Positions 1 through 64,000 of a DNA stretch of 64,000 nt are shown here, piece by piece. The stretch lies in the NCBI GenBank assembly GCA_963716985.1, contig OY970323.1:352001-416000 (forward strand), written 5' to 3'. The notes below the pieces were generated by a model, which worked only from the letters and a program-made list of their open reading frames with translations, was not told the origin of the DNA and searched no databases. A program made the translations under genes and the position numbers. Source of the DNA: an uncultured bacterium (GTDB taxonomy: Bacteria > Chlamydiota > Chlamydiia > Chlamydiales > SM23-39). Within the stretch, counting starts at the first letter, position 1, and the number at the start of each line of letters is the position of its first letter.

Positions 1-952
1 CGGGCATTTGACCCATGGGTATCGACAGAACATTTCTTCGAAAATGATGCGCTCGGTTTCCTATGACGTCGATCCAAAAACGGGCCTTCTTGATTATGAT
101 GCCATTGCAACGCTTGCCAAAAAGGAAAAACCGCTCATTTTGGTTGCGGGATATTCTGCCTATCCGCGCCTGATCAATTTTGCCAAGATGAGAGAGATTG
201 CCGATAGTATCGGTGCCCTTCTCATGGTCGATATGGCCCATTTTGCCGGTCTTGTAGCAGGAAAAGTCTTCACGGGCGAATACAACCCTGTCCCTTACGC
301 CCACGTTGTCACTTCGACGACGCATAAAACCCTTCGAGGTCCTCGAGGAGGGCTTATTCTTTGCAAGAAGGAGTTTCAAGAGGTGATCGACAAGGGATGT
401 CCTTTGGTTTTGGGAGGGCCTCTGCCCCACGTGATTGCAGCCAAAGCCGTTGCGTTTACGGAAGCTCTTTTGCCCTCTTTTTCTACCTATAGCCGCCAGA
501 TCGTGAAAAATGCGAAGGCTCTTGCCGAGGAGCTGAAGAAGCTGGGATGCGACGTGCTGACGGGAGGAACCGACAACCATCTTCTCTTGATCAATGTCGC
601 TAAAAGCTTCCAGCTTACCGGACGGCAAGCCGAAACGGCCCTTCGAGGGGCAAGGCTTACGGTCAATCGAAATGTCATTTCCCATGATGCGAATGGCCCT
701 TGGTATACTTCCGCAGTGCGCTTGGGAACGCCGGCAATCACCACGCTTGGAATGAAGGAAAAAGAGATGAAGATCATTGCCGGATGGGTGGCGGAGATTT
801 TAAAGAACACCAAGGCCGTCTTTTCCGAAAAGGAAGGGGGGCTTTCTAGAGCTAAAGCAGAGACCGATGCCAAGGTGTGCGCAAGGGTCTATGGAGAGAT
901 CAAGACGCTTTTAGAGCAATTTCCCTTGTACCCGGAGCTCTCTCTTGCGTAA
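1..952 (+). CDS. glyA: Serine hydroxymethyltransferase, 5' end outside the window
   Basis: GHLTHG at the window edge, DMAHFAGLVA, PLP lysine motif TTHKTLRGPRGG, GGTDNHL, RLGTPAITTLG. Confidence 0.96.
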   Translation, partial: GHLTHGYRQNISSKMMRSVSYDVDPKTGLLDYDAIATLAKKEKPLILVAGYSAYPRLINFAKMREIADSIGALLMVDMAHFAGLVAGKVFTGEYNPVPYAHVVTSTTHKTLRGPRGGLILCKKEFQEVIDKGCPLVLGGPLPHVIAAKAVAFTEALLPSFSTYSRQIVKNAKALAEELKKLGCDVLTGGTDNHLLLINVAKSFQLTGRQAETALRGARLTVNRNVISHDANGPWYTSAVRLGTPAITTLGMKEKEMKIIAGWVAEILKNTKAVFSEKEGGLSRAKAETDAKVCARVYGEIKTLLEQFPLYPELSLA

Positions 953-1011
953 AATAGTTGAAAAAATTGTTTTTTTCCATCAAATGAAAAAGGAACAGGA
1001 GAGTTAAGTCA

Positions 1012-1602
1012 ATGGAGCATGAACAGAGCAAAACAGAAAAGTTTCTGCACGATAAAATCGAACAGGTGATTTTAGACCAGCGTAGAATATTTCTTTCCGG
1101 AGCTGTCGATCAAGATTCTGCAAATGAGATCATTCGCAAGCTTTGGTATTTAGAACACCTATCTCCCGGAAAGCCCATTTTGTTCGTCATTAATTCTCCC
1201 GGCGGTTCCGTCGATTCTGGGTTTGCTATTTGGGATCAGATCCGCATGATTACCTCTCCCGTCTCTACTTTGGTGACGGGCCTTGCGGCTTCTATGGGAT
1301 CTCTCTTGAGCCTGTCGGCCAAGAAGGGAAAGCGTTTTGCCACTCCTTACGCCCGGATCATGATCCACCAACCTCTGATCGGAGGCGTGATTCAAGGACA
1401 GGCGACAGATTTGGAAATTCAGGCGAAAGAGATGCTCAAAACAAGAGATATCATCGTCAAGATTTATTCCGAATCGAGCGGGAAGAGCGAAGAAGAGGTG
1501 CGCCGAGCGATTGATCGCGACAATTGGATGACGGTGGAAGAGGCGTTGAAGTTTGGCCTTTTGGATCGGGTAGTCTCCACCTACAAAGAAATTGGTTTTT
1601 AG
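1012..1602 (+). CDS. clpP: ATP-dependent Clp protease proteolytic subunit
   Basis: [16 protein letters not shown] (catalytic Ser), RIMIHQP (His), DRDNWM. Confidence 0.96.
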
Positions 1603-1743
1603 CTTTTTGCAATTTTTCATTTTTAAAAAATTTCAAATTGGTGATGCGCGTTAAATAAAAAAAGGAATAGAATAAAAGATCAATTTCGTGCTTTTGAGAA
1701 ATGTTTTGCACAACAAGCTAAATCATTTTTAGGAGGAAAAATT

Positions 1744-2886
1744 ATGGCGAAGAATGTAGCGAAAAGAAAAACCATTATCGGAGTCCCTAAGGAAATTAAG
1801 AATAACGAGTTTCGCGTGGGAGCAACTCCTTATAGCGTGAAAGCGTTTGTGGACGGCGGCCATGAAGTCTGGGTGGAAAAGAATGCCGGAGACAAGATTG
1901 GATTTTCCGATAAAATGTATGAAAGCTTTGGAGCAAAAATGGCTTCTTCTCCAAAAGAAGTTTTCCAAAAATGCGAAATGATCATCAAAGTTAAAGAGCC
2001 TTTGGAAGCCGAGTTTCCCCTCCTTCGCGAAGGGCATATTCTCTTCACCTATCTCCACTTGGCCCCCGATCCGGCACAGACCAAACAGATTTTGGCTAAA
2101 AAGATCATCGGTATTGCCTATGAGACCGTGACCGATGCAAATAATCGCCTGCCCCTTCTCATTCCGATGAGTGAAGTGGCCGGAAGAATGTCCATTCAAG
2201 TGGGCGCAACCGCCCTGCAGCTCATCAACGGAGGAAAGGGCGTTCTTCTCGGTGGCGTTGCCGGAGTGAAGCCCGGAAAAGTTCTCGTGTTTGGAGGAGG
2301 AACTGTTGGAACGGAAGCGCTTCGTGTAGCTCTCGGCGTTGGCGCCGATGTCACTGTATTTGATAAAAGCTTGTCCCGCCTTCGTCAGCTCGATGAGCTT
2401 TATGGGCCCAGGCTCAAGACGATCTATTCCACTCCTGCTGCAATCGATGAAGCGATCAGGACTGCTGATCTGCTCATCGGAGCTGTCCTTGTCCCTGGAG
2501 GAAAGGCGCCTCGATTGATCACCAAAGAAAGCCTGAAGAAGATGGAGCCCGGCACCGTCCTCGTAGACGTTGCGATCGACCAGGGAGGATTTGCAGAAAC
2601 ATCGAAAGCCACTACTCATGCCAACCCCACCTATATTGTCGACGGGATTGTCCATTATTGCGTTGCCAATATGCCCGGCGCGGTGGCAAGGACATCGACG
2701 ATCGCGCTGACGAATGCAACACTGCCCTATGCTTTGAAGTTGGCGAATTTAGGCGTGAGCCAGGCCCTTTTGGAAGACCCCGGGTTTCTCAAAGGATTGA
2801 ATGTTTTCAAAGGCAAGGTAACCAATGAGAATGTGGCTCAAGATTTGGGATATGAGTATGTCCCCCCGGAGCAGGTGCTCAGATAA
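1744..2886 (+). CDS. ald: Alanine dehydrogenase
   Basis: IGVPKEIKNNEFRV, LFTYLHLA, PMSEVAGR, GGGTVG, VDVAIDQGG, HYCVANMPGAV; AGGAGG RBS upstream. Confidence 0.96.
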   Translation: MAKNVAKRKTIIGVPKEIKNNEFRVGATPYSVKAFVDGGHEVWVEKNAGDKIGFSDKMYESFGAKMASSPKEVFQKCEMIIKVKEPLEAEFPLLREGHILFTYLHLAPDPAQTKQILAKKIIGIAYETVTDANNRLPLLIPMSEVAGRMSIQVGATALQLINGGKGVLLGGVAGVKPGKVLVFGGGTVGTEALRVALGVGADVTVFDKSLSRLRQLDELYGPRLKTIYSTPAAIDEAIRTADLLIGAVLVPGGKAPRLITKESLKKMEPGTVLVDVAIDQGGFAETSKATTHANPTYIVDGIVHYCVANMPGAVARTSTIALTNATLPYALKLANLGVSQALLEDPGFLKGLNVFKGKVTNENVAQDLGYEYVPPEQVLR

Positions 2887-2933
2887 ATCTATCTCTCGAG
2901 TAGGGGGCGGCGCTTTCTGAAATAAGAGGAAAT

Positions 2934-5900
2934 ATGAAGATTCCCGAGTGGATTCAGAAAGTGAGAGAAAGCTCCTCCTCCAGCAGGGGAAAAAAGGTGA
3001 AGGAAATCCTTTTTTCTCGAGGAACCTACCAAGTAGCTGTCTATGAAAAAAAGGGCCGAAAGACTTTTTGGCCCTTTTTGCGTTTGGATAGCGAAGGGAA
3101 TCTTCTCGATTTTTTCTGTACCTGTCCCGAATCGGAAAAAAAGCTGGGATGCTCTCATGTAGCGATTGCCTTTCATGCTATTTGCGATGAAAAAAAAGGC
3201 CCTCTTCACATTCGCTTCAACACCTCTTTTTGGAAAGCTTTTTGTCTTGTCGCTCAAAGAAGATGCACAGATCCGTTGAAGAAAAAGGGAGCCGTATATT
3301 CTTGCGGCAAAGAAAAAGAGCCTTTTTTTCAGATATATGTCCTCACAAAAAAGGCGAAAGAATATCTCAAGGAGCTTCTTTCCAAAAAAACAATGGAAGA
3401 GAGTTCTTGGAAGTTTTCTAATTTTTCCTCGGAAGAAATTGCGCTTTGGAAACAGAGAAATGCTTCCGAAGAGATCCTTTTTGAGCTCTCCTTCTGGTCC
3501 GATCTTGCCAAATGGTTTTTTTTTCTCCAGGAGCAGAACAAAAAATATCAGGTTTGCTTTTCCGGGAAGTTCCCGCATGTTGCGGTAGCGTCTTTCGCAG
3601 ACGGTAAGGTCCTGCTTTCGTTAAAAAAAGAAGACTGGCTCCTGCTCATACCAACGCTTTCCTCTATAGATTCTCCTTTGAAGATTCATGGGAAAGAGGA
3701 GAGTATTGAAAAGATCACCTTCGATCCCAATCTTGCCTGTTTTCAAATCGATTTTAAAGAACATAGGAAGAGAGAGGGCAAGGAGATTGAGATTGGAGAG
3801 TGGATCTATGAACCGGGGAGGGGTTTTGTTTCCAAGGACCGCCCCTTTCCCTCCTCGATCATCGAGAAAAACGAGATTGCGTTTTTTTTAGAAAAAGATC
3901 CCCATCTCTTTAAGAGATGTTTGAGCGGAACGCCCATTAAACTCGAATCCGTTGAGGCCAAATACCATCTATTTTTCGACGAAAATCTTTCTTTGCACAT
4001 TCAGCTCTATGTGTTTGAGAGCAAAGAGCTGCAGCAGCCACACGCTCAGTTCTTCCCTCCTTGGATCTACCTTCCCGATAAGGGGTTCGTCCGGTTGAAA
4101 GAGAGTTATTTCTCGGAAAAAGAGCTGATCCTTGAAAAAAAAGAGGTAGGAGACTTTGTCTCGAACCATCGGCTTTGGCTCCAAGAGATAGCGGGATTCC
4201 AAACCTATTTGACGCCGCTCTCTTCCCATCTGATCTATGACCTGCCGCCCGACGGTGATCTTCGTTTTGATCTCAAGATGGATCTTGTTGAGGAGACGGA
4301 GTTTTTTGATTTTATCGATTGGATCTACGTGCAAGGAAGAGGCTTTTATTTGAAAAAAACGCAGGCCCTCTCGATCCAGCCGGGACTTGTGGTAAAAAGA
4401 GAGGAGATCGCTTCTTTCATCCTCATGCATAAAGAAGATCTCGAAGAAGTGGCTTTTTTCTTTACCTCTTTAAACCCCATCCAAAAGATGGGGCTGAAAA
4501 TTTTTTTGAACGAAAAAGAAGAAATCTGCATCCAGCCTAAGATCGAACTTGCCGCCGGCTTTTCTTTGGCGGACCTTGCCTTTTTTGATCAATATGTCTA
4601 CATCTCCGGGAATGGATTTTTTGAGCTCCCTCCCTCGGCTAGACTTCCTGCCAAATATACGAAAGAGGTCATTATCTCTCATGAAGAGGAATCCTTCTTT
4701 TTTAGTTTTGAATGGGATGCTTTAGAACCCTTTGTCATATTGCTTGACGCAAGGCTCAAAAAGCCGGAAAAGCTTTTCTTAAAAGTGGTCCGCCTTGCCC
4801 GAGAAAAGAGAAAGAAGCGTCTGACCTATTTAGCCGACCTCTCCTATGAATCGGAAATCGGCCCATTAAGCGTCAAAGAGCTTTGGCAAGCGCTGCAAAC
4901 GGATCGCAAATATCTCTTTTCAAAAGCGGGGCTTTTAGGACTGAAACAGCCTCGGTTTCATTGGCTCTGCTCTATTAAAAAGGAGCGATTTGATCGAAGG
5001 ACGGGTTTTTTGCGTCTTTCTACCATGGAATGGCTCCGTTTGTGCATCTTTGAGAGTATCGAAGAGCCGATCGGGGAGACCGGCGAAGAGAAAAAAACGA
5101 GATCGCTGCTCGAAGAGCTTTGGAATTTTCGAAGCGACCGCCTGCTCGATATTTCCAAGCTAAGAGCAAAACTGCGCTCCTATCAAGAGACAGGGCTTCA
5201 TTGGCTCTGGTTTTTATATACGAACGGTCTTTCGGGTATATTGTGCGACGAGATGGGCCTTGGAAAAACCCACCAGGCCATGGCGTTGATTGCAGCTGCG
5301 AGTCAAGAGGGGGAAAAAAAACATTTTCTTGTCGTTTGCCCCACATCGGTGATCTACCATTGGCAAGAGCTTCTGAAGAAATTTTTGCCCTCTTTGAAAG
5401 TGATGGTCTATCATGGGATGCACCGCAACCTCGAGGGGTTTAAAGAGAATTATGATCTGCTCCTCTCCTCCTACGGCATCGTTCGATCGGATCGCAAGGA
5501 TCTCAAAAAGATCTTTTTTGAGGTTGCCATATTCGACGAAGTGCAGATTGCGAAGAATTATTTATCGAAGACCTTTCACTCCTTGAAAACGCTCTCTGCG
5601 AACATGAAGCTTGGCCTTACGGGAACTCCGATTGAAAATCGCCTGCGCGAGCTCAAGACCCTTTTTGATCTTGTATTGCCCTCTTATCTGCCCGCAGAGT
5701 CGGCTTTCCAAGAATTTTTCATCCTCCCCATCGAAAAGGAGAATGACGAAGAAAAAAAACAGCTGCTTCAAAAGCTGGTTCGGCCCTTTCTTTTGCGGCG
5801 CAAAAAAGCAGAGGTTCTGCTCGATTTGCCGGAGAAAATTGAAGAGATCTCCTATTGCGATCTGTCCGAAGAGCAGCGCAAGCTTTATCGAGAGGCTGTT

Positions 5901-6599
5901 TCCGAGTCGAAAGACGAGCTTTTCTCGGAGATCAAAGATCCGAAGAAGAGCATTTCCTACATTCACGTCTTTGCTCTTTTGACGCGGCTTAAACAGATCT
6001 GCGACCACCCTTCCCTTATTTACAAAGATCTGAAGAATTTTCATAAACATGAATCGGGCAAGTGGGATCTTTTTGTCGAGCTTTTGAACGAAGCGCGCGA
6101 GAGCAATCAGAAGGTGGTGGTCTTCTCGCAATATCTCGATATGATTGCCATCATCGAAGATTATCTCAAAAGAGAAAAAATTGGGTTTGCTTCCATCAAA
6201 GGATCGACGCGCGATCGAGCTACTGAGATGAGAAAATTTCGAGAGGATCCTTCTTGCGAGGTTTTTGTGGCCTCTCTACTTGCGGCCGGTCTTGGGATCG
6301 ATCTTTCGGCAGGATCGGTCGTGATTCATTACGACCGATGGTGGAATCCGGCAAAAGAAAATCAGGCGACCGACCGGGTCCATCGTTTGGGGCAGAACCG
6401 CGGCGTGCAGGTTTTCAAACTGGTCTCTAAACAATCCATTGAAGAGCACATCCATCAGCTCATTGAAAAGAAAAAGGGGCTGATCGAAGAGATCATTGGC
6501 AGAGATGAGAGCGATGTGATCAAATGTTTCTCCAGGGAAGATCTGATGCAGCTTTTGCAAGCAATGACGCGCGACATTGAAATCGAAAGACTCGATTAA
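2934..6599 (+). CDS. SWIM zinc finger / SNF2-family helicase (chlamydial type)
   Basis: N-terminal CTC...CSH SWIM motif; LCDEMGLGKT, FDEVQIAKN, LTGTPIEN, DRWWNPAKENQATDRVHRLGQ. Confidence 0.93.
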   Translation: MKIPEWIQKVRESSSSSRGKKVKEILFSRGTYQVAVYEKKGRKTFWPFLRLDSEGNLLDFFCTCPESEKKLGCSHVAIAFHAICDEKKGPLHIRFNTSFWKAFCLVAQRRCTDPLKKKGAVYSCGKEKEPFFQIYVLTKKAKEYLKELLSKKTMEESSWKFSNFSSEEIALWKQRNASEEILFELSFWSDLAKWFFFLQEQNKKYQVCFSGKFPHVAVASFADGKVLLSLKKEDWLLLIPTLSSIDSPLKIHGKEESIEKITFDPNLACFQIDFKEHRKREGKEIEIGEWIYEPGRGFVSKDRPFPSSIIEKNEIAFFLEKDPHLFKRCLSGTPIKLESVEAKYHLFFDENLSLHIQLYVFESKELQQPHAQFFPPWIYLPDKGFVRLKESYFSEKELILEKKEVGDFVSNHRLWLQEIAGFQTYLTPLSSHLIYDLPPDGDLRFDLKMDLVEETEFFDFIDWIYVQGRGFYLKKTQALSIQPGLVVKREEIASFILMHKEDLEEVAFFFTSLNPIQKMGLKIFLNEKEEICIQPKIELAAGFSLADLAFFDQYVYISGNGFFELPPSARLPAKYTKEVIISHEEESFFFSFEWDALEPFVILLDARLKKPEKLFLKVVRLAREKRKKRLTYLADLSYESEIGPLSVKELWQALQTDRKYLFSKAGLLGLKQPRFHWLCSIKKERFDRRTGFLRLSTMEWLRLCIFESIEEPIGETGEEKKTRSLLEELWNFRSDRLLDISKLRAKLRSYQETGLHWLWFLYTNGLSGILCDEMGLGKTHQAMALIAAASQEGEKKHFLVVCPTSVIYHWQELLKKFLPSLKVMVYHGMHRNLEGFKENYDLLLSSYGIVRSDRKDLKKIFFEVAIFDEVQIAKNYLSKTFHSLKTLSANMKLGLTGTPIENRLRELKTLFDLVLPSYLPAESAFQEFFILPIEKENDEEKKQLLQKLVRPFLLRRKKAEVLLDLPEKIEEISYCDLSEEQRKLYREAVSESKDELFSEIKDPKKSISYIHVFALLTRLKQICDHPSLIYKDLKNFHKHESGKWDLFVELLNEARESNQKVVVFSQYLDMIAIIEDYLKREKIGFASIKGSTRDRATEMRKFREDPSCEVFVASLLAAGLGIDLSAGSVVIHYDRWWNPAKENQATDRVHRLGQNRGVQVFKLVSKQSIEEHIHQLIEKKKGLIEEIIGRDESDVIKCFSREDLMQLLQAMTRDIEIERLD

Positions 6600-6615
6600 A
6601 AGTCACGATCTCTAT

Positions 6616-6894
6616 TCAGGATTTTTCTTCTTCACTCCACCACTCCATCAATACGGCTACGAAGATTGAACTTACTACAATCGCGGGCAAATTGGCTCCC
6701 AAGCTTCCGGCGGTGATGGTCACGAGTGTGAGAAGTTTGAAGGTTGCTGCAGCACTCAGGGCGATCATGGGGATACGAATCATAACGCGAAGAATTTTCA
6801 TTAAAGTTTCTTTAAAAGAATCTAGCCTTGATGAGTCTTTCCCCCACCAGAGAAAAGCGACGCGTGAAGGTGAAAAAACAGATAAACCAGCCAT
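6616..6894 (-). CDS. Small membrane protein, Inc-like; paralog of 42507..42803
   Basis: Bilobed hydrophobic stretch; N-terminus MAGLSVFSPSRV resembles MTSLSVFSSSKV of the paralog; GGAGG RBS. Confidence 0.65.
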   Translation of the reverse strand: MAGLSVFSPSRVAFLWWGKDSSRLDSFKETLMKILRVMIRIPMIALSAAATFKLLTLVTITAGSLGANLPAIVVSSIFVAVLMEWWSEEEKS

Positions 6895-6973
6895 GAAAAC
6901 CTCCCTATTTTCTTATTGAAGAACAAAATACTACAAAACCTTAGCATTAAATCAAAGAATCAAGGTTTACTGG

Positions 6974-7108
6974 CAGCAGCTCCCGCCCAAAATGAGAAAT
7001 TGTAAACACCCTTACTTCTCGTACACGACTCAAAAGTGGATAGAAAACGCTTACGAAAATTTTTAGAAGCCTTTGTCTATGAAAAAAAACCTTCAGCGGG
7101 AGCTCCTG
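6974..7108. mobile_element. MITE family A (135 bp)
   Basis: Ends CAGCAGCTCCCGC / GCGGGAGCTCCTG (1 mismatch); flanks GTTTACTGG / GTTTTCTGG form a near-perfect 9-bp TSD; a solo end CCTTCAGCGGGAGCTGCTG lies near 7727-7745. Confidence 0.65.
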
Positions 7109-7225
7109 GTTTTCTGGTTAAGGCTTCCCATAAAATCGAGAAGTGCTGCGAATCGATAATATTTGAGAAATAACCACTCTTGCTGCACAATTATTGATCA
7201 TTTTTAACCGATGAGGATCAGAATA

Positions 7226-7654
7226 ATGAGCACATTAATGGCTACAGGTATTGGAGACAACATCCAGTCAAGCGCAAAATGGGTCTTCGAAAATGCATTA
7301 TTCGGAGTAGGTGTAGCGATAGGCTCCGCTTTTCCCGCGGAGTCTCTCGCTTTGGCACCTTTGATATTGGTCGCAATTGTAGTAGGTGGTATAGCTCTAA
7401 CGATAATAGAGTCAAGTGTACAAGCCTCGAAGGCATTGACAGCAATGACAATTATGGGTGGATCAGCTTTGGCTATATTTTCGACATTCGAGGTCCTTTC
7501 GTCTGAGAAAGCAGGTGTAACTGTGCGATATCGTAATATGTGTCTCGCCGGGGCCGGAGTAGTTCTTATAGGGAGCTATTCTCTTCTTGCCTACGGTGCC
7601 TATCATATTTGGAAACTTTCACATCCTCCAAAGAAGAGCTGGTATCAGTGGTAA
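7226..7654 (+). CDS. Inc-like multi-TM protein, WYQW family
   Basis: Several hydrophobic segments; C-terminus HPPKKSWYQW; paralogous to 7804..8244 and 43131..43784. Confidence 0.7.
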   Translation: MSTLMATGIGDNIQSSAKWVFENALFGVGVAIGSAFPAESLALAPLILVAIVVGGIALTIIESSVQASKALTAMTIMGGSALAIFSTFEVLSSEKAGVTVRYRNMCLAGAGVVLIGSYSLLAYGAYHIWKLSHPPKKSWYQW

Positions 7655-7803
7655 AAAAGATGTTTTTTTGCTCCTGCCTTGCCCAGGATAAAGCAAGGAA
7701 CAAGGTTCTTTGTCAGAAGCCCTTGCCTTCAGCGGGAGCTGCTGTTGAATCGATTTATTATCGGACAATACTTGATCTTTTTAACCAAAAATGGATCAAA
7801 AAA

Positions 7804-8244
7804 ATGAGTACAGCAGCAAGTGGAATCATAGGCGGAGATGTTCTGTCAAAAGAAAAATGGGTTTGCGAACTCACGGTGGCCTGTTCAGTAGGCCTAACAT
7901 TAGGAGGGGTGCCGCCTTACGTTACAGCACCTATTTGTATAGCAGCTATAATCGGAGCAGGTGTTTTTTTTCACCCAACGGTACAAAAAGCAAATAGCTT
8001 TCTAGACGCAGGAACAGCGTCTTTAATCATGGGCGGAGGGTGTTCGGCGCTACTTGCGGCAAGGTGGTTTCATTCTGGTGTGGAAAATTGTATTTCCTCA
8101 GACATTCCTAAAATATGTAGGGGATTTTATCTCGTCGTGACTGGAGTGGCCGCAATAGCAGGCGCCTTTCTTATCTGCTATGGTGTATACTATCTTTACA
8201 AATCTGTACAGCCTTCCCCAAAGAAGAGCTGGTATCAGTGGTAA
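7804..8244 (+). CDS. Inc-like multi-TM protein, WYQW family
   Basis: Likely start MSTAASGI at 7804; hydrophobic hairpins, CISSDIPKIC loop, C-terminus PSPKKSWYQW with the same 3' nucleotide sequence as the upstream paralog. Confidence 0.72.
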   Translation: MSTAASGIIGGDVLSKEKWVCELTVACSVGLTLGGVPPYVTAPICIAAIIGAGVFFHPTVQKANSFLDAGTASLIMGGGCSALLAARWFHSGVENCISSDIPKICRGFYLVVTGVAAIAGAFLICYGVYYLYKSVQPSPKKSWYQW

Positions 8245-8300
8245 AAAGGATACCTTTTTGCACCGGCGTTGCATGGTATCGTCGTTCCTAAAGACACAGG

Positions 8301-8402
8301 CTAGTGCTCTGCCATTCTTTAATTTTAGGATAAATTGACTTGAGTTTATGCCGACCGTTGCCAAACTTATAATCCTAAATTTTAACTATGACAGAGCACT
8401 AG
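8301..8402. mobile_element. MITE family B (~100 bp, CTAG-bounded)
   Basis: CTAGTGCTCTGCCA ... TGACAGAGCACTAG with ~30-bp imperfect inverted ends; a second copy starts at 63954. Confidence 0.8.
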
Positions 8403-8487
8403 TTCAGTAGATGGGCGAACATTACGACCCACCGGCTTCAAGATTGTGAAGAAAATGGACAAATGAATTATTAGCTGGATTAATAAT

Positions 8488-8604
8488 TTTATGACACATT
8501 TGTAGAAATTTTGTCATAAAAAGTGTCGTAATAATGTCGCAAAAATGAAGAAATGATTGCCAAAGACTCGTTTTTATGACATAATTAAGAAAAAAGCGTC
8601 GTAA
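8488..8604. promoter_or_regulatory. Clustered TTAYGACA / TGTCRTAA operator-like motifs upstream of the Fic gene
   Basis: TTTATGACA 8488, TGTCATAAA 8512, TGTCGTAA 8524, TGTCGCAA 8535, TTATGACA 8574, CGTCGTAA 8597; two inverted pairs. Confidence 0.55.
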
Positions 8605-8609
8605 AAGCC

Positions 8610-9653
8610 ATGCCATTTCATCCAAAATTCACAATTTCTATCCCGATTGCATCTGCACTCACGGCGATTGAGCATACACGGGGGTTTCTGGAGGCAGCAA
8701 ATCTTTCGAGAGATTGGGTGTCGAAAATGCAGTCTCGTGCGCTGATTTTGGAAGCTCACCACACCACACATATAGAAGGAACTCATTTAAGCCTGGATCA
8801 GTCTGAAAGGCTGATTGCCGGTGAGGCAATATCCGGCATCGATTCTGAAGATGCAAAAGAATTGTTGAACTATAGAAAGGCTTTTGACTTCGTTGCTGAC
8901 TATATCTTTTCTCAAGGAGCTATTACCGAAGGTCTAATTAGAGAAATCCATAGACGGCTTGTAGATGGTGTACGAGGAAATAGCGCCCATCCCGGACAAT
9001 ACAGAACCATGCAAAATTATGTGGCTAATTCAAAAACCGGGGAAGTGATTTATACTCCCCCCGCCGCCTATGATGTTCCGCTCTTTATGGCCGAGTTGGT
9101 AGATTGGTTGCAGAAGGAACAAACCATCCCACCCGTCCTTGTAGCTGGGATCGCACAGTTTCAACTCGTCCATATACATCCTTTTTTGGATGGCAATGGC
9201 AGAACGGCTCGTCTATTGTCCACCTTGTGTCTTTACCGATCGGGTTATGATTTTAAGAAACTTTTTACGATCAGCGAATACTATGATCGCAATCGACAGG
9301 ACTACTACAGTGCGGTCCAATCTGTCAGAAATAACCATATGGATATGACGGTGTGGCTTGAATATTTCTCTAAGGCATTAGAGACCCAAATGCATGAAAT
9401 TCAACTCAAAGGGTCTCACGCTATGAAATTGGATGTTTTAGTGGCGCAATATAAACTTTCTAAAAGACAGAAGCAGGCATTGGAAGGTTTGCTGGAAAGA
9501 GAAGAAGATTTTACCATTCAAGACTACGAATCGCTTTGCCCCGACGTCAATAGAAGGTCTTTGCAAAGAGACATTTCCGACCTAATAGAAAAGGGAGTTG
9601 TCTCCCAAAAAGGGATCAAAAAAGCGGCTCGCTACAGACTACTAATCCGCTAG
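8610..9653 (+). CDS. Fic-domain protein (class II-like) with C-terminal HTH
   Basis: Canonical [13 protein letters not shown]-terminal TTHIEG inhibitory-type (S/T)xxxEG motif; C-terminal [16 protein letters not shown]eoR-like HTH. Confidence 0.93.
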
Positions 9654-10577
9654 GCACTTGCTTGTATGGGGGAAGATTCTTTCCCAAGTTTTTAAAATCT
9701 CATTCCAAAGGTGCTCCAAGCGCAGGAGGGCCCAGGTTCCTAAAGACACAAACCGGTTTAGTATATGGGCGAACATACGCCCCACCAGCTTCAAGATGGG
9801 CATTGCGACAAAAGAGATCGTTTTGGCGATTACTCTTACTACAGAGCTCGTAACTTTCCAAAGCGGCATGAGGAGATATTTCCCTAATGTTTTGCCGGTA
9901 ATGTACAATCCGCACCAGAGCAGTCGCAAAGGTGGAAACAGAATTTTTTCAAAAATCCATCCGGCAACGCGGGCGGTTTCCATGAAAAGACGAGATGCAT
10001 TGTTGAGTATTTTAAGAACCACTCGTGCGGTCACTCGAAGGACAGGCTTCATCATATAAGTCCAGCAGCGGTAGCAAATCCAATCGATGGGCTTTCGACA
10101 TTTCAAATAGGTCCATCGAATCGCTTTTCCCACAGCAATCAATGGGGGCATTGCAATATGTTTCCAGAGAGGAGCCGTCACATTATGGAAAACCCAGAGA
10201 CAAACAGTTTCCGTCTTTTTAGATAAAAAACTAAAGAATGCAGGAAAGGCTGCAATGATTCTTTTGGGAAGAGCCACTCCAAGGCCATAAATCGGAACGG
10301 CGCTTGCGACGAGAAGCTTTTCTCCGATCGTTTCAATGAGACTGCCCAATTTTGCTACAATGGGAACATTTGCCCAGCCGGCAAAGGCAGCGATCGAATA
10401 TCCTAAAAAGCAACCGGTTAATCCATAGAGCGCGAGGGTATAAAGCACTCCCAAAATCATCAGAACCAAAGCAGTAATCTTTTTTTGTGTGGTCGATGCA
10501 TGAAACACCATCTGCGCGTTGCCGATAATCAAATCTTTTGGGTTTTTTACAGCGATATCATAGAGAGCTCCCAGCAT
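9642..10577 (-). CDS. Hypothetical hydrophobic/amphipathic membrane protein, possibly 5'-truncated
   Basis: 311-aa ORF with repeated W/P-rich amphipathic helices; the frame stays open upstream to ~10680 without a start codon. Confidence 0.6.
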
Positions 10578-11300
10578 CGTTTTTCCAATGCGGGAAGGGA
10601 GATGTTCATCCTCATGAGATGACCAAGCATGGCTTGCTGTTTCAAGAGCAAGGGGATTGAAAAATATTTTTTCTTCTATTTCAAGAGATTCCTGAATATC
10701 TTCGAGCCCTGACCCAATTGCGAATCTTGGATTTATCCCACAACCAAATTGAAGAGATTCCTGACTTTTTTAGGGTCTTTGGCCAGTTGATGGAATTGGA
10801 TCTTTCTAATAATCGAATTGAAAAAATTTCCCCGGCCCTGAGCGCTCTGACCCAGTTGCGAGGCTTGGATCTTTCACACAATGAAATATCGGAGATCCCG
10901 GATTTTATAAGAAATCTTACTCTTTTGGAGCAGTTGTTTCTTGGGAACAATAGAATTCATGAGATTCCTCCGACTCTAACCCATCCTCAATTGAAAATCT
11001 TGGATTTGTCCGATAATTTCATTCAAGAAATTCCCGAATTTATAGGAGCGCTTACTCTTTTGGAACAACTGGGTCTTTCCAATAATCGAATGAAAAAAAT
11101 TTCCCCGGCCCTCGGCGCTTTGACCCGGTTGCGAATCTTGGATCTCTCAAGCAATGAAATATCAGAGATTCCGGATTTGGAAGGCCTTGCCCTTTTGGAA
11201 AGACTGGATCTGTCGAGCAATCGAATGAAAGACATTCCCGCCGCTATTCGCGCCTTTATCCATTTGCGAAGGTTGGGCCTTTCAAACAATGACATTGAAG

Positions 11301-13055
11301 GCAAGTGCTCAAAAAGTTGAGGTAAATACCTCATTCTTAGATCCTAAAAAAATATAAATCTTTTCTTTAATCGTTCGTCATCGTAAATTTACTTGCTTAT
11401 GCAGAATAACAATGACCTCATTCAACGAATTTTAGAGCAAAATACCCAGCTCGCTGAAGAAGATCGACGCCTAAGAGATCGCCTCGACATTGCTTTGAAC
11501 ACCATTTCATTTCAGCACGAAGAAATCCAACGACTAAAAGATGAGATTGCAATTCTCAAGGGACAAAAGCCCCGTCCAAAGATTCCTCCCAGCACTTTAG
11601 AGGGGCAACAAAGCAAAGATAAGCAAAACGACAAAAATAAACTCTCCAGGGGGATGCATCCTCGACGTAAAAAAACCAAAAAACTTGAGATACATACCAG
11701 AAGTCGCATTAAGCCCGAATCAGTTCCCGAAGGAGCTACCTTCAAAGGATGTCAGAAATTTACCGTACAGGACATCATTCTTCAGCCTTACAATACCATA
11801 TACGAACTCGAGCGATGGCAATTGCCTGATGGCACTTACTTAACAGGTAAATTGCCGCAAAATATCCAGGGACATTATGGCCCTCAATTGATCAGCTACG
11901 TTTTGCACCAATATTATGGCTGTCGTATTACAGAACCTCTGCTGTTTGCACAGTTGAAAGAAATTGGCGTATTGATCTCCGAAGGACAGTTGAGCAATAT
12001 TTTGATCCAAGGAAAGGAAGCCTTCCATCAGGAAAAGAACGAGCTATTGTCCGCGGGGATAGCAGCTACAGGACAAGTAAAAGTAGACGACACCGGCGCT
12101 CGCCACCGAGGGCATAATGGCTACTCGACGATCATAGGGAACGAATATTTTACCTACATTGTGTCGACAGAAAGCAAAAGTCGCATAAATTTTCTCAAGA
12201 TATTGCATGGGACGGCTCCTCGATATCTTATCAATGAAGACACTGCAGACTACATTGAGACCCTAAAACCCTCGAGTTGGTTAGGAGGATACCTCCTTTT
12301 GCAGGCCCGATATCGATCCATGAATCAAATAGAATGGGAGAAATTTTTACTCGCAATAAACATCAAGTCAGAAAGCGACATAAAACTTGTAACCGAGGCC
12401 GCCCTATTCGCGAGCCTGATAGAAAATGGCATACCAAGAGATCTTGGAGTGCATGGAGATGATGCAGGGCAATTCAATGTCTTCGTTCGATCTTTATGTT
12501 GGATCCATGAGGAGAGGCATTATCGAAAACTCATTCCCTTTGACGAAGCAACACGCAAAGCAATCGAGCAAGTCCGGGGAGAAATTTGGGATTTATACAA
12601 GGGGCTGCAGGAATACAAACTCGCGCCCTCTGAAAGCCTAAAATTGATTCTCGAGCAGAATTTTGACAATTTATTCTCAAAAAAGAAAACCATCAGTCCC
12701 ACCCTAAACAAACAGCTGGCAAAAACTTATGAAAAAAAGGACGAATTGCTCAGGGTATTAGAGAAACCAGACACCCCCCTTCACAATAATGGAACCGAAA
12801 CCGATGCTCGAGAGATGGTGGTTAAGCGGAAAGTATCCGGAGGGACTCGTAGTGAAGAAGGTCAAAAATGTCGAGATACTTTTGTAAGCCTAAAAAAGAC
12901 TTGCTGTAAGCTTGGAATCACTTTTTTCGGATATCTTGAAGACAGAATCAACGGGTTGTGTAAAATTCCCAGGTTGTCGCAAGTAATCGTGTCGCGAGCT
13001 CCCTCGCGGCTCAAAGAAACTTAAAGTTTTTTACCTCAGTTTTATGAGCACTTGC
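11301..13055 (+). mobile_element. IS66-family element (single-ORF, ISBst12-like)
   Basis: TIRs GCAAGTGCTCAAAAAGTTGAGGTAAA / TTTACCTCAGTTTTATGAGCACTTGC; perfect 8-bp TSD CATTGAAG (11293-11300, 13056-13063). Confidence 0.92.
11393..13024 (+). CDS. IS66-family transposase
   Basis: N-terminal coiled coil; VDDTGAR, GDDAGQF, LCWIHEERH, PLHNNGTETDARE..KRKVSGGTRS. Confidence 0.88.
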   Translation: MLMQNNNDLIQRILEQNTQLAEEDRRLRDRLDIALNTISFQHEEIQRLKDEIAILKGQKPRPKIPPSTLEGQQSKDKQNDKNKLSRGMHPRRKKTKKLEIHTRSRIKPESVPEGATFKGCQKFTVQDIILQPYNTIYELERWQLPDGTYLTGKLPQNIQGHYGPQLISYVLHQYYGCRITEPLLFAQLKEIGVLISEGQLSNILIQGKEAFHQEKNELLSAGIAATGQVKVDDTGARHRGHNGYSTIIGNEYFTYIVSTESKSRINFLKILHGTAPRYLINEDTADYIETLKPSSWLGGYLLLQARYRSMNQIEWEKFLLAINIKSESDIKLVTEAALFASLIENGIPRDLGVHGDDAGQFNVFVRSLCWIHEERHYRKLIPFDEATRKAIEQVRGEIWDLYKGLQEYKLAPSESLKLILEQNFDNLFSKKKTISPTLNKQLAKTYEKKDELLRVLEKPDTPLHNNGTETDAREMVVKRKVSGGTRSEEGQKCRDTFVSLKKTCCKLGITFFGYLEDRINGLCKIPRLSQVIVSRAPSRLKET

Positions 13056-13498
13056 CATTGAAGTGATTCCTAATTTCATAAACAAACTTGCAGAGTTGGA
13101 AGAGCTCTTCCTGGAAGACAATTTCATCAGGGTGATTTCAGTTGAGATTTTCAAAAACTTTTCCGGAAAAATAAGGCTTCAAGGGAATCCTCTTTTCCCC
13201 TTTATCCTGATGCAAACCGATGAGTCCCCAACACCTTCTTTGCAGCACCTCCTCTTGTTTCCGAAGCGTTTTTATTCTGGTGATTGAGTCATAACCGGAG
13301 CTTTTCGAGGTTTTCGATCTCCTTCGTAAACAATTATTTTTACGATGAGCCGTCTCGGGTGTTTCCTAATTAAAGTCTTATCGTTTTATGTCTTAGGCGT
13401 GTGTTTTTGTTTTTTTGATTTTGGAAGAATACCTTCGGAATGAGTTTGTTTTTATTAAAAGATGGGGTAAAATTTTCCTAAATTCATTGAAAATGTTT

Positions 13499-14818
13499 AT
13501 GAACTATCCAAAGCTTGCTTTAGTCGGACGGCCCAATGTGGGCAAGTCCGCCCTTTTCAATCGCATCTGTCAAAAAAGACTTGCGATTGTTGATGCAGAG
13601 GAGGGAGTGACCCGTGATCGCGCCTATGCGATGGCAGAGCTTTTTGGAAAAAATTTTCTTGTTGTCGATACCGGGGGAATCGACCCCTTATTGCAAGGGC
13701 CTTTTTCTCAAGAGGTAAGAGAGCAGAGCGAAAGGGCAATCCAAGAGGCGGATCGCGTTGTTTTGGTTGTCGACGGAAGCGTGGGGCTGACGGATCTGGA
13801 TCGAAAAATTGCCGAGCATCTGTCTGAGATGAACAAGTCCTTCGTGGTTGCGGTGAACAAGGTGGATACCATGCAAGACGAGGCGTTTATCCATCCCTTT
13901 TATGCCCTTGGAGGAAAAAAAATTTTTGGAGTATCGGCGCTCCACGGCTTGCAAGTGGTCGAGCTTTTGGAATGCGCTTTCGAGGGCATCGAGTGGCCTG
14001 CGGAAGCAGAGGAAAAAGAGACAAATAGCGCCACGCGTATTGCCATTGTCGGACGGCCGAATGTGGGCAAATCTACTCTTTTGAACTATCTGGTCGGAGA
14101 AGAGCGCACCATTGTCAGCGAAGTGGCCGGAACGACAAGGGACTCGATCGATGTGGAACTCACCGTCGGAGAAAAACGCTATCAGCTTATCGATACTGCC
14201 GGCATTCGTAAGAGAAACAAGTATACGTCTACGATCGAAAAATTTGCCGACCTGCGCACGAAAGAGGCCATCGAACGATCCGATATCTGCATTCTACTTT
14301 TAGATGTTCGCGAAGGCATGACGACGGAGGACAAGAAGATCGCCTCTTGGATTGAAGAAAAGGGCAAGGGATGCATTCTTCTGCTCAACAAGTGGGATCT
14401 TGTCCAAGGATATCGGATGGAAACCTGTGCCAAGGAGTTTCAGCGGGAAGTTCCCTTTTTTCAGCACTGTCCGCTTTTGTTTGTCTCTGCAAAAACGGGA
14501 AGAAATTTGAAAGATCTTTTCTCCCCTATCGAAAAGGTGGAACAATCGCTCAAAACTTCGATCGGCACCTCCGAACTGAACCGCTTTGTAGAAAAATGTT
14601 TGCAAAACTGCCATCCGCCTGCGATCGGGGGGAAGCGTCTTCGCATCTACTATTTGACGCAGGTGGCAAACTCGCCACCCTCGTTTGTTCTTTTTGTGAA
14701 CTATCCGAATCTCTTGACAGAAAGTTATAAAAAATATCTGATCAATAACTTTCGTAAGAGTTTTTCCTTTGTCGGAGTTCCCATTTTTTTCTTCGTCCGA
14801 GGAAAAAAAACAACGTGA
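13499..14818 (+). CDS. der: Ribosome biogenesis GTPase Der (EngA)
   Basis: Two GRPNVGKS P-loops, GVTRD/GTTRD, DTGG/DTAG, NKVD/NKWD, C-terminal KH-like domain; start 13493 or 13499. Confidence 0.96.
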   Translation: MNYPKLALVGRPNVGKSALFNRICQKRLAIVDAEEGVTRDRAYAMAELFGKNFLVVDTGGIDPLLQGPFSQEVREQSERAIQEADRVVLVVDGSVGLTDLDRKIAEHLSEMNKSFVVAVNKVDTMQDEAFIHPFYALGGKKIFGVSALHGLQVVELLECAFEGIEWPAEAEEKETNSATRIAIVGRPNVGKSTLLNYLVGEERTIVSEVAGTTRDSIDVELTVGEKRYQLIDTAGIRKRNKYTSTIEKFADLRTKEAIERSDICILLLDVREGMTTEDKKIASWIEEKGKGCILLLNKWDLVQGYRMETCAKEFQREVPFFQHCPLLFVSAKTGRNLKDLFSPIEKVEQSLKTSIGTSELNRFVEKCLQNCHPPAIGGKRLRIYYLTQVANSPPSFVLFVNYPNLLTESYKKYLINNFRKSFSFVGVPIFFFVRGKKTT

Positions 14819-14873
14819 ATATTTGCTTTTTTGCTTACGTCTGACTATAAGCTAGGGATGAGGGGGATGAGGC

Positions 14874-16661
14874 ATGAAGGGATGGAAAGAGGTTTTTTTT
14901 CGTCTGATTCCCAAAGATCTTTTTGCATCCAGCTTTTTGACCGATCTTAAAAGTTATGATCTTCCCACTTTTAAAAGTGATTTTTTTGCGGCGCTAGCCG
15001 TTGCTCTTTTGACCATTCCTCAATCCATTGCCTACTCCCTTTTGGCGGGCTTGCCTCCGAGCGCAGGTCTTTTTTCTGCGATTTTCGGAACGATTTTTAC
15101 CGGGGCTTTGGGCTCTTCCAAACATCTGGTCTCCGGACCTTCGACCGGTGTGGCTATTTTGATTCAGTCGGTGATCAGCGATACCATGGCGACTCTTTAT
15201 CCGTCTGTTTTGGGAGACGAAAGGGATTTTCTCGTGCTCTCGATTTTGACCCATATCGTTTTGATGATGGGAATCGTGCAGCTTTTGTTTGCTTTCTTTC
15301 ACTTGGGAAAAATGCTGCAGTTTGTGTCTCATTCCGTTGTGCTGGGCTATTTTTCGGGTGTGGTGGCCGCCGTTTTTGTCAACCAGATGTACTACTTTAC
15401 GGGTATATCTTCTCCCGAGGGTGTGCACAACGTGCTCTCCAAGGCGTTTTATCTGCTCAGTCAGCTTTTTTTCCTCCATTGGGAGGTATTGTTTTTTGGT
15501 GTTTTGAGCTTGGGTTTGCTCCTTGTTTTGGAAAAACGTTTCCGCAAACTGCCCTGTCCTCTGGTCATGCTCTTGGCCATCGGGATATTGGCAACGCTTT
15601 TCAATGAACTCTTTTCTCACTGGATGCAAACAAAAGCGTTTCACGTAACCAATCTCGGAGATTTGGGATTTTCTAAAGCTCCTCGCATATTGATCCATCT
15701 GCCCTCGTTGAACTGGAGTTTGATCAATCAACTCTTTCTGCCCAGCTTGGCCATTGCCCTTCTTTCGATTTTAGAGGTCTTTTCCGTATCCAGGGGCCTT
15801 GCTTCCAAAAGCGGACAGCAGGTGCATGCGAATCAAGAGGTCTTTTCGGTTGGGTGCAGCAATACTTGCCTTTCCTTTCTTGCGGGGGCTATGCCGGCGT
15901 CTGGAAGCGTTTCGAGAAGCACGTTAAATTTTATCAGCGGGGGAAAAACACGCATCGCCTCAATTATGAGCGCTTTGATCACGATCGTTTTCGTCTTTTT
16001 AGCGTGGCCGCTTGTCAAGCATATTGCCGTTTGTTCTTTGGCGGCCCTGGTCATTTTTATTGCCCCTTCCGTTGTCGACCTGCGGCAGGTAAAGCTCTCC
16101 TTTCGTGCAACGAGAGGGGATGGTTTTGTTTTTGTCTTTACGATGCTGAGCTGTCTGATTTTTAGCTTGGAGGTTGCTTTTTTCTTAGGCATCGTCATTT
16201 CCATTGCTTCTTTCTTGAGAAAAGTTGCAACCCCTCTTCTCGTAGAATATGCGTTCAACTCCTCGGGCCGCTTGATGATCATCGATACGGGCAAGGTGCA
16301 TCGCAAGATTCGCATCATCGGCGTTGGAGGAGAGCTCTTTTTTGCCGCCGTTGAACTGTTTCAACATGCGATGCAAGAGGTAGCGGAAGATCCTTTTGTC
16401 GAAGCGATCGTGCTTCGTCTGAACGGAGTGCACTATATGGATGCTTCTATGTGTTTTGCGCTGATGCGTTTGGAAGAGTTTCTCAAAACGACCAAACGCC
16501 ATCTGATCATTTCCGGCATCGCTCAGGAAGTTTGGGAGACGCTGCGACGGGCCGGGCTAATCGAACAGATAGGCAAAGACAATGTTTTTCTTACCAATGA
16601 AACCGATCCGCAGCTTTCTACCTGGAAAGCCTGGATGCGGGCAGAAGAAGTGCTTTCTTAG
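14874..16661 (+). CDS. SulP-family anion transporter with STAS domain
   Basis: IPQSIAYSLLAGLPP, GSSKHLVSGP, SGSVSRST, C-terminal GELFFAA...VHYMDAS STAS domain. Confidence 0.93.
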   Translation: MKGWKEVFFRLIPKDLFASSFLTDLKSYDLPTFKSDFFAALAVALLTIPQSIAYSLLAGLPPSAGLFSAIFGTIFTGALGSSKHLVSGPSTGVAILIQSVISDTMATLYPSVLGDERDFLVLSILTHIVLMMGIVQLLFAFFHLGKMLQFVSHSVVLGYFSGVVAAVFVNQMYYFTGISSPEGVHNVLSKAFYLLSQLFFLHWEVLFFGVLSLGLLLVLEKRFRKLPCPLVMLLAIGILATLFNELFSHWMQTKAFHVTNLGDLGFSKAPRILIHLPSLNWSLINQLFLPSLAIALLSILEVFSVSRGLASKSGQQVHANQEVFSVGCSNTCLSFLAGAMPASGSVSRSTLNFISGGKTRIASIMSALITIVFVFLAWPLVKHIAVCSLAALVIFIAPSVVDLRQVKLSFRATRGDGFVFVFTMLSCLIFSLEVAFFLGIVISIASFLRKVATPLLVEYAFNSSGRLMIIDTGKVHRKIRIIGVGGELFFAAVELFQHAMQEVAEDPFVEAIVLRLNGVHYMDASMCFALMRLEEFLKTTKRHLIISGIAQEVWETLRRAGLIEQIGKDNVFLTNETDPQLSTWKAWMRAEEVLS

Positions 16662-16835
16662 TTGTTGTCGGCAACTTCTTTAAGACTTGCTTTCAAATTC
16701 TCCTCTGTTGCCCCAACCTTTTATCTTCGGGGGGATATTGTAACTTTGGAGAAATAGGGACATTATCACTTTGGATTTACACCAAAAAAAATTCATTGAC
16801 AGAAAGAGGATTGCGATTAAAACTTCATCCCTCTC

Positions 16836-19028
16836 ATGATTAAGGAAGGTTTTATGACAGCATCGTCGATAAAACAACCCTTTAGATATTCGAATGCCAC
16901 CGACCTGGCTGCCCAAATCTCTACGCTTGATGGCTTTAAAAAACTCAGAACGCATCAACCCCATGTGAGCCGAAAAAGCGTCCAATGGTCAACCCAGTTA
17001 CATGCTCTATGTGAACGAGTGGATCTACTGTCCGAGAAAATTGCTGATGGCGAACGCGTCTCTCAAGAACTTTTGCAAAGGGTAGATCGAAGAATTGATA
17101 AATTGGCAAGCGAGCAGTGCACTCGAGAAACTCATCAAATAATTGTCCGAGCGCAACAATCTGTCCGAAACATTCTTTCGGTCAATAATACCTTCGCCCA
17201 TTCACCAAAAACAACGCCCTTTGTTCCGGAGTCTGTCATTCCTGCTTTTCGACCAGGTTGGAAAAGCTGGCTTATGCAAGGACTGTACTTCCAGGGTGCT
17301 CTGGGTTTGGGAATGTCACCACAAACCTCTTCAACAACGTCTGCTTTATGCAATGTAACTCATTGTACACCTACTGATCGCGCCTTAACATATGCAGAGA
17401 TAGGAGGGAGGGCAGCACAAAGCGCACAACTCCTCCCATCTCTTTCCTTGACAACAGAGCATAAGCCACTTTGTGCAAGTACCGGTAAACAATCTGAGCC
17501 ACCCGCAGAAAGATGGTCTTTCCAGCCTGTTTACGATTTTTTTAATTGGCTGCGGGGATCTTCCACGCCCAGAAATAGAAACTGCTTGACACCCGATTGC
17601 CCCGACCTAGACAAAGATAAATTAGAAGAAAGAGAAAAAGAATTAGTCGAATCGGTTTTTTTTCCAATAATGCGTGTAAGAATTCAATTGGGGACTACCT
17701 CGCTTTTCGACAGGTTGAATTTTCAAAAAACGCAAGAATGGTTGCGGTTTCGAAGAGATGATCCTCGTGATAAATTACTTGTTGCTGTTTCTGTTTCTGA
17801 TGGGGCTGGAGTTTCTGATCCAAAAAATTCCTATCAAATATTCCGGCCATTAAACGAAATGTATGACATAAAATATGTTGTCATCAAAAGTCTTGAAGAA
17901 CTTTGTAGTGAAATTCAGCAAGCAACAAAAACCGGAAAGCTTGCTCATGTTCTTATTGAATCACATGGAAACCCAGAAGCTATCACGATTTATGAAGGAA
18001 CAAATCAAATCAACCGTTGGTCATTCAGTCGTGGGTCAAGGTTTTCGGATTGTTTTTCTGGCATGGAACCAGCGGGCAAAATACTGCTTATTAGCTGCAG
18101 CACAGGAAAACCGCAAAATGGTAATCCTTTTGACAACATTGCCACATCCATAGCGGACGATACAAAAAAAACAGTCATTGCTCCAACAGATGATGTGTAT
18201 CCCTCTCTCACTACTATTTCATCGGAAAGTCCGCTAAATTTGCACCATGAACATATTCCAAACTGGCGCCAATTCAAATTTGTATCTACTAATTTTAGAG
18301 CTTTCTTTTCTCGATATCCTTCCTGCGATGGCTTATCAGAAAATAGGCTTCATCCTCGAGAGCAATTAGCCATCCGATCCATTCAAGACGAGCTTATTAG
18401 AAAGGGTTTTTTGCATGAGACTCCTTCGTTTCAAGAAATGCAGGATTATCTACGTCTATGCAAAGATGATCCCAAGAAGAAATTTCTTTACCTTCAGGCG
18501 CAAGAAGATCCGACTGGATTTTTGAATCCCAGCCATTTTTCATCCTTGTTGGTCGATATTGCTGACAAATTCGATCTAAAGTTTAAAGTCATCCAACAAG
18601 ATAAAGAAATTTGCGATGAAGTAAAGCTTGCCATTGATAGTGGAAATTTAGCTGCCGTTTTGATTCAGGCCCATGGAAAACCAAATCAACTGAACATAAC
18701 AGCCACACCTTTTAGCTGGCTACAAAGAACTTATGAGATGTTTTTTGGGGGAACTGGAATTTTTCCGGACTGTCTTGCAAGAATCCCATCTTCAGCTCGC
18801 ATTATTCTTTTAGCCGAATCCACCGGAGCCGACCCAACCGAAGAGTTTGATGAGAACCTAGCAACAAAAATTGCACGCAAAATACAACGGACCGTAATTG
18901 CTCCAACAAAACCTATCCATATAGATAAAGTTTCTTTAAAATCATGCAGCCCAGTGGAAGTACATCATCCAACCTCTGGAGTTATATTTGATTCGAGTGG
19001 AAACGTTTTTAAACAATTTGATCCCTGA
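16836..19028 (+). CDS. Large hypothetical effector-like protein with tandem clan-CD-like peptidase domains
   Basis: Internal duplication: IESHGNP...LLISCSTG...NIATSIA...TVIAPT and IQAHGKP...ILLAESTG...NLATKIA...TVIAPT. Confidence 0.7.
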   Translation: MIKEGFMTASSIKQPFRYSNATDLAAQISTLDGFKKLRTHQPHVSRKSVQWSTQLHALCERVDLLSEKIADGERVSQELLQRVDRRIDKLASEQCTRETHQIIVRAQQSVRNILSVNNTFAHSPKTTPFVPESVIPAFRPGWKSWLMQGLYFQGALGLGMSPQTSSTTSALCNVTHCTPTDRALTYAEIGGRAAQSAQLLPSLSLTTEHKPLCASTGKQSEPPAERWSFQPVYDFFNWLRGSSTPRNRNCLTPDCPDLDKDKLEEREKELVESVFFPIMRVRIQLGTTSLFDRLNFQKTQEWLRFRRDDPRDKLLVAVSVSDGAGVSDPKNSYQIFRPLNEMYDIKYVVIKSLEELCSEIQQATKTGKLAHVLIESHGNPEAITIYEGTNQINRWSFSRGSRFSDCFSGMEPAGKILLISCSTGKPQNGNPFDNIATSIADDTKKTVIAPTDDVYPSLTTISSESPLNLHHEHIPNWRQFKFVSTNFRAFFSRYPSCDGLSENRLHPREQLAIRSIQDELIRKGFLHETPSFQEMQDYLRLCKDDPKKKFLYLQAQEDPTGFLNPSHFSSLLVDIADKFDLKFKVIQQDKEICDEVKLAIDSGNLAAVLIQAHGKPNQLNITATPFSWLQRTYEMFFGGTGIFPDCLARIPSSARIILLAESTGADPTEEFDENLATKIARKIQRTVIAPTKPIHIDKVSLKSCSPVEVHHPTSGVIFDSSGNVFKQFDP

Positions 19029-19042
19029 AGGAGAAAAACAAA

Positions 19043-19444
19043 ATGACAATCCGAAGCATTTCTACCCTTATCGGCAGTCGCATAAGCGAGAATTTTTCCA
19101 AAAACAAAGAAGAAATTTTATTCAAAGCTCTGGTCACAACAGTGTGCATCATTGCTCTTAGTATTTTAGCTAGTCTTGCGGCCGCACTAACAGGAATTGC
19201 CATTGGAATGCTTTCAGCACTTGCCGTTTTTTGTACTGCTTCAGTAATTACCCACTTATTACAAGACAACCGAAGCTTTATTCAAAGAGCGGTCACTGGA
19301 GTAAAAATGCATATTCAAACACACTCCTATTTCTATTCTGCGATTGCTTGTTTATTCGTAGCTTGCGAAGCCAAAATAATTTACGAGAAGACGGGCGCTT
19401 CCCATTTTCTGGGTAGTCGCATAATCTATAAAAAATTTCTTTAA
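19043..19444 (+). CDS. Inc-like protein
   Basis: ~45-aa bilobed hydrophobic domain; AAGGAG RBS. Confidence 0.65.
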   Translation: MTIRSISTLIGSRISENFSKNKEEILFKALVTTVCIIALSILASLAAALTGIAIGMLSALAVFCTASVITHLLQDNRSFIQRAVTGVKMHIQTHSYFYSAIACLFVACEAKIIYEKTGASHFLGSRIIYKKFL

Positions 19445-19461
19445 AAAAGTGCTTAAAGATT

Positions 19462-19549
19462 GGAGGAACTGGAATTTTTCCGAACTGTCTTGCAAGGGTC
19501 CCATCTTCTGCTCGCATTATTCTTTTAGGCGGATCTACCGGAGCTGACC
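19462..19549 (+). repeat. Relic copy of part of the 16836..19028 gene (second peptidase-like domain)
   Basis: GGAACTGGAATTTTTCCG...CGCATTATTCTTTTAG...ACCGGAGC closely matches ~18748-18835. Confidence 0.75.
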
Positions 19550-19741
19550 TCACCCTAAACAAACAAGAAGCAAAATCGATGCTTGCTTACGTGCATGGAG
19601 CTATACGGCCGGAGTTTCTCCTATAAAAACCGGACCATTAACTTGCTCGTTTTTGTTCTCTCAAAAATTCTCATGGCGAGAGCATTTTTAAAAAAAATTC
19701 ATTGACAGAAAGACGATTGCGATTAAAACTTCATCCCTCTC

Positions 19742-20729
19742 ATGATTAAGGAAGGTTTTATGACAGCATCGTCGATAGAACAACCTTTTAGATATTCGAA
19801 TGCCACTGACTTGGCTGTTCAAATCTCTACGCTTGATGGCTTTAAAAAACTCAGAGCGCATCAACCCCATGTGAGCCGAAAAAGCATCCAATGGTCAACC
19901 CAATTACGTGCTCTATGTGAAGGAGTGGATCTACTGTCCGAGAAAATTGCTGATGGTGAACGCGTCCCTCAAGAACTTTTGCAACGGGTAGATCGAAGAA
20001 TTGATCAGTTGGCAAGCAAGCAGTGCACTCGAGAAGATCATCAAAAAATTGTCCGAGCGCAACGATCTGTCAGTAACATTCTTTCAGTCAATAAAACCCT
20101 CGCCTATTCACCAAAAACAACGCCCTTTGTTTCGGAACCTGCCATCCCTGCTTTTCGGCCAGGTTGGAAAAGCTGGCTTATGCAAGGACTTTACTTCCAA
20201 GGTGCTCTGGGTTTGGGCATGTCACCACAAATCTCTCCAACAACGTCTGCTTTATGCAATGTGACTCATTGTACACCTGCCGATCGATCCCTAACACATG
20301 CAGAGATGGTAGGGAGTGCAGTACAAAGGGCACAAATCCTCCCATCTCTTTCCTTGACAACAGAGCACAAGCCACTTTGCGCAAGTACCGGTAAACAATC
20401 AGAGCCACCCGCAAGAAGAGGGCCTTTCCAGCCTGTTTACGATTTTTTTAATTGGCTGCGGGGATCTCCCACACCTAGAAATAGGAATTGCTTGACACCC
20501 GATTGCCCCGACCTAGACAAAGATAAACTAGTAGAAAGAGAAAAAGAATTATTAGAAGAAAGAGAAAAAAAATTAGCCAAAGCCGAATCGTTTTTTTTCC
20601 AAAAAATCTTCAGAAAAATTCAATTGTGGTCTACCTCGCTTTTCGACAGTTCGAGTTTTCAAAAAACACAAGAGAGTTTTCAAGAGACACAAGAATGGTT
20701 GCGATTTCGAAAAGATGACCCTCGTGATA
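19742..20729 (+). pseudogene. Paralog of 16836..19028 truncated by IS3
   Basis: Highly similar sequence including the upstream region from ~19690; homology stops at CCTCGTGATA, exactly where the IS3 end begins. Confidence 0.88.
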
Positions 20730-21044
20730 TGAGGTGGTTGGCCGAGGTTGGACACGTTTTGACGAAAACTAAGTTAAACTTTCTGCCCCATTCTCTTTCC
20801 TTGGTTTCTAACTGAGCATCCAAGGACTGCTCGAGTCTAAAATATCCTTCTCTATTTTTCAACCTGTTTTTTCTTTTATTCTCACTCATGCCGGTAGGCT
20901 GGGGGAGTTTGAGGGGGCTTCCCCCTCATAAAAACTTAAAAACAAGTCTCCCAAGTCCAACCGTAGGGCGGAAGCAGGGGTCTGGGGGCAGCGCCCCCGA
21001 CAAGCTTTTGCAAAACAATCCTGTACTCTTTTGCTCCCAATTTC

Positions 21045-21860
21045 TCATTTCCTGTAAACCGCCCCCGGTGAGATGTAGCCAAGCGATGAATGCAGCCGCT
21101 CTTCATTGTAAAAACCAAAATATTTCTCGAGGCTCCTATGGGCGTCAATCCCGTCAACGTAGTCTCGGATATAAACCTCCTCTTGCTTAACCGTTCTCCA
21201 TAGACGTTCAACCCAAACATTGTCCAGCGCCCGTCCTCGGCCATCCATGCTAATTGTTATCCCTGCTTCCAGCAGGATTTTCGTAAATTCGATGCTCGTA
21301 TATTGCGCGCCCTGATCGGTGTTAAACAGATCGGGCGTTCCTCTCTTGAGAGCCTCTCGGAGAACTTCTCTGCAAAACAACCCATCCAGGGAATTTGACA
21401 GTCTCCAAGCCAAGACATACCGGCTGTACCAATCGATCACCGCCGTCAAGTAGAGAAATCCATTTCTCATTCGGAGGTAAGTAATGTCCGTACTCCACAC
21501 CTGATTTATTCGCTCGATTTCAACCCCTCTAAGCAAGTAGGGGTATTTTTTATGACCAGGACATGGCTCACTCAAATTGGGCTTTGGATAAATAGCCTGG
21601 ATTCCCATGCGCTTCATCAGCGTTCTAGCTAAATCTACACCTACCTCATGTCCTCTTGATTTCAAGACAGCGCTGATGCGCCTTTTACCATAAAAAGGAC
21701 ATTCCAAAAAGAGCACATCGATCTCTCTCATCATGGCCAAATTAAAGATATCATCACTGCCTGGCTCATAGTAGTAAGAGGATCGTGGCACCCCAAGCAA
21801 TTCACATTGGCGCTCAATCGAGAAATCGGAATCTCCCTTTTTGATGAGCGCCCTTTTCAC
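21045..21860 (-). CDS. IS3 transposase OrfB (DDE integrase core)
   Basis: WSTDITY, FNTDQGAQY, DNVWVERLWRTVKQE; lies in the -1 frame relative to orfA across an A9 run at 21881-21889. Confidence 0.93.
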   Translation of the reverse strand: MKRALIKKGDSDFSIERQCELLGVPRSSYYYEPGSDDIFNLAMMREIDVLFLECPFYGKRRISAVLKSRGHEVGVDLARTLMKRMGIQAIYPKPNLSEPCPGHKKYPYLLRGVEIERINQVWSTDITYLRMRNGFLYLTAVIDWYSRYVLAWRLSNSLDGLFCREVLREALKRGTPDLFNTDQGAQYTSIEFTKILLEAGITISMDGRGRALDNVWVERLWRTVKQEEVYIRDYVDGIDAHRSLEKYFGFYNEERLHSSLGYISPGAVYRK

Positions 21861-21862
21861 CT

Positions 21863-22141
21863 CTAAGGAAAAAGATTCAGTTTTTTTTTAAGCCAATCCC
21901 GTTCTACCGTTACCTCACCAATTTGTCGGTAGAGCTCATCAAATTTTTTTGCGTGATTTACGGTTTTCTTCTGAGTGCTAAATACTCCAGCTATATTTTC
22001 TAGCAGTTGCTTTTTCCATTGAGAAATTTGACCAGAATGCACCTCATATTGAGAAGCTAACTCATTCAGAGTTTTGATTTCCTTGGCAGCCTCTAAGGCC
22101 ACCTTAGCCTTGAATTCTGCACTGCGTTTTTTGTGTGCCAT
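21863..22141 (-). CDS. IS3 transposase OrfA (HTH)
   Basis: SAEFKAKVALEA, ISQWKKQL, LYRQIGEVTVERDWLKKK. Confidence 0.92.
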   Translation of the reverse strand: MAHKKRSAEFKAKVALEAAKEIKTLNELASQYEVHSGQISQWKKQLLENIAGVFSTQKKTVNHAKKFDELYRQIGEVTVERDWLKKKLNLFP

Positions 22142-22456
22142 TTTTTACCCTCTATTTTTTTGTTTATAAAAAGGGTAAAGCTTAACTTATTTTTGCCAAT
22201 TTTTTGTCCAGTTTTGGCCAACCATTTCAGTTTCTACCACCTTGAGTTTATCGCGAAAAACATCGGAAAATTCACTTATAGTCATTGCCATGAAAATCCG
22301 AATGGACAATACAACGTCTAACACGGCATCAACGTACCAATTGTAGCCTTGTTCTTTTTCAATATGAGAGGGAACTGCGGTAATCTTTTTTTGCCTCTTG
22401 CAAAGAAGAAAACAATGGGTTAGAAAAGAAGAAAATAGTAAAAAAATGGTGCCCGC

Positions 22457-23215
22457 ATGGAGTTTGACACAAGCAAGTTAGAGTGGCTCGATTACGACCT
22501 ATTAGATGGGTATTCGCATGTTGTCGGAAAGACCTTTCTCCGTCATGGGGGAATGAGCGAGAAGCCCTATGATTCGCTCAATGCGAGCGATGCGGTGGGA
22601 GACCACCCCGATGCCGTTAAGGTGAATCGAGAAAGGATTCGTATGCTATTGAAACTCCCCCAGGTCGTCTTTGCAAAGCAGATGCATGGCACGAACATGG
22701 CCGAGATCACCAAGGAGAGTGCGAAAAAAGCAATCGAAGCTGACGTTCTTTTCACCAAAGAAAAAGATATCGGCCTGGTTGTGACCCATGCAGATTGCCA
22801 GGCGGCGATTTTTTATGATCCCGATCACGACGTGATTGCCGTTGTCCATGCCGGATGGAAGGGCCTTGTACAAAATATTTATCAGAAAGTGGTCGATGGT
22901 TTTACCGATCGTTTTAAGTCCAAAGCAGAAAAGCTCATAGTGACGATCTCTCCAAGCTTATGTCCGGATCACGCTGAGTTCAAAAATTATAAAAAAGAAA
23001 TCCCCGAAAATCTTTGGAAATACCAAACAAAGCCTTTTTATTTTGACTTGTGGCAGATTGCCGTCGATCAGCTCAAAAATTCCAAGGTGGAAGAAGGAAA
23101 TATCGAGCTTTCGGGCATATGCACCTATTGCGAGAAAAAAGATTATTTTTCTCATCGCCGAGACAAGAAGACCGGCCGCCACGCAACGCTTGCGGCGCTT
23201 CTTTCTCGAAAGTAG
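22457..23215 (+). CDS. pgeF: Peptidoglycan editing factor PgeF / laccase-domain protein
   Basis: KQMHG, HADCQA, VHAGWKG, CTYC, YFSHRRD. Confidence 0.88.
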   Translation: MEFDTSKLEWLDYDLLDGYSHVVGKTFLRHGGMSEKPYDSLNASDAVGDHPDAVKVNRERIRMLLKLPQVVFAKQMHGTNMAEITKESAKKAIEADVLFTKEKDIGLVVTHADCQAAIFYDPDHDVIAVVHAGWKGLVQNIYQKVVDGFTDRFKSKAEKLIVTISPSLCPDHAEFKNYKKEIPENLWKYQTKPFYFDLWQIAVDQLKNSKVEEGNIELSGICTYCEKKDYFSHRRDKKTGRHATLAALLSRK

Positions 23216-23220
23216 CCCCT

Positions 23221-23763
23221 ATGAAAGTCATCAAGCAGTGTATTCCTGAGGTTCTTCTCCTAGAGCCTGATTGTTTTTTTGACGAGCGTGGTTTTTTTTT
23301 GGAAAGCTTCCGCCAAAGTCGTTATGAGGAAATGGGCATTTCTTGCCCTTTCGTACAAGACAACCATTCTTTTTCCCATAAAAATGTCCTTCGGGGCATG
23401 CATTTTCAAGAAGGGGGCACCCAAGCAAAGCTTATCTCGGTCGTCGTTGGAAAAATCTACGATGTGGCAGTTGATATGCGCCCTTCTTCAAAAACTTTTG
23501 GAAAGTGGGTCTCTTGCATTCTCGATGATCAAAATCATCATCAGCTCTTCATCCCGGAAGGATTTGCCCATGGGTTTTGCGCTCTTCGGGATGATGTGCA
23601 CGTGATTTATAAAGTAAGCAAGCCTTTTTTGGCGGAAAAAGAGAGATCTTTTCGCTTTGATGATCCGGATATTGCCATCAAATGGCCTCTAGCAGCTCCC
23701 ATTCTTTCGAAAAAAGATCAAAATGCACCTTTTTTTAAAGAACTATTTGCCGGGGTCCGATGA
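23221..23763 (+). CDS. rfbC: dTDP-4-dehydrorhamnose 3,5-epimerase
   Basis: DERGFFLES, VQDNHSFS, VLRGMHFQ, IPEGFAHGF, LSKKD; ATG at 23221. Confidence 0.95.
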   Translation: MKVIKQCIPEVLLLEPDCFFDERGFFLESFRQSRYEEMGISCPFVQDNHSFSHKNVLRGMHFQEGGTQAKLISVVVGKIYDVAVDMRPSSKTFGKWVSCILDDQNHHQLFIPEGFAHGFCALRDDVHVIYKVSKPFLAEKERSFRFDDPDIAIKWPLAAPILSKKDQNAPFFKELFAGVR

Positions 23764-24620
23764 AAAAAATTTGGATCGTGGGAAGAAAGGGGATGCTCGC
23801 AAGAAGTCTCATAGAAGAGATGCAAAAAAGAGGGTTGGATTTTCTCTCGACTGCAAAAGAAGAGGTGGACATCGCGTCAAAGGAATCGGTTGTTTCCTTT
23901 GCTTCGAAAAATGAATGGAGCCATATCATCAATTGTGCCGCTTTTACGGCAGTGGACCTTGCAGAGACGGAAAAAGAAAAAGCCTATGCCTTAAACGTAA
24001 TAGGCGTTGAAAACCTGATCGCATCTGCCAAAGAGTGCCAAGCGAAGCTTGTCCACATCTCATCCGATTATGTTTTTGATGGGACGAAGAGATCGCCCTA
24101 TAAAGAAGAAGATCTGCCCTTGCCTCTTTCGGTTTATGGAGAGACAAAAAGGAGAGGGGAGATAGCTATTCAAAAATCCGGCATAGATTCTGTCATTCTT
24201 CGCCTATCCTGGCTCTTCGGCAAAGGGGAGAACCATTTTGCTGCCAAGATGCTGCGCCAAATGAAAGAAAAAACAGATCTTTTTGTCGTTCATGACCAGA
24301 GGGGGAAGATGACGGCCTCTTTGGATGCGGCCCATGTGATTGTGGATCTTTTGTCAGAAAGCGGTCTTTTTCATTTTGCCAATCAAGAGGAGACGAGCTG
24401 GTTTTCCATTGCCTCTTTTATCTTCGAAGAGGCAAAGCGGCTTGGCCTTCCTATCCTCTCTAAAAAAATTCATCCGATCGCTACCGGTGGCTATCCGACA
24501 GCGGCCAGGCGGCCCCTCTATTCGGTGCTGGATACCACCAAAGTAGAAAGAGTTTTGAAAAAACCCATCCGTTCTTGGAAGGAAGCATTGAGCGATTATC
24601 TACAAAAGGAGAGACGATGA
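23760..24620 (+). CDS. rfbD: dTDP-4-dehydrorhamnose reductase
   Basis: INCAAFTAVDLAE, HISSDYVFDG, YGETK, RPLYSVLD; ATGA overlap with rfbC. Confidence 0.94.
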   Translation: MKKIWIVGRKGMLARSLIEEMQKRGLDFLSTAKEEVDIASKESVVSFASKNEWSHIINCAAFTAVDLAETEKEKAYALNVIGVENLIASAKECQAKLVHISSDYVFDGTKRSPYKEEDLPLPLSVYGETKRRGEIAIQKSGIDSVILRLSWLFGKGENHFAAKMLRQMKEKTDLFVVHDQRGKMTASLDAAHVIVDLLSESGLFHFANQEETSWFSIASFIFEEAKRLGLPILSKKIHPIATGGYPTAARRPLYSVLDTTKVERVLKKPIRSWKEALSDYLQKERR

Positions 24621-25633
24621 GCGAGCGGAAAATTTCCTCGATTCTTGTAACCGGCGGCGCGGGCTTTATGGGGTCAGCGTTTCTTCGCTATCTTTTGCAA
24701 GACCTTTCCTTTGAGGGGAAGGTGGTGAATTTGGACTCTCTCACTTATGCTGCAAATTTACTCAATCTCTCATCCATTGAAAAAGATAGCCGCTATCATT
24801 TTGTTTTGGGGGATATTCGCAATCAGAGTCTTCTCTCTTCGATTTGCGAAAAAGAGCGCATTGACGCCATCGTTCATTTTGCAGCCGAGACCCACGTAGA
24901 TCGCAGCATCGAAGATCCCATGATTTTTATTGAGACCAACGTCAAGGGAACATCCGCTCTTTTGGAAGTAGTGAAAAAGTTTCCCCATATCCACTTCCAC
25001 CACATCTCTACGGACGAGGTATACGGCTCTTTGGGAAAAGAAGATTTTTTTCATGAAAATTCGCCCTATTTGCCCAACTCTCCCTATGCCGCAAGCAAAG
25101 CCGCCTCCGACCATCTCGTACGTGCCTACGGACATACCTATGGGCTTTCCTACACCATTTCTCATTCCGTGAACAACTATGGACCCGGGCAGTTTCAAGA
25201 AAAGTTCATCCCCCTGATGGTGCTCCATTGTCTCACCCAAAAGCCCATCCCCATCTATGGACGCGGCGAGAATATTCGCGACTGGATTTACGTGACGGAT
25301 CATGCCGATGCGGTATGGCAGATTCTGACGAAAGGAAGGTCGGGTCACGTCTATAATATTGGCAGCGGCTGTGAGCTCAAAAACATCGATCTTGTCTCCA
25401 AGGTGACCACTCTTTTAGCAGAGATGCAGGGGAAAAAAAGAGATTTTTACTTTCCCCTGGTCTCCTTTGTAAAGGATCGCTTAGGTCACGATTATCGCTA
25501 TGCGATTGATCAGAAAAAGATGCAAGAGGAGCTTTTCTGGCATCCGAAACACTCCTTTGACGAGGGTCTTAAGAAAACACTTTTCTGGTATCTGGACCAG
25601 TACGAGAAAACATCCAAAGTGCCTTCCGCGTGA
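24617..25633 (+). CDS. rfbB: dTDP-glucose 4,6-dehydratase
   Basis: TGGAGFMG, HFAAETHVDRSI, STDEVYGSL, PYAASK, NNYGP, RDWIYV; AAGGAG RBS and ATGA overlap. Confidence 0.95.
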   Translation: MSERKISSILVTGGAGFMGSAFLRYLLQDLSFEGKVVNLDSLTYAANLLNLSSIEKDSRYHFVLGDIRNQSLLSSICEKERIDAIVHFAAETHVDRSIEDPMIFIETNVKGTSALLEVVKKFPHIHFHHISTDEVYGSLGKEDFFHENSPYLPNSPYAASKAASDHLVRAYGHTYGLSYTISHSVNNYGPGQFQEKFIPLMVLHCLTQKPIPIYGRGENIRDWIYVTDHADAVWQILTKGRSGHVYNIGSGCELKNIDLVSKVTTLLAEMQGKKRDFYFPLVSFVKDRLGHDYRYAIDQKKMQEELFWHPKHSFDEGLKKTLFWYLDQYEKTSKVPSA

Positions 25634-25719
25634 ACAGTATCGGCCCCTTTGGGAAAAACAAAGAATTGCGAAAGCATTCTTGGGTCTGCGCGAAACCTAC
25701 GACAATCAGCGATCTTTTT

Positions 25720-25825
25720 TAAAATAATTTCTTTACATATTTTAAAAAAAATCTTTACGAATTGACAAAGAAAAATTTGTTTACTACCTTTTTTTGTCTT
25801 CAGCTTTTTCACAAAGGAGGTCTAT
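25720..25825 (+). promoter_or_regulatory. Duplicated promoter region, copy 1 (sigma66/70-like)
   Basis: TTGACA-N17-TACCTT followed by AAGGAGG; similar to 31230-31337. Confidence 0.5.
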
Positions 25826-26227
25826 ATGAGTAGTGCAATTAGTTCTGCAGATTCAAGTCAAGACGTTACCGTTGGTGAAGAAAGAGGAGAAGAGTTCTTT
25901 GAAGACAAAACTTCTGAGATTTCTTCTCTTGCAAGAAAGCATATTGAGGAGAGCGCCTCTCCCCATGTTGGATCATTAAAGCCTGTGGTTATTCTATGCA
26001 AGGGCCAAGAAAAGAGTGATCAGAAAAATGATAAGAAGGGAGAATGGGGCGGGGATATTGGAATTCATGCAAGGAAGGATCGAGAAGGAAACGAGGCTCT
26101 TCATTTTGAAGCTCATCAAACGTATAGCGATCCCAAATCGGGGAGTAAAACCGATATAAACGCATCTGTGAACGTTGATAAAAATGGAAAAGTATATGGG
26201 GAGGTTGGCGTGGATAGACACTGGTAG
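25826..26227 (+). CDS. Hypothetical protein; acidic S-rich N-terminus, beta-strand-like C-terminus ending in W
   Basis: Strong RBS; alternating pattern ...INASVNVDKNGKVYGEVGVDRHW. Confidence 0.7.
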   Translation: MSSAISSADSSQDVTVGEERGEEFFEDKTSEISSLARKHIEESASPHVGSLKPVVILCKGQEKSDQKNDKKGEWGGDIGIHARKDREGNEALHFEAHQTYSDPKSGSKTDINASVNVDKNGKVYGEVGVDRHW

Positions 26228-26250
26228 AATTGTCACGCGAACAGAAAATG

Positions 26251-26277
26251 AAGGGAGCGAAATCATTTGCTCCCTTT
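26251..26277 (+). terminator. Intergenic hairpin, possible weak terminator or processing site
   Basis: AAGGGAGCGAA-ATCA-TTTGCTCCCTT followed by a short T tract. Confidence 0.4.
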
Positions 26278-26307
26278 GAAAAAGGAAATTTCTATCAGAG
26301 AGATGTG

Positions 26308-27243
26308 ATGAAAAAAAAACATATTGCATTTTTAATAATTCTGCTTTTTCTTGTGGTTTCTTCTCTCCTTGTTTGGCGTTTTTTTTCTCTAAAAAACCAT
26401 TATGCGATCCCCATTCATTTTTTAAATTATTTTGACACCGCCTATGCGACTGCAGAAATCGAAGGACAGAAATATTGCTTAACATTTGATTTGGGCATGA
26501 GCTTTCCTTGTGATCTGAAAAAGGAGGTTTTGGAAAAACTCAAGAAACAATATGCCGGAATGAACAATTCTGTGGACATCATGGGAAATGAGTATGAGGA
26601 TCCTATTTATTTTATTCCGAAAGTCAAAATAGGTAAAGCCGTTTTCACGGACATGTTAATACGCGAGGGGAGTGATGATTTTCTCCAGAGAGGGGTTGCT
26701 AATTCTGGGGAAAAAAAAGAAAAAGAAGAATATGAAAAAAAAATTGTGGGATTCCTAGGCCTTGGCCTGTTTTTTCGAACAAAAACTCCGGTTCTTTTCT
26801 TAGATTTAAGCAATTCTTCAGTGTTTATGATCAAGAACATTTTCAGGTTTCACGAGGGGGGATATGACCTCAAAAAAATGGTCAAAATCCCTATGGAAAG
26901 GAAAAATGGTTGTTTATCAATAGAAGTAGAAACAGATTTTGGAAAACGAAAGCTTCTTTTAGATACAGGCACGACTCTTAATTTGATCAACCCTTCGGTT
27001 GTCTTGGATAAAGTCGAAAATCTTCCTGAGCCAAAGAGCGCTTTTTTCTCGTCTTCCAAATTTCAAATCGGCGATAGGGATTTTGGGAGTGAAGATTTTT
27101 ATCTTTATCCCATCAGTCCTGCTTTTGGACAGATCGATGGAATTTTGGGGATGAGCTTTTTTAGAAAGTATGCAGTTTTTTTGGATTTGCAAAATAACGT
27201 AGCCTATATCGCGCCAAGCCGGACGATAAATGCAAGGAGATGA
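26308..27243 (+). CDS. Membrane-anchored two-lobed retropepsin/pepsin-like aspartyl protease
   Basis: N-terminal TM; FDLG...VGFLG first lobe; LLDTGTT...IDGILG second lobe. Confidence 0.8.
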   Translation: MKKKHIAFLIILLFLVVSSLLVWRFFSLKNHYAIPIHFLNYFDTAYATAEIEGQKYCLTFDLGMSFPCDLKKEVLEKLKKQYAGMNNSVDIMGNEYEDPIYFIPKVKIGKAVFTDMLIREGSDDFLQRGVANSGEKKEKEEYEKKIVGFLGLGLFFRTKTPVLFLDLSNSSVFMIKNIFRFHEGGYDLKKMVKIPMERKNGCLSIEVETDFGKRKLLLDTGTTLNLINPSVVLDKVENLPEPKSAFFSSSKFQIGDRDFGSEDFYLYPISPAFGQIDGILGMSFFRKYAVFLDLQNNVAYIAPSRTINARR

Positions 27244-27352
27244 TACGTGTTATCTCAAAGTTTAGGTCAAAAATCGCAAAATCCGGTGCGCATTTTCTCT
27301 TGGCGCAATAGATTTTGCGATTTTTTGTCTTGAGCCGAAAAGGCTCTCTCGG

Positions 27353-28204
27353 TCACCTTTTTTTCCCTTGACGCTTTTTCTTGGTTTTTTTTGGCTTTTG
27401 ACATTCGATTTTCGTTTTTGTGCGCGTTTTCTTTTTTGAGGAAGATTTGCTTTTCTTTGCAGATGAACCGGCAGATTTTTTTGATGGTGCTGCGGGAGTC
27501 TCCATCTCAATGTCAAAGATAGAAGAGAGCGCGCTTTCTTCGATTGCATTGCGGCTTTGAGGAGTCTTGAGTATTTCGTTTGTGACTGAAGATGCGATGA
27601 GTTGCAGGTGGTCGACGTGACGCAAAGAGAAAAGCCATTCGGGCTGAGTATCTATGGCAGCGCCGATTCCATAGAGAACTGCTGCGATGTGCTTGCACAT
27701 GCCTGCATGGTCAGGACAGCTGCAGCTCATGGAAATTTCTTGAGGAGATGGGAAGAGTTTTGCTTCTTTTGCAATAAGGAGGGACATAACGGCTTTGGAA
27801 AATTTGCCCTGAAGCAACTCGATAAGAGAGTCGATTTTTCCGGAACAGGCTTTAATGAGGTTTTGCCATTTATTCTTGGGCATCGGCTCTACCTGGATGG
27901 TAATTGTGTACAAAGACGATCCCATCACTTGCGCTTCGACTTTGCCTTTGGTTACTTGAAGATCGATCACGGATCCATTTCTAAGATAAGTGCGGCCGCG
28001 AGGGAGGCGATTTTCATAATCACTGTAATTTTCGAGGTTGTCGCACCAGGCTTTTCCCCAAAAGGTCTTTGCTATGATGCGCCCTTCAACGGTGATCGGC
28101 TTGAGTTTTTTTCCTTTTTTTTGCATTTCTTTTATTTTCTGAGCTGCATTCGCTTTTCTTTGTGCTGCGGACACGTATGGAGCCCATCTACCAAAATACC
28201 TCAT
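27353..28204 (-). CDS. SWIM zinc-finger protein with Lys-rich tail
   Basis: NRLPRGRTYLRNGSV, CSCPD...CKHIAAVLY. Confidence 0.88.
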   Translation of the reverse strand: MRYFGRWAPYVSAAQRKANAAQKIKEMQKKGKKLKPITVEGRIIAKTFWGKAWCDNLENYSDYENRLPRGRTYLRNGSVIDLQVTKGKVEAQVMGSSLYTITIQVEPMPKNKWQNLIKACSGKIDSLIELLQGKFSKAVMSLLIAKEAKLFPSPQEISMSCSCPDHAGMCKHIAAVLYGIGAAIDTQPEWLFSLRHVDHLQLIASSVTNEILKTPQSRNAIEESALSSIFDIEMETPAAPSKKSAGSSAKKSKSSSKKKTRTKTKIECQKPKKTKKKRQGKKR

Positions 28205-28209
28205 GATTT

Positions 28210-30879
28210 TTACTCCTCTGTTAATGCTCGATGGATGTCAAGGGACACCATTTTCATCACCTGTTCATTTGAAAACTCGGTGAGCGAAAACTCTCCCTCT
28301 CCTTCGAGCAGTTCTTTTGATATGTTTTTTTTCGATTCGATCAGCGCATCGATCTTTTCTTCAATGGTTCCTTGGCAGATAAATTGATGCACCAAAACCG
28401 GATGTTTTTGCCCAATCCTATAGGCGCGGTCAGTGGCTTGGTTTTCTACAGCGGGATTCCACCAGCGGTCAAAATGGATCACGTGGTTTGCTTTGGTAAG
28501 GTTCAGGCCGGTTCCTCCGGCTTTTAGGGAAAGAATGAAAAAAGGAGGGCCTGCATCTTGCTGAAAATTGTGAACGAGAGAGGCGCGCTTTGCAACTGGA
28601 GTTTTTCCATGAAGGATGAGTCCTTCTCGTCCAAAAATTTGGGTCAAAAAAGAGAATAGGGGAGGGATGATTTCCGTAAACTGGGAGAAGAGAAGGACCT
28701 TTTCTTGCTTTTCTGCGATCCCTTCGCAAATTTCACGCAGGCGGATCATCTTGCCGCTGGCCTGTTCGGCATACTCCCCAAACCCTTGCGATTGGTCGGG
28801 ATGGTTGCAGATTTGTTTCAGACGCACTAGCGATGAGAGGATGATGCCTCGACGATGAATTCCTTCTGCGGCTTCCAATTTTTGGGCAAGCTCCGAAATG
28901 GTTTGCTGGTAATGCCGGATTTGTTCTTTGCTGAGAGAACAATAGGTTTTCATTTCAGTTTTGTCGGGAAGATCGGAGATGATAGTTTTGTCGCTCTTCA
29001 AGCGTCTGAGGATATAGGGTTGGGTGAGTTTGCGCAGAGCCGCGATAAAACGGGTATAATCGGGAAGGGCGCGATCTTTAATAGATTTTTTTGCATAGGA
29101 GGAAAATTCTTTGTCTGAACCTAATAGCCCGGGAGAGAGAAAGTCAAAGAGAGACCAAAGATCGCTGAGGCGATTTTCAATGGGTGTTCCCGTGAGGGCA
29201 AGGCGCACCCCGCTTTTTAATGTTTTTACAGAACGGGCTTGCTTGGAAGAGGGATTTTTGATTGCTTGGGCCTCATCTAGAATGACGAGGTCCCATTCCG
29301 TTTCTCTTAAATGCGCCCAGCGATGGATGAAGGTGTAGGTGGTGAGGACTAAATCGGCAGTTGCGATGTCGCCGTTCTTTTCAGAGCTATGGGCAATGGC
29401 GATTTTTAGAGAAGGGGAGAATTTTTTGGCCTCTGCTTGCCAATTGCCAAGCAATGAGGCCGGCACAACTAATAAATGGGGTTTGTTTGAAGGGGAAAGC
29501 TCTTTGATGGATAAAAGCAACGAGAGGACTTGGATTGTTTTCCCAAGGCCCATATCATCCGCAAGACAACCGCTTAGTTTGAGTTGATAGAGCGTCCAGA
29601 GCCATTGCACCCCTTTGGATTGGTAGGGACGAAGCGTTCCATGAAAATTGCGCACGTTTGCTTGAGGAAGGTTGTGCGGGTTTTGGAGTTGTTCTAGGAC
29701 TGTTTTTAACCATGCGCCCGGTTTTACATCCGACCATTCTGCAACGGAGTCCGAGTACTTGCATTGATCTACACCTGCCAAAAGACGAAAGGCCTCGGAG
29801 ATCGATAGGCCTTCTCTGGCGGCTTTTTTCAGCTGGTTCCAGTGAGACAAAACAGCTTGGATCTTTTCGCGGTCCACTTCGACCCACTGTCCTTTGATTT
29901 TGACAAGGCTATCTGTTCCTTTGAGTAGTTCCTGCCATTCTTCTTCGGTTAACGGTTCTTTGCCGATTGCCAATCGGACGTTGAAATCGAGCAGACTGCC
30001 GAGGCCTAGCATTGATTGGGGTGAGTCGCCTAGATTGATTTCCACTTTTAGCCTTGGCTGTTTCTGTGCGGCCCACCAGTTGGGTACGCGGACGACCACT
30101 CCACTCTCCTCCATTAGAGGAATGTCTTGTAAAAATCGATGCGCTTCTTGAATGCCCCAAGCGGTTGCTTCAAAAACGGCTCCCGAATCAACGAGATTTT
30201 TGATGAAAGGACTCAGCGTTGCCGCTTTTTGAACAGGGGTTAGAAGAGAGAGCAGGAAAGCTTTTTCCGTGGCGGACTCTTGCAGCGCTCGTTTCAATGG
30301 CAAATGCCGGGCTGAGGAGCCATGGGACAATTGGGTTGTATAGGTGGCTAAAAAGGCAAAGGGGTGCTCTTGGTTATTTTTATTTTCCGCGAGATGAAAA
30401 CAGACGCGACCTAAGAGATTCCAACGAGTGTTGTGCCGACCCAAATAATCTTGGATAGTGCCTGAAAAATGTTCAAGCTCTTGCTGTAGCGCCTTTTCTA
30501 GTTGAGACCAGAGAGCGGCAAGCAGTTCCTCAGAGAGATATTCCGACCCCCGCATAAAGGGAACACGCGCGAGTAGAGCTTGCATTTCTTCTCTTGGCAA
30601 GGCAGGGACTGAATCGACTCTTTGACTGTCTATCGTAGTGAGTTTGCAAACGCGGGTGATGAATTGCTGTGAAAAAGACTGCCAGAAAAGAAAAGTGGGG
30701 GAAAGTGGCGTGGAAAAATCAGATAGACCGAGATGAAGCAGTCCTAACGCGGGATCTTCTGCGAATAGACTGACAATTTTTTCAAAAGAAGATGGAATGG
30801 GCATGCTTGGGCTGAGATAAAGGCGCCCTTCCGGAGAGAGGTTCAATTCGATTAAAAGATTCTCGGAATGCATTTGCAT
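28210..30879 (-). CDS. SNF2-family helicase (YwqA-like)
   Basis: LADDMGLGKT, LDEAQAIKN, LTGTPIEN, SLKAGGTGLNL, DRWWNPAVENQATDRAYRIGQ. Confidence 0.93.
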   Translation of the reverse strand: MQMHSENLLIELNLSPEGRLYLSPSMPIPSSFEKIVSLFAEDPALGLLHLGLSDFSTPLSPTFLFWQSFSQQFITRVCKLTTIDSQRVDSVPALPREEMQALLARVPFMRGSEYLSEELLAALWSQLEKALQQELEHFSGTIQDYLGRHNTRWNLLGRVCFHLAENKNNQEHPFAFLATYTTQLSHGSSARHLPLKRALQESATEKAFLLSLLTPVQKAATLSPFIKNLVDSGAVFEATAWGIQEAHRFLQDIPLMEESGVVVRVPNWWAAQKQPRLKVEINLGDSPQSMLGLGSLLDFNVRLAIGKEPLTEEEWQELLKGTDSLVKIKGQWVEVDREKIQAVLSHWNQLKKAAREGLSISEAFRLLAGVDQCKYSDSVAEWSDVKPGAWLKTVLEQLQNPHNLPQANVRNFHGTLRPYQSKGVQWLWTLYQLKLSGCLADDMGLGKTIQVLSLLLSIKELSPSNKPHLLVVPASLLGNWQAEAKKFSPSLKIAIAHSSEKNGDIATADLVLTTYTFIHRWAHLRETEWDLVILDEAQAIKNPSSKQARSVKTLKSGVRLALTGTPIENRLSDLWSLFDFLSPGLLGSDKEFSSYAKKSIKDRALPDYTRFIAALRKLTQPYILRRLKSDKTIISDLPDKTEMKTYCSLSKEQIRHYQQTISELAQKLEAAEGIHRRGIILSSLVRLKQICNHPDQSQGFGEYAEQASGKMIRLREICEGIAEKQEKVLLFSQFTEIIPPLFSFLTQIFGREGLILHGKTPVAKRASLVHNFQQDAGPPFFILSLKAGGTGLNLTKANHVIHFDRWWNPAVENQATDRAYRIGQKHPVLVHQFICQGTIEEKIDALIESKKNISKELLEGEGEFSLTEFSNEQVMKMVSLDIHRALTEE

Positions 30880-31229
30880 ACTTGTTTGAAAGGAGAAAAA
30901 AATATCAGAAGATTTTTTTACTTTCTATGGATTTGTTTCAATTTCCAATCGCCTCCGGGACTAAATTTTTTTAGCTTTTGACCCGACCCGGCTGCATGAT
31001 TCTGAAAATCCAAAAAGTGCATATTTTCAAACAAAGCTCATTCCAAAAATATCGTCAATCTTCCCCAAAAGGAAAATATGGCCATGAAAAACTTCGACAA
31101 TGTTGCCGCCTTGCCAATCATCAATGAAAAGATCAACGATCACGCAGTCGATGATCGTATTTTTTAAGCTTTGCATTCACAGTTGCTATTTGAGAGGTCC
31201 GGCAAACCTTATGACAGTTCTTCTTTCCT

Positions 31230-31337
31230 TTTAAAATAATTTCTTTACATGTTGTTAAAATAATCTTTACTAGTTGACAAAGAAAAGTTTATTTAATACT
31301 TTTTTCTGTCTTTATCTTTTTCACAGAGGTGGGTCTA
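31230..31337 (+). promoter_or_regulatory. Duplicated promoter region, copy 2
   Basis: TTTAAAATAATTTCTTTACAT...TTGACA-N17-TACTTT; homologous to 25720-25825. Confidence 0.5.
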
Positions 31338-31429
31338 TGGGGATGTTGCTGCAACTTGCTCAGCAAAATCTGTTGAAGAGGTAAAGGTCGCAAGGAGTCC
31401 TCTTAAAAGAAATAGAACGGAGATATTCC

Positions 31430-32371
31430 ATGAAAAAAAAAATCATCCTCTTATTAGTTTTAAGCACGATCGGGATTCTTTCTTTTGCCATCTGGAAATT
31501 TTCTTCTCCAAGAAATTCTTGCGCGCTTCCGATTCACTTTTCCTCCGATTTTAATGTTGCCTATGCGACTGTAACGATCGAAGGGCAGACCTACTCTTTA
31601 GCTCTTGATCTTGGCATGGACTCCCAACTGTCTTTGAACAAAGATGTCTTGAAAAAGATCAAGGAAAAACAACCGTGTAACTCCATCGGGTATTATGACG
31701 TAAAAGGAAATCATTATGTGTCGGACAGCTACATCATCCCGGAAATCAAAATTGGAAGGCCGAGAATTTTTAATGTAACGATAAAAGAAGAGAACGAGGA
31801 ATATTTAAAGAATGTCCGTTTTCGATCGCCGAAAGATGAAAAAGCCCAACAGGAATTCGATCGAACCATTGTAGGAAGAATCGGTTCTGAAATGTTTTCC
31901 ATTGAGGGGCCAAGAGCATTATTTCTGGATTTGGGCCGATCGAAGGCTTTTGTCATTAAAGATATCGATCGTTTTCATGAAGACGGATATTCCATCGAGA
32001 AGATGGTCAAAATTCCCTATGAGCTAAATCAGGGTTTTGTCATCGAAGTAGAGACGGATTTTGGAAAAAAGAAGTTTTTGCTGGATACCGGTCTTGCTCT
32101 AAATAATGTCATTAGAGATTCTCTTGTGGATGAAAAATTTCCCACGCAAGTTGTAGACAATTGGAAATTGGTCACTTCTTCCAAATTTCAGTTTGGTGAT
32201 AAGGATTTTGGAAGTGAAAATTTTTTTCCATTCGCTATCAGCCCTATTATTGAAGGCATCGACGGTATTTTAGGGATGAGCTTTTTTAGGAAATATGCAG
32301 TTTTATTGGATTTGCAAAAAAAGGTAGCCTATATCTGCCCAAGTCAAACAACGAACAATTCAAGGAGATAA
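31430..32371 (+). CDS. Two-lobed retropepsin-like aspartyl protease, paralog of 26308..27243
   Basis: LDLG...VGRIG; LLDTG...IDGILGMSFFRKYAV, nearly identical to the paralog's C-terminus. Confidence 0.8.
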   Translation: MKKKIILLLVLSTIGILSFAIWKFSSPRNSCALPIHFSSDFNVAYATVTIEGQTYSLALDLGMDSQLSLNKDVLKKIKEKQPCNSIGYYDVKGNHYVSDSYIIPEIKIGRPRIFNVTIKEENEEYLKNVRFRSPKDEKAQQEFDRTIVGRIGSEMFSIEGPRALFLDLGRSKAFVIKDIDRFHEDGYSIEKMVKIPYELNQGFVIEVETDFGKKKFLLDTGLALNNVIRDSLVDEKFPTQVVDNWKLVTSSKFQFGDKDFGSENFFPFAISPIIEGIDGILGMSFFRKYAVLLDLQKKVAYICPSQTTNNSRR

Positions 32372-32373
32372 AT

Positions 32374-32814
32374 ATGAAAAAATTATGTCTCTTACTTGTT
32401 TTTTTCTGTTTTGCCACAAGCCTATTTGCCAAAAAGGATCAGCATCATTCATCCGAAAATCAAAAGAGTTCCCATGAAAAAGTGAAAGAGAAAACCATCG
32501 AGGATCATTGGAATGATTGGAAAAAAGATCCCTATTCCAGTTTCAATGAGACATCCTCTTCAAAACAGGGCAAGGTTCAGAACTCAAAAAAAGGGGAGAA
32601 GGATTTTTATCAATGGGATTTCAAAAAGAATTGGCAGGATTCCCCAGATTTTTCTTTTAAAGAGCAAAAAACCTCAAATGGCAAAAAGATCGGCCCCGAC
32701 AGCTATGAAAGAACTCTTTATAAAAATAAGAATAACGAAGTGACCGTTCAGGCCAAAAAAGATGAAAAGAATAGTGTTTCCGTTTCAGTTAGGCACAAAT
32801 GGAATTCTGATTGA
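32374..32814 (+). CDS. Secreted hypothetical protein
   Basis: Signal peptide MKKLCLLLVFFCFATSLFA; internal repeat WNDWKKDPYSSF / WDFKKNWQDSPDFSF; C-terminal SVSVSVRHKW. Confidence 0.7.
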   Translation: MKKLCLLLVFFCFATSLFAKKDQHHSSENQKSSHEKVKEKTIEDHWNDWKKDPYSSFNETSSSKQGKVQNSKKGEKDFYQWDFKKNWQDSPDFSFKEQKTSNGKKIGPDSYERTLYKNKNNEVTVQAKKDEKNSVSVSVRHKWNSD

Positions 32815-32951
32815 GGAGTGAGCCTTATCCTGCTTCTGTCTCAGCTGAAATCGCGAGCATTATCGGGGAAATTCTTTTCTATGCGGCGGCAGCGGGCATA
32901 CTTTCATGTCATTATTCTAAAAAATAATCATGACTGCTCATAAAGTTGAGA

Positions 32952-33487
32952 GTGCGACACGAACTTAACCAGATCAAGGAGAAAGGGTTAAGGTGCTTTA
33001 AGAAAGATGAGGGAAGGCCCCTTGCATCAATCAGACCTAGAGGAGTTGCGTATAAAGGGAGAACGTTTACGGGATTTAATCCAGGCGTGAGCAATAAGGC
33101 AAAGAAGAAGATGTACGAGACTATCAGGAATTGGAGATTGCATCTGGCCACTCGGAAAACGTTGGAAGAACTGGCCAGTGAAATCAATCCGGTAGTACGA
33201 GGGTGGATCAATTACTATGGCAGATTTTTCAGATCTGAAATGAGCCCAGTCCTTTATCACATCAATGAGGAATTAACGAGATGGGTAAAAAGGAAGTATA
33301 AAAAGATGAGAGGACACTTTGGAAGAGCCATGAATCTGTTGGGGAAAGTTGCGAAAAACAATCCTCAGCTATATGTGCATTGGAAAATGGTGAAACCTCC
33401 TTGCTGAATAATAAGAGCCGTATGAAACGAGAGTTTCACGTACGGATCTGTGGGAGCCTAGGGGGAAGTTCCCTTGGGCTACCCGAC
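32952..33487 (+). mobile_element. Internally deleted group II intron
   Basis: 5' GTGCGACACG at 32952; domain V GAGCCGTATGAAACGAGAGTTTCACGTACGGATC (33415-33448); domain VI GGGAGCCTAGGGG...CCCTTGGGCTACCCGAC; maturase fragment in between. Confidence 0.85.
33033..33407 (+). pseudogene. Group II intron maturase (domain X) fragment without the RT core
   Basis: INPVVRGWINYYGRF, LTRWVKRKYK, PQLYVHW; no YADD motif. Confidence 0.88.
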
Positions 33488-33685
33488 TATTAAACCGAGG
33501 GCATTTCTGCATTGTTCAAAGTGCCGATGGTCGAGGAAGCGTTGAGTTGAACAGAAATGGATCTTACCTCGGGAAGATGGAAAAATTGATGAAAAAACTC
33601 TTCGGTGCGGAAAAAAAGTGCGGAAAAAAGGATATGACATAAATATCGAGCATATATAAAATTTTTTTCCAAAATAAGGAGGGAT

Positions 33686-34141
33686 ATGAAAGCTGTTTCA
33701 GGAACGAAAGGTGGTTTTTTTGGGTTTGGGATTTTTAGAGAAACAGTTGCCATTTCGGTTCCGGCAACAATAGCTGCGGGAGTTGTTCTCGGTCCCATGG
33801 GTGCCATAATAGTAGGTTCGGGCGTCTTGTATGGGATACACGAACTTTGGCAAGTAAAGGTGGATGCAATCAATCAAGAGGAAGGGGGGAAAAAAGATAG
33901 AAGAGAAAAAGCCCTTGCCGATTGCTATCTTTACACCATTTTAATATGCGCGGCTTTTGGATTAACAATATTTTCAAAAATGGCGGAATCCAATTTTTGC
34001 GTTACCCATAGGGAAATTATGTGCGTTATCAACAAAATTGCTACTTTTACCCTACCCGCTTTCATTCCTTTCGCCCTGATTGGACTGGGATACAGATTTT
34101 GTAAATATATGTGGGGGCAAGATGCAAATATTACTAGTTAA
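33686..34141 (+). CDS. Inc-like multi-TM protein
   Basis: Two hydrophobic hairpins; CVTHREIMC loop; AGGAGG RBS. Confidence 0.65.
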   Translation: MKAVSGTKGGFFGFGIFRETVAISVPATIAAGVVLGPMGAIIVGSGVLYGIHELWQVKVDAINQEEGGKKDRREKALADCYLYTILICAAFGLTIFSKMAESNFCVTHREIMCVINKIATFTLPAFIPFALIGLGYRFCKYMWGQDANITS

Positions 34142-34488
34142 CATTGGAACAACGCATTCCAATCGCTCTGCCTATAGAGCGCGAAAGATTCCTACAGAAG
34201 AACGTATATTCAATGTTGTGATTGTTGCAGTCGCAATATTTAGCATGATCATTGCTGGAGTTTGTTCGGTGAATGTGACGAATGTCCTTGCCATGCGAAG
34301 GATCGTTCAGATAATTTCTACACGTTAGTATTTGATGGCCTTTTGCCAGCGCCGGGAAAGGGACCCTCTTCCGGAGCCGTTGTTTTTGGAAATGTTTTGA
34401 CTCTATTTTCAGGTCTGTCGTTTCGATCTTTTTAAACGTTTTCGCGATCTTAAGCAGAGCGCAAATCTATCGATCCTTTTTGGAACAA

Positions 34489-35346
34489 CTACAATGTGGC
34501 CGGAGCTGCTTCTCGAATCGTTTTTTCGATCACCTGCAGCCAAGAGATCGATTCTTTGGAAAGCTGCGTCATCACGAAGTACCAGGCGACAGCCAAGAGC
34601 CCGAGGCCAATCCAGGATTTGAGCGAAATCCCTAAGAAAACAATCTGTACCTGGGGCGCCAGTCGATTGGTAATGCCTAAAAACATCTCGCCCATCAAAA
34701 TGCCGATGATCGAAGGGGCGCCGAGTTGAATAGAAATGGTGATGATCTGATCGATCAGGTGGAGAATAACCTTCCAAAAAGAGATGTTTAAGGAAAAAAA
34801 TGCGGGATTGATCACCTGATCAATCGGAATGAGTTGGAAAGACCTGGCGAGCGCATCGATGAAAAAAAGAGGTCCTCCAATAAAAAAAAAGGTGGCAATC
34901 AATACGTAGTTATAAAAAACACCTACGGGCCCCGTTTGCATATTGGTGGTGGGCTCTGTCAATTGCAGGGAGGAAGAGCCCCGAATGTGGTCGATGAGGC
35001 TTCCCGAAGATTGTGCGATGTAAAAGGGGGCGGCTGCAAGAAACGCTAAGATAAATCCAATGAGAATCTCCTTGAGCATAAAACCGATAAACACCATGTC
35101 AAAAGGAAGATTTTGTTTCAAAGTCAAAAGCGAGTGAGGAAGAAGAATGGCCGCAATCGAGATGCTGAACATGACGCGCACGCTGATCGGGACCATTTTC
35201 GTTCCAAAAAAAGGGACGAGCACCATGATGGGAAGCAAACGGGCCATCAGAAGAAAGAGCACGGACAAAAGAGTATTTGGAGAGAGGTTGGGAATTTGCA
35301 GAATAAGGGAGAGATAGCTGTCGGTGGAAAGGGCGATATTTTCCAT
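34489..35346 (-). CDS. sctT: T3SS export apparatus protein SctT
   Basis: RLLPIMVLVPFFG, KEILIGF, AQSSGSLIDHIRG, NRLAPQVQI. Confidence 0.93.
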   Translation of the reverse strand: MENIALSTDSYLSLILQIPNLSPNTLLSVLFLLMARLLPIMVLVPFFGTKMVPISVRVMFSISIAAILLPHSLLTLKQNLPFDMVFIGFMLKEILIGFILAFLAAAPFYIAQSSGSLIDHIRGSSSLQLTEPTTNMQTGPVGVFYNYVLIATFFFIGGPLFFIDALARSFQLIPIDQVINPAFFSLNISFWKVILHLIDQIITISIQLGAPSIIGILMGEMFLGITNRLAPQVQIVFLGISLKSWIGLGLLAVAWYFVMTQLSKESISWLQVIEKTIREAAPATL

Positions 35347-35349
35347 TTT

Positions 35350-35619
35350 TTAAGGATTCCACTTAGGGAAATTCGTAAAAATATTCATCGCAAAATTTAT
35401 CACCTGCGCTCCGAGCCATCCTCCCATGAGGATCAGGGAAATCACGACGGCAAAAAGCTTGACCGTAAAGGAAAGCGTCTGCTCTTGAATCTGCGTGGCT
35501 GCCTGAAAAATGGCAACGAGTAGGCCGAGCACCATACTGATGATGATCGGGGGCCCCGATAGTATTAGAATGAGGAGAAGGGCCTGATAGGTGAGTTGAT
35601 AGATTTCGTTCGAAAACAT
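35350..35619 (-). CDS. sctS: T3SS export apparatus protein SctS
   Basis: GLLVAIFQAATQIQEQTLSFTVKL. Confidence 0.95.
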   Translation of the reverse strand: MFSNEIYQLTYQALLLILILSGPPIIISMVLGLLVAIFQAATQIQEQTLSFTVKLFAVVISLILMGGWLGAQVINFAMNIFTNFPKWNP

Positions 35620-35634
35620 TCCCTTTTTCCCTTC

Positions 35635-36387
35635 TTATTTAAAGGTCATGACAAGGCCTTGCACCAGGATCGTCCAACCATCAATCATCACGATCAAAAG
35701 CAGTTTGATGGGCAAAGCAATGGTGAGGGGTGAGAGCATCATCATCCCCATAGCAAGGAGAATATTGGAAGTGACCAGATCAATGACGAAAAATGGTAAG
35801 TAGATCAATACGCCAATCTCAAAGGCCCCTTTGAGCTGGCTGGTAATAAACGAAGGGATCATCACGATGAAGTCGGTGGGTTTGAGTTGCGTGCGGTAGG
35901 GTTCGGGAAAGACGCGGTTTGCCAGCTGGTAAAAAGAGGTCTGGTGCTTGGTGATGGTATTGCGAATGAGAAATTGACGGAGCGGCTCTTTGGACTTGTC
36001 GATCATTGCGATGATAAAAGCTGCCGATTCTTCGGAAAAGGCTTCCTTGGGAGCTTTGGGGAGCAGGTCCTTTGAGGCTTCATACATCGCAAGGCCCGTC
36101 GGAAACATGACGTAGATGGTCAAAAGAAGGGCAATGCCGTTAAGTACCTGGTTGGGCGGTGTTTGCTGGATGCCAAGAGCGTTGCGAAGAAGAGATAGGA
36201 CAACGATCATTTTGACAAAGGACGTTAAGAGCATGATGGCAAAGGGAAGCAGGGCAAGGCCTGCAAGCAGGGTCATTTTGGAGATGATCGTGGTCTCATT
36301 GGGGCCGGTCGCTTCTTGCGCATAGGCAGAGGAAAAAAAGAGAAGAAAAAGAGGGAGGAGAAAAAGGGTGGTTTTCCAAATGCGCAT
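35635..36387 (-). CDS. sctR: T3SS export apparatus protein SctR
   Basis: LRNALGIQQTPPNQ, YLPFFVIDLVTSNILLAMGMMMLSP, PIKLLL..DGW; likely start MRIWK at 36387. Confidence 0.95.
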   Translation of the reverse strand: MRIWKTTLFLLPLFLLFFSSAYAQEATGPNETTIISKMTLLAGLALLPFAIMLLTSFVKMIVVLSLLRNALGIQQTPPNQVLNGIALLLTIYVMFPTGLAMYEASKDLLPKAPKEAFSEESAAFIIAMIDKSKEPLRQFLIRNTITKHQTSFYQLANRVFPEPYRTQLKPTDFIVMIPSFITSQLKGAFEIGVLIYLPFFVIDLVTSNILLAMGMMMLSPLTIALPIKLLLIVMIDGWTILVQGLVMTFK

Positions 36388-36389
36388 GT

Positions 36390-37019
36390 TTACGACCTCT
36401 TTCCCTTGAACGATTTGAATGCGGACTCTAAAGCATTCCATTGATTTTCAAGCTGGGCATTGATGATGCCGGCTTCTGTTTCAATGATACACCCGCCTTT
36501 GAGCACATCGCTTCTTTCAAGAATGGAAAGGCTTTCCACTTCTTTTAAGATTTCTTTAATTCTGGGTTTTTCTTTTTCTAGGATCGCAAGATCTTCCTTA
36601 TTTGCATAGATTTTAATCTTTCTATGTTCTGTTACGGGTTTTAATGACTGGATGACAATGTCCACGATCCTTTCGGGCATCAGCTTGATCTCATTGCCTA
36701 AGATTTTTTTTGCCGCTTTCAGTGCGATCGGAAGGACCTGGTTTTGAAATTCGATTTTGAGGTTTTTGATCTCTTGATCGAGTTGCAGCAGGTGGGCATT
36801 GAAGCGAGACAGCCCCTCGTCAAAACCCTCCTTGGCCTTTCTTTCTTTGAGCTCAAGGCATTCCTTTTCTACTTCTTCTCGATACTTTTGTGCATCTTCT
36901 TGCGCCATTTTCAAGATTTCTTCGGCCGACAAAAGGGTAGAGCATGCGGACGCAGGGATGATGCGATCTTCAGCAGAGAGATGAATTTCCTCTTTCGAAA
37001 AGAGAGTAAAGAACTTCAT
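36390..37019 (-). CDS. sctL: T3SS stator protein SctL
   Basis: MKFFTL start, GGCIIETEAGIINAQL; position upstream of sctR. Confidence 0.92.
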   Translation of the reverse strand: MKFFTLFSKEEIHLSAEDRIIPASACSTLLSAEEILKMAQEDAQKYREEVEKECLELKERKAKEGFDEGLSRFNAHLLQLDQEIKNLKIEFQNQVLPIALKAAKKILGNEIKLMPERIVDIVIQSLKPVTEHRKIKIYANKEDLAILEKEKPRIKEILKEVESLSILERSDVLKGGCIIETEAGIINAQLENQWNALESAFKSFKGKRS

Positions 37020-37379
37020 TAAATTGACATCGCGGAAACCGACAGCCTTGTGCTGTCGGAGGAAGCGATGCTCCTTTGTTAATTGTTAAATATAGGGGTC
37101 TTGCGACCCCTATTAATGCCCGTAAGGGCCTTGTAACGGAACCTTTCGGTTCTCTCCCCTCGGCAATGTTACATAGCGGCCCTATACTCTAATCCGTTTC
37201 GTGCTTACCCTATCGCTTGTCTGCAACTAGAGTTTCGAGAGGGCAGAACTGAGGAAGCATTCTGCCGTCGGTCTTTTTAGCCTCTATATAACGTAGTTCT
37301 CTTGCGAGAACTGAGCCTGGTCAACCAGGGCTTGTTAGTCTTCTTTCAAGCCTCTCCCTTTATGGGAGGGGTGATTGAC
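37020..37379 (-). mobile_element. Non-autonomous IS200/605 (IscB-type) element carrying only an omegaRNA/HEARO-like RNA
   Basis: Minus strand begins GTCAATCACCCC and ends just before ATGAAG; subterminal hairpins at both ends; no TSD; removing it restores a TCA-TGA stop/start overlap. Confidence 0.85.
37070..37379 (-). ncRNA. omegaRNA / HEARO-like structured RNA
   Basis: GTCAATC/GGTTGAC, GGCTTG/CAAGCC, GTTGACCAGGCTCAG, CTACGTT, GGCAGAA-TGCTTCCTCAG-TTCTGCC with pseudoknot partner GAGGGGAG, AACATTGCCGAG, several GNRA hairpins, terminal AAAGGAG. Confidence 0.82.
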
Positions 37380-38245
37380 GAGCCGTCTTCTTGGTTAGTG
37401 TTGATCAGAGACAAAATCTCTTCAATATCGGCGACAATCTTGGAGGCAATTTTCGGTTCTTCTTTTTTTGTGGCGTTGCGAAACAAAAGATTGCCTCGTC
37501 CAATATCCAACCGGTGGCAAATATACCATATCAGATGCACGTGTTGAATGGAAAGAGCTTTTGCAAGGCGAAGAAGCCCCCGTTTGTGGAGCATGAGGCG
37601 CAGCGAGTCTTTCGTTTCGTCCCATTTTTCTAAACCGAGCGGAAGCGAGGTAAAAGACTCTTTAATAGAGCGCTTAGACTTTAAAAATTTGGCCTCGGCT
37701 TTTGTAAGCGAGCCTTCAATTTTTTTGAGGGTGGTTGTGGCGAGTATTTTTTTCATTTCGATCGCCAAATCATAAAGAGCCAGAAGATCGATGAGCTGCA
37801 AGAGCCTGTTTTTGCTAAAGGTAGAAAGGATGTTCAGAGAAGAGGGGGGAAGGTAGTTTTTCGGGAGTATCTCCTTTTCCTCTCCCAAAAGGCTGGAGAG
37901 GAGAATGTGTCGAAAGAATCGCTTGGCCGGCTTTGAGAGTTTTTCAATTCCCGGATGTATGTGAAGAAGAGGGGCAATTTTTTCCACGTAGGATCCGGGC
38001 AGGCTTAAAAGGAAAAGCGAGGCCTCTTTGTTCGAATAACTTTTTAGAGTTGGCAAAAACCAAGAATAGTGTGTTTCCAAAATCAGGGAATCGAAAACAA
38101 AGTCTTGGGGGTCGAAAGAGAGAGGGGAAATCTCGATTTTTTCCAGATCTTCTAAATCCATTTCTGGAAGAAACGCGGCGAGCTCATTTTTTCTCCCTGA
38201 GCGTTCCAACAGTACTTTGAGAAGGGTGAGTGAAGAGAGGTTCAT
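37346..38245 (-). CDS. T3SS-associated protein between sctJ and sctL (CT560/SctK-like)
   Basis: HYSWFLP, LALYDLAIE, LHKRGLLRLAKAL, WYICHRLDIGRG; position in the operon; last ~10 aa come from the inserted element. Confidence 0.8.
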   Translation of the reverse strand: MNLSSLTLLKVLLERSGRKNELAAFLPEMDLEDLEKIEISPLSFDPQDFVFDSLILETHYSWFLPTLKSYSNKEASLFLLSLPGSYVEKIAPLLHIHPGIEKLSKPAKRFFRHILLSSLLGEEKEILPKNYLPPSSLNILSTFSKNRLLQLIDLLALYDLAIEMKKILATTTLKKIEGSLTKAEAKFLKSKRSIKESFTSLPLGLEKWDETKDSLRLMLHKRGLLRLAKALSIQHVHLIWYICHRLDIGRGNLLFRNATKKEEPKIASKIVADIEEILSLINTNQEDGSSITPPIKGEA

Positions 38246-38258
38246 CGAGGAGCTCTCT

Positions 38259-39116
38259 TTAAGGTTTATTTTCTTCTTTCTCTTTTCTTTCCTTTTGCAG
38301 GTAGGGATAAAACTTGTAAATGAGCCACCCTGTCATAAGGCCGAAGAGAAGGATCAAGCAAAGAAGAAGGGTAAAGAAAAAACGGAAGCGAGCAGAGGAG
38401 TCTTTGGTCATCACAATCGACCAGATGCTCACGTAATCATCTTTTTTATGGCCGAGGATTTTATTCCCTTTGAACTGAATGTCGGAGAAGCGCGAGCGAT
38501 CCGATATAACGGAAACATCTTCGAAATCAAGCCCTTCAATACTTCCGGCAACGAGTCGTTTGATTTTGGATTCGAGATGGTTGTTGGGATCGTCAAGCAC
38601 GCCTTGATGTTTGATATAGACGGCGGCTTTGATTTTAGGCTTTACCGCTCCCGGCAGAAGTCCTTCCGTGGAGGCAAAGGAGATCCGCACGTCGGCATCG
38701 AGAACGCCATCGATTTTACGGATGATGTTTTTTAGCTCCTCTTCCTGTCCTGCTTGATAGCGGATGGTTTCTTCCTTGTCGGAGGTCATGAGTCCTTGTT
38801 TGGCGAAAAGCTCTAAGAGAGTCGCTCCCTTTCTACGAGGAAGGCCATACTGGTTGAGGATGGCCATGGCCCCATTCATCTGCTTTTCTTCGACGGTGAT
38901 ATTCCATAGGTTGGCAGGCGTCCCTCCGGCGCCGGCGCTTTCTGCGGCCTTCATCTTCTGGGCATCGATTCCTTTAGATCCTAAAAAGACGATGATTTCA
39001 TTAGCTTCCCTCTCGTCAATATTATTTACGATCGGTTCATGTTTCTGACATCCGCCGAGAAATAAAGAAAAAAACAAGATAAGAACAAAAGAAAGGCGCA
39101 GAGAAAAGGAGTTCAT
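38259..39116 (-). CDS. sctJ: T3SS inner-ring lipoprotein SctJ
   Basis: Lipobox LGGC, EREANEI, GLPR, IDGVLDADVRIS, IKRLVAGSIEGL, C-terminal TM. Confidence 0.94.
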   Translation of the reverse strand: MNSFSLRLSFVLILFFSLFLGGCQKHEPIVNNIDEREANEIIVFLGSKGIDAQKMKAAESAGAGGTPANLWNITVEEKQMNGAMAILNQYGLPRRKGATLLELFAKQGLMTSDKEETIRYQAGQEEELKNIIRKIDGVLDADVRISFASTEGLLPGAVKPKIKAAVYIKHQGVLDDPNNHLESKIKRLVAGSIEGLDFEDVSVISDRSRFSDIQFKGNKILGHKKDDYVSIWSIVMTKDSSARFRFFFTLLLCLILLFGLMTGWLIYKFYPYLQKERKEKEENKP

Positions 39117-39192
39117 AAAATGGTCATTTTTTGATTCCGGCTCCAGAAACCCCTTTATAGCATGTTTCCGGCTTTGAGCTGAATGATTTTTT

Positions 39193-40203
39193 TTAGCATC
39201 TCTTGGAATCTTCGGTTAGGAGGTTCGTAAATTTTTTTCCCGAAAGCCAAGAGGGCCCGATTCCAAAACGCCTAAGCACATAATCGGAAATTCCCTGGCA
39301 AGAAGCGCGGTGGCGCAAAAGCTTTTCCCTTTTCTGATTGTTCAGTTTTTTTGGGTTTAGGAGTTTTTGGAAAAAATATTGGAGCTCTTTGAGAGCGCGT
39401 ATTTTATAGGTGCGCAGGATCTCTTTTGCCAAAAGCGTAATATAAAGGGAGAAGAGCTCTCTTTTGCTGCAGTTTCTCTCCAGCCAAAGAAGGCGGTTTC
39501 TCCACCAGTAATATTGCAAATGGGGCTTGCCGGAAAAAGAAGAGGAGACCTTGTGCCAGATTTTTGCCTTGGGCGCCGTCCAAATTTCAAACCCGCTCTT
39601 TCTTGCCCGAGCGCAAAAATCGCTCTCTTCCCAAAGAAGAAAAAACCTCTCCTCAAGAAGGCCGATTGTTTCAAAGACCTCTTTTTTGACAAAGAGGGAA
39701 CATCCGGAAACATAATCTACTTTTTGCATCTCATTTCTTTCTTCGTCTTTGAAACCAAGCGAAGGAGAATCAAACTCTGCAATGGCAGGATTCCAAAGAC
39801 CTCCTAAGTGGTCGATGATTTTCGGCTCATGATAGCGAAGCACCTTGGTGCCCAAAATACCCGCTTGCGGCTTTAGGAGGGTTGCGGAGATCAGCTCTTC
39901 AAGAATAAGTGGATCGACGATGGTGTCATTGTTGAGAAGGAAGAGGTAGTCTGCCTTTTTTTGTAGGGCATAGGCAATGGCGACGTTATTGCCCCCGGAA
40001 AAGCCGAGGTTTTTTTTGGTTTCGATCAGATGAATCGCGGGAAATGCGCTTTCGATTTGGAGGACGGAGTTGTCTTGCGATCCATTGTCGACGACGATGA
40101 TCTCATGGGGCTGGTATTGAATTTTTTTCAGAGAGGAAAGGCATTCGAGGGTATCTTTCCACCCATTCCAATTGACAAGGATGATGGCAATCGATGGATT
40201 CAT
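39193..40203 (-). CDS. GT2-family glycosyltransferase
   Basis: VNWNG, VVDNGSQD, NLGFSGGNN, LLNNDT, EESDFCAR. Confidence 0.9.
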   Translation of the reverse strand: MNPSIAIILVNWNGWKDTLECLSSLKKIQYQPHEIIVVDNGSQDNSVLQIESAFPAIHLIETKKNLGFSGGNNVAIAYALQKKADYLFLLNNDTIVDPLILEELISATLLKPQAGILGTKVLRYHEPKIIDHLGGLWNPAIAEFDSPSLGFKDEERNEMQKVDYVSGCSLFVKKEVFETIGLLEERFFLLWEESDFCARARKSGFEIWTAPKAKIWHKVSSSFSGKPHLQYYWWRNRLLWLERNCSKRELFSLYITLLAKEILRTYKIRALKELQYFFQKLLNPKKLNNQKREKLLRHRASCQGISDYVLRRFGIGPSWLSGKKFTNLLTEDSKRC

Positions 40204-41300
40204 TGTTTTTTTCCTTTTAAAATATGCTTTGCTTTCTCAAAGACTACATCGACTTTGATTTTTTCCCAACAGTGGGGATTTTTACATTTTCTTTGCAGGC
40301 AGGGTGTGCAGGGAGGCTTTTCTGACACGACAGACCCATGAGATGTGTGAAAAGGACCGGTCGTTTTGGGATTGGTAGGAATAAAAAGAGCGAGCGTCTT
40401 GGCCTTTACTGCAAGCGAGAGGTGCATGGGCCCCGTATCGTTGGTGATGAGAAGGTCGCTTATTTTTAAAAGAGCTGCAAAATCACGTAAGGCAAGCGGC
40501 GGAAATAGGGGGATGCTTCCCTTGATTTTTGAAGAAAGGTGGTCGATGAGATTTTTCTCTCTGCCCACTCCGGAGATCAAGAGATGGCAATCGATCTGTT
40601 GCTTCAAGCGATTGCCAAGGTTTGCGAAGGAGTCTGCCGGCCATCTGCGATAGGGATCGGAGGCGCCCGGATGGAGAATGACGATGGGTTTTTTAGAGTC
40701 GATGCCTTTTTCTTTTAAGAAGAGAGAGACTCTTCTTTCTTCCTCCTTTGTTGTAAAATAAAGAAGCTCTTTTTTTTCCGAATCGATGCCGAGTACTTGT
40801 AAAAGATTGGCTCTGTTTTCAATTTCATGGACCTTTTCACGCTCAACAAGGTGGGAAAAAAAGAGGTCGAGCCCTTTATTTTTTCCTCGAAAGCCGATGA
40901 TTTTTTCTGCGTTTAACAGTGCGCATAGGGGAAAGACGAGCCTCTGCGAGGAGTGGAAGACGAAAATGGCTTGAAATTTTTTGGCCCTGAGTTGAAAGAG
41001 AAGAGAGAGAAAGGAAAAAAAGAGGGGTTCTTCAAAAGAAAAACACGCATCGACCAACGGTTGGTTTTCGAGAACGTCGCGCCCTGTCTTTTGGCATAAA
41101 AAAGCAAGGTAGCTATGGGGAAACCTTTTTTTTATGGCAGCAAGTGCTGGTGTTGCCCACAAAGTATCACCAAGAGCTGTTGTAGAGACAATCAGAATTC
41201 TTGGCGCTTTTGCGTCAAAAGCATTTTTCTTGCGCGGGTGGAAGGCGGAAATGAGCCATTCAATCAAGCGGTTCTTCAGACGATTTTTCCAACGGGTCAT
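40200..41300 (-). CDS. GT9-family LPS heptosyltransferase-like protein
   Basis: ALGDTLWATP, HPGASDPYRRWP, ITNDTGPMHL. Confidence 0.9.
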   Translation of the reverse strand: MTRWKNRLKNRLIEWLISAFHPRKKNAFDAKAPRILIVSTTALGDTLWATPALAAIKKRFPHSYLAFLCQKTGRDVLENQPLVDACFSFEEPLFFSFLSLLFQLRAKKFQAIFVFHSSQRLVFPLCALLNAEKIIGFRGKNKGLDLFFSHLVEREKVHEIENRANLLQVLGIDSEKKELLYFTTKEEERRVSLFLKEKGIDSKKPIVILHPGASDPYRRWPADSFANLGNRLKQQIDCHLLISGVGREKNLIDHLSSKIKGSIPLFPPLALRDFAALLKISDLLITNDTGPMHLSLAVKAKTLALFIPTNPKTTGPFHTSHGSVVSEKPPCTPCLQRKCKNPHCWEKIKVDVVFEKAKHILKGKKQ

Positions 41301-42295
41301 AGGATCGAGCTTCGTTCTTTGGATTGAAAATAAAGGAGCATCTGATTATTCACGAAATTTTTTTCTTTGAGTATGTCGAGACTGTTTTTTGCCCATTCGG
41401 GGTAAGAACCTACAGTGGGGATGCGAATGGCCAGAACCCCTTTCCTTTTCAAAAGAGGCAGATAGACTAGGTCCATCTCATATAGTGTCGAGAGACCCTC
41501 GGTGACAAAGCTTAAGGGAACGATCAAGAGCTTTTTTCTTTTTTCACACCATGTTTCGATCTCCCGGCAGCATTCATAGGTCGAAGGGGAAAGAGGGGAG
41601 GATCTGGTTTCGTATAAATTTTGATAAGAGAGCTTGCCGAGGGCAAAGGGAAAGGCTTTGAGTATCTCTTTAAAGGAGATTTCGCACTCGCTTTGATAAA
41701 TATCTCCGTTTTCTAGGTAGTTTGAATCGATGCCGGTGCAGGAAAATAAAAGAATTGCTTCCTCTTCTTTGATCGCATTTTTCTCGAGGGACTCTCGGAT
41801 GATTTTTTGATAGCCCTCGACGAAAGCGGGATGGGCGGCAAAAGATTTGATCCATCGAAAACGATGCAAAAGCTCTTTTTTTAGATTTGCGGCAAAAAAT
41901 CTGGCGATTTGTCCGGCATGGGCATAGCTAAATTGCGGAAAAGAGGGCAGGAGGATATATTCGTCGGCGTTGCAATTTTTGATCTCTTGAAAAAACTCCG
42001 CATGTGTAGATGGCAGGTGGAGAAAGAAACAAAAGACGGGTTCTTGCAAATACTTAGCCGCTTCTTCTTTCCATTGGATGAGTTGCTCATAGGCGGGAGA
42101 TGCGTCAATGATCTGGTATTCCTTTTTAATTCGAGCGATCTCCTTGCGTATCTTTCCCAAATGGAAAAGGCGGGCAATCCACCCCTTTTTTGCAAATCCT
42201 TCCTTTCTAAAGCAGCTCTCTGTATAGGAGGTAAGTTCTCTTTCGTTTCTCGGCTCTCCAAAAGAGACGAGAATAGATGCTTTCTTTTTTCTCAT
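41297..42295 (-). CDS. Ferrochelatase-like protein with degenerate catalytic motifs
   Basis: VSFGEP, LPSFPQFS, LLFSCTG (consensus FSAHG), GDIYQSEC, VPLSFVTEGLSTLYEMD (consensus DHxETLxExD). Confidence 0.8.
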   Translation of the reverse strand: MRKKKASILVSFGEPRNERELTSYTESCFRKEGFAKKGWIARLFHLGKIRKEIARIKKEYQIIDASPAYEQLIQWKEEAAKYLQEPVFCFFLHLPSTHAEFFQEIKNCNADEYILLPSFPQFSYAHAGQIARFFAANLKKELLHRFRWIKSFAAHPAFVEGYQKIIRESLEKNAIKEEEAILLFSCTGIDSNYLENGDIYQSECEISFKEILKAFPFALGKLSYQNLYETRSSPLSPSTYECCREIETWCEKRKKLLIVPLSFVTEGLSTLYEMDLVYLPLLKRKGVLAIRIPTVGSYPEWAKNSLDILKEKNFVNNQMLLYFQSKERSSIL

Positions 42296-42373
42296 AGATT
42301 TTTTGCTTTTTGAGGAAATTGATTGTTTTCCATTTAGAAAAAAAAGCCAAGGAAAAAGAAAGAGCGTCTTTTG
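41590..42373. repeat. Direct repeat copy 1 (~784 bp; 5' part and upstream region of the hemH-like gene)
   Basis: Aligns closely with 43783..44566. Confidence 0.92.
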
Positions 42374-42506
42374 GTAAGGAATTCAACAGTGCTTGCGGCA
42401 ACCTCCGCAAAATTTTAAAAAGACCCAAGCAATCAAGCCTTGTTAGGCCTGGGAAAAAATTGGATCCGCAAAGAAAGATGATGTCGCGATCTTAAGCTGG
42501 GGATTT

Positions 42507-42803
42507 TTAGCTGCGAAAGTATCTATCTACGAAAGTCAATAATACCGATCCCATAACACAGCTTGCCAAAATAGTGGCCAATTGAGCCAGAACGCTTCCG
42601 GATGAAATAGTTCCGATGGCTATAAATTGGAGGTTTATTGCTGTGCTAACGATCGACCCAATGATTGCCATACAGATCAATATGACGAAAAAAGCTTTTC
42701 TTGCAGTTTCTATAAAGGGCTCTTGCTTTGATGAACTGCCCCATCCAAAAAAAGTTATCCCTGAAGTAACTTTGGAAGATGAAAAAACGGATAAACTGGT
42801 CAT
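42507..42803 (-). CDS. Small Inc-like membrane protein; paralog of 6616..6894
   Basis: S-rich N-terminus, bilobed hydrophobic domain, homologous upstream region. Confidence 0.65.
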   Translation of the reverse strand: MTSLSVFSSSKVTSGITFFGWGSSSKQEPFIETARKAFFVILICMAIIGSIVSTAINLQFIAIGTISSGSVLAQLATILASCVMGSVLLTFVDRYFRS

Positions 42804-43130
42804 AAAAAACCCCGCATTTTTTATTTAAAAATAAAATCTTACGAAACCTTAACCATTTAAGACAAGGAATAAGGTTCTTTGTGAGCTTTGTGCTTATGGA
42901 ATGTTCTCAAGAGTCTTTCCTCCAATGATATTCGCAGGGGATTTTCAACTTTCGTGCGGTTGGCATTCTCATGCGACGCTGCAAAGAACTTTCTTATTGT
43001 TTTTTCAACTACGCTACTCCCTATTTGGTGACAGTTTTTAGCTATCGGAAATCAAATTATTATTTGAGAAAATATTACTGTTTTTTGCACACTATAAGAT
43101 CTTTTTTTAACTAGGAAGGGGTCAGAAAAA

Positions 43131-43784
43131 ATGAGCACAACAGCATTTTCAATCATGGGCGTAGACGTCAATTCAGAAGCAAAATGGGCTTTCGGAATGA
43201 CTTTAAGTGCAATAACACTAACAGTGGGAACTGGCATTTCGCCCTACATTACGGTACCTATTGGTCTAGTAGCTGCACTAGGAGCAGGTGTTTTATTCCA
43301 TCCAACAATAGTAGAAACAAATAAACCTAAAAACGGCAGTTGAACCGCTCCGCATGACCTGAAAATTGTAAATTTCTCTCTCAGAAATAAATTCTATCTT
43401 GAACTTTCACGCCCACCCAATAGGTGAGTGGATAAATTTGAGCAATAACATTGATTTTTAGAGGAGAATCGCGAAAGTTTTGATTGTGCGGAGCGGTTCA
43501 ACTGCCGTTTTTAGGATAAAACAATACGAGCATCAAGGAAAGTGCTAAACACAGCTGCGTTTATGGGCGGAGGATGTTTGGCAATAATTTTGTCGCTTGG
43601 ATTGCTTTGGTCTGTGCAAAAATGTATTACTTCGCACATTCCTAAAATATGTGAGGGGGCTTATCTTAGCGGTTCAGGATTTTTTCTTGTAATGGGAGGT
43701 TCTCTTTTCTCGTATGGCGCTTATTACATCTGGAAATCCATACAGAAGCCCCCTCCAAAGAAACACTGGTATGGTTTTTGGTAA
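43131..43784 (+). pseudogene. WYQW-family Inc-like gene split by MITE C
   Basis: Removing 43326..43515 and one ATAAA restores ...VETNK-TIRASRKVLNTAAFMGGGC...PPPKKHWYGFW in frame. Confidence 0.88.
43326..43515. mobile_element. MITE family C (190 bp)
   Basis: Perfect 29-bp TIR CCTAAAAACGGCAGTTGAACCGCTCCGCA; 5-bp TSD ATAAA. Confidence 0.93.
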
Positions 43785-44566
43785 AGAGGAGAGGATCTGA
43801 TTTTGTAAGGATTTTGATAAGAGAGCTTGCCGAGGGCAAAGGGAAAGGCCTTGAGTATCTCTTTGAAGGAGATTTCGCACTCGCCTTGGTAAAGGTCTCC
43901 GTTTTCTAGGTAATTTGGATCGATACCCATGCAGGAAAATAAAAGAATTGCTTCCTCTTCTTTGATCGCGTTTTTTTTGAGAGATTCCCGGATGATTTTT
44001 TGATAGCCCTCGACGAAAGCGGGATGGGCGACAAAAGATTTGATCCATCGAAAACGATGCAAAAGCTCTTTTTTTAGATTTGCGGCAAAAAATCTGGCGA
44101 TTTGTCCGGCATGGGCATAGCTAAATTGCGGAAAAGAGGGCAGGAGGATATATTCGTCGGCGTTGGCATTTCTGATCTCTTGAAAAAACTCTGCATGCGT
44201 GGATGGCAGATGGAGGAAGAAACAAAAGACGGGTCCTTGCAAATATTTAGCCGCTTCTTCTTTCCATTGGATGAGTTGCTCATAGGCGGAAGCTGCGCCA
44301 ATGATCTGGTATTCCTTTTTGATTCTCGAGATCTCCTTTCGGATCTTTCCCAAATGGAAAAGGCGGGAAATCCACCCCTTTTTTGCAAATGCTTCCTCTC
44401 GAAAACAGCTCTGCACGTAGGAGGGAAGTTCTTTTTCGTTTCTCGGCTCTCCAAAAGAGACAAGAATAAATACTGTCTTCTTTTTCATAGATTTTTTGCT
44501 TTTTGAGGAAATTGATTGTTTTCCATTTAGAAAAAAAAGCCAAGGAAAAAGAAAGAGCGTCTTTTG
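43783..44566 (-). pseudogene. Direct repeat copy 2: 3'-truncated ferrochelatase-like duplicate (ORF 44488..43724)
   Basis: Same N-terminal ~235 aa as 41297..42295, then reads into the antisense strand of the Inc-like gene. Confidence 0.88.
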
Positions 44567-44724
44567 CTAAAAACAATAGCGAGCCTTGGGTGGGTCACAA
44601 GGAGCAGCATGGAAAATTGGGTCGTCAGTACAAAGAAGCCTTGCCAACAACACTTCTTGTGCTTCCTGAGATTTTTCTTCGATTAACATACACGTGAATA
44701 CCTCGCTCACTATCATTCAGGAAT

Positions 44725-45932
44725 TTATTGTCTGAGTTCTCGAGCACATTGAGAAATTACTGCAAAATAGGGCTGAATTTCATCGATCAACGCGATCCTG
44801 GCAGCTAGGCAACATCCTGCAAATTCGATATATGAAGAAGGTTCTTTCTGGAGAGAAAATCTTCTCTTTTGACCTTCTTTGAGGAGATCAAAAGCCCTGC
44901 GAAGCAAAAGGATGTCTTCTCGAGAATCATCATTTAAAAATGGAATTGCAGTCAAATCGGACCTCGATCGAATGAATTGTTCAATCATTGCTTTTACGAA
45001 TCGTTCTTGCGCACCATGCCTTTCGTCTCGATAAAGATTGTGTACAGCTGCTTGTGATGTGGGGTCGGCAGATAAAGAAAGAAGGTCGTTTAGAAGAGTG
45101 GCGTTAACAAAGGGTATTTTAGCTCGATTGCTTGAGTATCTATCTCCCTGCATTCGTGCAGCAGCGCTTTCCCTTCTACATGCTTGGGACATTGCTTCAT
45201 TTGCTGCAAATACGTCATGTGCTACTGGCTCTGCTCCACGTATTAGTGCGTCTGCAGCTAAAATTCCAACTCCTATTGGAAATGCTGATAATCCTACATT
45301 TACTGCTACTCTCGATACCTTCATTGCTGCTAAGCCTATTTCCGTTGTTATGATTCCTGCTACCCCCCTAATCCTACTCCTACCACGCCTGATACCAGTT
45401 CTGCTGCTGCCACTTGAAACACAATCCTTTCTGTTGCTTCCCTTATTCTCATGCCCGCTGCTGTTGCTGCAAACATTCCCGCTGTTGTTGTTGCTATTAA
45501 CATTCCTGCTCTTCCTACTGCTAATCCTCCATATACTAGTGCATCTCCTACCGCAGATGTTGCTCCTCCTGTTATTGCCACTATTTCTCCTATTATCATC
45601 CCTGCGAACGACGCTCCTGCTAATCCACCATTTGCTACTGCTTCTATTGTGGCTGTCTTAAGTGCCCTTCCAGCTAAGCTGGTATAAACGCACAATTTTT
45701 CTTTAAACGTTGAGTGAAAATTTGTTACAAATTTTCGAGCTGGATCGAATGGAAGCGTGTCTTTTGCTCGCGAGAGGAAGATTGCTCGGAGCGATTGATC
45801 GGTTGAGCCAAGAGCTCGAGTGCTTCTGGGATCTAAACCAGATTTAGAGGCAATGTGGTCCAGCATCTCTGTCGGAAGAGTTGAGAGCGTTATTGGACTT
45901 GGGCTTGTTTTAGTGGTTGTTGTTGTAGTCAT
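44725..45932 (-). pseudogene. F-box-like effector with Gly/Ala-rich hydrophobic region, frameshifted at a G6 run
   Basis: N-terminal LSTLPTEMLDHIASK...ALGSTDQSLR; adding one G at 45363-45368 fuses ORFs 45932..45360 and 45324..44725. Confidence 0.65.
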
Positions 45933-45938
45933 GACATC

Positions 45939-46408
45939 CTGATCGCTGGAGTTTGGACTAATTTCTGGGACCAGGAGGCGCAGAAATCAGTCTAAATTAA
46001 ACGTCATCTCCTATGATTAACCTGCAGAACAAGAGCAACAAAGGATGTTGCAGTCGAATTATCTGGGGGTTTGAGATTTTTGGACAATTTTCTCAAACCC
46101 CCGAATAAATCAAGCAATATGGTTTTCCGACAGAAATCGCTATAGAGCACAAATCAAGATTTGAACTGATTTTGTACCAGATTCAGACGCGAAATTAGTC
46201 CAAACTCCAGATCGTTACCCACAAGTATATAACATATTTACATTCAAATATTTAGAATTATGCACGTCCAAAATTACAGCAATTGCTATTTTTTGCCCCA
46301 GAAGTCGTACTTTTTCTCTCGTGAAATAGAGAGCATGAAGCATCTGTTCAATCCATCTTTTTTTCCTATTTTTCCCGGAGGAAAACAGGACTTATGGGTA
46401 ACGATCAG
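45939..46408. mobile_element. MITE family D (outer element)
   Basis: Ends CTGATCGTTACCCACAAGT (split by the inner element) / ACTTATGGGTAACGATCAG; perfect 9-bp TSD CATGACATC (45930-45938, 46409-46417). Confidence 0.88.
45946..46210. mobile_element. MITE family E (265 bp) nested in the end of MITE D
   Basis: Perfect 20-bp TIR CTGGAGTTTGGACTAATTTC; 4-bp TSD ATCG; internal hairpin GGGGTTTGAGA...TCTCAAACCCC. Confidence 0.9.
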
Positions 46409-46606
46409 CATGACATCTCCGAATAAATTATTTCTTTGTTATTATATAAGATTTTGTTTTTTATTGCAATTTAAAAAATCTGTATAATAAAAATGTTATA
46501 AAAATTATTTTACAGATATGATAGGCGAGAGGACATAAATAAAGATTTAATTTAATGGTCTCATGTCGTTAGTCAAATCTCTGGACTTTCAGTTATTTTT
46601 TTAATT

Positions 46607-46626
46607 CTATGAACTTCAGTTCATAG
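46607..46626. promoter_or_regulatory. Palindrome upstream of 46724
   Basis: CTATGAACT-TC-AGTTCATAG; identical copy at 47902. Confidence 0.5.
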
Positions 46627-46723
46627 TGGTTTAATCTGTTAACATTTTTTCTAATTTAGGTTGATATTATAAAAGAAATAATATATAATATGAAAAATAT
46701 AAATAATAATATGGAGAAATTTT

Positions 46724-47626
46724 ATGACAACAAGAGTTTTTAACATTGGTTATAATTTTGTATTCGGTTTGTTTCGTCCGATGCAACAAGAAAGTGGCTT
46801 GCCTTCATTCACTCCCACTTGGATGACTGGGACCTCTTCGTCCACGCTTGCAATGATGCTGGCGACGCATCGATCTGGGATCTTTGCTCAGCCAGCACTT
46901 ATGCCCGGAACTACATTGCTTGCGCATAAAATCGCCCCGCTAGCTGGGGAAAACGGCACTTGCGACTACATAGCTGGAGAGCCACTTGGTGAACACACAT
47001 GGCTTGTATGGAATTATGCGAAGATGGGATTAAAGGCCCCTGACCGTGATGAGCTTTTGGCAAAGGCTTTTCAATTCCCCGGGGAGGAGCCTTCAGCGTG
47101 CTGTGTTGGCTCTTATTTGCGAGCGCTTGAACTGAACGTCCTGCGCCTGTTGCAGATGGGCTTCTTGAACGATGCTTCTGAACGCGCTCGATTGAAAGAA
47201 CATCTAAAGAAGGTTTTGCAAATTTTTCAATCCGCAGAATCGATTCAAGAATATTTGTGGCCGAAAATCGGGAAAAGCTTTTTCAATTTAGGTGAATTTC
47301 AAGGAGAATACAATAAAGAGTTTCGAGATTGGTCAATAAAAAAAATTGAGCGTATTCTTTCTTTTTTCGAGGAAGTTAAGCCAATTAGCTTCAGCTTGGA
47401 AGAAATAGACCTGATCCAACGACCCTGTCCTATGGTGTTTGCTTCAAATACGCTTCATGGGGAAAATTGTGGCGGAGGTAGACCTGGAGAGTTGGGGGTA
47501 AAAACAGAGGCTCTTCTCAGGCGAGACATCCAGGTGATTTACACCACTGAAACAGACGTAGCAAGGATCAAAAAAGTGCTTGAGAGTTTTAAAGTGCATG
47601 TCTTGGTATACTGCCACCAACGGTGA
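46724..47626 (+). CDS. Hypothetical effector-like protein (possible ADP-ribosyltransferase fold), tandem paralog 1
   Basis: GGAG RBS; WMTGTSS, ALMPG..IAPLAGE, WNYA, PMVFAS...GELGV. Confidence 0.7.
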   Translation: MTTRVFNIGYNFVFGLFRPMQQESGLPSFTPTWMTGTSSSTLAMMLATHRSGIFAQPALMPGTTLLAHKIAPLAGENGTCDYIAGEPLGEHTWLVWNYAKMGLKAPDRDELLAKAFQFPGEEPSACCVGSYLRALELNVLRLLQMGFLNDASERARLKEHLKKVLQIFQSAESIQEYLWPKIGKSFFNLGEFQGEYNKEFRDWSIKKIERILSFFEEVKPISFSLEEIDLIQRPCPMVFASNTLHGENCGGGRPGELGVKTEALLRRDIQVIYTTETDVARIKKVLESFKVHVLVYCHQR

Positions 47627-47677
47627 AATCACAAAGCAGCCCATGAGGTGGTCAGCCGTAAGAAAAATGGAAATTGT

Positions 47678-47797
47678 CATTCGTTACCCACATCTTTGTT
47701 AAGTGTCTCAACATTAAATGGTTGAAAACTTGCGCAGCAAAATGCAACACGTTGGTTATTAATGAGATGCGAAAGATGTGGGTTGGGTAAGGATCAG
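47678..47797. mobile_element. Degenerate MITE related to family D
   Basis: TCGTTACCCACATCTTT ... AAAGATGTGGG(TTGGG)TAAGGATCAG. Confidence 0.55.
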
Positions 47798-47901
47798 CGA
47801 ATAAACACATAAAAAAAATTTAATGTCTCATATCGTGAGTCAAATCTCTGGACTTTAGTCCAAGACTTTAGTAGATATAACTTTCAGTTATTTTTTTAAT
47901 T

Positions 47902-47921
47902 CTATGAACTTCAGTTCATAG
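47902..47921. promoter_or_regulatory. Palindrome upstream of 48028
   Basis: CTATGAACTTCAGTTCATAG. Confidence 0.5.
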
Positions 47922-48027
47922 TGGTTTAATTTAATTTAACCATAGCCTTTTTTATAATTTATTTGATATTATAAAAGAAATAATGTATAATATAAAAATA
48001 TTAATAATATATAATATGGAGAAATTT

Positions 48028-48948
48028 ATGACATCAAGGGTTTCTAGCATTGGTTATGATTCTGTAGACGATTTGTGTCCTTCGGCGCAAGAAGAAAGTG
48101 GCTTGCCTTTATTTACTCCCACTTGGATGACTGGAACCTCTTCGTCTACGCTTGCAATGATGCTGGCGACACATCGATCTGGGATTTTTACTTGGCCAGC
48201 ACTTATGCCGGGCGCTACATTGCTTGCTCATAAAATCGCCCCGCTAGCTGGGGAAATTGGCACTTGCAACTGCATATCTGGAGTGCCACCAGACCCCGAC
48301 TGCATAGGGATTGTATGGAGTTACGCGAATAGAAGATTAAAGGCTCCTAACCGTGATAAACTTTTAGCGCGAGCCTTTCTATTCCCCGCGCAAAGGTCTC
48401 CGGAAATCTGTATCGGCCCTTATTTGGAATCGATTGAACTGAATGTCCTGCGCTTGTTGCAGATGGGCTTCTTGAACGATGCTCCTGAACGCGCTCGATT
48501 GAAAGAACACCTGGAGAAGGTTTTGCAAATTTTTCAATCCGCAGAATCGATTCAAGAATATTTGTGGCCGAAAATCGGGTATTGCTTTTCCGGTTTAGAT
48601 GAATTTCAAAACAAATACAATGAAGAGTTTCGAGAATGGTCAGTAGAAAAAATTGAGCGTATTCTTTCTTTTTTCGAGGAAGTTAAGCCAATTAGCTTCA
48701 GCGCGGAAGAAATAGACCTGATCCAACGACCCTGTCCTGTGGTGTTTGCTTCAAATACAATCCAAGTGGAACATTATGGCGGAGGTAGATATGGAAAGTT
48801 GGGAGGTAGATATGGAGAGTTGGTGGTAAAAACAGAGGCTCTTCTCGAGCGAGACCTCCAGGTGATTTACACCAATGAAATAGACGTAGAGAGGATCAAA
48901 AGAGTGGTCAAGGACTTTAAAGTGTATGTATCCTTGGCGGGCTTTTAG
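48028..48948 (+). CDS. Tandem paralog 2 of 46724..47626
   Basis: Highly similar protein and upstream region; 21-bp tandem duplication encoding GGRYGKL/GGRYGEL. Confidence 0.7.
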   Translation: MTSRVSSIGYDSVDDLCPSAQEESGLPLFTPTWMTGTSSSTLAMMLATHRSGIFTWPALMPGATLLAHKIAPLAGEIGTCNCISGVPPDPDCIGIVWSYANRRLKAPNRDKLLARAFLFPAQRSPEICIGPYLESIELNVLRLLQMGFLNDAPERARLKEHLEKVLQIFQSAESIQEYLWPKIGYCFSGLDEFQNKYNEEFREWSVEKIERILSFFEEVKPISFSAEEIDLIQRPCPVVFASNTIQVEHYGGGRYGKLGGRYGELVVKTEALLERDLQVIYTNEIDVERIKRVVKDFKVYVSLAGF

Positions 48949-49217
48949 TGGGCTACGTGAAGAACGATACGTCAACAGAGGTTCAGTGTTATTCCTCTTA
49001 TTGATCCTTCCCTACCTGAGTGTTTCTCAGTACTTACTCGCAACATGCTCACTGTCAACGACTTTTGGTCGCAGCGTCTTTGGGCGGTTTGAAATCAGTA
49101 TTGTTGCGGCTCGTCACAAATGAGGCGCGCAACCATCTAATTTCGTTGGCTCCTGTAAGCTGATTGAAGGAAAAGGCATTTGCGTGTATCTTTCTTGCAA
49201 AAAACCCAAAAAATATT

Positions 49218-50153
49218 GTGTCCCCCATTCTTTCTGTTACTCATTTGCGAAAAGTTTATCCCGGACAAAAAGAGCGGCCGGCGGTCGATGGGATCTCATT
49301 TGAGCTGAGAGAGAAAGAGATTTTAGGGCTGCTCGGCCCCAACGGATCTGGCAAAACAACCACGATCCAGATGCTTTTGGGAACGCTTTCCAAAACCTCG
49401 GGATCGATCGTTTATTTTGGAAAGGATTTCGATCAACATAGATCTTGGATTTTAGAGAATATTACCTATGCGAGCACCTATACCAGCCTTCCTTGGCTCT
49501 TGTCTGTGGGGGAAAACCTGGAGGTCATCGGGCGGCTTTATGGACTCGCTCCCAAAGAAAGCGCAAAGCGATTCCTCCCGCTCTTGGAGCGTTTTGGAAT
49601 ACTGAACCTAAAAGATCGTCCCATCAAAGCTCTTTCGGCAGGACAGGTCACGAGGGTGATGCTGGTCAAGGCCTTTTTTATCGCGCCCAAAATTGTGCTG
49701 ATGGATGAGCCTACCGCGTCTTTGGACCCGAACATCTCAAGAGAAATTTGCGACTTCATACTCGAACAAAGAGAGAAAGCCGGCATATCCATTCTGTTTA
49801 CCTCTCATAAAATGGAAGAGGTGGCGAAGCTTTGCGATCGGGTCATCTTCTTAAAAAATGGAAAGATCGTTGCCGACGATCTGCCAAAAAATCTGGCGCG
49901 GCGCAATGCCCTGTTTTGTTTGCGGCTGACCTTCGTGCAATCGATGGACCTTGCAGTTGCTTTGGCAGAAAAAAATCATCTCGCCTATAAAGTCGACCAT
50001 CGCCTGCTGGAAATTTCTATAGAGGGGGAGCAGATCCCTTCTTTCTTAAATCGATTGGCGCAAGAGGGTATACTCTATCTCAATATCCAAATCGAAGAGC
50101 CTTCTTTAGAGGATTATTTTCACACTATTTCCGGAGCAAATGATGAGTCTTAG
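49218..50153 (+). CDS. ABC transporter ATP-binding protein
   Basis: GPNGSGKTT, LSAGQ, LMDEPT, TSH; start uncertain (49164 or 49218). Confidence 0.93.
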   Translation: MSPILSVTHLRKVYPGQKERPAVDGISFELREKEILGLLGPNGSGKTTTIQMLLGTLSKTSGSIVYFGKDFDQHRSWILENITYASTYTSLPWLLSVGENLEVIGRLYGLAPKESAKRFLPLLERFGILNLKDRPIKALSAGQVTRVMLVKAFFIAPKIVLMDEPTASLDPNISREICDFILEQREKAGISILFTSHKMEEVAKLCDRVIFLKNGKIVADDLPKNLARRNALFCLRLTFVQSMDLAVALAEKNHLAYKVDHRLLEISIEGEQIPSFLNRLAQEGILYLNIQIEEPSLEDYFHTISGANDES

Positions 50154-50925
50154 CCGCATGCGAGGGGTTTTTTTTCGCTACTTTCATGAATTGTATAAGG
50201 GCCCACGTGCTCTGGCCGATCTTTTTTATTGGCCGCTTGTAGACATCCTTCTTTGGGGGCTGACATCGGTTTGGCTCTTGAGCCAACACAACGTTTCCAA
50301 CCTTCCTTTGATTTTGATGACGGGCCTTGTTTTTTGGCAGATCACATGGAGGGGAGGGATCGATATTTCCGTGAACTTGCTGCAGGAGTTTTGGTGCCGC
50401 AATCTCGTGAATCTTTTTTCGACCCCATTAAAAATTTCCGAATGGTGCGCGGGCATTCTTCTCATTTGCTGTGCCAAGCTTTTGATAACGATTGCATTTT
50501 GCGCCGGCGTGGTCTATCTGCTCTATTCGCTCAACGTGTTTCAAATGGGCTGGACCTTTCTTCCCTTTGCTTCTTCCCTCATGATTTTTGGTTGGGTCAT
50601 CGGGTTTTTGACTGCCAGCGTCATTATCTACTGGGGACAACAGATGGAGGCGCTTGCTTGGATGACGGGATGGGTTTTTGCTCCTTTTAGCGCGGTTTTT
50701 TATCCGGTAGCGACTCTGCCCGAGTGGGCCCATACAATTGCTTGGTCTCTGCCGACGACCTATATTTTTGAAGGGATGCGGCAGATCTTGAGCACATCCG
50801 CTTTCCCGGCGCATTATTTTTGGATCAGCATGGCTTTGAATGCAGTCTATTTGACCGGATCGATTTTTCTTTTTAAATTTTCTTTTGAGAAAAGCCGCTC
50901 GAAAGGTCTTGCAAGGCTCGAATAA
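50140..50925 (+). CDS. ABC-2 type permease
   Basis: Six TM segments; SAVFYPVATLPEW, LPTTYIFEGMR. Confidence 0.88.
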   Translation: MMSLSRMRGVFFRYFHELYKGPRALADLFYWPLVDILLWGLTSVWLLSQHNVSNLPLILMTGLVFWQITWRGGIDISVNLLQEFWCRNLVNLFSTPLKISEWCAGILLICCAKLLITIAFCAGVVYLLYSLNVFQMGWTFLPFASSLMIFGWVIGFLTASVIIYWGQQMEALAWMTGWVFAPFSAVFYPVATLPEWAHTIAWSLPTTYIFEGMRQILSTSAFPAHYFWISMALNAVYLTGSIFLFKFSFEKSRSKGLARLE

Positions 50926-50982
50926 AAATTTGAAAAAGATTCATCCGGAAGATAGAATAGATTGAGAGAAAAGGTGCGTTAA

Positions 50983-51723
50983 GTGAAAAAATTTGTTTTC
51001 CTGATCGTTCTTGTTTTTATCGGCCTGATCTTTTTCCACGTCAAGCATGAGGAGAAAGAAAATGGGTTTCGCATAGGAGTGGATCCCTATTTTTATTCTT
51101 TGAACTTTCATGGACAGGAAAAATGGATCTCCGCTTACCTCGGAGATCTTCTTTTGGAGCTTGCGGCAAAAGAGGGCGTGGAGTTTGAACGAGTGAATGC
51201 GAACTGGGATACGCTCTTGGAAGATCTGGGAAACCACTATGACGCCGTTGTGGGAGCAGTCCCCCCTTATAATTTTCTCGAGGAAAAATATACCTTTTCC
51301 CCCATTTTTCTTAGCACCGATCCCGTGCTGATCCTTCCGATCAACGCCCCAAATGACTCTTTGAAAAAAATGAAGGGGCTGATTGTCGGCATCGAAAAGG
51401 GGAGCCGCGATCTTTTGATCGTTCAGAAGTATCCGGAAGTATTTGTCAAAGAATTCAATTCGCTCGCAGAGCTTTTAGAGGCAGTGAACCTCGGGCAGAT
51501 CGACGGGGCGCTTGCCGGACAGGTTCCGGTTGCGACCTATATAAAAGATCTCTATGCCGGAAGGCTCAAAATGACCGAGCCTTTGTCTGAAGAAGAGGGG
51601 CTTCGATTCATTCTTCTCAAAAAAGAAAAGAAGGGATTGGCCTCTCTGTTGGAGAAAGGGGTGAAATCGCTGAAGAAGAAAAAACTTCTTGAGCTGCAGC
51701 GCAAGTGGAGCCTGCACCCTTAA
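50983..51723 (+). CDS. Amino-acid-type substrate-binding protein (family 3)
   Basis: N-terminal anchor, NWDTLLEDL, FSPIFL, GQIDGAL. Confidence 0.75.
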   Translation: MKKFVFLIVLVFIGLIFFHVKHEEKENGFRIGVDPYFYSLNFHGQEKWISAYLGDLLLELAAKEGVEFERVNANWDTLLEDLGNHYDAVVGAVPPYNFLEEKYTFSPIFLSTDPVLILPINAPNDSLKKMKGLIVGIEKGSRDLLIVQKYPEVFVKEFNSLAELLEAVNLGQIDGALAGQVPVATYIKDLYAGRLKMTEPLSEEEGLRFILLKKEKKGLASLLEKGVKSLKKKKLLELQRKWSLHP

Positions 51724-54281
51724 GTATAGAGAGAGTGTTCTTCAAATTCTTCTTGGACCTTTTGATAGATGGCGGTGTCGATCGGGCATTTTTCTAGGTG
51801 CCACACGGAATCTACGTAATTTTGGATCGAGCGGTCGGAAGAAAAATATCCCATCTTCGCGATGTTATGAATGGCCGTTTCCGCCCATCTGAGAGGAGTG
51901 GCCCAAAGATCCTCTACTTTCTTCTGCGCGTTATAGTAAGCGCGAAGATCTGCGATGACAAAATAGGGATCGGCAAATTCCTGTTGATATCCATCGAGAA
52001 GCTGGTCGTAAATTCGATGCAGCGCCTCATGTTCTTGCTGCGTCTTGGCCAGACTTCCGTCTTTTAAAGCGTCGACGGCTTTTTTGATGGCATCATCGGA
52101 GAGGTAGATCTCCCAAGCGGGGTTGCGCTTTTCTCTTCGGATCGTTTCGATCTCTTCGGCTTTCAATCCAAAGGAAAAGGGCCACCAGGCCTCCGTGACC
52201 TCTTTTTTCATTTCGATGTTAGCGCCATCTTCAGTTCCGAGGGTTAGAGCGCCATTCATGGTGAGCTTCATGTTGCCCGTTCCCGACGCTTCCATGCCGG
52301 CAGTGGATATTTGCTGCGAGAGGTCTGCGGCCGGGATGATGATTTCTGCTTTAGAGACATTATAGTTTTCAATGAAGGCGACTTTGAGACGGGGAGAGAC
52401 GACGGGATCGTTATTGATTGTTCGGGCGACGCAATTGATGAGACGAATGATGAGTTTGGCCATTTCATAGCCGGGGGCTGCTTTCCCGCCGATGATCGCC
52501 ATGCGCTTGATTTTTCGGGCTGATGGGTTATTTTGAATTTCGTGAAAAAGCATGATCAGATGAAGCGCGTTCATCAGCTGGCGCTTGTATTCATGAAATC
52601 GCTTGATCTGGACATCGACAAGGGCATCGACGTCGAGCGTTGTGGAGTGGTCCAGAATTTTTCCATTGAAGTCGCGGATGGGGTTTTCCTTAGAAAGAAA
52701 ATCAAAGAGATCTTTCTTGTTCTGTTTTTTGATCTCTAAAAACTCTTTCTGGCTCTCCTCATTGCTTGCAAATGCAGCCAATTTTTGAATTTGGGAAAAA
52801 TCATGGATCCAATCGCCCTGAATGCGCTTTGTGATGAATTGAGAGAGCCGGGCATTGCAGTGATGGAGCCATCTTCTTTGGGTGACCCCATTGGTGACGG
52901 AGAGAAATTTTTCCGGGAACAGGTCGACAAAATCGCGAAAGATCGACTTTTTTAACAGATCGGTATGCAGAGCGGATACGCCATTGATCTTTTTTGATCC
53001 GAATATGGCCAAATGGGCCATGCGGATCTGCCCGTTTTGGATAAGGGACATGCGTTCTACTTTTGCTTCGTCATTGGGGAAGCGAGAGCGTACCTGATTA
53101 CAAAAATCTTGGTTGATCTTTTGGATGATTTTGTATTGTCTTGGCAAAAGGTAGGCGACTCTTTTTTCGTTCCATTCTTCTAAGGATTCTTTGAGCATCG
53201 TATGGTTGGTGTAGTTGCAAATGTTTTGCGTTATCTCCCAGGCGCGGTTCCAGGAAAAATCATAATGGGTGATGAGCGAGCGCATGAGCTCTGCAATGAT
53301 GAGGGCCGGATGGGTATCATTGATTTGGATCTGCACTTTGTCTCCGAGAGAAGAGAGATCCCCATAAACGTGCAGGTGGTGTCTGAGGATGTCTTGGATG
53401 GATGCGGATACGAGCAAAAACTCTTGCTTCAGACGGATCCTTTTTCCCGTTTCGTGATTGTCGTTGGGATAGAGGACATCGGTGAGCGAAGTATTTTCCG
53501 ATGCTTGGTCGAGCTGTCCCGCATTGTACCTTTGCAGCTCGAAATTTTTCGGAGATTCCTTTGTGGACCAAAGACGCAGAGAAAGAACGGAAAATTTTTC
53601 TCCTTGGGGAGCATAGCCGATGATCGGAACATCATAGGGAAGAGCAAGCACTTCTTCTTGATCTTCGAGAGAATAGATTTCATCGCCGTGGCGGTTGGTT
53701 CCGGGGATGATCCTGCCTCGAAAGGAGACGTTTTGCGAGTGGGTGTCGGTCCGCCATTCCCAGGGATATTCATTCAAAAGCCAGCAATCGGGCCTCTCCA
53801 CTTGCACGCCATTCCAGATTTCTTGTTGGAATATTCCATACTGATAACGCAGCCCATAGCCCCATGCGGGATAATGCTGTGTGGCAAGTGTGTCCAAAAA
53901 ACAGGAAACCAGTCGGCCAAGGCCGCCATTTCCAAGGCCCGGTTCGGCATCATATTCTGCAACAGAGGAAAGAGATCGATTGGTTTTAGCAAGAATGGCT
54001 TGGAGAAGTTCTGTGGCATGGGTATTCGTCACTGCGGCAGAGCAGAGTTTGCCGGGGAGATATTCCATGGAAAAATAGTAGAGAGTGCGTGGTTTTTTCT
54101 CCTCATAGGTCTTGAGAGTTGCAAGCCAACGGAGCTTGACCTCTTCGCGAAGGGCCAAAGAGAACGCGCGATAGAACTGCTCATCGGAAGCATCTTTTTC
54201 CACCCTTCCCATATCGGTGATGAGAAAGTGCCTGATCTTTTGAAAAAGATGTTCGGCCGTCAAAGAAATAGGAATCGACAC
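51720..54281 (-). CDS. glgP: Glycogen phosphorylase
   Basis: GLGNGGLGRL, INDTHP, YTNHT, QIKRFHEYKRQ, EASGTGNMK (PLP Lys). Confidence 0.97.
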   Translation of the reverse strand: MSIPISLTAEHLFQKIRHFLITDMGRVEKDASDEQFYRAFSLALREEVKLRWLATLKTYEEKKPRTLYYFSMEYLPGKLCSAAVTNTHATELLQAILAKTNRSLSSVAEYDAEPGLGNGGLGRLVSCFLDTLATQHYPAWGYGLRYQYGIFQQEIWNGVQVERPDCWLLNEYPWEWRTDTHSQNVSFRGRIIPGTNRHGDEIYSLEDQEEVLALPYDVPIIGYAPQGEKFSVLSLRLWSTKESPKNFELQRYNAGQLDQASENTSLTDVLYPNDNHETGKRIRLKQEFLLVSASIQDILRHHLHVYGDLSSLGDKVQIQINDTHPALIIAELMRSLITHYDFSWNRAWEITQNICNYTNHTMLKESLEEWNEKRVAYLLPRQYKIIQKINQDFCNQVRSRFPNDEAKVERMSLIQNGQIRMAHLAIFGSKKINGVSALHTDLLKKSIFRDFVDLFPEKFLSVTNGVTQRRWLHHCNARLSQFITKRIQGDWIHDFSQIQKLAAFASNEESQKEFLEIKKQNKKDLFDFLSKENPIRDFNGKILDHSTTLDVDALVDVQIKRFHEYKRQLMNALHLIMLFHEIQNNPSARKIKRMAIIGGKAAPGYEMAKLIIRLINCVARTINNDPVVSPRLKVAFIENYNVSKAEIIIPAADLSQQISTAGMEASGTGNMKLTMNGALTLGTEDGANIEMKKEVTEAWWPFSFGLKAEEIETIRREKRNPAWEIYLSDDAIKKAVDALKDGSLAKTQQEHEALHRIYDQLLDGYQQEFADPYFVIADLRAYYNAQKKVEDLWATPLRWAETAIHNIAKMGYFSSDRSIQNYVDSVWHLEKCPIDTAIYQKVQEEFEEHSLYT

Positions 54282-54424
54282 ATAGATCCTTTTTTTTCCC
54301 TTTTACTAGAAAGGGGGCATTTTTTAAAGAAGGGAAAATGAAGAAAGGAACTTTTTCTTCGAAAAAAATGAATGAGGAGATAAGATCATTGGTTTTTACA
54401 CCCTATGAGGGAGAATTTTTTTGT

Positions 54425-54616
54425 ATGAAGCTCTTAAGAATTTTCACTATTTTATTGAGTAACTTTTTCTTCATCTCTCTTAGCGCCGATGAAAATGGTC
54501 CGGCCTCTCTGGCGGATCATGCAATGATCTCCAATCTTGTGACCCAAGAAGAGAAAGAGATTGCGATCGAAGAAGAAGATGAGGAAGACGAAGAGGATGA
54601 CGAGGAGGAGGATTGA
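54425..54616 (+). CDS. Small secreted acidic protein
   Basis: Signal-like MKLLRIFTILLSNFFFISLSA followed by a poly-E/D tail. Confidence 0.5.
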   Translation: MKLLRIFTILLSNFFFISLSADENGPASLADHAMISNLVTQEEKEIAIEEEDEEDEEDDEEED

Positions 54617-54622
54617 TCGGCG

Positions 54623-55351
54623 TTAGAAGAGCTTTTTTGGCTTTGGCAGAGCTTGCAGAAAGGGCTCGATTTCATGAGGCTTGAGTTCCCGGTAAGAACC
54701 CGGGGCAAGCGCGCCCAAAAGAAGGGATCCAATGCGTATTCTCTTGAGTTCCAGAAGAGTGAGGTTTGCGGCTGCCACAAGAAGGCGGATCTCATGCTTT
54801 TTCCCTTCTTTTACGGTGATTTTCATAGTGCCTTTTCGAACTTTGAGCACACGGGTGGGGCGGACGAAGCTCTCTTCCAGTTGAAGACCATCGGATAGTT
54901 GGGATAGATGTTCGTGAGAAAGGTCTTCTCGAACGCGAACGAGATACTCTTTGGCCACCTCGAACGAAGGATGCATGACTTTGTGGGCAAGGGTGCCGTC
55001 ATTTGTGACGATCAAGAGTCCGGATGTGAGCTTGTCCAGCCTGCCAATGCAAAAAAGACGGCCCTCTTTTTTCGGCAAGAGGTCGAAAATGAGCTTTTCT
55101 TTATTCAGGCGTCGATTGCTGCAAAGAAAACCTTCGGGCTTGTTGAGAAGGAAATAAAACTTTTTTTTGGCAGTATCTCTTGGAACCGGTGCGCCATTGA
55201 AGGAGATTTGATCCTTTTCTTCCACTTTTTGCTGGGGCAATAGAGTAACGACGCCATTGACGGAAATTTTTCCTTCGAAAACGAGTTTTTCGACCGATCT
55301 TCGAGAGCCAAGACCTAAACTTGCTAAAACTTTATTGAGTCTTTCTGCCAT
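54623..55351 (-). CDS. rluB: RsuA/RluB-family pseudouridine synthase
   Basis: S4 domain ERLNKVLA..GSRR, NKPEG, GRLDKLTSGLL, EGKKHEIR. Confidence 0.88.
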   Translation of the reverse strand: MAERLNKVLASLGLGSRRSVEKLVFEGKISVNGVVTLLPQQKVEEKDQISFNGAPVPRDTAKKKFYFLLNKPEGFLCSNRRLNKEKLIFDLLPKKEGRLFCIGRLDKLTSGLLIVTNDGTLAHKVMHPSFEVAKEYLVRVREDLSHEHLSQLSDGLQLEESFVRPTRVLKVRKGTMKITVKEGKKHEIRLLVAAANLTLLELKRIRIGSLLLGALAPGSYRELKPHEIEPFLQALPKPKKLF

Positions 55352-55439
55352 GTTCGGGACCATTTGATTTAAAAAGAATAAAGGCAGATCCTAGATAAAG
55401 GCAACCCAATTTTGGTTTTCAATTGAGGAAAAAAAATGT

Positions 55440-56141
55440 ATGAAGAAAAAATCGATTTTAATCCTTATGCGCCATGGCCAGTCGATCTGGAATGAGCGTA
55501 ATCTTTTCACCGGATGGGTAGATATCCCCTTGAGTAAAAAGGGAATAGAGGAGTCCATTGCAGGCGGAGAGAAAATGAAAGAAATCCCCATCGACTGCAT
55601 ATTTACATCCACCTTGATCCGCGGGCAGATGACCGCCTTTTTGGCGATGCTTTCTCACAAAAGCGGAAAAGTGCCCGTTTTTCACCACCCCAAAGAGGGA
55701 AAACGCGACAAGTGGGCAAAAATTTATTCGGAAGAGACGGAAAAACAGACGATCCCGGTCTTTGCTTCCTGGCATCTCAATGAGCGTATGTATGGGCAGT
55801 TGCAAGGTGTGAACAAAGACGAGATGCGGCGCAAATATGGGCCGCAGCAGGTGCAGCTCTGGCGGCGCAGTTATGATGTGGCCCCGCCGAAAGGAGAGAG
55901 CTTGCACATGACGGCAAAGAGGACGATTCCCTATTTTCGAAAAAAAATTCTTCCTCGTTTAAAAAAAGGAGAAAACGTTTTCATCGCAGCCCATGGAAAT
56001 TCCTTGCGATCGATCATGATGGATTTGGAAAAACTCTCCAAAGATGAGGTGGTCCACCTGGAACTTGTTACGGGCCAGCCGATCCTCTATCGATTTTTTG
56101 AGAATCGATGGGAAAAACTGAAAGAAAACGAGAGTGAGTAG
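55440..56141 (+). CDS. gpmA: 2,3-BPG-dependent phosphoglycerate mutase
   Basis: MRHGQS.WN, FTGWVD, LNERMYG, WRRSYD, AHGNSLR. Confidence 0.96.
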   Translation: MKKKSILILMRHGQSIWNERNLFTGWVDIPLSKKGIEESIAGGEKMKEIPIDCIFTSTLIRGQMTAFLAMLSHKSGKVPVFHHPKEGKRDKWAKIYSEETEKQTIPVFASWHLNERMYGQLQGVNKDEMRRKYGPQQVQLWRRSYDVAPPKGESLHMTAKRTIPYFRKKILPRLKKGENVFIAAHGNSLRSIMMDLEKLSKDEVVHLELVTGQPILYRFFENRWEKLKENESE

Positions 56142-56170
56142 AAAAATTTTGACAACGGTTCGGAGATAAC

Positions 56171-56434
56171 ATGAAGGAATGGAAAGATCTTACCCATGAA
56201 GAAAAAATCTCGAGCGTGGAACAGGTGCTTGAAGAGGAGATAAGGCCCTTTGTTGCAAGAGACGGAGGCGGCGTCAGACTGATCGAAATTCGAGGAGAGG
56301 ATCAGGTTGTCATCGCCTATGAGGGCGCTTGCAGGGGTTGTTTTGCCGCGACTACCTCGACGCTTGCTGTGATCCAGGAAATTTTGAGAGAAAAACTCTT
56401 TTCGAACATCGTCGTTGTTCCGGAGGAGTTTTGA
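56171..56434 (+). CDS. NifU C-terminal (Nfu) domain protein
   Basis: IRPFVARDGGGV, YEGACRGC. Confidence 0.88.
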   Translation: MKEWKDLTHEEKISSVEQVLEEEIRPFVARDGGGVRLIEIRGEDQVVIAYEGACRGCFAATTSTLAVIQEILREKLFSNIVVVPEEF

Positions 56435-57642
56435 AAAGAGAAGATTTTGCGTTTTGCGAAGAGAAAAATTGCAATCCCAATCGACTCATCATCGATCTTG
56501 CCGCGATTGGCAAGAACGTGGATTTGCTGAAAAACCATTTTCCAAAATCGACGCGCATGATGGCGATTTTGAAGGCCAATGCGTACGGAACAAACTATGC
56601 GATTTTGGGACAATATCTCCAAGAAGCCGGAATCGATATCGTGGGAGCTGCGAATCTGATCGAAGCTCTTTTCTTCAAGAGGATCGGAGTGGAGCAGGAG
56701 ATTTTTCTTCTGCATGCTTATGATCAAGAAGCCTCTCTTATCGTGAAGAATGGATTTGTTGTCGCAGTCGATGAGCCATGCCTGATTCAGGCGCTCCAAA
56801 AAGAGGCGAAAGAGAAAAAAAAGATCATAAAAGTACACCTGAAGATCGAAACGGGCATGGGGCGCTTTGGCTGTGACCCAAAAGAGGCTCTCAGTCTTGC
56901 CCTTCTCATGCAGCAATCCAGCCATCTTCATCTCGAGGGATTATCGACCCATTTTTCTTGTGCGGATGTGGAGGGAAAAGAGGATTTTACCTATGCCCAA
57001 TACGAAAAATTTTGCGCGGTATTGCAGCTCTTAAGAAAAGAGGGGATCGATCCGGCGTATCGCCATGCGGCCAATTCGAGCGGTTCGATGCGATTTGATC
57101 TGCCGGAGTGCAACATGGTGCGCATCGGTCTTGCCCTTTATGGCATACCGCCGTGCATATTTGGAGAAAAAACTCTGGCCCTAGAGCCCAGCTTGACGCT
57201 CCAATCAAGGATCGTCAAAATTGCTTCCTATGAAAAGGGGCACCCGATCGGCTACGGAGGCTCCTACGTTGTGCAAAAAGAAAAAGAGAAAATTGCCGTT
57301 ATTCCCATTGGCTATTTTGACGGACTCCATCAGCAATATCGAACTGCTTCTCTTCTCATTCGGGGAAAAAAAGCCCCCATTGTGGGAAAGATCTGTATGG
57401 ACTACCTCATGTGCGACGTGACAAGCATTCCCGAGGCGGTTGTGGGAGATAGAGTGGTTCTTTTCGGCAGAGATGGTTTTGGAAATGAAGTTTCTCCTCA
57501 AGTCTTTGCAGATCTTGGGAGATGCGACGTGCGGCAGTTTATCTGCTGTTTGGGGCCAAGAATCGAGCGCGTTTTGCTTCCTCTGCCGCCAAAAACCCAT
57601 CGGCTTTTTCAAAAGAGCAATCTAAACAACCAGCTCAGTTAA
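56431..57642 (+). CDS. alr: Alanine racemase
   Basis: LKANAYG, HLKIETGMGRFG, STHFSCAD, HAANS, VRIGLALYG, IGYGG, GKICMD; probable TTG start overlapping the nifU stop. Confidence 0.9.
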   Translation: MKREDFAFCEEKNCNPNRLIIDLAAIGKNVDLLKNHFPKSTRMMAILKANAYGTNYAILGQYLQEAGIDIVGAANLIEALFFKRIGVEQEIFLLHAYDQEASLIVKNGFVVAVDEPCLIQALQKEAKEKKKIIKVHLKIETGMGRFGCDPKEALSLALLMQQSSHLHLEGLSTHFSCADVEGKEDFTYAQYEKFCAVLQLLRKEGIDPAYRHAANSSGSMRFDLPECNMVRIGLALYGIPPCIFGEKTLALEPSLTLQSRIVKIASYEKGHPIGYGGSYVVQKEKEKIAVIPIGYFDGLHQQYRTASLLIRGKKAPIVGKICMDYLMCDVTSIPEAVVGDRVVLFGRDGFGNEVSPQVFADLGRCDVRQFICCLGPRIERVLLPLPPKTHRLFQKSNLNNQLS

Positions 57643-58515
57643 ATAGCGCTCGCCGCGGTCGGGAAGAACCGTGACGACGTTTTTATATTTTTTCGTCAGC
57701 ATCTCGGCTGCGATCACATTCGCCCCCGAGCTCACTCCCACCAAAAGGCCATTTTCTTTGGCAAGTTCCTTGGTCCTTCGGAAAGCATCCGGACTCGAGA
57801 TGGCGATGACATCGTCGATCACAGCGCGATTATTCTTGATGATGTCGGGAATAAACCCCTCGCCGATTCCATAAATTTTATGAACTCCCGCTTTCCCTCC
57901 CGAGAGCACGGCAGATTCTTTGGGCTCGACGACGACGATTCTTACTTTCGGATTGATTTTCTTTAGCGCAAGTCCCACTCCGATGATCGTTCCCCCCGTC
58001 CCGGCTCCTGCAACGAAGGCGTCGACATGCCCTACCTGTTCGATGATTTCTTTCCCTAGGAATTTTTCGTTTTCTTCTATGTTGTCTTCATTGCTAAATT
58101 GTCTTGGGTAAAAGGCCGTTTTGTTTTTCTTGACGATCCGGTCATACTCTTCAAAAGCACCTTCAATATCTTTTTCGGCGGGTGTTAAAATGATTTCTGC
58201 GCCGAAGAGCTTCATGATTTTTACGCGCTCGACGCTCATCGAGCCCGGCAAGACGGCGATGAACTTGTAGCCTTTGAGGGCCGCAATCATGGCAAATGCG
58301 ATCCCGGTGTTCCCGGAGGTGATTTCGATGATGGTTTGTCCCTTTTTGAGCATTCCCGATTTTTCTGCTTTTTCGATGATATAAAGAGCCATTCGATCCT
58401 TGATGCTGCCGCTCGGATTGGTCGTCTCGAGCTTGGCATACACCTGGCCGATTTTGATCATGGGCGTATGGCCAATGGTTCCTAAGATATTGGGAAAAAC
58501 GGTGTTTGGGGGCAT
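57622..58515 (-). CDS. cysK: Cysteine synthase (O-acetylserine sulfhydrylase family)
   Basis: KLETTNPSGSIKDR, TSGNTG, GAGTGGT, GIGEGFIP, GVSSGAN, PDRGERYL. Confidence 0.9.
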   Translation of the reverse strand: MPPNTVFPNILGTIGHTPMIKIGQVYAKLETTNPSGSIKDRMALYIIEKAEKSGMLKKGQTIIEITSGNTGIAFAMIAALKGYKFIAVLPGSMSVERVKIMKLFGAEIILTPAEKDIEGAFEEYDRIVKKNKTAFYPRQFSNEDNIEENEKFLGKEIIEQVGHVDAFVAGAGTGGTIIGVGLALKKINPKVRIVVVEPKESAVLSGGKAGVHKIYGIGEGFIPDIIKNNRAVIDDVIAISSPDAFRRTKELAKENGLLVGVSSGANVIAAEMLTKKYKNVVTVLPDRGERYLTELVV

Positions 58516-58583
58516 GGAACAATCCTTTTTTATTGGGTCCTAAAACTTGCAAATAGCTGAAGAGAACGTTTTTTGCACGTTTT

Positions 58584-59333
58584 TTAAATTGGGAAAAGGT
58601 CTCCGGAGAGAAAACTTTTCCTCTCGTTTGTTTTGGGAAAATAAAGGTTCAGAGATCCGTCTTCTCCTATTGAGTCCAGAATCCCTTCGTACTGGTTTTT
58701 GCCGTCAAAGAATCGAACCTTTTGTTTTTTATAGGCTAAAAGAGAGTCGAACAAGGGAAGGAAAGGGGCAAACCCCTTTTTCTGAAACGTCTTGATAGTC
58801 TTCGAAAACTCTTTTTGCAGCAGCCCCAAGAGATGGGAGCGATCCCATAGCTTCTCAGTTTCGACAAAAAGAGAGGTGGCCGGCTGATCGATCGTGGCGA
58901 GCAGCTCTTTGGACATGTTCACGTTGATGCCGATGCCGAGAAAGATCTCGACGAGCTTGTTTTGGAAAGAGGTTTCGCAAAGAACTCCGGCGAGCTTTTT
59001 ATGGGAAAGCAGAAGGTCATTGGGCCATTTAATTTGTGGAGAGAGCTTAAGTTCTAGAAGAACATTTGCCAGGCTGATCGCAATGAGATGTGAGAGGCAG
59101 GAGAGTTGGGGAGTGTTTGCGGGGAGGCAAAAATAAAAGGTGATGTAGAGATTTTGCCCTTTGGGAGAAATCCATTTTCGATCATATCTGCCGCGACCTT
59201 GCGTTTGTTCGTCGGCGAGAATGCAGGTGATGTGATCTTTGGGGAAAGATGCGCTATTTGCTTTTGCCCACGTTTGGGTCGAATCGATCGTGTCGAAAGA
59301 AATAATTTGCATGTTTTTTCTCTCAAATTGCAT
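58584..59333 (-). CDS. birA: Biotin--protein ligase
   Basis: IDSTQ, QTQGRGR, IKWPND, KLAGVL, GIGIN. Confidence 0.93.
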   Translation of the reverse strand: MQFERKNMQIISFDTIDSTQTWAKANSASFPKDHITCILADEQTQGRGRYDRKWISPKGQNLYITFYFCLPANTPQLSCLSHLIAISLANVLLELKLSPQIKWPNDLLLSHKKLAGVLCETSFQNKLVEIFLGIGINVNMSKELLATIDQPATSLFVETEKLWDRSHLLGLLQKEFSKTIKTFQKKGFAPFLPLFDSLLAYKKQKVRFFDGKNQYEGILDSIGEDGSLNLYFPKTNERKSFLSGDLFPI

Positions 59334-59380
59334 TCTAATGCACCACTTGATTAGAATGCGAACGAAAAGCTTAAGAAGTT

Positions 59381-60514
59381 ATGTGGGATCATCGCACTCT
59401 TTGGAGAATAGATTTTCGTCTTTTGCTGGTGATCTTGGCGCTCATGCTGATCAGCCTATGTACCATTTCTTCCATGACAATGGAAGCAAATGAAGCGGGA
59501 CAAGAGAGTTTTTTGACCCATTATGTTGTGAATCAAATCCAGTGGTTTTTGCTCGGATGGGCAGTCTTTTTTTTCTTTGCGGGCTTGAATTATCGAATAT
59601 TTTCCGAGTGGGCATGGATTCTCTACATCGGTATGATTTTCTTGCTCTTGGGCCTTTATTTGGCCCGTCCCATCCAAAGCGTTCATCGTTGGTATCGCAT
59701 TCCTTTTTTGGGAGTGAATATGCAGCCCTCGGAATATGCAAAGCTGATCGTGGTCATTACGCTGGGATGGTTTTTGCAAAGAAAGGAGAGGGATCGCTCT
59801 TCTTTGCGCTGCGGTTTGCAGCTTTCCCTCATCGTCGGCATTCCTTTTGTGTTGATCTTGAAGCAGCCGGACTTAGGGACCGCCCTTGTGTTGTATCCGA
59901 TCTTTTTGGTCATGTGCTATTTTGGACAGATCCATCGCTGGATTTTACGATTTTTGATTGGCGGCGGAGTTGCGGCTCTCTTGATGGTGGCTCTTCTTTT
60001 TACAGGGACTCTTTCGCATGAGAAGATGTCTCCTTTTTTCTTGAGTTTTTTGAAGGAATATCAATATGAAAGACTCAATCCCAATACCTATCATCAAAGA
60101 GCTGCGCAAACGGCGATTGCCATCGGGGGGCTTACCGGGAGCGGTTGGCATAAGGGGGAGTTTTCGGCCAGAAAATGGCTGCCGGCGGCCCATACCGACT
60201 CCGTTTTTGCTGCTTTTGCCGAAGAATTTGGCCTTTTTGGCTGTTTGGCGCTCATCGCTCTTTTTTATATTTTTATCTATTTTTCCTTTCAAACCGTTGC
60301 TGTGGCGAAAGATGAATTCGGCCATCTTTTGTCTTCTGGCATTGCTGTTTATCTTGCAATGCATATTATTGTAAATATGGCAATGATGTGTGGTTTTTTG
60401 CCCATATCAGGGGTTCCTCTGGTGCTTGTGAGTTATGGAGGAAGTTCGACCCTAGCGACGATGGCTGCCTTAGGAATTTTACAAAGTATTTATACAAGAA
60501 GGTTTATGTTCTGA
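59381..60514 (+). CDS. rodA: Rod shape-determining SEDS protein
   Basis: QPSEYAK, KQPDLGTA, LPAAHTDSVF, GVPLVLVSYGGSS; next to birA as in Chlamydia. Confidence 0.9.
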   Translation: MWDHRTLWRIDFRLLLVILALMLISLCTISSMTMEANEAGQESFLTHYVVNQIQWFLLGWAVFFFFAGLNYRIFSEWAWILYIGMIFLLLGLYLARPIQSVHRWYRIPFLGVNMQPSEYAKLIVVITLGWFLQRKERDRSSLRCGLQLSLIVGIPFVLILKQPDLGTALVLYPIFLVMCYFGQIHRWILRFLIGGGVAALLMVALLFTGTLSHEKMSPFFLSFLKEYQYERLNPNTYHQRAAQTAIAIGGLTGSGWHKGEFSARKWLPAAHTDSVFAAFAEEFGLFGCLALIALFYIFIYFSFQTVAVAKDEFGHLLSSGIAVYLAMHIIVNMAMMCGFLPISGVPLVLVSYGGSSTLATMAALGILQSIYTRRFMF

Positions 60515-61023
60515 TGAATCCACATAACTTTATATTGATGCCCCATGCATGGATGGGAGAAGGGACAATCGTTTTAAACATGGTAGAGGAGGAGTTGAAC
60601 TTCTTTACCAAATGGCATGTTCAAGAGAAAAATAGCATAGGGACCATTTCCTCGATTCAAGAAATTCAGATTGCGGGGATTTCCGAGGTGATGCGCAATG
60701 AACTGACTTTTTTCGACTTTTCTTCGAAAGGGTTTTCCGTAGAAATGGAAAATGCCAATATTGGAAAAGTGGTAGGCATTGGAGTGATGGATGACAATCT
60801 AATCGCTTGGGAATTCCGCCAAAACGATCTCAATTTTGAAGGCTTTGAGACCTACCATCTGTTGAAAGACGGAAGCTATAAAATGCATGCAGAATATGTG
60901 ACAAGCGATCAGTTTCGCACGCAAATCAACGGTCGTATTTGGATCCCTCCTAATGGCTTTATCAGCAAAGAGATGGGCCCAACCGAAGAGGGGGAAAGCG
61001 AAGAAGAAGGAGAAGAAGAGTGA
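60514..61023 (+). CDS. Hypothetical protein with acidic tail
   Basis: ATG overlaps the rodA TGA; beta-rich sequence ending in poly-E. Confidence 0.7.
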   Translation: MNPHNFILMPHAWMGEGTIVLNMVEEELNFFTKWHVQEKNSIGTISSIQEIQIAGISEVMRNELTFFDFSSKGFSVEMENANIGKVVGIGVMDDNLIAWEFRQNDLNFEGFETYHLLKDGSYKMHAEYVTSDQFRTQINGRIWIPPNGFISKEMGPTEEGESEEEGEEE

Positions 61024-61364
61024 AGCGATGGTTCTTTTTGATTTTTTGTTTGCTCGGCGCCTGCAATACCCACATGGTGAGTATGGACAGGTATCAGGAC
61101 GTTTCCTTGGGATTTACCGCAGCCGATTTGGAAGAGCGTTTTGGCAAGCCCTATGCAACCCATTCCAAAAGCAATGGTGCCGTGGAATATGAGTATATCG
61201 AAAGGATTACTGCAGCCGGCCGCGTCCTCGTTCTTCGCCACTATTTCTTTGTCATCCAAGACGGCAAGGTCACGTCAAAAAGAATGATGACCGACAAAGA
61301 GGTTCCCCTAGACGATCGCAATAGCTTTGATTTGCAGACGTCGAAAAACTCGCTTTCTTTCTAG
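61020..61364 (+). CDS. Putative lipoprotein (BamE/SmpA-like pattern)
   Basis: Lipobox LGAC; GFT..DLEERFGKP. Confidence 0.65.
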   Translation: MKRWFFLIFCLLGACNTHMVSMDRYQDVSLGFTAADLEERFGKPYATHSKSNGAVEYEYIERITAAGRVLVLRHYFFVIQDGKVTSKRMMTDKEVPLDDRNSFDLQTSKNSLSF

Positions 61365-61567
61365 AGGGATTGAAAAGAAGTTTAGGGAAGCTTCAGCGTT
61401 TGTGCCGAACCTAATCAACATTTGGCTTTGCATTCTCATTCGGCCTCTTTCACAATTCCCACACTCATCCCTGCTGAATCGTCAGTTTTTCTGACCGAGC
61501 TGAGTCTCTCCAGCTTCTTTGGGGGGCCTCTTCTAATTCGTAACCGTCTAATCTACCCATCTTTTTC

Positions 61568-62309
61568 CTATTTCTGAGTAAATTCTTTGGCGTATTTAGA
61601 GGTAATAGCATCGATTTCTTGCTCTACTTTCTGAATCATTTCTCCAATGTAACAAATGTGGTTCAGCGACTGCCGAATCAAAAAACTATGATGTTTCGTA
61701 ACCCGTCCGGTTAAAGCTCTGACACAATCTTCTTTGGAGTGCTTGACTCTACCATTGACGTGTTCTGTAAGTTTCTTAGGATCCGTGATCCCTTTGGCAA
61801 GATCTTCGATAATTCGACTCCCGCTTTCTCCAAAAACGTCAGAGAGAACTGAGGAAAGCTTGATATTCGCCGTTTCTAATACTTTGATAATCCTGTTTTT
61901 TTCGGAAGCCATGACAGCCACAAGCTTACTGCGATAACGAGTAAAATCTCGAAGATTGCGCATATCTTCAGGAGGGATAAAGTTTTTCTCAAGAAGTCCA
62001 TTTTTCAGCAGCTTGCACAACCATTCACTATCCTTCATGTCTGTTTTATGTCCTGGCACGTTTTTAACATGCCGTGCATTGACCAGCATAAAATCGAAGT
62101 TCTCTTCTGCCAAAACGTTAAAAACAGGTTTCCAGTACACACCCGTGCTCTCAATTGCTACATGAATAATTTCGTGTTCCTTGAGCCATGCGCCAAGAGC
62201 CTGAATGCCATCAGTAAAAGTTGAGAATTCTCTGATTTCCTTATAGAGCTGTTTGCCATGACTCTTCATAATGCAGGCGGTCAAACTCTCTTGATGAACA
62301 TCAATACCA
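61568..62309 (-). pseudogene. Truncated IS110-family transposase
   Basis: GIDVHQESLTAC, IESTGVYWKP, PGHKTDMKD; N-terminus cut by a MITE; C-terminal Tnp domain missing. Confidence 0.88.
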
Positions 62310-62425
62310 GCAACTGCTCATAAAGTTGAGGTAAATCCCAATTTTTGGGCTTTAAGCAACGGTTTATCCATAGAGGACGGAAGCGTTCAAAAAAAGTTTA
62401 CGCCTCAACTTTATGAGCTCCTCAC
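62310..62425. mobile_element. MITE family F, derived from the IS66-like element
   Basis: GCAACTGCTCATAAAGTTGAGGTAAA ... CCTCAACTTTATGAGC match the TIRs of 11301..13055. Confidence 0.78.
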
Positions 62426-62558
62426 CGGGACTGTGTCTCTGGCAACATCTAAAAATAAGTGAGGTCACAAGAATACGGTAAAACCCCCAAAAAATGACAA
62501 ACCTCTGTAGAATGATCGACGCGATTATTTGAAACAACATCAACTAAAGAGGTTTGTC

Positions 62559-63986
62559 ATGAAAAAAAATACCAAAAAATATCCAAAAACTCAACCTGCA
62601 TCTGCATCTAATTTTAGATTGGCTCCCATAAATCCGTGTGTTGCCGGTATAGACATTGGAGCCAGCTCTGTATTCATTTGTATCGGTTTTCCCGATGGGC
62701 ACCAAGAAATACGCGAGTATTTAACCTTCACAGAGGATCTCAAGAACATGCTGTCCTGGATCCAACAGAATGAGATCCGGAGCGTAGCAATGGAATCTAC
62801 CGGAGTATACTGGATTCCGGTTTACGATATCTTGGCTCAGGCAGGGATAGATGTCATATTGGTAAATGCATATTACCTCAAAACAGTCCCGGGTAGAAAA
62901 ACCGATGTAAAAGATTGCCAATGGATCCAACAATTACACGCCTACGGATTACTTAGAGGATCATTTCGTCCCGATGATGAAGGAGTCATACTTCGCGGAT
63001 ATGTGAGGCAGAGAAGCCGTTTATTTGAATTGGCCTCTCAGCAGGTGCAATTGATGCACAAAGCCCTCGTGCAAATGAATCTCCAACTCAATCACGTAGT
63101 GAGTGACATTACGGGCGCTACAGGCATGAATATTATACGAGCGATTGTCTCTGGAGAACGATCTCCCTTAGTCTTAGCAAAATATCGAGATCCTCGATGC
63201 AAAAAAGATGAAAAAGAAATTGCAAAAGCTCTCGATGGCAACTATCGAGAGGAACATCTACTGGCGCTGAAACACGCTCTTGCAGCTTATGATTTTTTCC
63301 ATCAACAGGCTTTGGAGTGCGAAGAGGCTATAGAGCAAGTACTGAAGAAATGGGAAGAAGCGCAACCGAAAAAAAATATGCCGGCTCCAAGATCGACTCC
63401 TGCAGAACATTCAAGTAAAAATGGGCGAGGAACACAGAAAAAGACGAAATACAACCTCAGTCCATATCACTTTGAAGCAGAAGGTTCTCTCGAAAGAATT
63501 CTTCACGTCAACTTGACTGACATTCCCGGACTGGACGTGAATGGGATTATAAAAATTCTAGGAGAGATTGGCATGGATATGTCCAAATGGCCGAGTGCGA
63601 AACATTTCGCTTCTTGGCTTGGGCTTTGTCCCGGCAACAAGATTTCCGGTGGCAAGATTTTGAGCGGCAAGACCAAGCCAACTGCCAACAGGGCAGCACA
63701 AGCATTACGCTTAGCAGCCAATGCCCTTTACCGCTCCAAAACAGCCCTTGGCGCCTATTTTCGTAGGATGCGAGCAAGACTCGGTGCTCCAAAAGCGATC
63801 ACAGCGGCAGCACATAAACTTGCAAAAATTCTGTATACGATGCTGAAAGAGCGCAAAAATTTTACAGAAGTTGGACAAGCTGCATACGAACAGGCATATA
63901 AAGAAAGACAGCTATTGTCATTGCAGAAACGAGCACGAGAACTAGGATATGGGCTAGTGCTCTGTCACCCTTTAATTTTAGGATAA
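62559..63986 (+). CDS. IS110-family transposase (RuvC-like DEDD plus Tnp serine domain)
   Basis: GIDIG, MESTGVYW, KTDVKD, SWLGLCPGNKISGG, AITAAAHKLA; last residues come from MITE B. Confidence 0.93.
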   Translation: MKKNTKKYPKTQPASASNFRLAPINPCVAGIDIGASSVFICIGFPDGHQEIREYLTFTEDLKNMLSWIQQNEIRSVAMESTGVYWIPVYDILAQAGIDVILVNAYYLKTVPGRKTDVKDCQWIQQLHAYGLLRGSFRPDDEGVILRGYVRQRSRLFELASQQVQLMHKALVQMNLQLNHVVSDITGATGMNIIRAIVSGERSPLVLAKYRDPRCKKDEKEIAKALDGNYREEHLLALKHALAAYDFFHQQALECEEAIEQVLKKWEEAQPKKNMPAPRSTPAEHSSKNGRGTQKKTKYNLSPYHFEAEGSLERILHVNLTDIPGLDVNGIIKILGEIGMDMSKWPSAKHFASWLGLCPGNKISGGKILSGKTKPTANRAAQALRLAANALYRSKTALGAYFRRMRARLGAPKAITAAAHKLAKILYTMLKERKNFTEVGQAAYEQAYKERQLLSLQKRARELGYGLVLCHPLILG

Positions 63987-64000
63987 ATTGACTTGAGTTT
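63954..64000. mobile_element. MITE family B, second copy running off the window
   Basis: CTAGTGCTCTGTCA...TTTAATTTTAGGATAAATTGACTTGAGTTT matches 8301-8347. Confidence 0.8.

Follow-up and report, generated by a model that had tools for sequence, protein, structure and literature searches.

A protein-free ISC mini-element with an omegaRNA gene in the former stop/start overlap before sctL in a chlamydia-like T3SS operon

Introduction

The ISC elements, i.e. the IscB-type transposons of the IS200/IS605 group, have a 5′-GTCA terminus, are inserted between N and ATGA of their target and produce no target duplication, as set out in the available text of Kapitonov, Makarova & Koonin (2016, PMC4810608). 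In the accessible part of the preprint of Meers et al. (2023, 10.1101/2023.03.14.532601), omegaRNA guides are placed directly 5′ of the element terminus, the orientation of the elements is found generally to follow that of the upstream gene, tnpA is reported near only approximately 1.5% of IscB elements, and protein-free elements (PATEs) are described, which encode omegaRNAs and rely on nucleases provided in trans. The accessible part of PMC9581776 describes a conserved nexus pseudoknot of omegaRNAs, gives NTGA/NTG as the TAMs of IsrB, the sister family, and attributes to Altae-Tran et al. (2021) the finding that standalone omegaRNAs work with IscB. Standalone omegaRNAs and PATEs are, as far as the available texts go, a known kind of element (Meers 2023; Hirano 2022).

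The locus presented here is a further instance, in a chlamydia-like host, of an element kind already in print. The account proposed for it, in which an internally deleted mini-element encodes an omegaRNA that would act in trans and has an end that would serve as the ribosome-binding site of sctL, is judged reasonably probable as a whole.

The insertion and its site

Within the window (the whole stretch of 64,000 nucleotides of DNA that was analysed), a T3SS operon read from the minus strand carries, in this order, sctJ, a 299-aa gene without a Pfam family, which we take to be CT560-like, sctL, and then sctR, sctS and sctT. The 360-nt insert lies between the CT560-like gene and sctL, and the following features define its site:

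37020..37379, minus strand: whole protein-free ISC (IscB-type, IS200/IS605) mini-element of subfamily B, its boundaries common to 8 other complete copies
36390..37019, minus strand: sctL, FliH family, 209 aa (Pfam PF02108, E 4.7e-20; 80% identical to the protein of a same-genus relative)
37016..37019, minus strand: ATGA target and predicted TAM; its ATG is the sctL start and its TGA the pre-insertion stop of the upstream gene
37346..37379, minus strand: read-in tail of the upstream gene (ORF 37346-38245), S-ITPPIKGEA-stop, created by the insertion

The extent of 360 bp given by the first-pass annotation was confirmed to the base, and an insert at 37020-37379 is far beyond chance. On the operon strand its 5′ terminus is GTCAATCACCCC, at 37379, and its 3′ terminus ...GCGATGTCAATTTA, at 37020, is directly adjoined by the ATGAAG of sctL; no duplication is shared between the flanks, ...GGCTC and ATGAAG, in agreement with the earlier statement that there is no TSD. 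Because the upstream frame reads GGC TC and then, across the boundary, G TCA..., removal of the element gives GGC TCA TGA, so that, as had been deduced, deletion restores in frame an upstream stop that overlaps the sctL ATG. Before the insertion, in other words, the CT560-like gene and sctL overlapped stop to start in this ATGA, and the new tail of the upstream protein, SITPPIKGEA, replaces S-stop, the deduced earlier end being ...QEDGS-stop.

The empty site could be compared at the sctL locus of 29 relatives, of which 20 belong to the same family and 9 to other families of the order. All 29 junctions (17 families) are free of the insert, with the upstream gene ending at most 27 nt from the sctL start; the exact ATGA overlap (upstream stop at +1) is found in 11 of the 29, to which L029 can be added by eye as a twelfth, and the same-genus genome reads ...GAGTGAT followed by ATGAAG, where the stop precedes the ATG by one base. 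The empty allele that had been predicted among relatives is well represented. These junctions also bear on the notion that the sequence is not an insertion at all but an ancestral structured spacer lost by the relatives: it would demand loss in every one of the 29, it gained no supporting point, and it has further against it that the sequence belongs to a dispersed repeat family with fixed ends and shares 89% identity with a portion of a full-length IscB transposon from another genus, so that it can be given practically no credence.

Metagenome contigs span the two junctions of the occupied allele with 0 differences, X5 record 13 the 3′ junction (36827-37076) and X2 record 6 the 5′ junction (37290-37478); as these come from two studies, the occupied allele exists outside the assembly unless one of the samples is the assembly's source. 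Contigs joining across the insert, i.e. representing the empty allele, were absent from four soil/peat runs, whose 2-4x, patchy cover is uninformative on absence.

The omegaRNA and the remaining parts of the element

The first part of the insert is an omegaRNA gene, which can be resolved into the following features:

37149..37379, minus strand: omegaRNA core (HEARO, RF02033), 114.1 bits, 38/44 family consensus pairs kept
37112..37148, minus strand: omegaRNA 3′ extension past the Rfam model, with two small hairpins in the fold; similarity to the full-length element L063 continues to nt 268
37251..37256, minus strand: hairpin loop TTCCTC, 5′ half of a nexus-type pseudoknot, covarying with 37154-37159 (28 sequences)
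37154..37159, minus strand: GGGGAG, 3′ half of the pseudoknot, covarying with 37251-37256

The Infernal comparison that had been suggested as a check gave a match to the HEARO model over its full length (model positions 1-211 of 211) and above threshold (114.1 bits, the gathering score being 83; E 8.7e-23 over the whole window), and the first position of the model coincides with the first base of the element (37379). No ORF of at least 40 aa starts inside the insert on the operon strand, where only the upstream 299-aa frame reads in, and an iscB/isrB ORF after the omegaRNA is absent. Since nothing is encoded after the HEARO match and RRXRR matches occur in the genome at two other loci only, the insert is a standalone omegaRNA, as the first-pass annotation had proposed in calling it a protein-free element of IscB type. 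Nucleotides 1-268 of this copy, the omegaRNA part, are 89% identical to L063, a full-length IscB element from another genus of the same family, and nucleotides 316-346, the terminal hairpin, are 100% identical to the end of another full-length IscB element, L056. As to both identity and insertion history, the insert is almost certainly an internally deleted, protein-free (PATE-like, ‘mini’) derivative of an ISC transposon.

The RNA fold is supported by compensatory changes in 24 of the 38 consensus pairs among 28 family members. The pseudoknot, earlier considered likely, proved real: the insert copy forms six pairs, two of them G-U, which covary across the 28 members, with 82.1% of the cells pairing versus 66.7 +/- 2.0 after shuffling (none of 500 shuffles reached this value) and 32 cells changed on both sides versus 10.4 +/- 2.6, every slid control being lower. 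It corresponds to the conserved nexus pseudoknot of omegaRNAs.

Three further features make up the rest of the element:

37093..37112, minus strand: GC-rich hairpin TAGGGGTC-GCAA-GACCCCTA, present in minis of both subfamilies and absent from full-length copies
37071..37077, minus strand: AAAGGAG, a remnant of the last iscB codons and candidate Shine-Dalgarno sequence of sctL, aligning with ...AAAAGGAGCAGCGCTTCCTCCCACCCCTAA (KRSSASSHP-stop) of full-length copies
37027..37071, minus strand: subterminal imperfect stem-loop of the transposon left end (outer stem GCATCGC/GCGATGT in the fold)

At the insert the GC-rich hairpin is followed by TATTTAAC, without a T run, and no minus-strand terminator was called there in a terminator scan. 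The hairpin could hinder transcription into sctL, and minis with a terminator-like hairpin also precede essential genes, where polarity would somehow have to be avoided.

The AAAGGAG motif had been read as a ribosome-binding site with no ORF after it. The motif is present and no ORF follows within the element, as stated, whereas its origin lies in the last iscB codons and it may now serve sctL. The hairpin noted directly before ATGAAG was found as well and is the subterminal stem-loop of the transposon left end, its inner hairpin, CCGACAGC-ACAAG-GCTGTCGG, differing on both sides from the CCCACCCC/GGGATGGG of other copies; the iscB stop codon of full-length copies falls within the loop of this terminal hairpin. 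The 3′ 156 nt of the insert fold at -58.7 kcal/mol (z = -5.34), and none of 200 shuffles folds as well. The 5′ subterminal hairpin is CCCCTCCC-ATAAA-GGGAGAGG, so that the element has imperfect hairpins at both ends, which are not inverted repeats.

Related copies and their landing sites

The genome is a single contig of 2.07 Mb, in which copies were counted as complete when both ends could be placed. HEARO matches number 11, nine of them above the cut-off, and two of the 11 are followed by an IscB gene, each an intact 442-aa ORF with RRXRR and HNH domains. Nine copies are complete, namely two full-length elements (1,628 and 1,632 nt) and seven minis (346-429 nt), the remaining two matches being fragments without a 3′ end. 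The minis consist of the omegaRNA gene, the short GC hairpin and the last approximately 60-70 nt of the full-length element. Flanking sequences differ among all copies, and the boundaries deduced at the insert recur in 9/9 complete copies, with GTCA-type 5′ termini (one GCCA and one slightly truncated) and 3′ ends that all directly precede ATGA. Two subfamilies, A and B, are 56-63% identical; both IscB-bearing elements belong to A, and B is represented in this genome by the insert copy and c7, which are 79% identical and both keep 38/44 pairs, c7 carrying an A-type end.

Eight of the nine complete copies adjoin the ATG of a same-strand ORF (115-742 aa, rpsF included) and the ninth is located 4 nt before tRNA-Glu. 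In three (the insert, c4 and the full-length c3) the site is an ATGA overlap with the upstream gene reading in, and five are at other starts. The c4 site is an uninterrupted overlap, ...TTCAAACA followed by ATGAAAG, in the same-genus genome, and the c3 site is an ATGA overlap in three relatives. A profile of the last 62 nt locates 22 family ends in the genome, 21 abutting ATGA and 19 opening ORFs of at least 79 aa; 13 of these 22 lie outside the nine complete copies, as bare ends, IscB-tail remnants and one reduced element with both ends, whereas the end is missing in only 2/11 HEARO matches.

Beyond this genome, HEARO is present in 10 of the 60 other related genomes searched, none of them of the same genus (the same-genus relative is 99% complete). 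Fourteen ends could be located in relatives and 12 abut ATGA: five of the latter open ORFs of at least 273 aa, four are open to the edge of the locus and three are short, and among the genes preceded by the relatives' copies are ORFs read from their N-termini as rplB, nusA and mdh. The nearest named relatives of the IscBs are in Rhabdochlamydiaceae and other Chlamydiota MAGs. In a survey covering 80 IscB loci of many phyla (78 evaluable), an ORF of at least 100 aa begins at the first ATGA downstream of the iscB stop in 30/78, a crude figure in that ends are misplaced when an ATGA lies inside the hairpin and several copies per genome are counted; loci with an ORF-opening ATGA include those of Thiomargarita, Parabeggiatoa, Nitrospiraceae, Desulfatirhabdium, Planctomycetota and Oligoflexus.

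By crude ORF calls the genome contains 21,538 ATGA sites, at most 942 of them start-like and 2,613 intergenic. Because the census of copies and ends is to be set against so small a start-like share, the earlier suggestion that an ATGA motif would bias such elements toward translationally coupled junctions is upheld, and it extends to gene starts. Finding 8/9 copies at ORF starts has P ~2e-4 against the 26.5% share of non-disruptive sites, a hand calculation on rough gene calls whose null takes no account of selection and which concerns copies from one genome, and genomes from one family, that are not independent. Part of the enrichment at start codons would be expected from purifying selection by itself. 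GC skew places the origin at about 113 kb and the terminus at about 1.21 Mb; on this basis the target-bearing strand is on the lagging-strand template at 14/22 ends, the insert included, which is the expected direction and not significant (51% of genes are co-directional).

Helpers, guide and proposed mechanism

The genome search for iscB, isrB and tnpA that had been recommended was successful as regards iscB, with two copies, and returned neither an IscB of subfamily B nor a tnpA with matching ends. Pfam Y1_Tnp (PF01797) has four matches at three loci, two of which hold identical IS200-like copies, each interrupted by a 1.9-kb group II intron, and the last of which holds a gene broken in two. 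No Y1 (TnpA) transposase among these three loci has ends that match the family and, as their end hairpins are unlike those of the family, no mobilising enzyme is evident, a situation common among IscB elements. The IscBs linked to B-type omegaRNAs elsewhere are 46-48% identical to the resident IscBs of subfamily A, and the insert omegaRNA is 56-63% identical to the A-type minis, which makes loading in trans uncertain.

The sequence directly upstream of the element is the candidate guide:

37380..37395, minus strand: predicted guide ACCAAGAAGACGGCTC, formed by the final 16 nt of the CT560-like gene ahead of the element, adjoining the GTCA terminus on its 5′ side and putatively used as such

The element is on the same strand as the upstream gene, which reads into it. 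A promoter scan of the minus strand found one promoter-like site inside the element (TTAATA-16-TATATT, 37116-37089), with 3 such sites overall versus 1.1 +/- 1.0 expected, which is not evidence of function. The element would have arrived by the single-strand chemistry of a Y1 transposase (TnpA), for which the target motif would be the complement of ATGA. Presumably without a promoter of its own, it would be transcribed by read-through within the T3SS operon and, as part of that transcript, the omegaRNA would be preceded by the final 16-20 nt of the upstream gene, serving as its guide. An IscB provided in trans would then be directed to the empty allele, in which the guide is followed by ATGAA, and not to the occupied allele, in which it is followed by GTCAA, so that only element-free copies would be cut. 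Chromosome copies cut in this way, whether the element had been lost or was never present, would be repaired from an occupied copy, with the element being copied back. Such retention (homing) has already been demonstrated for the family elsewhere; at the insert we infer it, as we do any present-day activity of this copy. The first-pass annotation, which saw a non-autonomous omegaRNA element with T3SS coding sequence as its guide, is supported as to the element and its flank, while use of that guide would follow from the scheme just outlined. That a resident IscB still uses the omegaRNA is put forward tentatively.

The main rival to a continuing use of the omegaRNA is that of an inert relic, left by one insertion whose helpers are gone, with the omegaRNA a passive piece of operon sequence and the last approximately 60 nt serving as the 5′ leader of sctL. 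It draws on the presence of only two IscB genes in the genome, both of the other subfamily, on the lack of a TnpA with matching ends, on what can be read as a decay series from full-length copies through minis to bare ends (13/22 ends being outside the nine complete copies), and on the same-genus relative, 99% complete and with 0 HEARO matches. Against it, on the other hand, speak an RNA as well paired as that of L063, the closest IscB-linked relative (38/44 versus 37/44 consensus pairs kept), and of higher Rfam score (114.1 versus 103.1 bits), and two B-type copies that are 79% identical and yet both keep 38/44 pairs, although these may descend from masters that had already diverged. On this evidence an inert relic is a doubtful, if credible, explanation.

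A third possibility, raised by the first-pass annotation, is that the omegaRNA, made within the T3SS transcript, has been domesticated and guides an IscB to a second site, thereby controlling expression. Its precedent is a general one, that of the TnpB-derived RNA-guided transcription factors (TldR-like) reportedly described in 10.1101/2023.11.30.569447. The genome contains no second site for the 16-nt guide at up to 1 mismatch, the only perfect match being its own flank, and at the best other site there are 2 mismatches, with TTTTTT rather than ATGA coming next. Furthermore, the guide of every copy is simply its own flank. The resident IscBs do not look nuclease-dead, as they keep the columns invariant among 6 IscBs, including D59, E158, H213, H311 and D314, which are presumably the catalytic residues. 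A regulatory role of this kind thus finds no support and is very improbable.

The element end and translation of sctL

How sctL is translated after the loss of its overlap with the upstream gene is the second part of the proposed account. With ATGA coupling lost, sctL would now be translated from the element's own end, where AAAGGAG lies immediately 5′ of a stable stem-loop that would bring AAAGGAG and the ATG together. The GGAG is kept in 17/21 family ends within a 25-nt window, and just outside it in two more, whichever frame iscB uses there. It lies just 5′ of the outer stem, whose 3′ foot is 7-11 nt from the ATG in the family ends and 7 nt before the sctL ATG in the insert copy. In most of the 21 minimum-energy folds the GGAG is unpaired beside the stem; in the insert copy its last G forms a G-U pair at the foot of the stem. 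The same role is favoured by the census of ends, with 21/22 abutting ATGA, 19/22 opening ORFs and 13/22 found outside the complete copies, and by copies that precede rpsF or, in relatives, the ORFs read as rplB, nusA and mdh. Shine-Dalgarno-like motifs are 3.5x enriched at -18..-5 in this genome (278/725 genes versus 77/725 in the control window -64..-51), and approximately 60% of the genes of the genome are without one, so that sctL, too, may need none. The conservation of GGAG could instead reflect recognition by the transposase or simple inheritance. On balance, the chances that the element end serves as the ribosome-binding site of sctL appear evenly divided.

A broader proposal is that the left end of the ISC clade is a start-codon adaptor, the N-ATGA target making gene starts and ATGA overlaps normal landing sites and the end supplying what the displaced gene needs for its translation. 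In 3/6 of the full-length elements examined, iscB terminates on the TGA within the target ATGA, by which the host gene would be coupled to iscB, and in Nitrospiraceae copies the end is plainly TAAGGAGTTCTC before ATGAA. In the chlamydial copies, what the end supplies would be a GGAG that the transposase-binding stem-loop holds close to the ATG. The proposal as a whole is plausible but uncertain, somewhat short of an even case. If correct, it would account for the presence of such elements before essential genes of compact genomes, for the survival of bare ends after the remainder of the element is gone, and for the agreement between the signals at which translation starts and the guide/TAM logic of IscB.

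Significance

At this locus an RNA-guided transposon is placed inside an essential, translationally coupled operon without breaking either gene, in a small genome of the obligate-intracellular type and at a 4-nt target that is a start codon plus one base, with clean empty-site controls available from relatives. As a natural standalone omegaRNA with a predicted T3SS guide, it lends itself to testing both the retention (homing) model and whether IscBs of one subfamily load RNAs of another in trans. In annotation work, the locus accounts for odd structured spacers of approximately 350 nt before genes in chlamydia-like genomes.

The family-wide parking on start codons with a GGAG-bearing end is a more novel lead than the single locus. 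A published description of start-codon landing or of an end bearing a ribosome-binding site was not found in a literature from which subscription papers, largely, and supplements lay outside reach, so the absence is weak. Should the left end indeed be a start-codon adaptor, the transposon ends of this clade would be portable translation-initiation modules, and ATGA-type TAMs would tie RNA-guided nucleases to gene starts.

Comparison with known systems

The HEARO RNA motif is said to have been originally described by Weinberg et al. in 2009. The insert resembles it (RF02033) in matching the model over its full length, down to the conserved 3′ tail involved in the pseudoknot, and differs in that the ‘ORF’ half of the motif, i.e. 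the HNH endonuclease gene, is missing. Matches in the plasmid collection are limited to 4 Cupriavidus replicons, 71-76% identical in the omegaRNA part; these are related guide RNAs, nothing closer.

As regards translation, a hairpin lying between a Shine-Dalgarno sequence and the start codon can bring the two together, as in the phage T4 gene 38 type. The predicted arrangement is alike in its order of GGAG, a stable stem-loop, 7-11 unpaired nt and then AUG; unlike the phage case, it is carried by a transposon end and not by a gene.

Among the closest counterparts are the ISC transposons themselves. According to the available text of PMC4810608, ISC1-1_MA of Microcystis aeruginosa, ISC2-1_HM and ISC2-1_MS share with the family the GTCA terminus, insertion before ATGA and the lack of a duplication, and ISC transposons have subterminal imperfect hairpins, are mostly without a transposase gene and, like the full-length copies of this family, encode an IscB with RRXRR and HNH domains. 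The insert copy differs from those ISC transposons in having no iscB and in its chlamydia-like host. Landing on gene starts or overlaps is not discussed in the main text of that paper, from which the term ‘start codon’ is absent.

PATE-like elements, as presented in the available text on them, are alike in combining transposon ends with a guide-RNA gene and no protein, in following the orientation of the upstream gene and in their expected reliance on nuclease and transposase encoded elsewhere. They differ from the present case in that here the nearest nuclease belongs to the other subfamily and a matching TnpA was not found in the genome, and in that the minis of this genome have in common an added GC hairpin, which the full-length copies do not possess.

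Element ends and gene starts

At its left end, the 360-nt mini-element next to sctL (the T3SS copy) carries changes in both arms of the terminal stem.

Window 37019-37030, minus strand: 3' arm of the terminal stem, reading GCGATG and not GCGCTG, in the T3SS copy only

The 5' arm of the same stem bears the matching change, and the altered 3' arm creates a three-codon frame, ATG TCA ATT TAA, the stop codon of which overlaps the sctL start (TAATG).

Elsewhere on the 2.07-Mb contig (G000:C1), 13 left ends of the ISC family lie without a full omegaRNA (for example at 748389, 558373, 531335, 1786755 and 1002782), and almost all of them directly abut ATGA gene starts. Some sites retain scraps of IscB C-terminal coding sequence, the site at 558373 retains the B-type GC hairpin of the T3SS copy, and that at 1002782 is a reduced element which has kept both ends.

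Of six full-length elements examined, three (L050, L060 and L056, in the genomes G013 and G043) have an iscB frame that traverses the terminal stem-loop and uses the TGA within the target ATGA as its stop codon; the start of the host gene thereby overlaps the iscB stop. Five IscB elements (L111, L116, L117, L120 and L122) in the genome of an uncultured member of the Nitrospiraceae end in ...CGCGCCTAAGGAGTTCTC|ATGAA, a canonical Shine-Dalgarno motif at normal spacing, and an ORF of 167-457 aa comes after each of them.

A mosaic mini-element

The second B-type mini-element of the genome, c7, joins a B-type omegaRNA part to an A-type-like end.

Contig 35378-35758: c7, mosaic mini-element

Its omegaRNA part is 76% identical to that of L063, a full-length IscB element of another genus, and the terminal 62 nt share 97% identity with an A-type full-length copy, a combination which implies recombination, or an exchange of ends, between the subfamilies.

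Other mobile and repeated sequences

Y1 transposase genes and group II introns occur on the same contig, the two being nested at L014 and L015.

Contig, about 755.3-757.9 kb and 1,970.0-1,972.5 kb: L014 and L015, an identical IS200-like pair
Contig 55054-55381, minus strand: third Y1 transposase locus, its gene disrupted into two frames, immediately 5' to a uvrB-like gene
Window 32946-33487, plus strand: group II intron remnant (3' part), comprising a maturase ORF and a domain V/VI match
Window 33413-33487, plus strand: domain V/VI (Rfam Intron_gpII, 59.9 bits)

A 1.9-kb group II intron encoding a 452-aa RT-maturase splits each Y1 gene of the pair close to its 5' end; this intron is found at three more genomic sites with 99.8-99.9% identity. 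In the remnant, domain V/VI lies 3' of a 153-aa ORF, the sole domain of which is GIIM (maturase; E 2e-19); neither of the two ORFs preceding it yielded an RT domain.

Self-BLAST of one 12-kb stretch detected two short dispersed repeat families, one of about 30 near-identical copies of about 103 nt and one of about 124 nt at about 12 loci, matched in both orientations (an example of these repeats being contig 360300-360402, i.e. window 8300-8402). The ISC elements are unrelated to either family.

Probable relatives in Cupriavidus

The omegaRNA part of the T3SS copy is 71-76% identical to megaplasmid or chromid DNA of Cupriavidus (four records, including NZ_CP073678.1 and NZ_CP068436.1), where the matched stretches are unannotated and presumably represent omegaRNAs of related elements.
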